Both the position numbers and the translations under genes were made by a program. Shown here one piece after another: positions 1 through 32,000 of a stretch of DNA of 32,000 bases (positions are counted from its first letter, which is position 1; each line of letters begins with the position of its first letter). This stretch comes from Paramicrosporidium saccamoebae KSL3. Its lineage: Eukaryota > Fungi > Cryptomycota. The notes beneath the pieces are model-generated. The model saw only the letters and a list, made by a program, of their open reading frames with translations, searched no databases and was not told where the DNA came from. The stretch spans positions 129,810 through 161,809 of the forward strand of contig MTSL01000205.1 of NCBI GenBank assembly GCA_002794465.1. The letters are read 5' to 3'.

Positions 1-538
1 CAACCAGGGTTGGAAGTTTCAGAATGTCTGTCATTCATTGTGAACGCTGTCCATCTATTGAGAAATAGGTATGTTTCGCAGTGAGAATGATGAGATTACT
101 GCCGCCCCAGTCTGAACAACACTGTAGATTGGTAGTATCACTGACTCGCTCTCTGGTTCAGTTCCCTTCTCATCTCTCAGACTTGCTCATGTCAGTGTCT
201 GTCGGTGCCATATGCTTATGAGGTATTAAAGGTGCATTGCAAGACGGGAATGATGACGCTAGCCATAATTCGCAGTTTCCACCATAGAGCTTGCGCTCGA
301 TGATGGCCGAATACTTCCTTGGAAGTCTGATCCGTCTTGAAATGCATTGTGACTTTTTCTCATCTCTAGATTCCTTATTAGGACAAGCCCAAAGCAGACT
401 AGTGTAAATAAATTTGTTAATTGTATATTTGCCCAGTTTTGTCGATAATTTTCCCATATTTGGGTGGCCGGTTGTTTGGTTAGGGAATAAAGCCTGTAAG
501 GAGATGAATGCAGTCACATCGGATTGCAATCAAGAGCA

Positions 539-1630
539 ATGACTCCTGAAGATAGCACAACAGCCAGCTACACATTCCAAACAGACAGAAAAGTCGCACT
601 ACTCACCGGAATCACTGGACAAGATGGATCCTATCTTACAGAGTTTCTCTTGGCAAAGGGCTATGAAGTGCATGGCATCATTCGTCGCTCCTCCTCTTTC
701 AACACGGGCCGACTTGAGCATCTGTACGCTGATCCTCACACCAAGCCCAAAATGTACCTTCACTATGGTGACTTGACCGACTCTTCCTGTCTCGTAAGCA
801 TTATCAGCCGAGTGAAGCCTACTGAGGTTTACAACTTGGCTGCCCAAAGCCACGTAAAAGTCTCCTTTGACATGGCTGAATACACTGGAGATGTCGACGC
901 TTTGGGTACCCTCCGTCTTCTTGATGCCATTCGTACTTGCGGAATGTCTGACAAAGTGCGCTTCTACCAAGCGTCAACCAGTGAGCTGTACGGCAAGGTG
1001 GTTGAGACTCCTCAGAAAGAGTCCACCCCATTCTATCCCCGCTCCCCATATGGTGTGGCCAAACTCTATTCTTACTGGATCGTTGTTAACTATCGAGAGG
1101 CATACAACATGTACGCCTGCAATGGAATCCTATTCAACCACGAGTCACCTCGTCGTGGCCGCACCTTTGTTACTCGTAAGATCAGTCGGGCTGTAGCCGA
1201 GATCTCCCTCGGCCAGATCCCATGCGTTTACCTTGGAAACTTGGATTCCCGCCGTGATTGGGGCCATGCTCGTGACTACATTGAGGGAATGTGGCTTATG
1301 CTGCAACAAGATAACCCCGACGACTATGTACTCGCCACAAATGAGTGCCACTCTGTTCGCGAATTTGTCGAAATGGCCTTTGATGTTGTGAATGTAAAGA
1401 TTACCTGGGAAGGAAAGGACGAGAAGGAAATTGGCAGAGATCAGGATGGAAATGTGCGAGTTCGTGTTGATCCTGCCTACTATCGTCCAACCGAGGTCGA
1501 TCTATTGTTGGGAGACTCTACCAAGGCCCGTAAGAAGCTGGGATGGATACCAAAGTGCTCGTTCCCTGAACTCGTTCGGGAAATGGTTCTCAGTGATATT
1601 GACTCGGCTAAGCGTCGTGACCAGCAATAA
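539..1630 (+). CDS. GMD: GDP-mannose 4,6-dehydratase, intronless
   Basis: Rossmann motif [54 protein letters not shown] (YxxxK), [19 protein letters not shown]. First ATG is at 539; the track ORF starts at a TTG at 524. Confidence 0.96.
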
Positions 1631-1765
1631 CCTTGTAATTTTGTACTTTGATTGTGTTACGTGGTAGTCATAAAAGGAATGATTAAATCTTATACTGTTG
1701 TTTAACATTGGCGGGAAATTGTCACTCGGCGGTTGGTCAGGACAGGACAGTGGTAGTCATCCTGC

Positions 1766-1798
1766 CTTTCAACTTTCAACTTTCAACTCTCGACTTTC
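1766..1798. repeat. Short tandem heptamer (CTTTCAA)x3 plus degenerate CTCTCGA-CTTTC
   Basis: Read directly: ctttcaa ctttcaa ctttcaa ctctcga ctttc, 35-67 nt upstream of the NUF2 ATG. Confidence 0.85.
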
Positions 1799-1832
1799 CC
1801 CGGCTTTTTCGGACTAGTCGATTTCAAGCAAA

Positions 1833-3185
1833 ATGTTGGGGGGACGGAATAACGGCACCTCAAATATGAGGACAGTGTACTCATTTCCCGAGTTGCGAAA
1901 TGTTGAAATATTACAGTGCATGGAAGACTTGCGGATCCCGCTGAGTGAAGCTGAGCTTACAAAGCCTAGCACGGCAATCGTTCAGCGAATTTTTGAATCC
2001 TTTGCGGACATTTTCATGGGAATTAGCAAGGAACAGCTCGGACAACAGCCGACATTTCAAGTGGTCGAAACTTTAGAACATCCGGACTTGCACCTTGACT
2101 CTATAAATCTAGTGGCCTTTTATCGTTTATTGCTGCGGCTGATGATTGAAGTTGGAATTGAAGACTTTTCCTTGCGAGACTTGATCAAGCCCGAAACTCC
2201 TCGTCTTAGGATAATACTCTCGGCAGTAATCAATTTTGCAAAGTTCCGAGAGGAGCAATTATCAGTGTTTGAAGAATTTTCACGACGTGGAGAGGAAGCT
2301 GTTGAGCAACGGGTGAAGCTATCCAAGCGGCACGAAGAGCTAGCTGTCAGAATTGCACATGTGAAGGCAAAACATCGAGATGAAGAGCCGGCAACTCTCC
2401 AGCTAAAAGACGAAATGGCAAACATGATTCAAATTCTCCGAGATTTAAAGAAAGAACAGACCGCCCTTTCTGCCGAATTGGATGCTTACAAGTCTCGTAA
2501 AAGCGAGGTTTCAGAAAAAATGGCGCAGACGCAATTCCTGCTGGGGAATGTGAAGCAGGAATGTAACAAGCTGAAATCGAGAATTGTCCACAGTCCCGAA
2601 AAGCTCTTGCAAATTATAGCCGAGATGAATGCCAGCATTAATAATGAAAAGACCAACCTTTCACAGCTTGAGAAGCGTTCTCGCGAGCTCCAAATGAAGC
2701 TGGAAGCGTTGGCGCATCTTGAGCAAGAGTTGCTGCGTACTCTACAAGGAATGGAGTCCTTGAATGGAGACTTGAGAAAGAGGGATGAGTTGCTTTCTAA
2801 GGTTCGGGAAGAACGAGATGCAATTGAGCGGCAACAGATTCTGGCCAAGGACCTCTCCATCAAGGAGACCCAAATAATCCGACAGATGAATGCTGCACAG
2901 GATAAGGTTTCTCGCCTGCAGCGATCTCAACAAGAGCGGCGTGACAATATGGGCTTGCGATTAAAGACGCTCCAAGAAGAATACCAAGTTGTTGCCGAAG
3001 ACCGCAGTAGAGCAGCCAGCAAAATTGAACAGAGCGATAAGCTTGTAAAGGACTTTGAAACTCGAATGGGTGAGCTGCGCCGTAGTCATGAAACAGAAGT
3101 GGCATCGATGCGCACCGAATGTGTTGCTCTCAAAGCCCGTGTTGTTTCATATACTAATGAGATGAAGAAGCATTTAAAGTCTTAA
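1833..3185 (+). CDS. NUF2: Kinetochore NDC80-complex subunit Nuf2
   Basis: N-terminal Nuf2 CH-like region (YSFPELRNVEILQCM, FSLRDLIKPETPRLRIILSAVINFAKFREE) followed by a long coiled coil containing RIVHSPEKL. Alternative start at ATG 1866. Confidence 0.9.
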   Translation: MLGGRNNGTSNMRTVYSFPELRNVEILQCMEDLRIPLSEAELTKPSTAIVQRIFESFADIFMGISKEQLGQQPTFQVVETLEHPDLHLDSINLVAFYRLLLRLMIEVGIEDFSLRDLIKPETPRLRIILSAVINFAKFREEQLSVFEEFSRRGEEAVEQRVKLSKRHEELAVRIAHVKAKHRDEEPATLQLKDEMANMIQILRDLKKEQTALSAELDAYKSRKSEVSEKMAQTQFLLGNVKQECNKLKSRIVHSPEKLLQIIAEMNASINNEKTNLSQLEKRSRELQMKLEALAHLEQELLRTLQGMESLNGDLRKRDELLSKVREERDAIERQQILAKDLSIKETQIIRQMNAAQDKVSRLQRSQQERRDNMGLRLKTLQEEYQVVAEDRSRAASKIEQSDKLVKDFETRMGELRRSHETEVASMRTECVALKARVVSYTNEMKKHLKS

Positions 3186-3258
3186 AAGTAGTGAAGTTTG
3201 ATAAATATTTTACTTGTGTGTGCGTGTAGGGGAGGAGGAGGGAGGGGGGTTTGAAATA

Positions 3259-3280
3259 GGGTAGCGGCCTATAAGGCGCC
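3259..3280 (+). repeat. Half copy (a) of the dispersed TATAAAG element
   Basis: GGGTAGCGGCCTATAAGGCGCC matches the core of the copies at 7347-7416 and 27197-27266 with a 1-nt deletion; the second box is absent. Confidence 0.6.
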
Positions 3281-3360
3281 TTGAGAATATATATCGTCGA
3301 CTTGCGGAGTTAAAGTAAAAGACCCTCTATTCGTATCCTGGTCTGTAGTTGTACTATCTC

Positions 3361-3422
3361 ATATTGATGAGCGAATTGATTTTATTAAAGTGTATGGCTT
3401 CTTTATAAGCAGTCATCCTTAG
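3361..3422 (-). repeat. Copy (b) of the dispersed TATAAAG element
   Basis: Minus strand reads CTAAGGATGACTGCTTATAAAGAAGCCATACACTTTAATAAAATCAATTCGCTCATCAATAT and aligns with the 27197 copy CTGAGGATGATGGCCTATAAAGGCGCCACATACTTAATAGAAC. Confidence 0.65.
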
Positions 3423-3595
3423 TACGGCTGGAATGACTCGTGAGATTGCTATCCGCGTTGGATCTACCAATGATACACGGATGCTGTTTAACGGCCCTTT
3501 TGATGAAACCACTCGCTCTCACTCTCTCGCACTAAAGGCCCCTTTATTCTTGATCAGTATATATGCTATACTCACTCATGACTTGTAATTGTGCT

Positions 3596-5764
3596 CTACA
3601 GATTATACTGTCGTATTGCATTCAATAAATTTTGGGTTCCTCGAAGCTGTTGATCCAAATAAGAGACTGTAGTCTCAATTTGGCATCGGAGTAGATCCTT
3701 CTCGGCTCTAAGTTGCCTCTGCTGGTGTAACGCCGACTCAAAGCGCGCCGCTAGGCTCAGTTGATGCTCGGTCAACCTAGCACGTGCCTGAGACTCTAAA
3801 AGTCTAGCGGGATTGGTCACCCATAGATCGGAGCTTATGACATGACTATAGTGATTAACAAGACGACTTCGAACTATAGACTCCAGGTCCCCAAGAAGAA
3901 CCAGAAGGGCAGCTCCTCCGGTAGCGACAACAAGAGAAATGGTTACAATCTTGCCAGCACTTCGTGACAGGTCAAAGACGCGAAGAGCAAGTGAAAATAA
4001 GTGCTGATATCCAAATGTAGCTCCAGCTATGGTGGCCGCGCTGAGCCAAGTTGATCCACGCAAAAGAAGTGAAACATCAAGTAGATCCAAGACGGCAATC
4101 TCGGGGATTGGGTCAATAAGGGACTCGTAGCTTGGAAATGCCAATTCGCACGATACGTCCTCATTAGAAACCAAATTAAAGACCTGTCTGGCATGTGCGG
4201 TTGCAACGCCATTCAAAAGATGGACTCCTTCGTAAGTGTTGGCAATTGCAAGCTGGCGAGCATCTCTCATCCATAACATTGCTTCCTGATGCAGTTTGGT
4301 GCGTACTAAATCGTTAAATTTCCAAATGTAGATGATCCCATTCCACTTTGACTCATAGACGATAGAATGTATCTTTTCAAACTTTGTCAAGTGTGTCTTG
4401 ATGTGATCATACAAACTTTGGCAAATCTCATCTAGAGTACGTCGGAGGTCTGCCTGAATTATGCCGTGATGGGCCATTAATTCTTCAAAGCAAGGGGCGA
4501 TTATATCCAATTCATGCTGGAGCCTGTTCAAGTCTTCAAAGCGGCGCTTGCGGTTATTGTCTAGGACAATGAACATTTCATTCAACAAAAGCTGGAGATA
4601 TGTTTGGGCAGGGAGAAGTTTAGATTTGGTCCGCTTCTCCAATATAAAGTTTCTCAGACACCTTTCCACCGATTTAAAGTCTTCGTGGATTCTAAACGAA
4701 TCCCCAATGTCTCTAGTCTCCACTGAAGAAGCTGACATTGGCGAGGCAGGATCGAAATTGCTGCTGCTTACTTGCTTAAAATACTGCCCGGCACTGATGA
4801 AATGTATCAACTCGGATCGTTCTTCATATGTCTTGGGCAGCACTTCCTGGATTTGGGCCAATACAATTCGCTTACATTTATCCTGGTTCTTGATATCGTC
4901 AAATTTGTTCACAACAACAAATATATAGGCTTTCTCATGGCTGGCAGTCTCCAAAAACTCGCGTGCACTCAAAGTCAAATGATTTGCGGCATTAATGAGG
5001 AACACTATGACATCAATGTCTTCTTGCTTTGAAAAAAGGGCCATAGTCTTAAAAAGGTCACTATTGAGACCAGGAGAATCAATCAGACTAACTTCAATCT
5101 GAGAACACTGAGCAAAGGCATTCACGTCGTCCTCTAAAAGGACTCGGAATAACTGGTAGCTCGATTCTTCGTCTTGAATGCACTCTTGCATCTTCGAAAT
5201 GGTCATCTTATCATACGTTTGAGGATTCTCCGAGTTGTAGATACTATAGTCTGCCATTGCATGGACACAAAACTCATCACGGGAAAAGGCATTCCGGACG
5301 GGGACTACCTCACAGAAACATTGAGTGCAAGGCTGCTGATCTGTGGGAAGTAAATCTTTTTGGAGCAAGGCATTAACAAACGTGGATTTTCCAGAATTCA
5401 CATCGCCAGTGACCAGCACTTTGCTACATTTGTCTCCAACTCGGCCATGGAGTCTCTCCAGGTATGAGATACATTCGCCTAGTCGATTTCCCATCATTCT
5501 TGCCAAAGTAACCTCATCCATTTCGCCCTCACGAATGGACAACTCGTCAGGTAGGGCTAGAAGCTTCAAATCTCCAGTCTTTATTGTTCTCATTGCAGAC
5601 TGGCCACGGCCGTGTTTTCCGTCACTCGAAATGGCCCCACCACGAGGATACAGCAAAGAAAACTTTTCTGATATGTGAGCATTGTAAATCGACTCTAAAA
5701 GCGTTCTGCTTTGCTGAATGTAAGATAAAATGCGAGCCTGCTTGTCAGAAAAGTTCTCAGACAT
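3596..5764 (-). CDS. FZO1: Mitofusin / Fzo1 dynamin-related transmembrane GTPase
   Basis: G1 GDVNSGKSTFVNALL, LLPTDQQPCT, G3 LIDSPGLN, G4 VVNKFD, hydrophobic C-terminal hairpin and terminal coiled coil. Confidence 0.9.
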   Translation of the reverse strand: MSENFSDKQARILSYIQQSRTLLESIYNAHISEKFSLLYPRGGAISSDGKHGRGQSAMRTIKTGDLKLLALPDELSIREGEMDEVTLARMMGNRLGECISYLERLHGRVGDKCSKVLVTGDVNSGKSTFVNALLQKDLLPTDQQPCTQCFCEVVPVRNAFSRDEFCVHAMADYSIYNSENPQTYDKMTISKMQECIQDEESSYQLFRVLLEDDVNAFAQCSQIEVSLIDSPGLNSDLFKTMALFSKQEDIDVIVFLINAANHLTLSAREFLETASHEKAYIFVVVNKFDDIKNQDKCKRIVLAQIQEVLPKTYEERSELIHFISAGQYFKQVSSSNFDPASPMSASSVETRDIGDSFRIHEDFKSVERCLRNFILEKRTKSKLLPAQTYLQLLLNEMFIVLDNNRKRRFEDLNRLQHELDIIAPCFEELMAHHGIIQADLRRTLDEICQSLYDHIKTHLTKFEKIHSIVYESKWNGIIYIWKFNDLVRTKLHQEAMLWMRDARQLAIANTYEGVHLLNGVATAHARQVFNLVSNEDVSCELAFPSYESLIDPIPEIAVLDLLDVSLLLRGSTWLSAATIAGATFGYQHLFSLALRVFDLSRSAGKIVTISLVVATGGAALLVLLGDLESIVRSRLVNHYSHVISSDLWVTNPARLLESQARARLTEHQLSLAARFESALHQQRQLRAEKDLLRCQIETTVSYLDQQLRGTQNLLNAIRQYNL

Positions 5765-5971
5765 TAACTAGCCAATGGTGACGGAGCAGTTGTATAGATA
5801 AAAATCCAACATCACGCCTGTGGAACATGTACACCTTGGCTTGATGCTCGCATTATTTCTTGTTAATTCCACTTGTGACAATCTGAGTAAATGAATGATC
5901 TGTAGCATAAAAGGCTCATGGCACGCAACCCACCGCCCTACAATAAGCAAAATTACCATCGTTGTTTTAAA

Positions 5972-7323
5972 ATGCGTATTCTTCCCGCGGCGATTGTAGC
6001 TTTTGCCGTCCACACTGTTGACGCATTTGACTTGCAACCCTTTCCGAAGCTCAAGATAAATCCAGAGGTCATCCCTTCCGAGTCAGGGACAAGAACCTTT
6101 GCCGACGTTCGTACTGATTCTTTCCTAGTAGACTGGGAACCGTATGAACTTGACATACAGGAGCATCTCCTATTAGATGTAAGGCCCTCCCATTACATAC
6201 TCATCACTAGACTGCAAGAGAGGGCTTAGTCACTGACAAGCAAACACTTTTGGTAAAGGGAAATGACGGCATTGACCACGAATGTTTCCTCCCCGTCGAT
6301 AATGACCATGGCATTTCTTCCGAAGCCGGAGCACTCGATGCTCTTAATCATCCGGAGGCCTACGTGATTAATACTGAAAAAGTAAGGAAAACCTGCATGC
6401 ATTTGGTAAATTCTCAAGAGAGTGTTCATATTATATAGCAAGGAGGATATTGGACGTATGAAGTTTGTCCTATGAAGCATGTCCGCCAGTATCACCGTGA
6501 CAAAAAAAAGGCTTCGCTGGGAATGAAGGTCTTTGATCTTCCAGACGCCTCCCAAGGTCTACTCGGAGGGGCCTTTGGAGATGTCGTGCAAGCCATGATT
6601 GGACGTGGAGAACAAGAAATTATCACAGACGAATATCTTCTTGGCCGCTATATACCCGAGTCAGAGGACGATCGGATGGTCAATGGCCAACTGGTTCAAC
6701 ACTATATTGATGGTGACAGATGCGCTGATATGGATTCTCATCCTCCGCGGCAAGTAGAGGTGCGATATGAATGCAGCTTTGCCAAAGCAATGGATCACAT
6801 TATTGATGTTACAGAAATATCTTCGTGCAGATATTTCGTCCGTATTGGTAGCCCGGGCGTTTGCGATCCGGCTTTGAAGTCTCAGCCGTCAAAACGCACG
6901 ATCCACTGCTACCCGCTTTCAGTATCCGCGGCTTCAGGACACCCCGTTGAAAGCGATACAGGTTTGGAGTCCTCGATCCAAGTCGAAACGCCAAGGTCTA
7001 GTGACAGCCCGCCCGTAAAAGTAGAGAACAAGAATAGACGATTTTGGAAGCAACGTTTACGTGAATTTTTGACACACGACGGGCACGATTTCCCCCTCAT
7101 TCACAAATTCCTCAACGAGTTCATGGAGGCCGAGCATATGAACATGCCGAATGCCAATGATGATCTTCCTGACCGTCTGGTTCAAAAATGGTTCGCTCTA
7201 TTGGATATTGATCCTGACAGGTCTAAAGCAAGCAGCGCCGCGAAAAACGAACAAGAAGAAAGTGACGAGGACAGGAAAAAGTCGGCATCTAAAACAAAGG
7301 TTGTCTTTAATTTGCGACTGTGA
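5972..7323 (+). CDS. OS-9/Yos9-like ER lectin with MRH (PRKCSH) domain; exons 5972-6178, 6211-6405, 6439-7323
   Basis: Signal peptide MRILPAAIVAFAVHTVDA. Two GT-AG introns (6179-6210, 32 nt; 6406-6438, 33 nt) join three ORF pieces into TCMHL|QGGYWTYEVCPMKHVRQYH...GDRC...RQVEVRYEC...VTEISSCRY, the MRH signature. Confidence 0.85.
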
Positions 7324-7346
7324 GTAAACATTGTGTGGTTATACTA

Positions 7347-7416
7347 AAGACCCTGTTGATGGACCGAGAAGATGTCTTGATGGAAGCATGTGGCGTCTTT
7401 ATAGGCCGCCACCCAG
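7347..7416 (-). repeat. Copy (c) of the dispersed TATAAAG element
   Basis: Minus strand: CTGGGTGGCGGCCTATAAAGACGCCACATGCTTCCATCAAGACATCTTCTCGGTCCATCAACAGGGTCTT. The 24-nt core is 22/24 identical to 27208-27231. Confidence 0.8.
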
Positions 7417-7477
7417 CACACCGGATCGTAAGATAACTGTCAGGACCGCCAGTCATAAGTAGACACTATTTGTCTAA

Positions 7478-7543
7478 CAAACCCTGTTGGTGAACAGAAA
7501 AACTGCATTGATTAGTGGCGACGTCTTTATAACTCTGCCCTCA
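7478..7543 (-). repeat. Copy (e), diverged tandem duplicate of (c)
   Basis: Plus strand accctgttggtgaacagaaaaactgcattgatt...cgtctttata aligns with accctgttgatggaccgagaagatgtcttgatg...cgtctttata about 130 nt upstream. Confidence 0.65.
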
Positions 7544-7635
7544 ATAAAGCAGATCCCTGATTCGTAGTAGATATACTTTCGCAAATATCATATTATGAGT
7601 TTATTATTGCACTACTAACTTACTACTGGACTGTT

Positions 7636-9339
7636 TCAAGCGGAAATAATTGTGCACCAATTCTCTTGGGGAATCCATTTTAATGCCCCCTGGCTCAATA
7701 TCTCTCGAATGGCCTGGATCACACTGTAAGATTGGCGACCTGCATTAGCGCCTGTACGACCATTTCGTCCACGTTGCAGCTTGAAAGAGGATCGTGAATT
7801 CTCAGAAGCTACATCAGCACAAAAATCAGGTCCAAGTAGAACCGAGGGCTGCCCATAAATTCGGAGAGAATAGTCAATCACCAAAGCAATGACAAAGTTA
7901 TCAGAACTACGGTTCAGCCGGTATTGAGGCAGGTCGCCGAAGAACGATTTTTTAAGATCGATCAAAGTGTAGCAGTCTTTATACGCAGAGAGGACATTCT
8001 GCAGATCAGCAACAGAAACCGTCAAGCTCATGTTTTGATAGCGCGAGATGACTCTATCGTCCTTCTGTTTGTACATTGCAATAAATCTCGACACAATGTA
8101 GTTAGTCCGGGTAGGTTGGTAATTATTGGCATCCATATCCTGTTTCCTGGTGTCAAGAAACAACGACTGTGTGCGAGCACATCGAAGCTTATACAAATTC
8201 TCAATAGTAAAGTTTGGGAGCTTTGTTCTATCCGCCTTGAGGATCCGACAGAGAGCCATCTCATCAGATGCAAAAATTACCCTTGCGACTTTTCCAGTGA
8301 TTTCAGCATTTCCAATTCCTTCGAAGAGTACAAACAGATGCTCTGGATACAATACGGGAATCTGGCCTATCGAAGCAGGGCTTAGTGGATTGGCTTTAAA
8401 TTTACGAGTCCAAGCAATGACCATGTCGACAAATGTTCTGGCCATGCGTTGCCATGGAGGGTCCTCATTCCAAAGTGCTTGAACTGAGTTGCTGAACACA
8501 GTTTCATCGGCTCCACTGCCATGAATAATATGAGATACAAAGAACAGGAGCTTTGATTGTGCTTGTGACCTGTTTTTCTGAACCATTCGGCTCATAGTCG
8601 TGCCAACGTTAGCTAATTGGGATAGCTTGGTCTGGCAAATAATGCTGAGATAATGGATAAGACCATAGATTGATATGTCGCTGGTTTCAATACTTTTAGC
8701 CACGGCTTGCGAAAGCGGTGAACCATGACTCAAGTTCATTCTTACATCAAGCCCTGATGCAAAGTCAAAGTCTGCCGATGCTAGTGTGTCGGGAACAATG
8801 GCTGCTGGTATTTTTCTAAGCCAAGCTGTCACTTCGGGATGCGTCGGGTTGCAGCGTGCCAGTTTTGCAATATGCTCAGACTGATTGGTGGTGTTTAATC
8901 GCCGCTTGCGGGGATCCCTCTGATCAGTAGATGGTAGGGAAATTTGGGTATACCCAAATTCAATAAAGTAGCCTTCCACAGAAGCTCTTTCGGCAAGTTT
9001 TGCTACGCAGGATACACGACCAAAGAAATCATGTAGCAGCCAAGGAGTCTTTGATAGCATCGACATAATCTTCAAGATAGTGTCTCTATCAAACTTCTTA
9101 CACAAAGCCTTTCCGGGGAACAAATTTATCGGTAAAGCTGACAGAGTGTGAATGAATTTGGGAAATCCTGCGTTGTAGTCTGTAGATTTGCTAATGGTAG
9201 TCCAGAATTGTATCAAGGACTCTTCTTGCAAGCATTTTGCGATACGATGCACGTCTGTCTTTATAGTAATCGATAAAGAGTGGGCTATTAACAGAGATAG
9301 AAGCACTCGATATACTTTTGCATTCAGGAGACAAAGCAT
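7636..9339 (-). CDS. Hypothetical 567-aa protein, no family recognised, possible N-terminal signal peptide
   Basis: Uninterrupted 1.7-kb ORF filling the gap between genes; hydrophobic N-terminus RVLLSLLIAHSLSI. Confidence 0.75.
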   Translation of the reverse strand: MLCLLNAKVYRVLLSLLIAHSLSITIKTDVHRIAKCLQEESLIQFWTTISKSTDYNAGFPKFIHTLSALPINLFPGKALCKKFDRDTILKIMSMLSKTPWLLHDFFGRVSCVAKLAERASVEGYFIEFGYTQISLPSTDQRDPRKRRLNTTNQSEHIAKLARCNPTHPEVTAWLRKIPAAIVPDTLASADFDFASGLDVRMNLSHGSPLSQAVAKSIETSDISIYGLIHYLSIICQTKLSQLANVGTTMSRMVQKNRSQAQSKLLFFVSHIIHGSGADETVFSNSVQALWNEDPPWQRMARTFVDMVIAWTRKFKANPLSPASIGQIPVLYPEHLFVLFEGIGNAEITGKVARVIFASDEMALCRILKADRTKLPNFTIENLYKLRCARTQSLFLDTRKQDMDANNYQPTRTNYIVSRFIAMYKQKDDRVISRYQNMSLTVSVADLQNVLSAYKDCYTLIDLKKSFFGDLPQYRLNRSSDNFVIALVIDYSLRIYGQPSVLLGPDFCADVASENSRSSFKLQRGRNGRTGANAGRQSYSVIQAIREILSQGALKWIPQENWCTIISA

Positions 9340-9550
9340 GTCGTTGAATGGAAGGTGATTTGGCCGATTTGGTGCGGTTTAGTGCGATTTAAGGGCACAA
9401 TTTACTAAATCAGGAAATCAGATTACATCAGATCGGAAATATACGGGATTATAAGTAATGGCCTTTTATTGAGATTCCCGGACCGTGCGCATTTTCTCAT
9501 AATATACAACTTTATTTAATTCTGATGTGACTTTTGCAATGTTCGCAACT

Positions 9551-11879
9551 TTAGTCGAGCAAAGAAGGCTCATTAGTACCCTTCCGAGATGAGACGTCGT
9601 TTGAATTTCCCGGAGCTACGGATGAATACTCGACTTGACTCGCAGAGGGTTTGGAAGGGGTGATTTTTTCAGAATCGAATCTATCATTCGATCGTCGATT
9701 TTGGCGAAAGCTGAGCTTCTCAATTAGGTATAGTTGCCCTTCTTGGCAATCAGCCGAATATGCTTCCCTTTTAAACTTGTCTCGTTCATCTAGGCGCTCG
9801 TTCGTAAAAGTTGTGACCCGGTTGCAAACCTCTTGGGCTTCTTGACGCAAGTCGGCCATACCTTCTCCAATAATCCTAGAATTAGGGAATTCTAGACAAA
9901 ATTTACCTCAACTGCTGTCTTGTTTCTTCGTAAGAGGCTCTGATATGTGATAGATGTCTACATGCTTCCTTTTCTTCATACTCTGTCTCTGCCAACCCGC
10001 AGTCCTTGACCAAGTCTCCCCATTCCGAAACAAAATCGCTCAAAGTTTGCTTATGTAGCCCGGCGTTATCCTCAATATCTTGGCAGCAGTTATCAAATTT
10101 TGACATTTCCTGATGAAAGAAAGTAGACATGTCTTCCGGCTTGATTTTGTAGATTGAGTCACTTATGTCATCCGCCAAGATTGCTCTTTTCAGTTCCTCT
10201 AACGCAAGACCCCTTTTTTTACTAAGACCCTCCAAGTCTGAAAGTTTCTCGCAGAGCCGGTGTAGCACAGAATGCAATTCAGGGCGAGGTGCTCTGCTTT
10301 TCGTCTTGGGAACGTCGCTACTATCGGTTCTGGCTTGCAATGAAGAGTCTACTTCAAACAACTGATTCTTGAGTTTAGCATGCAAACTTTCAAGCTTCGA
10401 TAATGCTAGGAAGAAGGTCGAGTTTCCTACATGAGATGGAACCTGCTGCCATGCTTCTCCATGAGTCACACGCATCTTTTGGTACTCGCGAATCTCCGTG
10501 TCCAATAACTCGCCAGTCTTTTCTATCATCGACACTGCCATGCTCAGATCTGTATGTAGTCTATCAATCTCGTTTTTCATTACTTGCTTGGACTCTGCTC
10601 CTCTGGGACTCGCGATATCAGTGATGCTCTCACCCTTAATCAGCTTTGTTACTTTTTCGAGGACTGTGGGGAATCCGAGGGATGAAAGGGCGGTCTGCAG
10701 ATCATTGTCTGCATTGGTGACCTTTAAACTTTCGTATCTCAAGAGTTTTGATTTTTCTTCGCTGTATTTTGAAATTTCTTCGTGTATCCGAATGGGCATG
10801 AGTCGCTTGAAAAGGTCGGGCTTCTCGGGAACCCGCGTGAAGCATTCTGAAATTTCCACCAACTTGACTAGGGGAGCGCACTCTGGTTGCGCCAGGTTCT
10901 CAACAGAAGGGACGTTTTGATTGTAAATTAAATTGTTCTCCTTGTCTAGATCGATAGAGTATGATTCGGAAAGATCACGCAGTTTAAGGGCATACTGCCC
11001 CACATCCGTTTCACCCAGGGAGCCGTGGGTAACCAGCATTTGATTGACAATACGAAATCTGCATATTGCTTCTCCAATTCGAGAATCATTATATGCTGAA
11101 AGACCTAGGCAAAAATCTTTGATTGCTGTCCATGCTGCCTCTTTAAGAGAGAGCTGTGAAGCAGGATCGGTATCCTCATCCTTGGAATCACAAAAGTAGT
11201 CCCTAAATTCTCGCAACTCTCCGCTAGAAAAGTTTGTATATGCATCGTGAAAAAAATTAGAGGCTGCTGCCGCGAGACGGGCCAGAATTGCAGGTGACTT
11301 GCCATCCTGGATCGCCTTTAAAGTGGCCACTTCTTGCGCCTGGGCCAGCATCAACGAAGACAGAAAAATCAGGGAAGATCGGCCAATGTCCACTAGAGGA
11401 GGATGTAGAAAATTGTCAGCAATAAAAGAAAACACAGAGGCAGAAAGCTGTAGATGGCGGACAGTATCATTCAAAGACTCGATTTGACTGAAGAGAGCCC
11501 CGAGATTGAACAAGACATTTGCCTTTTCAAAGGCAACACTGCTCTGCTTAACACAGTTTCCACGATCAAATGCATCAAACCACAGAAAACTGATGGTTAG
11601 AGGATGTTCCGCTATATCAATCCTCTTCACGAGAGCCTCTAACTGTCGATAATAGCTTACAATAATGTCAAGTCCTCCGGAGGTTGACGGTGCTCCACGC
11701 AAGTCTTGGCGCATTTTATGGAACTGGTTGCTTTCGCCCTGGAATGTCGCAGGATCCTCGCCGAGTTGTGAAAGAGACAATTGAAGTTGATGTACCCAGT
11801 CCGCCTCATTGGTGATCTTACAGGGTACAGCAATTCGTTCGAAACTGGCCGGAATCGGAAGAGTGGGTGTCAGCACCAT
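9551..11879 (-). CDS. BRO1/ALIX-family ESCRT-associated protein (Bro1 or Rim20 type); intron 9876-9906
   Basis: Bro1 domain motifs (FLWFDAF, SVAFEKANVLFNLGAL, LMLAQAQE, KENNLIYNQNVP) and V domain (RIHEEISKYSEEK). A 31-nt GTAAAT..CTAAT..TAG intron fuses the 658-aa and 102-aa ORFs in frame. Confidence 0.87.
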
Positions 11880-11958
11880 TGCAACTCCGCGGGGAAAGCA
11901 CTTTATTGAATATTCATATTATCTATTATCTTTTCGTATTTCGATAATCCAGTGAAGC

Positions 11959-12661
11959 ATGTCCAAGTTTTTGTCGCTACTGCCCTCGGCAGTGTCGGAT
12001 ACAGTGGAGAGTCTCAGGCGCATGAACTTGAGACAGGTGCTTTGAGGATTAGGGCTTATTACGTAGTTAATACTTCAGTGTCTTAATTTCGCGACTGTCG
12101 TTCTCACGGCCTACATGATTTGGAAAGGTCTGGGCGTGGTACTGAACAATGAGAGCCCTGTAGTTGTTGTGCTTAGGTATCTTGATTGCAGCTTGCAATT
12201 TATTTTTAGTGAGAGCATGTCTCCTGCTTTTGAGCGAGGCGATATCCTTTTTCTGACAATGTTCCGCAGCAGCCCAATAGTTGCAGGTGAGATTGTAGTA
12301 TTCAGTATCAAAGGCCGCGATATTCCTATTGTTCATCGTGTGCTAAAAATCCACGAAAGGTATCCTCGTTGAGATGCTGTAATGAGATAGCCGTGATGGT
12401 GAGATCAAGATTCTTACCAAAGGCGACAACAACGAGGTCCATGACCGAGGACTATACAATCGAGGTCAAAAATGGCTGACAGAAGAGGATATTGTGGGTC
12501 GTGTTCGTGGGTAAGACATCTATGGCTATGACTTTATATCACCTTTTAGGTATGCGCCGTATCTGGGAATGGTTACCATCATCATGAACGATTATCCCCA
12601 GGTCAAGATGGCAGTGTTGGGGATTATGGCCGTTCTCGTCTTAACTAACCGTGAGAACTAA
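11959..12661 (+). CDS. SEC11: Signal peptidase complex catalytic subunit; introns 12037-12066, 12177-12209, 12360-12390, 12511-12549
   Basis: Spliced product: RRMNLRQ|LILQCLNF...MIWKGL...ESPVVVVLS|[15 protein letters not shown]...DIPIVHRV...ILTKGDNN...DRGLY...IVGRVRG|[16 protein letters not shown]. Confidence 0.95.
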
Positions 12662-13020
12662 AAAATTATAATATTTGTTGGAACGTCTAATCTTCTATAT
12701 TACATCCTTGGCTAGCTATGATCGAGATGCTGTTTCCTGGTGCAGCGCTCGGCTTTTATACTATTGATCAATAAATCACAAGAAATGTCATATATGATAT
12801 CGTAAATTAATATTACGACCTGAAGGGGCAATTATCTGTAAAATTGAATCAGCAACTTGTGCAAGCAGCTGTACTCCAGTTGAACGCAAGCTTTGATTAT
12901 TGCACGGAACATTCCTGGATTTTTCCGTTGATTAAATCAACGTTTAGGAAATGTTAAGATATTTTTTTCCTTGGAGTTCAACGTGTCCCCCCCTACATGG
13001 GTGTCATCCAAACCTGTGAG

Positions 13021-14416
13021 ATGAACGTTGAATTACCATTCACACCCTTGGATGTCCAGTGCAACGAAGCACGTCATATTACTATTCCATGGAACGTACA
13101 TTGCGCCTTAATACTACTAAGCTTTTAGGAATACTTCGAGAAGGGTACTATTTCGGCTGATGACATGACCGTCATGCGGGAGCTTGCAGACCGTGCAAAC
13201 TGGAGTGAGCTGATGCTGAAAGTAAACTTGTTTGGCCACTAGATGTTTAGGAGGGCTTGGTCTATTTTCGGACGCCAATTTCCATCTTGGATAAAATCGA
13301 ACATCCCGAAGTGACACTTGTATGTCTGACACTCCTCTACGACTTGCTCGTCAAGTTTCCACTGAAGGCTATAAGTCTGTCCACCGAGCCGCTTGGTTTG
13401 GAGTGCACCGCGTTGAAAGGGCTACTGCTTTCTGGAGACGAAATGATTGCTGGACATGTCGCTCGTATTTTTGCTGTTCTTGCTCTGTACTTTAATGTTT
13501 ATGATGCCATAACCGAGTTAGGATTATCAAATCTATTCCTCAAGAGGAACTCAATACTCTACTTGAATGGATTTCCGCATCTTTACAAATGCATCCCGAG
13601 CGCGAGCAGAGAGTCTTGTTGTCGTCTCTACTTTTAGAGCACCTTCTGAGAGTGTCCTCGATCCGAGATGCGTTTTCCCGCAGATGTGACGATTTGAAAA
13701 TGTTGGCCACAGTTTTGATTCGGTCGCGAAACGTGCAGATCCAATATCAGGCAATTTTCGCAATTTGGCTACTCACTTTTGATACATGCACAGCCGTGAA
13801 AATAGTGACACGTTACGGAGTCATCCAAAGTCTCCTGGATGTTGCTAAAGGCGCTATCAAGGAAAAAATTATTCGGATGTGCATCAGCACCTGGCGCAAC
13901 CTTCTTTCAAAGTGTCCAACACAGGCCGTCCCTGTCATGGTTGGTGCCAAAGTGTTGGAATATTTGGAATCCATAGCAGAGGGAAAGATTGCAGATGAAG
14001 AGGTTTCCTTAGACGTTTCAGTCCTAAAAGATGAACTAATGCGAGCTTATCAATCACTCAATTCCTTTGACGAATACGCGTCCGAATTGAAATCAGGAAA
14101 GCTAGAGTGGTCTCCTCCCCACAAATCCGAGTTATTCTGGCGTGATAATGCACCAAGGTTAGCTGAGAACAACTTGGAACTGTTAAAGATACTCGGAAGA
14201 CTGCTAGAGCCTTCAAATAATCCCCAAGTGCTCGCAATCGCCGCCGGAGACATTGGCATGTACGTGTCATTCCACGCTGTAGGCCGACAAAACCTCGACA
14301 AACTTGGCATTAAGCAGAAAATCATGTCCTTGATATCGCACCCCGATTCTGAAGTCCGGTTTCAGGCGCTCTCTTCTATGCAAAAGTACATGGTGAAAGT
14401 TTGGAATCCTGCATAA
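13021..14416 (+). CDS. VMA13: V-ATPase V1 subunit H; introns 13096-13128, 13222-13250, 13487-13521
   Basis: N-terminal ITIPWN; QIQYQAIFAIWLLTF, IKEKIIR, FDEYASELKSGKLEWSPPHKSELFWRDNA, VLAIAAGDIG, VRFQALSSMQK. Three short GT-AG introns restore the frame. Confidence 0.93.
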
Positions 14417-14474
14417 CGATGAATGAATAAATAGATATGCATGTATTCTATGAAATGCACTACACTAAGTTTCT

Positions 14475-16105
14475 TCATTTGTGGCCAGCGCGTTTATAGT
14501 GTTGTTTTGAACCAAGGGGCTTGATAAACCGAGACGTGCCACTCATACCGGACAACACCACACTCGCCTTATGATCAGCAAGTAGACTTGGATCTTTCTT
14601 GGCCGCATAAGAAAATTCTGTTGCTTTGGTAAACTTTCTGGACGGTCTTTCGCAGATAGCATTGCGGTAAGGATGATTGAACGCATCCTCATCTTGCACA
14701 GATGGTGGTGGATGACAGAAAAGCAGCTTTCCTCCAACATAGTCTTTCAAGACCACTCTTGCAGCCCGCGATTCATCGGGATTGCCGTGGAAAGATGTCC
14801 GGAACCCACGAGCTATGGCAAACGCTCCTAATACTTCGTGAGAAGATGGTCGCCGGTTCAGATCTTCTTCCATGCTGGGCTTGGGGAGCTCAATACCATA
14901 AACAAGTTCGATCACTTGTTTTGGGATCCTCTCAATAAGGAGCTCAACAGGCGTTACCCATTCACGCAGCTGATCGACTGGAAGAATACCATTTAGTACT
15001 AAATCGGCGCGCGACACTGCAAAATTGGGGAAAACCAAGCCAGGACAGTCGTAAAGGATGACACCGTTTTCAAGGATCACCGTTTGGAAATGCTTGGTCT
15101 TACCCGGTGTGGCTGCGACTGAAACCTTCTTGGTCCCTGCCAACGAGTTTATGGTTGAGCTTTTACCGACATTAGGGTATCCAACCATACCAAGCTTTTC
15201 ACCTCCACATTCGCTTTTAAGCCAATCCAAAAGTTGCAGCCGATCCAGAATGTCGTGGCTTGATATCAAATCTTTACAATTTTCGCTACGGGAAACTGGT
15301 GGTTCTTCTTCTTCACTTTCGGTTGCGAGTGTGGCAGAATAAAATACAAAGCTTAAGCCAAGTTCTTTAAAGTACTCGGCCCAAGACTGGCGCTGGTCCG
15401 CGCTCAAGTAATCGGCCTTGTTGATCAGAAGAAGCATCTTTTTCGATGGCCCTACTTCAGATATATATGTCTTGAGATCTTCGCAGTAAAAAAGTAAGGG
15501 ATTCCTAGCGTCCAGGATTTGAACTATTGTCTCACAGGCTTCAATCACCCGCCACAGCTGTCGCCAGATCTCTAGATTTCTTTCAAATGGGGTTAAAATA
15601 AAATATGCTGCATCTTCGATCCGAGCCAGTCCTCTGCGCCACTCCAAAAAAGATTCCTCCTCGGCGTGTTGTAGCTCCTTGGGTTGAATACTTGTGCTCC
15701 ACTTTGGACGTCTGGGGATCCGAATCCATTCCTTGTTCTCTGCCTGTTCATCTGAAGTGGCAAAGGATCGGGGGGCCTGGGACAACACTGGAACAGAGGT
15801 GGAGACTATTACAGGTGACGCTCTTTCTATATAACTGTAAGCCGTAGTGTTATAAATATACCGGCTGTGAAATCAAGTCTTGATAGCTGTGCAACTTGCA
15901 TGAGCTCGTCAAGGTCGCTTTGCTCAGTAATAGAGCGAACGTTGGCCCAAGATGCACCGTCTTCAAGACCAGATGTATGCTAAAGTCAGTACAGCAAGAC
16001 TAAAAGTACCAATCCAGAATTATTACGTGACCCACGCCGGCCACTAAACCTGGCTTTAATGACTGTACGGCCAAGATTTTCCCCTTGCTTATCTTTTTTG
16101 GTCAT
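14475..16105 (-). CDS. LSG1: Large-subunit GTPase Lsg1 (60S maturation); introns 15980-16009 and 15827-15861
   Basis: LGRTVIKARF...HTSGLEDG.SW..VRSITEQSDLDE, TPFERNLEIWRQLWRVIE, DARNPL, NKAD, GYPNVGKSSTIN, TPGKTKHFQT, DCPGLVFP. Confidence 0.95.
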
Positions 16106-16504
16106 CGACTACCCCGGACATGTCTACAGCGAGTATTTAAGTTTCGCCCATTTACGGCATCTAAAGTGCAGATACAAGATCCTTGTTAAAAATATGGGGG
16201 GCATCATATGATGGTATGCTATAAATAATATAAAGTATTTAGCCGATACTATTTCATTGGCATTACTGCGTCGGTCTCGGAAGCCACAAAGGGTTCACTG
16301 CACTGAGACAATTAGGTTTGGGATAGCTAAAGTCAGAATGGCTTCTCAGTAGGAAATTGGAGTTATCAATGTGTCAACTGTGTGTCCTCGCACCATAATT
16401 CATGATCTATAACAGAATATCGAATAGTGTGTGAAATTGATAGATTCCGTTAGCCAGCACACCAGCTTTGTTTATCGGCACTAAAATTCCCGGGGAAGCG
16501 AAGA

Positions 16505-17906
16505 ATGACCTTGTCTTCTTCGACCAAGGCCACTATCTATGATGCTCTAATTCGCTTTGGGGTAAATTTTACATGTCTGCTGTTCGTCTTGCTCGTGCTC
16601 GCCTTAGCTTTCATCTTGCGATATCACATAATGCCTGCAATTCTTGCTGCATGCTGTTCGATTCCCCTCAGCGAGTTTTTTGAAGCCTATCAACGGTTGA
16701 TGTCGTATCCGATTCGAAGACGCTTATCCAGATTTTTGACCCTGCCTACTATCATAATTGTTGGAGCAGCTTATTTGTGGGTCGCATCGCTTCTTGGACA
16801 CCAAGGGAGCAGTATTATTACCTTTATCACCTTGATTACACTTTTGACCGTGGATATTAGAAACTCTTGGTGCTTTACTCTGGTCATCACGGGCGCAGTT
16901 CTACTGACATTGATCATACTTGTTCTGTCGGTTGTTGCCGAGGTATCGGCATTGTGGAAAACATTTTTTGCAAGAATCTTTAGTCCTGAAGGCAAAGAGC
17001 TGGCAGACCGGCTTCTCGACATCCTTGATCGAAAGGTTCGTCAGCTTACTGGAACCGATATTATTGATCAAATACAGCGAGCGGCTAAGATCATCGGAAT
17101 TGATATATCGACACCAGAACTGGTGATAGACGAAGAGCGAGTGGCGTACATTTTTTCTTTGCCAAAATTGCTACTTAAAACTGGATACACGAGTGATCTG
17201 CTTGCGTATGTGCAAAAACACATGACAACAGATCATGTGGTCCGAAGTTTTCAGGCTTTTTTGACCACCGCTTTTTATGCACTAAAGCTTGCCACGCGAA
17301 GCGCCGATTTTTTAATGCAATGTGCGACATTTGTCGCATCTACAACATACTTTGTTAATCAAAGAAAGTACATTGGAAGTAAAATCAGAGAATCCTCACG
17401 CTTGGCCCCGATGACAATGTTTCTTGAAGACACCAAGCGCTCCATGGTATCGCTTGCAACTACAATGGTCTCTAGGCTGCTGCTTGAAACATCCTGTAGT
17501 TACATAATTTTTCGCCTTTGCGGATCTAGATCTTGCACCAGTTTGGCTATTTTTTGCGGTATTTTATCAATATTCCCTGTGATCCCGCCATCAACGCTTG
17601 CGATCTTGCCTGGTATAGAACTGTTATCACGAGACAAATCTATTACTGCAGTTGTCCTACTTACCACACACTTTGTGATTAACCTTATATTTATTCCCAA
17701 AGCGTCCGTACCAACATTTTCAAAACGAGGTAATAACATTTCCTGTATCTTAGCTCATAGGACGTGCCGTGGATATTTGTGCACTTGTTGGATTTTGGAC
17801 CATTGGCTGGACAGGTCTGTTCTTTGGACCTATTATTGCCTCTATCCCAATCCTAGCTATTAAAAGCGCTTCGAGCTTTATTACTTTACTGCAATCGTCG
17901 AAATAA
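16505..17906 (+). CDS. TMEM245 / AI-2E-like multi-pass membrane protein; probable intron 17730-17760
   Basis: Many hydrophobic segments. Splicing gives a terminal G(F)W.IGW.GLFFGPII segment typical of the AI-2E/TMEM245 fold. An alternative 46-nt intron (17708-17753) is also frame-compatible. Confidence 0.65.
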
Positions 17907-18023
17907 ACTCTGATTACAGCATTAAAGGTGCACAAATATTGTACATATGTGCTGTCCAATGATTATTGATCGCCAGACCAGGGATTTGCGCTTGAGCAGT
18001 TGGGCAGGTCGGTAGGTGCACCG

Positions 18024-18230
18024 ATGCAGCTCGGTAACGTTCGTCAGGAAATTTTCATAGAAAGAAAAGAGCCACTCAAGGCTTCTGAAGTCACACGGAA
18101 GATTAAGAAATACCTAAAGAACCAGGAAGCTTCAACCTTGTCTCCTTCGGTTGCTGTCCACCTTTTGCAAATTCGCGAGAGCTCGTATTTCCTCACCCAC
18201 AACGCCGTAGCCCCTAATATACACATCTGA
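18024..18230 (+). CDS. Small 68-aa protein, faint resemblance to RNA polymerase I subunit A14
   Basis: ATG-initiated ORF occupying the gap between two genes; pattern PLKASEVTRKIKKYLKNQE...SPSVAVHLLQIRE. Confidence 0.4.
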   Translation: MQLGNVRQEIFIERKEPLKASEVTRKIKKYLKNQEASTLSPSVAVHLLQIRESSYFLTHNAVAPNIHI

Positions 18231-18320
18231 TTATCTGTTTGAGTTTTTTGTATACGAAATTAGTAAATTTTACCAACACTTTTGCCGGGGCTAGCTCATA
18301 GCGCTCGATCCAAAGGACTG

Positions 18321-19598
18321 ATGTCATCGAATCTCCTCTGGGTAGATAAGTACAGACCTTGCGACTTCAATGGCCTAGACTTCCATGGCGACGTAAATAG
18401 AGCTCTTGAGAATCTGGTTAATTCCCATACTGAAAAATTCATCATGTAGGCTACCTCAGGCGATGTGCCGCATATTTTAGTGACTGGGCCGAATGGATCT
18501 GGAAAGATGACCAGAATTAGAGCCTTTCTCGAACGACTCTTTAGCTCTGGCGTTTTTAAAGTATGAGGATACTGTCACCTAATTAATACTGTAGCTGAAA
18601 ATTGATGAACGAAGTTTCCAGACTCCATCGGGACGCAAATTTGACGTGACCGTCATATCCAGCAATTTTCACGTGGAAATTAATCCGAGCGATGTGGGGA
18701 TTTACGACCGTGTGGTTGTACAGGATATTGTTAAGGAGCTCGCACAGACACAGCAATTAGACAAATCCAAGCGAAATTTTAAAGGTATAGACGGTGCAAA
18801 CTCTGACGCTCTAGTGGTCGTCATACTTGACGCAGACAAGCTCAGTCGGGACGGCCAGCATGGCCTGCGGCGCACCATGGAGAAATATAGCTCAAATTTG
18901 CGAATAATTCTTTGCTGCACTACCTCAAGTCGAATAATTGATCCCATCAAAAGTCGTTGCTTTGTAGTTCGTATTCCTGCACCAACAGATATTCAAGTAA
19001 TCCTAAATGTGCAAATCTCATACTTGCAGGTTGAATCGAATTTACGGAAAATTTGCACTTTACAATCACTTCTTGTAGATGATTCTGTGCTACAAAAAAT
19101 TTCGCACTCATCAGCTGGGAATTATCGAAGGGCTGTTTTAAGTTTGGAAGAATTTTCTCAAAGGTTGCAGTGATTTTTTCAAGTGGTTCTAAGATGCTAG
19201 AAATCAGTTAGAGTCCATTGAATTCGAGTGGGAGCGGTGCATAAAAAATATTTCAAAGCAGATGTTTCTTGAACAAACACCGGCGAGTCTCCTGGTAATT
19301 CGTGGATATTTGTATGAGCTGTTATCGCACTCTATTCCGCCGACAACAATTATCAAGGAATGACCATATACATGTTTGTGTTGATCGTGTGTAGACTTTA
19401 ATGAAGGAGGTGACTAGCCACTCCAAATCGCAATCATTCCTGCAAAATGTACTCGCAGCATTTGCTTGCTACGTAGCGCATCAATACTTGTTGCTTATAT
19501 TGTCGTAGGAACATCGTTTGGTACGAGGTAGTAAGGCAATTCTTCATTTGGAAGCGCTCGCAGCAAACATTATGGCCACGATCGCGGCGATTAAATGA
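18321..19598 (+). CDS. RFC5: Replication factor C small subunit (yeast Rfc5 / human RFC3); introns 18417-18449, 18561-18594, 18785-18814, 18997-19029, 19164-19200, 19358-19394 (non-canonical), 19473-19508
   Basis: LWVDKYRP, PHILVTGPNGSGKMTRI, SNFHVEINPSDVG..DRVVVQ, QHGLRRTMEKYS, IIDPIKSRC, RGYLYELLSHSIPP, EHRLVRGSKAILHLEA. Confidence 0.94.
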
Positions 19599-19610
19599 TC
19601 ATGACTAGTA

Positions 19611-20532
19611 TTATTTACTAAAATTATTCTTCATATCCCTCAAAGCTTGCATGACTAAAATTGGTCGCTCCTGCATTGTCGCTTTTTTTATGGCGGCAGA
19701 GTCCAGCCTCATGAAAGGATTAGTGTCCCATTCGTCCTGAATTGTGCTCGGCACTGATACAACTGATCCTTCAGCGCGCTCGAGGCCACGAAGTTTCTCA
19801 AGCTTGTTGATGACAGCACAATTTCCAGGATCAACGCTAGCAGCAAACTATGGAATTGATACACCCAAGGTGACGCTTTACCTCGAGATTACTAATGGTG
19901 TACTCATGGCCTGGAAATACACTTGTTGAGAGTGGGAGTTTACCAAGTTTTTCTAGCAGAGATTCGACCATTTGTTCGGCAGTGCCTTCGAAAAACCTTC
20001 CGCAGCCGGCGATAAACAAAGTATCTCCAGTGAATACGGCACGGGCAGATGGTTCCGCGCCATCATCATGTATGATGTAGGATAAGCTGCCCGAAGTATG
20101 GCATGGATTATGGATCGCTTGAACTCGGAGATTTCCAACAGAAAATTCGTCTTTATGTGCTAATTTGTGCGTCACACCAGGAATGCGATCGTCAAAGCCA
20201 TAAATCTTAATGTGCGGAAACATTTTTTGAAGTTCGAGGTTCCCGCCTGCATGGTCACTACCAGAAAGTCCAATTGCCTCGCATGCCTACCTGTGATGGT
20301 GTGTTGTTGAAACACAGGAGAGCTTATGAGTCGAGTCATTAATAAAAGGAAGAAGTTTGCGGGGTTCCACGGGGTCAATCGCCATCACTAAAGATATGGG
20401 CAGGTAGGTGAATATACTTGTTCCAGTGGTTTCATCAGTCACCAAATATGAGTAGTTGTCACTGAGCACAGAGATTGCTTGGACCGTAAATGGGGTCCTT
20501 CCACTGTATTTAACTAACTTGGCGACTGACAT
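19611..20532 (-). CDS. GLO2: Hydroxyacylglutathione hydrolase (glyoxalase II); introns 20388-20417, 20258-20290, 19848-19881
   Basis: DNYSYL, AIDPVEP, spliced THHHS|DHAGGN metallo-beta-lactamase motif, PCHTSG, FTGDTLFIAGCGRFFEG, GHEYT, PSTIQDEWDTNPFMR. Confidence 0.95.
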
Positions 20533-20577
20533 TTTCAGAAAGCCCCTGTAGGACGGATTATTAAATAGATGCGTGGA

Positions 20578-21130
20578 TTAATTCCTATCGTGGCTAGTGT
20601 TTTCAGGATGTTTCAGGCTGGGCGAATACGACCTAAAAGTAGCGCAATTTACCATCGATGGTGTCAAATCATGCAGGCGAGGGATGTCTGTGTCTGATTC
20701 ATTACGATCCGTAACGAGTATGGGGCGACAATAAGAGTCGGTGTGAATCATGGGCGAGGAAAACGATGGTGTCATGAATGCCATAACCAAGATATGACCG
20801 ATATACACAAACACGAGCGTCATGAATAAGTACACTGGCATGGTCACTGCCCAATGCCTAGTGGATTAATAATGGAAGCAGGCATTACCGTTGGGGATAG
20901 TACAAGATTCCGATATCGCGTAGTCCATCTTCTGGGAACATTCCCCAAATAAGAAACAGCAGGAGTAGCAAACATGAAGCGATGTGGAGAATAAATCCAT
21001 AAAAAGCTGTCCTTGTATTCTGGCGAGAGATTCTGGTTGGTAAATCGACTACCTCAGAGTCACTGCGGGCAATAAACCCACGACCAAGGGCATGCGAGGA
21101 TACGCTACGATCCAATACTTCGACGGACAT
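20578..21130 (-). CDS. GPI19: GPI-GlcNAc transferase subunit PIG-P/Gpi19; intron 20858-20888
   Basis: FYGFIL...LFLIWG.FP...L..IGI.YYPQR|HWAVTMP...MTP...IP.LHDL...VN matches the PIG-P domain layout. Confidence 0.85.
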
Positions 21131-21284
21131 GAATGGACCTGTGAGACCTGAGCTTGTAGCAAGGTCCCTTTACTGGGATCCCTAGTCCGTAAATATACTT
21201 ACTCACACACGCTGGTCACTTAGGCTGTAAATTTTCATTTCAAGAGTTTATCAATAGTCTACTTTTGAACAACTAACGGGTTAT

Positions 21285-21854
21285 TTAGTAGTCCTCCTCC
21301 TCTCGGCGGAAGCGTCTAAATTCACCAGCATTGCTGCCACCTTGGAAGCGGTCGGCTGGGGATCGGAAGCCCGCATTACTGCTTCTCTGAGCATTATATT
21401 CACCAGGCTGACGGCCACTAGGTCTGCTGCTATCTCTCTCAAGAGCAAAATCAGCAAAAACCTAAAGATGAATTCTCAATACAAGTGCGAGATTAAAACC
21501 TGGCGGCCTTCAATCTCAAGATTGCCCTCCTGAGTAACTTTTTGCGCATCTGATGCATTTTGAAACGTTACAAACCCAAATCCACGACTTCTCCCAGTCA
21601 TCTTATCCTGCTATATTACAAATCGAAATTTTCTGATACAGTTGCGAGGTGGGCATCGGCTACGGGCCCAAATGATTGAAAAAACTTTTGAAAGTTTTCT
21701 AGTAAGAATGTTAACAAACGTTCAGAGGAGGACAACAGTGACAAGAGTACAAATGAGGCTTCAAAGCGACATTGTAATAATGGTATTTTGGAAGAGTCAT
21801 ACCTTGTGAGAGCTTGAACGGAAGGCTGCGGATGAAAAGACGAGTGGAAGACAT
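21285..21854 (-). CDS. Single-RRM RNA-binding protein with low-complexity R/G/S C-terminus; introns 21699-21802 (104 nt), 21608-21639, 21462-21499
   Basis: Spliced: MSSTRLFIRSLPF (RNP2)...FFQSFGPVADAHLAT|DKMTGRSRGFGFVTF (RNP1)...LEIEGRQ|VFADFALERD...RRFRREEEDY*. An upstream in-frame ATG is at 21926. Confidence 0.85.
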
Positions 21855-22489
21855 TTGAGACTGAATACCTCCGCTGCCAGGGCTAGAGCGGTAGGAGTAC
21901 CATTGTGGTGGCCCAAAAAATGACATTGTTTAGTGAAGTTTTCGTAAGGATATGTTATAAATTCATCAGTGCACTTAATATAATACGCAAAAGGTGCAGG
22001 CCTAGAGGGCGTGCTTTACTGCAAATATACAATAAATCAGATCCATGATATGCGACATACGCCCCCTAATGGGTCGGCAACCTTGGTAAGGATTATAAAA
22101 GGCAATCCCGATACTGATGAGACCCACTAGGTTTCCGAATAGGGACAGTACTATGGATACTGCTGCAAATACTGTAGTAGTGCGAGGTTGCAGAACTATT
22201 GGGGGCAATGCTGACAAAGTCTGGCCAACCAGCAAGGACGGCTAATTGATCAGAGAAATAAATCCTCGCCGGCCCGTACCCGTACTAGTTTCGATACGTT
22301 TTACTCAACGTGCTACATCCTACGTCGGGCGGCTGGCCATCAGGCGCCTCGTACTCGTGGTAATGTTCTTACTACGCGACACTCTGGGTGCTCCTTAAAT
22401 TGGGCTATAGCAGACATTTATTTTTGTTCATTTGCAACCCTTTATTCTCTTTCAACAAATGCTAGCAGAAAGACGCCTAGAGCCGTCAC

Positions 22490-23617
22490 TTAGAAGCACT
22501 TGCGATGGACAATCGAAGGTCCAGATTCGTCGTACTCTTGCTTGGAAATCCACATTTGCTGGAAGGTAGATAGAGAAGCAAGGATAGAACCACCAATCCA
22601 TACAGAGTATTTGCGTTCCGGGGGAGCGACAACCTTGACTTTCATGGTAGATGGCGCAAGGGAAGTAATCTCTTTTTGCATGCGCTCGGGAAGACCAGAG
22701 TACATGGTAGTTCCACCAGAAAGAACAATGTTGCTGTATAGATCCTTTCGAATGTCTACGTCACAGATCTTGATGGAATTGTATGTGGTCTCATGGATAC
22801 CGGAAGCTTCAAGGCCGAGGAAAGAGGGCTGGAAGAGAGCCTCTGGAGCGCGGAAACGTTCACCTCCAATGGTAATAACTTGCCCGTCTGGAAGCTCGTA
22901 GGACTTTTCCACGGCAGACGATTTGAGGGAATCTTCATATTCCTGGTTGTAGTCTTGAGCAACATAGCAAAGCTTCTCTTTGATATCGCGCACAATTTCG
23001 CGTTCAGCAGAGGTGGTGAATGAGTACCCCCTCTCAGTAAGAATCTTCATCAAATAGTCAGTAAGATCTCGGCCAGCCAGATCAAGACGAAGGATGGCGT
23101 GCGGCACAGCATATCCTTCGTAGATTGGCACAGTGTGTGTGACACCATCGCCAGAGTCCATGACAATACCAGTTGTACGGCCCGAGGCATAGAGAGACAG
23201 AACTGCTTGAATCGCGACGTAGAACGCAGGAACGTTGAACGTCTCAAACATAATCTGAGTCATTTTCTCACGGTTGCGCTTAGGATTGAGCGGAGCTTCA
23301 GTGGAGAGAACAGGGTGTTCTTCGGGAGCTACTCGGAGTTCATTGTAGAAAGTGTGATGCCAAATCTTCTCCATGTCGTCCCAGTTGGTGACAATGCCGT
23401 GCTCAATAGGATACTTGAGACTGAGGATACCACGCTTTGACTGCGCTTCGTCGCCGACGTACGAGTCCTTTTGACCCATTCCGACCATGACACCTTGGTG
23501 GCGAGGTCTTCCGACAATCGACGGGAATACAGCCCGAGGAGCGTCGTCCCCAGCAAATCCGGCCTTGCACATGCCGGAGCCGTTGTCAATGACCAAAGCC
23601 ATAACGTCGTCTTCCAT
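22490..23617 (-). CDS. ACT1: Actin, intronless, moderately divergent
   Basis: [42 protein letters not shown]...[17 protein letters not shown], 375 aa from ATG 23617. Confidence 0.98.
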
Positions 23618-23930
23618 ATTGCTATAATTCAAGTTCTTTTGGAGGGTGGATGGAGAAAGGTTGTCCTGTAGACTCTCTACACCAGTGGCGATAAAGTGGC
23701 TGGGGTCCCCGAGCTATTTATTTGGACCGCGTTGCCAGCATGAATAAACCGAAAAAGGAAACCAATTCACAATAAAAGCAGCGTATTCTATTGGTGGAAA
23801 GGCAGTGGCTGACGGTTTAGAGCCAGCTCCCGTTTAGAAGTGATATTAAAGTTTATCTACATATTGCTGTATATAGCAACATATTAATGTGTATGTATGC
23901 ATAGTATGGGACAGAAGTAACTGCCGGGTT

Positions 23931-24369
23931 CTATGTCATAAAGCTAAGGCCACATCCGCATGTCTCCCGTACATTTGGATTCTTAAAGGTAAACCGGGCA
24001 GTCAATTCGTCTTCAGCAAAGTCCATTTCGGACCCTAGAACAGTCAGGAGAGCCTTTGCGTCAACCAGGACGCGCACATCTTAAATGTTAGCTTCCCACT
24101 AGAGTAGTACCATCCTGAACAACCTCTTCGTCAAATTGCCCCTTCTGCGTCACATAATCGAGGCTATACACGAGCCCAGAACATCCCCGCGATTTTACTC
24201 CGACCTTGACCATTCGAGGCTCTGGACCCTCATTTAACTGCCTCAGTCGTTTTATCGCCGCAGGCGTCTAGTAATTATAGCCGAACCTCTTGCCGGATAC
24301 CAGCTGTAATATCCTCTTCGGGCTTCCTGGTTTTGACGAAAGAAGCCTAAGAAGGGGGCTTCCGTACAT
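23931..24369 (-). CDS. ISA1: Mitochondrial Fe-S assembly A-type carrier Isa1; introns 24268-24300 and 24080-24110
   Basis: Spliced: MYGSPLLRLLSSK...L|TPAAIKRL...VGVKSRGCSGLVYSLDY...FDEEVVQD|DVRVLVDAKALLTVLGSEMDF...F.FKNPNVRETCGCGLSF. All three conserved Cys are present; intron 2 has a GCTAAC branch point. Confidence 0.93.
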
Positions 24370-24428
24370 GTCACTCAAGCACAACTTGCTAGTTACCGGA
24401 AAACGATATTGTCAATCTTAATAGTTTT

Positions 24429-25199
24429 CTATTTACTTTGAGATTTTTTTGCCCTTTCTGAAAGGTAAGCGCTGTATCGGCTCTGGGCATAGTCTTTGGC
24501 CTGGATGGCTTTTCTAAAGCTATAGCGGCCAAACTTCTTAGCTCGCTCTGCACCAAGTTTTCCGTACTTTTTCAAAGATTCCGTCGCCAGGTTTCCATAG
24601 ATCCGCAAGTTAACAAGTCCAATTTGCCCATAGTGACCCGCAAGCGTCCATAGTACAGTTCCGTATTGATGCGCGTGTACCAAGAACAAATTGCCGTACT
24701 TTATACCAATCTCCTTCCAGACTTCCATATAGCGACTACTGTCTTTGGTGGCAGATTCCGAAAACGAGCGCTCGCCTTGGCTTTCTTTCGTCAAATCTGC
24801 ATCAATCTTGCGTCTTTCCGAATCTGGCTGGCTGGGTGAAGGTTCCACAACCTGGTCAGCCGAGTCTACTTCATTTGTTTCTTCATCAGAGTTGAATTTG
24901 GGAGAGGCACTATTCTTCACTGGGGCGTTATTCTGGTCGCTCTTATCACTCTTGCCGTTTGGGAGCTCTTGTCCGATTACATACTGGAAATTCGGAATAT
25001 CCTGTTTAATTGATTGAGCATCCGGATGTTGATGGTCCTGGCGTTCCTGACAGGCCTTGCATTCACTGTTACCCTTTCTAAGCAGGTCGTGCACATTAGC
25101 ACTAGGAGAATTGTCCATTCCTTCCTCACCCTCTGAATGAGCATTAGCAGCCACTAGCAGACAAAGTAAGGCAGAGAGAAATGCGTTGGCGAGCAGCAT
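24429..25199 (-). CDS. Hypothetical 256-aa protein: signal peptide, acidic/Ser-rich linker, C-terminal 11-mer Y(G) repeats
   Basis: MLLANAFLSALLCLLVAANA looks cleavable; Y/F falls at residues 157, 168, 179, 190, 201, 212, 223 and 245. Confidence 0.75.
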   Translation of the reverse strand: MLLANAFLSALLCLLVAANAHSEGEEGMDNSPSANVHDLLRKGNSECKACQERQDHQHPDAQSIKQDIPNFQYVIGQELPNGKSDKSDQNNAPVKNSASPKFNSDEETNEVDSADQVVEPSPSQPDSERRKIDADLTKESQGERSFSESATKDSSRYMEVWKEIGIKYGNLFLVHAHQYGTVLWTLAGHYGQIGLVNLRIYGNLATESLKKYGKLGAERAKKFGRYSFRKAIQAKDYAQSRYSAYLSERAKKSQSK

Positions 25200-25315
25200 G
25201 AATCAACTTATTTGTTTAGCCAATGAAACAGATAAGGAGGTTTCAATTTATATTATAAAAATCTGCAGACTGGATTTTGTACAGCCGTGACAGATCCAAT
25301 ATGTAAAACCGACAA

Positions 25316-27049
25316 TTAATTCAGTTTATTAACTAGACTACAGCCGACGGGTAGTTCTCTAATCGCCCGGTCGTATAGCAGGGCAGCTTCTGAGAAACGT
25401 TTCTGAGAGCGTTCGAAACGAATAAAGTCTGCCCATAGACTCTCGTCTTTCTTATCCAGCATGAGAGCGGCATTAAAGAGCTTGCGGACCTGTAGTTCAT
25501 CAACAGTGCCGCAAAGCTCCATTAGTATCCAGTCCCGATAAAACTTTGCATTAACAGTACGTTTAGCGGAGAGCGCAATACAAAGGGATCGAGCATCTGA
25601 CAAACCATATAGTTTGCGAAACTGACAGAGTATTTCCTGGAAACTTTCTGCAATGACATGCCTCGAACCACCAAGCGCCTTAAGAAGGAATTTCAGAGAT
25701 TGCTTCGCCGTGATTCCCTTTGATACAAGGATCCATTTAGAACACAGATGTGACAGCAATTCATCGCGACGAGACTCTTCTGAAACCTTTGAAATGTTTA
25801 GTAGGATATTCTTCAAGTGTTCATAGTTAGAGCAGTGATCAATGCTAGAACGGATGGTGGCTACAGTGACATCAGCAGATGCGGGATCCATCGTTCTCAT
25901 CCGGTGTAAGACGCCCTCTCTTGATTCTGAAGTATAGCCCAGTTCATTGAATAGCGAGACCCATCTAGCATATAATGCAGGGGTCAAAATTTGCTTTTCT
26001 TCTGCCAGCATAAAAATTTGGTCAACTTTGTCACAAATGACAGTCTGGATCTCACCTTGTAGATCAGCTTCGACCATTTTAGGGATCTCTAAGAGAAAAT
26101 CTACGCAAACATTCAGTAAGGAACTGGTAGGGGCTGATGCAAAGGCCTCATCGAGAATACCCAAGGCAATCTGAAGGGCATCGGGGGTGAATCCTTGACA
26201 AAGTGCTTCTTGTACAAAAGATTTCAGAAATGATGCATCTCGGAAATGAATGCTAAGGTACGTTGAACGGATATGCTCATAGACCTTGGCGAATTCTGGG
26301 TACCTTGCAGCAACATTCATAAAATGATGAGCAACGGCCGGTCCAAGGGTAGCGATAGATTTTAGTGCATGATCGAAAATCAAAATTGCCAACGCGCCAG
26401 AAAGCACATTTTCATCTTCGTCAACAGATGAATCGAGGTCCCCCAAGCCAAGCAGTTGCCGTCGTTCTTGGACTTTTTTCGCAAAGTCAAGCTCTAGATC
26501 AAAGAATGCCATCCATAATTCAGGGCAACCGGCATTAATACGGATAGCTTGCTGGAGCAGGGTCCTAGATGCCACCATATTGCCTCGTATTTCCCATTCA
26601 AACTTTGCAGCCATAATCCAGAATGGATGGTGAAGAGGATGATGCTGAATAGCCTTTGTAATGTTCTTTGAAAAAACCTGCCGACCACCCTGTAGGAGGG
26701 CGTACTCCAGAAACTGTTTCCAGAGGGACACTTCTCCCTTGAACTTTACCAAGGCCCGCTGATATAGGCCGTAGACGTGCTGGACAATGGAGTAATTGCT
26801 TAGAGAACTGCGACTCTTGATGGCAAGCTCAGAAGTGCGATCAAGACGCTCAGCCTCGAGCTGCTTTTCAAAGTCGATATACCCAAGAAAGTCTTCAAGG
26901 ATGGCTCCTCGGCGCTTCAGCCGATATTCAAACTTTGTGCGTCTAGATACAATATCTCGGACCTTTTCCTCAGAGAATATGCCCTTTTTGGAGAGCTCTT
27001 GAAGTTCTGGGAGCCTAGCCTCCAGGTGGAGCTGGACTTGTTCGGCCAT
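25316..27049 (-). CDS. UTP6: U3 snoRNA-associated protein 6 (HAT repeats)
   Basis: MAEQVQLHLEARLPELQEL...IFSEEKVRDIVSRRTKFEYRL.RR...DFLGYIDFE, LYQRAL.KF...LWKQF, WIMAAKFEWE...ASRTLLQQAIRIN...LWMAFFDLEL. The real start is probably ATG 27049, not 27181. Confidence 0.9.
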   Translation of the reverse strand: MAEQVQLHLEARLPELQELSKKGIFSEEKVRDIVSRRTKFEYRLKRRGAILEDFLGYIDFEKQLEAERLDRTSELAIKSRSSLSNYSIVQHVYGLYQRALVKFKGEVSLWKQFLEYALLQGGRQVFSKNITKAIQHHPLHHPFWIMAAKFEWEIRGNMVASRTLLQQAIRINAGCPELWMAFFDLELDFAKKVQERRQLLGLGDLDSSVDEDENVLSGALAILIFDHALKSIATLGPAVAHHFMNVAARYPEFAKVYEHIRSTYLSIHFRDASFLKSFVQEALCQGFTPDALQIALGILDEAFASAPTSSLLNVCVDFLLEIPKMVEADLQGEIQTVICDKVDQIFMLAEEKQILTPALYARWVSLFNELGYTSESREGVLHRMRTMDPASADVTVATIRSSIDHCSNYEHLKNILLNISKVSEESRRDELLSHLCSKWILVSKGITAKQSLKFLLKALGGSRHVIAESFQEILCQFRKLYGLSDARSLCIALSAKRTVNAKFYRDWILMELCGTVDELQVRKLFNAALMLDKKDESLWADFIRFERSQKRFSEAALLYDRAIRELPVGCSLVNKLN

Positions 27050-27196
27050 AAAAGGGACCCCTGCAAAAGCGATCTCTACTTGTGAAATAGTATTTCTGCT
27101 GACCGAAGATTTTAATAAAAGGTCTATTGAACAGTATCCACTTATCATCATTAGTAAGCTTGACCGATAGCGACCCCACAATCCATCCCTGTCACG

Positions 27197-27266
27197 CTGA
27201 GGATGATGGCCTATAAAGGCGCCACATACTTAATAGAACTAATCCCGTTCGTTCAACGAGGTCTTA
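27197..27266 (+). repeat. Copy (d) of the dispersed TATAAAG element
   Basis: CTGAGGATGATGGCCTATAAAGGCGCCACATACTTAATAGAACTAATCCCGTTCGTTCAACGAGGTCTTA; both boxes align with copy (c). Confidence 0.8.
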
Positions 27267-27286
27267 GCATTAATCTCACAATCTAT

Positions 27287-28660
27287 TTATTCATAGTGAC
27301 GCAAACCATAAACCAGGACATGTCCTTTGTCGTTGCCAATGGCCAACTTGTCTCCAAGCGGATTGATAGATAGAGCGCCGGCACGAAAGACGGGTGTCTT
27401 GTCTTTAGGCCAATTGGAGAATACCCGCCCAGTCCTCATATGCACTATTCGAACTGCATTTCTACGCTCATTGCTTGCAAAGATCATAAGCTCTGAGGAG
27501 GGATGGAAGCCAATGTAGGTGATCTTGGTTGTTAGATTCATCAAACTCTTGATCGGCTTGACGGTATTAGCATCAGACTCCAGAATTTGTGACAGTTCAT
27601 AAATACAAACGACCCCGAGATTAGACCCAACACTCAGATAATATCCGTCCGGAGACATTGCTAATGCTGTACAACAGGTTCCGGATTCTTCGCAGATCAC
27701 TTTAAGACAGCTACAATGTTGCGTCTCCCAGATGTAAATTTTGTTGTCGGCACCAACTGAAAATAGATTGTCTCCCTCTTTTGAGAACACAAAACTTGAC
27801 ACTGCAGCATTCATTTGGAGTGTTCCATGGAGTTGAAAGGTTTTTGTAGACAAAATGACTATAGATCCTCCTTTTCCTATCATTCCAACAAAGCGCCCGC
27901 ATGGAGAGAATTGAATATGGGTCCAAGCCTTTTCTTTTCGTCCCGGAATCATGGTATACTTATCCACTCTCTTCTCGACAATGTTCCATACAATAAATCC
28001 TGCCGATGCCCCAGTTATCATCACCATCCGGCCGTCAGCTGAGAATTTCGCATCCAAAATATCAAATCCTTCAACTTTTAGAGACAAAAGGCACTTATTA
28101 TCCACTCCATTCACCTCGAATACCTCGGCTTTTCGGCTTTTACTAGCCACCAAAACCCATGGCTTGCAGGGATGAAAGTCCAGGGCAGCGACGGCGCCGC
28201 TGGATGGTTGTGCAAAATTGACATTTCTATAACGCCGTAGCCCGATCAAGTCTGGCAGTAGACTTGATCTTTCATCAGACTTTCGGGTCTTTAGGATAGA
28301 AAAGGGGCTTTCAGAGTCGCTGTTTAATTCGTCCTCGTCATTTGAGCTAATGTCGGCCCACTGGGGTCGAGGATGGAGTTTTTCAAACTGGTCTCTGAGA
28401 CGCTGACTATACGCTTGCCCCGAGACACTCTTTTCAGATGCACAAGTCCTCAGTTTCTTGCTTCGATTCTGTGTAACTAGACAGACCTCTAACGGTTCGT
28501 CATCTTCGTCTACCCATGCTGCCGAAGGGCCGTCTCTGCTCCCCTCTAGAGACGTAGCATGTCCAGGCACTTTGTCACCAGTATCAATATAGAATATCTA
28601 AAGTGTAAGTGTATCAAGTGGAGATACCGTCGAGCCATCCTCAAGTGAACCTCCAGCCAT
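27287..28660 (-). CDS. UTP18: U3 snoRNA-associated protein 18 (WD40); intron 28598-28627
   Basis: IFYIDTG, AAWVDEDD, YSQRLRDQFEKLHPRPQWA, WD40 repeats, HPSSELMIFAS...NAVRIVH...VFSNWP, AIGNDKGHVLVY. Start is ATG 28660 or the in-frame ATG 28702. Confidence 0.9.
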
Positions 28661-28715
28661 CCCTGATGCCGCTGAGTATGTCGAGACAGGCAACCCCGGC
28701 ATAGTTGCTGTCCAA

Positions 28716-29184
28716 ATGGTAAGTTTCGTTCTCTAATCCAAAAGTGCGCCGTTCATCCATCCTACGGCTTTTCTTTTCGCCTTTTTCGAACATGTATTAA
28801 TACGTTTTGTAGTCGACCAACGTAAAAGCCTTTGAGCTCCGCAGCAAGTCCAAAGTCGAGCTTACCAAACAGCTCGCAGACCTCAAGAATGAGCTTGCGG
28901 CTCTTCGAGTCCAGAAGGTATCATCTGGAAGTGCCAACAAGGTTGCTCAAATCCACCATGTCCGCAAGGCTATTGCCCGCGTTTTGACTGTCATCCGCCA
29001 TGCTGACCGTGAGGCCGTGAAGAATTCCCTTGCTGGAAAGAAGCATCTTCCCAAGGATATGCGCGTCAAGAAGACACGTGCTATCCGTCGCCAGCTGACA
29101 AAGTTTGAAGCATCTCGAGAGACTGTTCGCCAGCACAAGAAGGCTATTCTCAACAAGGTTCGCAAGTACGCCATCAAGGCCTAA
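28716..29184 (+). CDS. RPL35: 60S ribosomal protein L35 (uL29); intron 28719-28812 directly after the ATG
   Basis: M|STNVKAFELRSKSKVELTKQLADLKNELAALRVQKV...IHHVRKAIARVLTVI...PKDMRVKKTRAIRRQLT...KYAIKA; canonical GTAAGT donor. Confidence 0.95.
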
Positions 29185-29335
29185 GTCCTCCTATGGATCA
29201 ATAAATAAACTGATCGTTCCAAATGTCCACAAGTGGATTGTGTTCAGGACCGACCGGTACTGGCTGTTGAGGGGGACCAAAATTATTCTCTTTGGCCTTT
29301 ATGCCAGAATCCTGATTGGCCAGCAGTAAGGCGGG

Positions 29336-31969
29336 ATGAGTGAATTCCGAAAGTATCGATTAGTATCCAAGCTTCTCGACCACTATGGAGTTGCAGCAGC
29401 ACCTCAAAAGTACATTTCCCTTTTGAGATCTAATTCGAATGACCATAATGTATGCTGTGTGAAAGTTGCATCATTGTAATGTAGGAAGTTGTCGACATCA
29501 AGTGTCTAATCGCCCAATCTGAGGATCCTTCCCGGTTTGATGACCTTTCAGCAAGACTGAATAGCGAGTGGTACAACAACTGCTTTAATTTTCACTCTAA
29601 AGTGCAACGGATTTGGGCCGGATTCTTGGTTTGGCCAAGCTTCTCGCTGGATATGTGGCCACTGAAATCCCCTTTCAGCCAATTTCATCAGAGGCTGGCA
29701 AACCCGAACGTATTATGCCCGAGCCTACTTATCGCAAAATTTCCCCTGTCATTGAGGATATTGTTCCCTCCATAGCACACAGAAACGGATCCATAACCAA
29801 CGATGACTCATTGTTGGAAGAGGTATTGCGAGGTGTGTTGGGTTGATCCGTTTAGCTTTCGAAAAAGCTCAGCACCACCCAAAATCGCTTGGGCGTATTT
29901 GATTCCAGATTCATCGAGGCAAGCGATAGGAAGCCGGCGGGTGTTTCCGGAGGACTAAAGGTATGTCTGTCTGGTCGACCAATCTCTTAGGTGAAAACTT
30001 TTAAAAATGACTATGAATGGACTGCGGCCAGTTTTCCCACGCCATTGCAAGAAGTTTTGCTCATTGAAGATTCGTTATTCTTGCTCCTTGGAATATCTGG
30101 GCGCTATGTTCTCTTTGATGATGCAGAGGAATTTGGCGTTTTCATCGATGAGACATTAACATCATCTCTTTTCGATTCAATCTTGCCCGTATTGAATATC
30201 GGATGTTACTACAAGTACCTGGAATTGTTCTCTCAGCAATGTGCTGCTTATGAAAACGGCAGTGTTTGCCAGGCCCTTTCCTCGAGCCTTCAAAGTCTTT
30301 TAGTTGTATCTCAATCCTCTCTGCAAGTTTATTCGTAGGAATACCGGCAAGCCGTTGTAGTCCTTGAAAAAAAGTTTGCAAGCGGAAATCTCGGCCTCCA
30401 ACAACTAATATTTCATTTGCAGCCATTTGACAGGAACTTAAAGGTTCTCTATGAGCTTGCCAGAACCATAAACGAGGGAAAGATTCGTGGCGGGGCAATT
30501 CTGGTCGAATTGGAGCGACTCATGACCGTGTATGCTGGTGATAAGGCTGTGCGTTCACTGTTGGAGCCCATTCTGATTACGTGTGGGACGCCAATACTGT
30601 CAATGCTGTCTAAATGGCTACGCTCGGGCACGGCCGACGATCCCTGTGGCGAATATTTTGTCCGTCAACGGACCATGTTTGATGTGGAGGGAAGAACTGA
30701 AAATCCAATTTTGGATGCATTTATAGTCGTTGACCGAAACCTTCCATCAATTTTCCAGCCATCAGTCCAAAAAATTGTTCGAATTGGGGCGTACCAAAGC
30801 ATCCTTCGTGCCTATTGCGGCGATTCAGACAGTTATTCAATCGAGGGATTGGATGCCCTGCTCTCAACTAGCATCTCCTACGAAATCCGTCGGGTCACTG
30901 CTTTGGTGGACAAGTGTCTTGGTATTTTAAATCGTCAAATGCTTCTCCAGCTCGTTGCTGAAGATCGTCTCAGGCATGCACTAAGGTACCAAGCGATTAT
31001 ATTTTTTATACATACAGTCTATGTCGGAGATATTATTTTGTCGAAAACGGAGATGCCATCCACACGTTCCTCGATACTTGTAGAAATGATTTGAACAAGC
31101 CTGGACCTGCCGTTATCCAAGCAAGAGTAAAGTCCAGCTGGGAAAATATCCAAAAGTCTAGCTACGCACACCGCGACGATTTTTCACGAGTTCAGTGTTA
31201 TCAGGCGGAGCTCGGTTTATGGGAACATTTGGGTCGCATCACCAACGACGGCACTAGAGAAGAATCCAGCTACCCCCACGATCCCCTTCAAGGGCTGGAT
31301 CTGTTCTCACTTCAAGTCAAGTTTGATTTCCCCGATACCCTCATCTTTGATGCCAACATTCTTGCAAAATATGAGCTCATCTTCCGCTTCTTGTTCCGTA
31401 TAGTTGACTTGACACGCGAAATTTCCCGCTCTCCAAAATTCTCCTCCAAGACCCATCGCTCAGTTGTGCGGCGCTTCCAACTAATACGACGCCAAATGCT
31501 GCACTTTTTACAAAACATCCACCAATATCTTTCCTATGAAGTGTTGGAGCCAAGCTGGCACTCTCTGGACGAATCGATCACACGAGCTACCGGTTTGGAT
31601 GAGATTCTTCAAGTTCATTCCAAATTCCTGGATTTGTGTTTGCGACAGGCCATGCTTACAAACTCCAAGTTAATGCGGATACTGAATCTCCTGTTTAATC
31701 AATGTGCGCGCCTAGCAGGCCTCAACGTGTTGGACTTGGAATCTCCCGAGAGCGCTGCTCGATTATCAAGTATTACTTCAGAGTTCAACAAGATGATTCG
31801 CATGTTTTTGGAAGCTTTGCAGTATTTTTCCTCGCGAGATTACGACTACCATCTCGGTAATCTGTTTAGCCGGATTGACTATAATTCATTTTACTATGCT
31901 ACTTCCTATGGAAGTGACGCACATGATCAAAATGCCCGAAGACACCACTTGCCAATAATGACTGAGTAA
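29336..31969 (+). CDS. SPC97: Gamma-tubulin complex component 2; introns 29450-29484, 29571-29602, 29823-29855, 29961-29990, 30306-30338, 30986-31017
   Basis: QEVLLIEDSLFLLLGISGRY, LQQLIFHLQP, YFVENGDAIHTFLD, YELIFRFLF, RRQMLHFLQNIHQYLSYEVLEPSW, HSKFLDLCL match GCP2 grip motifs. The N-terminal exons are less certain. Confidence 0.87.
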
Positions 31970-31989
31970 AATGGTGAATTTATTGGTAT

Positions 31990-32000
31990 GGGGGGGGGGG
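31990..32000. repeat. Poly-G run truncated by the window edge
   Basis: At least 11 consecutive G at the end of the window. Confidence 0.8.

Follow-up and report, generated by a model that had tools for sequence, protein, structure and literature searches.

Paramicrosporidium saccamoebae is a rozellid, a parasite of amoebae that inhabits the nuclei of its hosts. We analysed 32,000 nt of its nuclear DNA (assembly GCA_002794465.1, contig MTSL01000205.1), a stretch that runs to the end of the contig and is henceforth referred to as the window. The contig, 161.8 kb long, encodes the Nuf2 protein of the window without a single difference, and a review table lists the assembly under P. saccamoebae. 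The DNA is compact, with a G+C content of about 45%, and its genes include those for Nuf2 (ORF 1833–3185), a dynamin-like GTPase, an OS9-like lectin, BRO1, Utp6, a Utp18-like WD40 protein, an actin-family gene and RPL35; no tRNA genes were found in the window by ARAGORN. Three of the spacers at gene ends hold a short repeat, represented by four full copies and one half copy. A full unit has two conserved boxes, box 1 around a TATAAAG core and box 2 about 40 nt away.

3259–3280, plus strand: half copy with box 1 only, in the opposite orientation, GGGTAGCGGCCTATAAGGCGCC (profile matches)
3361–3422, minus strand: full unit in the convergent spacer between Nuf2 and the dynamin-like gene (model match 3347–3433)
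3423–3520, minus strand: degenerate second unit, continuing the homology with the 27 kb locus (score 26 vs 13.6 ± 2.2)
7347–7416, minus strand: full unit, proximal copy after the OS9-like gene (covariance-model match 7337–7427)
7460–7476, no strand: TAGACA...TGTCTA palindrome that lies between the tandem units (seen in the sequence)
7478–7543, minus strand: full unit, distal copy of the tandem pair, 128–131 nt from the first copy (model match 7472–7555)
27100–27196, plus strand: continuation of the repeat towards Utp6, a degenerate second unit (box-2-like word at 27127–27143)
27197–27266, plus strand: full unit, ~20 nt past the stop codon of the minus-strand Utp18-like ORF (model match 27186–27275)

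These positions agree with those of the initial annotation of this DNA. TATAAAG is found at 27212(+), 7403(-), 7531(-) and 3407(-), numbers by which we refer to the full copies below, and the half copy has TATAAG at 3270(+) and possibly a weak box 2, CCTGGTCTGTAG, near 3338–3349. Three other details of the initial annotation also stood: the two best cores, GGCCTATAAAGGCGCCACATACTT and GGCCTATAAAGACGCCACATGCTT, are identical at 22 of 24 positions, the distance from the GTTGA-like word of box 2 to CTTTAT stays within 38–42 nt (42, 39, 39 and 38 nt), and the TAGACA/TGTCTA palindrome does separate the tandem copies. The stretch that holds this palindrome weakly resembles its counterpart at the 27 kb locus (P = 0.05). 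When 7384–7414 is paired with 27201–27231, the two form the longest inverted repeat of the whole window.

The resemblance among the four copies is far above chance, as confirmed by testing the pairwise local-alignment scores of the 62–70 nt units against 2000 shuffles. Copies 27212 and 7403 scored 39 (shuffle mean 12.5 ± 2.2), 27212 and 3407 scored 34 (13.1 ± 2.3), 7403 and 7531 scored 26 (12.0 ± 2.1) and 7403 and 3407 scored 23 (P = 0.0005). The most diverged copy is 7531, which reached only P = 0.03–0.05 against 27212 and against 3407. The half copy gave E = 7.7e-5 on a box-1 profile whose five training sequences include the half copy itself, and E = 0.06 on a four-copy profile built without it.

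Unlike the copies themselves, the size initially given for the element, ~65–70 bp, had to be revised, as the unit extends further and has a roughly dimeric make-up. An alignment of ~130 nt joins the 27 kb locus to the 3 kb locus, and in it the stretch beyond box 1 exceeds the shuffles even when scored alone (the value listed above for 3423–3520). Box-2 words recur with a period of 123–131 nt at all three loci (3361/3490, 7348/7479 and 27266/27143); at the 3 kb locus the second of them is GGCCCTTTTGATGAAAC (3490–3506) and the second unit lies at a distance of 129 nt. Preservation is better in the unit nearer to the gene, save at the 7 kb locus, which retains both. With about two units per locus at this period, the repeat probably descends from a dimer of some 190–250 nt, the size of the composite formed by the core unit (about 70–90 nt) and the second, more decayed one.

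Placement relative to genes and the search for further copies

Among the about 17 genes in the window, three carry the repeat. The initial annotation placed the copies at gene 3' ends, mostly in convergent spacers, and two of the three loci are indeed convergent spacers (3186–3595 and 7324–7635). The third spacer, 27047–27286, is of the head-to-tail type: it extends from the stop codon of the Utp18-like gene to the start codon of Utp6, both on the minus strand, and the repeat there is also upstream of Utp6. Nor does every copy lie just past a gene 3' end, as had been claimed, given that 3361–3422 sits in the middle of its spacer, with about 175 nt to the gene on either side (176 nt to the Nuf2 stop). 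At the other two loci the units have the same orientation and start 24 nt past the OS9-like stop and ~20 nt past the Utp18-like one. No AATAAA occurs within 160 nt downstream of the OS9-like, Utp18-like and Nuf2 stops; five other genes of the window have this word within about 50 nt of their stop.

Similarity between the OS9-like and Utp18-like loci runs across the stop-codon regions (P = 0.0075), and we considered whether the repeat includes the last codons of these genes. This idea was dropped: because the C-terminus of Utp18, YGLRHYE, is conserved in its orthologs, the coding end is native and the extension across the stop codons is probably due to chance.

The gene models on record are affected at these places. 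The NCBI models of the OS9-like gene and of Utp6 extend into the repeat, and the Utp18-like gene beside it is missing from the gene calls. The NCBI-annotated start codon of Utp6 (27151) falls within the degenerate second unit at 27100–27196. For the OS9-like model, no solution was found in which one upstream and one downstream intron would cross the repeats.

A scan with a profile HMM and a covariance model, which the initial annotation had named as the way to check the family, was run with filters off on the window plus 8 kb of upstream contig (L001), i.e. about 40 kb of P. saccamoebae DNA, and on about 120 kb from relatives. It returned no further copies in the former and one marginal match in the latter (see below). 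In two metagenome scans the 20-mer core had no exact match, and the two-box pattern had nine matches, which we take to be chance because none of them fits the covariance model. The statement on repeats in the P. saccamoebae genome paper gives 76% genic sequence and 0.53% repeats, chiefly simple or low-complexity, and names no such family (PMC5701793). Going by the repeat content in that statement, the family would be either small or overlooked.

Two hairpins and their compensating changes

With the four units aligned in the direction of the upstream gene, RNAalifold folds both boxes into small hairpins. The helix of box 2 is a stem of 4 bp in the alignment and of 4–5 bp in individual copies, namely CTGT/ACAG in 7531, TCGT/ACGA in 27212 and TCAT/ATGA in 3407; in 7403 it has one mismatch, C(T)GT/AC(C)G. 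The helix of box 1 is an interrupted stem of ~5 bp around a CTTTATA loop, which is TATAAAG on the other strand. In the copy at 7347–7416, box 2 pairs 7353–7356 with 7363–7366, and box 1 pairs 7390–7394 with 7405–7406 and 7410–7412, leaving CTTTATA at 7397–7403 in the loop. The copy at 7478–7543 has a perfect box 2 hairpin, CTGTT[GGTG]AACAG, and the copy at 3361–3422 combines CTCAT[ATTG]ATGAG in box 2 with a GCTT/AAGC stem in box 1.

Across the four-unit alignment 94% of the helix cells are paired, and six of the nine pairs show compensating changes. When partners were shuffled, only 1–3 of 500 shuffles reached the observed percentage of paired cells, the number of compensated pairs or the covariation score, and shifting the helix partners by 1–3 columns made the signal collapse. 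Because the structure had been derived from the same alignment, we added a column-shuffle control, in which six compensated pairs were reached by none of 1000 shuffles (0.4 on average) and the observed energy by 1% of them. On the TATAAAG strand there are five pairs, three of them compensated, all in the box 2 helix, and 8.9% of the shuffles reach three. The hint of covariation in the initial annotation is thus supported and extends to box 2, on the basis of four sequences and two helices of 4–5 bp. The fold of the whole unit did not differ significantly from that of shuffled sequence for any of the four units on either strand (z from -1.40 to +0.89).

Orthologous spacers in related genomes

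Homologs of Nuf2 with 64–90% identity are present in public assemblies, and for several of them we compared the syntenic loci. The spacer between Nuf2 and the dynamin-like gene measures 410 nt here versus 88 nt in L002, 137 nt in L003, 80 nt in L007, 79 nt in L010 and 87 nt in L023; that of L005 (332 nt) is occupied by other repeats. The Utp18-to-Utp6 spacer is 240 nt long here versus 61 nt in both L021 and L022; its flanks, TATGAATAAATAG and ATGGCCGARCAAGTCCAGCT, are conserved (L021, L022). The contig L023, assembled from the same sample as the 82%-identical Nuf2, is collinear with the window over Nuf2, the dynamin-like gene, the OS9-like gene, one of 592 residues and BRO1, and no repeat was found in it after the OS9-like gene, where two tandem units stand here. 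The element is absent from the orthologous spacers of these relatives. Since those spacers are either short or devoid of it, each of the three loci seems to have acquired the element in the lineage leading to P. saccamoebae; the differences in spacer length would be compatible with insertion here or with deletions in the relatives.

The one marginal match in the ~120 kb of relatives is at 1326–1388(-) of L005 (E = 0.02–0.04), in a non-orthologous spacer, with the core hairpin replaced by 8 nt. The repeat family may be somewhat older than the gain in the P. saccamoebae lineage. Core-like motifs also follow the OS9-like orthologs of L003 (ATGGCCTTTTTATAGG, P = 0.03) and L002. We had considered them as conservation at orthologous sites, an interpretation dropped in view of their E values on the box-1 profile (7.5 and 18, respectively). 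Downstream of the OS9-like ortholog of L020 there is a weak similarity, ATTAATATGCTGGCCCTTTTATA (P about 0.01 in that spacer alone).

Origin, possible function and known systems

We favour the reading that the copies are decayed remains of a small, non-autonomous repeat with hairpins, which the genome tolerates in its 3' intergenic DNA, and put the probability of this reading at roughly one half. It fits the diverged copies, the insertion-like spacers, the decayed copy in a relative and the lack of coding capacity or of a matching RNA family. Decay is visible in the half copy (3259–3280), in the degenerate second units and in the marginal L005 copy with its core deleted, and the arrangements seen are tandem, truncated and possibly inverted. 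The family might have spread by a hairpin-dependent mechanism of non-autonomous mobile elements or by ectopic duplication, and its copies would persist in 3' intergenic DNA because insertions there are likely to be least harmful in a genome that is 76% genic. TATAAAG would be a conserved loop sequence of the element and not a working TATA box, and a copy just past a stop codon would probably be transcribed within the 3' UTR. The compensated stems may reflect selection on hairpins in the source copies; such hairpins are to be expected if source copies need them to spread, by analogy with REP elements, Helitron ends and mitochondrial double-hairpins. Both the mode of spread and the absence of function are what we infer, and two conserved boxes, a variable spacer and compensated stems would also be expected of a functional cis-element.

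A SINE- or MITE-like relic had been one of the hypotheses of the initial annotation. It comes closest to what we see in that the repeat is lineage-specific and insertion-like, but the hallmarks of either class were not found. No terminal inverted repeats bracket the unit or the dimer, the only complementary stretches being of 9–13 nt, 77–90% complementary and at unrelated positions. Flanking direct repeats match at 9 of 10 positions at the 27 kb unit and at 9 of 11 at the 7 kb dimer, where about one per spacer is expected by chance; they are inconsistent between loci, and the one at 7 kb overlaps sequence whose homolog lies within the 27 kb copy. In the three spacers the SINE B box GGTTCGANNCC has no match with up to two mismatches, and the A box TRGCNNAGTGG is represented by only two words at chance level. 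As terminal inverted repeats, convincing target-site duplications and A and B boxes were all looked for and not found, the element is by definition neither a MITE nor a SINE. It is like interspersed repeats in general in being present at several unrelated loci, three in this case, and in differing in presence between related genomes.

The strongest rival, though in our view a doubtful one, is that the units are a sense-strand RNA module of the 3' UTR or terminator, or a protein-binding 3'-UTR element, whose copies spread by duplication. The module would consist of hairpin 1 (YYRU-loop-AYRR), ~23 nt, and hairpin 2 with a (Y)CUUUAUA(R) loop, and might act in mRNA 3'-end formation or termination, e.g. 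as a UA-rich signal of the UUUAUA type. The stronger pairing on the sense strand (nine pairs with six compensated versus five with three) points in this direction, as do the short distances of the same-oriented units from the OS9-like and Utp18-like stops (24 and ~20 nt) and the lack of AATAAA after precisely the three genes concerned, in a window where five other genes have it. Even the weak box-1-like hairpins after the OS9-like orthologs of L020 (GCCC[TTTTATAT]GGGC, P about 0.01) and L003 could be read in its favour, but the L003 profile match, like that of L002, is not significant. Furthermore, the element is confined to 3 of about 17 genes, the same genes do without it in relatives (it is missing from the collinear L023, and the 61 nt Utp18–Utp6 spacer of L021 and L022 is too short to hold it), 176 nt lie between the Nuf2 stop and the 3 kb copy, stems of 4–5 bp are thermodynamically marginal, and the z-scores of the whole units are not significant.

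A further reading, which we regard as unlikely, is that of a working two-hairpin 3'-end module that copies itself into new 3' spacers and whose stems are under current selection for function instead of recording the past of a mobile element. Such a module would be transcribed where genes end, and might shape mRNA 3' ends, block read-through between the packed genes or start antisense transcripts.

It is improbable, to a still greater degree, that the repeat is a core promoter, in which TATAAAG would bind TBP and box 2 would be initiator-like, and which would send short transcripts, non-coding or antisense, into the adjacent gene at its 3' end. Of the TATA-plus-initiator promoter proposed in the initial annotation, the perfect TATAAAG is what remained. 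This word matches the TATA consensus, is invariant in the four full copies and is also present, at 16229(+) and 12538(-), in two regions of the window that are likely to be real promoters. Its invariance is partly an effect of ascertainment, however, because the copies were recognised by it, and it is missing from the second units and from the L005 copy. The boxes keep a constant spacing (38–42 nt). The flanking stems are compensated and the length of the loop varies, which suits a hairpin better than a duplex protein-binding site. In a variant of this explanation the 27 kb copy, which precedes the conserved Utp6 start codon by about 165 nt, could be the TATA element of Utp6 in the other orientation. 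No transcription unit is apparent downstream of the element, be it an ORF, an Rfam family or a stable structure, and the relatives manage without the element at the same genes.

That the three loci arose by purely local segmental duplication or gene conversion within 24 kb, with neither mobility nor a genome-wide family, appears more improbable again. Duplication of this kind would account for the same data: all loci seen lie within 24 kb of one contig, with nothing in the 8 kb to the left, a very low published repeat content and no real match in the metagenome scans. The copies, on the other hand, are ~30–40% diverged, lie in three separate spacers and in both orientations, and carry no duplicated flanking gene sequence along with them, and a relative has a marginal copy at a different locus (L005).

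Finally, a family of small-RNA genes in short tandem clusters, C/D-box snoRNA-like or otherwise structured, is largely refuted and by far the least probable alternative. The UGAUGA-like words on the sense strand of box 2 (TTGATGA at 3364 and 3500), the ~128 nt tandem spacing reminiscent of polycistronic snoRNA clusters and very weak Rfam C/D matches on the elements (snoR128, E = 8.9; snoU83, E = 3.2; sR20, E = 1.6) are offset by C-like words that are degenerate (TGATGG, TGGTGA, TGAACG), by the failure to find, on either strand of the three spacers, a C box (RUGAUGA, up to one mismatch) with a CTGA D box 50–120 nt further on, and by best Rfam scores of 22.3, 17.6 and 15.1 bits against gathering thresholds of 40, 50 and 44. 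The Rfam comparison named in the initial annotation gave no match at gathering score in the whole window, and permissive scans of the loci returned only noise. That exact matches to the core 20-mer are lacking from the metagenome collection speaks against a guide complementary to rRNA.

The genome of P. saccamoebae is among the most compact of the fungal lineage, and an undescribed family of hairpin repeats would show that short mobile or duplicative DNA is still shaping its intergenic spacers, two of which the repeat makes three or four times as long as those of relatives. As it stands the finding is modest and of an ordinary kind. Short hairpin-forming interspersed repeats are well known as a kind, and no named family fits the one in P. 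saccamoebae, a verdict already reached in the initial annotation and upheld here. If the units were a functional 3'-end module, this would be a rare case of such a module propagating itself in a eukaryotic nucleus, a nuclear counterpart of bacterial REP/BIME elements in a reduced rozellid genome.

Several other resemblances were considered and rejected. A Helitron-type terminus, which has a subterminal hairpin about 10 nt before a 3' CTRR end and is inserted between A and T, does not agree with TTAG (not CTRR) after box 2, followed by T, C or A as the next host base, and the homology between two copies runs past that place. Judged by eye, tandem 128 nt units with undefined ends speak against a solo LTR, and a CArG/MADS box, CC(W)6GG, and a histone 3' stem-loop followed by ACCCA fit one copy only each; a SECIS element is at odds with two of the three genes, which have conserved ends and TAA as their stop, Rnt1 AGNN tetraloops do not agree with the loops seen, and PAC/RRPE motifs match poorly.

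Among the known signals of transcription, a Pol II TATA core promoter shares with the repeat a perfect TATAAAG in a G+C-rich context and a second conserved box ~40 nt away, but the repeat has no downstream transcription unit, lies in convergent spacers and keeps its TATAAAG in the loop of a compensated hairpin. The UA-rich polyadenylation efficiency elements of the yeast type reportedly include UAUAUA and the TTTTTATA of Henikoff and Cohen 1984. They are alike in that the sense core YCUUUAUARG stands 55–75 nt past the stop of genes that lack AAUAAA. In those elements, however, a hexamer suffices, whereas the copies of the repeat share ~24 nt and a second box, and most genes of the window do without it.

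The closest likenesses are with repeats. MITEs and other short non-autonomous repeats are, like ours, short and non-coding, found as diverged, fold-back copies in intergenic DNA near genes, truncated or clustered and different in presence between species. Unlike MITEs, the repeat described here has neither terminal inverted repeats nor target-site duplications above chance, its boundaries are undefined and it is known from three loci. The double-hairpin elements of Allomyces and chytrids and the repetitive hairpin-forming elements of sponges are intergenic and mitochondrial, and are suspected of mobility. They are not known to resemble the repeat in sequence. They too measure tens of nucleotides, form two short hairpins, are dispersed among spacers and keep their structure while the stems vary, but the repeat of P. 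saccamoebae sits among nuclear genes (Nuf2, Utp6, the Utp18-like gene, BRO1 and the actin-family gene). Bacterial REP/BIME palindromes are prokaryotic and mobilised by RAYT transposases, so that the analogy with them is one of form and placement only, with no homology implied. Like the repeat, they are small imperfect palindromes past gene 3' ends, often between convergent genes; they are found as single, tandem or inverted copies and share the transcript of the gene upstream.

Gene models beside the two-hairpin repeat

Two gene calls of the window enter the intergenic repeat, and a conserved ORF adjoins it. The features concerned are:

5972-7560 (+), OS9-like gene as called, 387 residues
7636-11879 (-), single called gene, 1280 residues
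27046-27151 (-), N-terminal region of Utp6, called versus conserved start, from comparison with a relative
27287-28570 (-), Utp18-like WD40 ORF, 427 codons, well conserved

The OS9-like gene call ends in a TGA at 7558-7560, past both tandem repeat units, while the long OS9-like ORF has its stop at 7321-7323, contained in a sequence (CTGTGAGT) similar to a 5' splice site. A two-intron reconstruction of the called model found no solution, and its 3' exon could be an artefact of gene prediction. The neighboring 1280-residue call spans two distinct ORFs (7636-9339 and 9903-11879, the latter BRO1), and the matching region of L023, a collinear locus from a relative, carries separate genes of 592, 128 and 681 residues; this call may be a fused gene model.

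At the 27 kb locus the gene call for Utp6, 611 residues long, has its start at 27151, within the second, degenerate repeat unit. The Utp6 start of a relative (ATGGCCGAGCAAGTCCAG) aligns instead to the window ATG at 27046 (MAEQVQ...), and the first 35 residues of the annotated protein are probably not real. On the other side of the repeat, the Utp18-like ORF showed 48-50% identity to JGI and NCBI Utp18 proteins in a homology search, and the conserved YGLRHYE forms its C-terminus. The ORF was not found among the gene calls listed for MTSL01000205.1, the same search returned no P. saccamoebae proteins, and it is probably a gene missed by annotation.

Neighboring tracts and repeats

Directly upstream of the half copy, a GT-rich run is followed by a purine-rich tract (GGGGAGGAGGAGGGAGGGGGG; 3208-3240). 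The contig terminates in a run of G (31989-32000), possibly an artefact of assembly or of a sequencing end. Locus L005, from a relative, carries two further repeats:

L005 1260-1325 (-), degenerate CCCTAA units, similar to telomere repeats, in a run (ACCCTAACAC...ACCCTAATAC)
L005 3130-3215 (+), about five tandem copies of CCCGGCGAACCATTGT, within the Nuf2 3' spacer

The telomere-like run adjoins the marginal repeat copy of this locus.

Gene order around the OS9-like gene

In L023, an apparent small cysteine-rich ORF (...CHFCSKFQHVDDSCLCTDCKLVFCYICSMQS; 3940-4110, +) was read by eye inside the long spacer that follows the OS9-like gene, and was not found among the gene calls on the + strand. 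L021 and L023 are both collinear with the window. Gene order differs between L003 and the window: L003 runs from the OS9-like gene through a Fe-S biogenesis gene, actin, PIG-P and RFC to a GTPase, whereas in the window the block from the Fe-S biogenesis gene to the GTPase lies 7-17 kb distant and is inverted relative to L003. One of the breakpoints between the two lies in or close to the spacer that follows the OS9-like gene and carries the repeat.

Follow-up and report, generated by a model that had tools for sequence, protein, structure and literature searches.

GA is normally a poor 5′ splice site. A change of U to A at position +2, reportedly seen by Aebi et al. in 1987 and by Brackenridge et al. 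in 2003 (cited in PMC6280755 and PMC7072748), usually permits the first step of splicing and blocks exon ligation ('dead-end'). U2-type introns with GA-AG borders are known from human FGFR1-3 and are abundant in Oikopleura dioica and the copepod Eurytemora affinis. GA and GG donors account for ∼12% of Eurytemora introns (PMC5714493), and in Eurytemora and Oikopleura the supported GA-AG introns show conservation of an AG upstream of the GA and of an A downstream of it (PMC7072748). Human cells use GA 5′ splice sites as well, in the rank order GC > TT > AT > GA > GG > CT (PMC6280755). For the FGFR case, dependence on a canonical site 6 nt upstream has been reported (PMC7072748).

We describe a candidate for this class in the RFC5 gene of Paramicrosporidium saccamoebae, a rozellomycotan that is an intranuclear parasite of amoebae (genome MTSL00000000; PMC5701793). 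The stretch of DNA that was analysed, termed the window in what follows, is the last 32 kb (32,000 nucleotides) of contig MTSL01000205.1 (161,809 bp) in assembly GCA_002794465.1. In this assembly the 5′ end of RFC5 intron 6 is GA (window positions 19358-19359), neither GT nor GC.

Intron 6 shares with the known GA-AG introns the GA itself, a normal AG acceptor, and the signature of AG directly upstream and A directly downstream of the GA (aAG|GAA). In Oikopleura and Eurytemora, however, such introns form a genome-wide class, whereas intron 6 is a single case among ∼32 local introns and is known from the assembly alone. Unlike the FGFR introns it has no site 6 nt upstream; the nearest upstream GT (19321) is 37 nt away. 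Its host, a rozellid fungus relative with 30-40-nt introns, is also unlike the known GA-AG hosts. GA-AG is an established rare class of U2-type introns, and intron 6 would be one more member of it, in a new lineage and an essential gene, with no new mechanism.

MATERIALS AND METHODS

A 722-aa protein encoded in the window has its only exact match on contig MTSL01000205.1 of GCA_002794465.1. Adding 129,809 to a window position gives the contig position, in the same orientation; window position 19359 is position 149168 of MTSL01000205.1. The assembly was produced with Velvet from Illumina reads trimmed to 80 nt, at 50-59x for most contigs, and was annotated with Maker and Augustus, using Rhizopus as the training species (PMC5701793). 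The genome authors inferred diploidy from allele frequencies of ∼50:50 at 3,832 variable positions, and their paper nowhere mentions introns (PMC5701793). In the literature that we searched, we found no account of splice-site usage in Paramicrosporidium. Velvet collapses allelic bubbles into one path. What stands at 19359 is a Velvet consensus call from Illumina data, and since the organism is probably diploid, the A there could be an error or belong to one allele only.

The local intron sample consists of 31 GT-AG introns in the window, curated by homology reasoning together with a small parser. Parsing relied on an intron model built from a PWM together with a minimum score, with non-GT donors allowed at a penalty; the sequence analysed, the window and the 10 kb upstream of it, amounts to 42 kb of the genome. 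For comparison of intron positions, the exon structures of RFC5 in Basidiobolus meristosporus and Spizellomyces punctatus were mapped onto their DNA and then aligned.

RFC5 GENE MODEL

The preliminary description had assigned this gene to RFC5 (RFC small subunit 5 in yeast naming, RFC3 in animals), an assignment confirmed by its best orthologue matches and by its AAA+, lid and RFC_C domains. The corrected gene occupies 18321-19598 on the + strand, with its ATG at 18321, and has eight exons and seven introns, encoding 345 aa with no internal stop. The best matches of this protein, RFC5/RFC3 of animals and early-diverging fungi, are 45-50% identical to it across 97% of its length. Its Pfam content is DNA_pol3_delta2, RFC1-5 lid and RFC_C, and it carries an AAA+ module, a lid and the RFC_C collar domain. 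RFC5 is essential in organisms where this has been tested, and our protein search gave no second RFC5-like protein above 50% identity.

Exons 1-4 of the corrected coding sequence lie at 18321-18416, 18450-18560, 18595-18784 and 18815-18996, and exon 5 lies at 19030-19163. Homologue alignments place the conserved segment VIRGYLYELLSHSIPPTTIIK at the end of exon 6 (19201-19357), whose last codons are ATT ATC AAG. Exon 7 (19395-19472) encodes TLMKEV...AAFACY. Exon 8 (19509-19598) encodes EHRLVRGSKAILHLEALAANIMATIAAIK followed by the stop codon, a TGA that ends at 19598. Across intron 7 the C-terminus reads TLMKEV...ACY | EHRLVRGSKAILHLEA... and is conserved.

The introns, all on the + strand, are 30-37 nt long and six of the seven are GT-AG, the exception being intron 6. 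Intron 1 (18417-18449, 33 nt) has the ends GTTAAT..TAG, intron 2 (18561-18594, 34 nt) GTATGA..TAG, intron 3 (18785-18814, 30 nt) GTATAG..TAG, intron 4 (18997-19029, 33 nt) GTAATC..CAG and intron 5 (19164-19200, 37 nt) GTTGCA..TAG. Intron 6 (19358-19394, 37 nt, phase 0) has GAATGA..TAG and reads aag|GAATGACCATATACATGTTTGTGTTGATCGTGTGTAG|act with its exon borders. Intron 7 (19473-19508, 36 nt, phase 0) has GTAGCG..TAG, at a position common to the Basidiobolus and Spizellomyces orthologues.

INTRON 6 AND ITS COUNTERPARTS IN FUNGI

At the end of exon 6 the unspliced frame reads AAG GAA TGA, with the stop at 19361-19363, and the conserved C-terminus continues downstream in another frame. Removal of the 37 nt at 19358-19394 (GA...AG) gives K-T-L on translation. 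Both points had been made in the preliminary description, which took the segment for an intron whose removal makes the conserved C-terminal domain, and the RFC_C match agrees with it. Once the segment is removed, the match to RFC_C (PF22534) is unbroken, with residues 248-338 aligned to positions 1-92 of the 93 in the profile at 74 bits; the splice junction, at residues 290|291, falls in the middle of this match with no indel. Against a profile built from 120 homologues, the K-T-L product scores 442.5 bits, a K-D-L or K-A-L product 441.3 and the truncated protein 395.0.

Of the seven Paramicrosporidium RFC5 introns, six have a counterpart of identical alignment column and phase in at least one of the two fungi. 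The remaining one, intron 5, is separated by five columns from a Basidiobolus intron of the same phase, where the alignment has gaps. Intron 6 interrupts column 307 in phase 0, where the sequences read IIIK|TLAL in Basidiobolus, IILK|YLAF in Spizellomyces and IIK|TL here. The Basidiobolus counterpart, at 1745-1803 of its locus DNA, is likewise annotated as non-GT; it is however a GCAAGT...CAG intron of 59 nt, and GC-AG is the common, well-tolerated non-canonical class. We take this annotation as a curiosity and not as evidence. In Spizellomyces the orthologous intron is GTAAAT...CAG, unlike the GA of intron 6.

Because the RFC_C match runs end to end and the junction has its column and phase in common with the fungal orthologues, 19358-19394 is very probably a real ancestral spliceosomal intron of the U2 type, and on the sequence both the intron and its AAG|ACT junction are secure. 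An old intron in phase 0 after Lys in turn points to the GA-AG register.

SPLICING SIGNALS AND THE LOCAL INTRONS

The curated local introns are 29-39 nt long, the sole exception being an RPL35 intron of 94 nt. Of 30, 28 begin with GTA (+1 to +3), positions past +4 being little conserved, and the exon ends before these introns favour AAG or GAG. A yTnAy motif was found in 25 of the 31, mostly with the A 6-13 nt before the 3′ end.

Intron 6 resembles the ordinary GT-AG introns of its gene and genome in length, TAG acceptor, branch distance, A at +3 and AAG exon end, and differs from them in having A, not T, at +2. Its 5′ splice site, GAATGA (19358-19363, + strand), matches the local consensus (A)AG|GTA(T/A) except at +2, where A stands at 19359 for T; the preliminary description had called the donor the local consensus with this one change, and every other position does fit. 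Scored without +1 and +2, the donor flanks reach 3.78, the fifth of 23 local donors, and 0.18% of the GA sites in the window have flanks that score as high. This rank is only suggestive of compensation.

Further into the intron, a branch-point-like TTGAT (19381-19385, + strand) places its A (19384) 10 nt from the 3′ end, although so short a motif is weak evidence. A bona fide intron at 29823-29855 carries TTGAT too, with C following, 9 nt from its end. The 3′ splice site is TAG (19392-19394, + strand), the acceptor of 26 of the 30 curated local introns, and the length of 37 nt lies inside the local 29-39 nt range.

When non-GT donors were allowed in the parser, RFC5 was the only gene with two halves joined in this way, through intron 6. 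Three other proposals were rejected. A GG donor at 31049-31083 was set aside because SLCRRYYFVENGD, a conserved motif of GCP, depends on GT-AG splicing at 30986-31017; a second, at 4338-4306, would be an in-frame cut within an intact 722-aa ORF. A GA donor at 4908-4935 of the 10-kb stretch upstream would destroy the transmembrane segment and the KRHHF tail of a lectin. No other non-GT intron was upheld among the ∼31 introns curated in the window or in the 10 kb parsed upstream of it. Since all the other local introns begin with GT, GA donors are not common here and there is no sign of their routine acceptance. The non-GT share is roughly 1 in ∼32 curated introns, which is an upper picture from a local sample.

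REGISTER AND ALTERNATIVE SPLICES

A shift of the intron by 2 nt, to 19360-19396 (AT...AC), gives K-D-L, as had been proposed and as translation confirms. The two registers had been left standing as alternatives, a position that we revise: they are not equally likely, and GA-AG is favoured by phase, residue and flanks. Thr is the commonest residue at the junction column, in 69 of the 120 homologues, Asp and Ala being rare there. For the donor flanks the scores are 3.78 (GA-AG), -5.67 (AT-AC), -1.13 (AA-GA) and -0.74 (GG-TA), and with the local acceptor matrix GA-AG scores -1.20 versus -5.45 for AT-AC. Cuts written as GG-TA or AG-GT are formally equivalent to GA-AG, giving the same mRNA. The predicted mRNA junctions are AAG|ACT in the GA-AG register (...ATTATCAAGACTTTAATG...) and AAGGA|TTTA in the AT-AC register.

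Non-GT borders are also found in the non-conventional introns of euglenids. Intron 6 differs from these in lacking end-pairing and in coming from an unrelated taxon: we found no RNA pairing that bridges the intron ends, the fold being weaker than that of shuffled sequence (z = +1.65).

The statement that no GT or GC donor restores the frame was incorrect. Enumeration of all frame-restoring deletions gave the canonical pairs GT 19295-AG 19394, GT 19312-AG 19417 and GT 19321-AG 19417, together with several GC-AG pairs. Every one of these GT or GC pairs deletes at least 21 conserved residues (VIRGYLYELLSHSIPPTTIIK...), with a loss of ∼53 bits against the homologue profile; VIRGYLYELLSHSIPPTTIIK is among the best conserved stretches in the C-terminal half of RFC5. 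For practical purposes the conclusion drawn from that statement still holds. The upstream GTATGA (19312) had been judged unsuitable, and its pairing with the 19394 acceptor does fail to keep the frame.

The donor ctg|GTAATT(C) at 19295-19300 (+ strand) is in frame with the acceptor at 19394, for an intron of 100 nt and a loss of 21 residues. Its context score, 2.13, is mid-range locally. The product of the 19295-19394 splice scores 389.7 versus 442.5 bits against the profile, and its RFC_C match is halved. We regard 19295 not as the usual donor but as a cryptic site that could plausibly be used should GA fail.

EXPLANATIONS FOR THE GA DONOR

Real GA-AG splicing of RFC5 intron 6 in P. saccamoebae has, in our judgement, an even chance of being the case. 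The major spliceosome would then remove the intron as GA-AG and join AAG (Lys290) to ACT (Thr291), which would bring the final 55 residues of the RFC_C collar domain back into frame. Recognition would be aided by the other signals, which are at or near the local optimum (AAG, A at +3, T at +4, 37 nt, TTGAT and TAG). That A is the true (or only) base, and that GA splicing is efficient enough to supply RFC5, we infer; the dependence on such splicing that had been termed obligatory would hold only on these terms.

A single T/A difference at 19359 would explain everything. A serious possibility, which we hold tentatively while inclining against it, is that the functional allele is GT-AG (GTATGA) and that the A is a heterozygous recessive splice-null allele, a minority variant in the culture or a consensus error. 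With T at 19359 the donor becomes the hexamer of RFC5 intron 2 (18561). The assembly is a short-read Velvet assembly, the ∼31 other curated introns of the window are GT-AG, and the parse of the 10 kb upstream is without a non-GT donor. A rough prior can also be set: for a genome that we take to be ∼7.3 Mb, ∼5e-4 heterozygous sites per base and ∼36 introns with four splice-dinucleotide bases each would give a few percent as the probability that one such base in the window is heterozygous and that the broken allele was the one assembled. For a genuine GA-AG intron, at frequencies typical of fungi, the probability would be of the same order. The conclusion that the organism is diploid, with ∼50:50 alleles at its variable positions (PMC5701793), points the same way. 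Against a variant or an error, a random mutant donor should have average flanks, whereas those of intron 6 are in the top quarter and fit a constrained GA. At 50-59x, any one base is unlikely to be a consensus error. If, as the genome authors argue, the parasite is sexual (PMC5701793), selection should act against a null allele of an essential gene. None of these three objections is strong.

The GA might instead be real and unused, in a recently damaged or decaying gene, with splicing from the cryptic donor at 19295 (RFC5 minus 21 residues) or with retention of the intron (a protein ending in ...IIKE). The in-frame pair GT 19295-AG 19394, with its mid-range donor score, would allow this, the 94-nt RPL35 intron is a precedent for the length, and cryptic sites are commonly activated when a donor is lost (PMC6280755). 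The GenBank annotation, moreover, is without the C-terminal exons. We nevertheless find this unlikely: conservation is good both in VIRGYLYELLSHSIPPTTIIK and in the YEHRL..GSKAI.HLEA motif downstream of it, their loss would cost 47-53 bits and break RFC_C, exons 7-8 and intron 7 are intact, and an essential protein would be affected of which the protein search showed no second copy.

An AT-AC intron at 19360-19396 (K-D-L), removed by a U12-type spliceosome or as a U2-type AT-AC intron, is very improbable. It restores the frame, with a protein score only 1.2 bits from that of K-T-L, and its ends fit the known compatibility of A at +1 with C at -1 as terminal bases. In consensus signals, length, phase and flank scores it differs, however, from U12-type AT-AC introns. 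The preliminary description had found the U12 consensus signals absent, and neither a 5′ nor a branch motif occurs on the + strand of the segment: the AT register starts with ATGACC, not with the 5′ consensus ATATCC(TT), and the branch consensus TCCTTRAY has no + strand match within 19358-19396. A length of 37 nt is very short for a U12-type intron. The +3 base would be G, which none of 30 local introns has, both flanks score poorly, and the junction would lie off the conserved phase-0 position, with D rare at the column. We reject AT-AC because the U12 motifs are absent and the phase-0 site, the residue and the flank scores favour GA-AG. In the window, Rfam found no RNA gene, and no snRNA or tRNA gene was found there.

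A broader form of the GA-AG reading is that the ultra-short introns of this rozellid are recognised mainly by length, A at +3 and the branch/TAG end, and not by GU, the A at 19359 being homozygous and the intron efficiently spliced. We regard this as doubtful, and a general relaxation of the 5′ splice-site rule across the genome finds no support in the local sample, where the other introns all begin with GT. Microsporidia have a reduced spliceosome, and if a relaxed GU rule were true, RFC5 intron 6 would be its visible tip in the lineage leading to them.

Should the GA prove genuine and in use, RFC5 would be an essential replication gene, in a parasite with a reduced genome, that relies on a 5′ splice site which usually stalls splicing. 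The intron would then be a natural test case for the recognition of very short introns, and a warning that gene finders restricted to GT lose real genes in such genomes.

ANNOTATION OF RFC5

In the GenBank model at this locus (window positions 16631-19173, 635 aa), part of RFC5 is joined to the membrane-protein gene that lies upstream. The model presumably runs on through introns 3 (30 nt) and 4 (33 nt), neither of which contains a stop, and it ends at a stop inside intron 5. Because the model stops there, exons 6-8 of RFC5 are unannotated.

A search with the last 107 residues of RFC5 against a collection of 5.8 billion proteins gave no protein with the C-terminal exons. Among metagenome contigs there was no close relative, the RFC-like loci found having only 21-30% identity, and actin look-ups for RNA-derived contigs of P. 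saccamoebae gave no match.

In surveys that compare replication genes across Rozellomycota and Microsporidia, this chimeric and truncated GenBank model would cause RFC5 to be mis-scored, which the 345-aa model corrects. The corrected model is useful whichever base stands at 19359.

Compact introns and the RFC5 orthologues

Introns in this stretch of the genome are very compact: the 31 curated from the whole window are 29–39 nt long, with the one exception of a 94-nt intron in the gene for ribosomal protein L35. GTA opens 28 of 30 curated introns, and 26 of 30 have TAG for their acceptor; 25 of the 31 carry a yTnAy motif resembling a branch site, which usually lies just 6–13 nt from the 3′ end. 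The L35 (uL29) intron, the sole long one in the window, directly follows the ATG (28719–28812, forward strand) and is reminiscent of the 5′-proximal introns kept in ribosomal protein genes of Microsporidia.

Intron 6 of RFC5 has counterparts in other fungi. In Basidiobolus meristosporus the annotated border is GC-AG, reading GCAAGT...CAG (1745–1803 of the RFC5 DNA compared, L007), while Spizellomyces punctatus has GTAAAT...CAG (L008, 1791–1854).

Two further RFC5 introns on the forward strand, intron 3 (18785–18814, 30 nt) and intron 4 (18997–19029, 33 nt), have lengths that are multiples of three and contain no stop codon, so that plain ORF finders run through both (ORF 18646–19173). The same read-through trap is set by the SEC11 intron at 12177–12209 and by the HAGH intron at 20417–20388.

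Gene calls in the GenBank record

Such compact introns are evidently poorly handled by the Augustus model trained on Rhizopus. The GenBank call at the RFC5 locus is a 635-aa chimera (16631–19173, forward strand), in which the upstream gene for a multi-pass membrane protein (16505–17906) is fused with a portion of RFC5; it ends at a TGA within RFC5 intron 5, and exons 6–8 are left without annotation.

The other loci all lie on the reverse strand. PIG-P and HAGH_C domains both fall within a single call of 447 aa (19611–21926), whose sequence reads as that of two genes. One is the glyoxalase II gene HAGH (20532–19611), with three GT-AG introns (20417–20388, 20290–20258 and 19881–19848) and an intact THHHSDHAGGN motif. 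Actin is called at 425 aa (22490–24026); an intronless ORF starting at ATG 23617 gives the standard 375-aa protein, and the extension was probably made of exons taken from the adjoining IscA-like iron-sulfur assembly gene (about 24213–23931), whose intron (24110–24080) has the acceptor AAG. The 1280-aa BRO1-domain call (7636–11879) appears to merge a BRO1/ALIX-like gene (11879–9551; one intron, 9906–9876) with a separate ORF of 567 aa (9339–7636). Finally, a 447-aa WD40-repeat gene (27287–28660) with one 30-nt intron (28627–28598) has no gene call among those listed for that stretch of the record.
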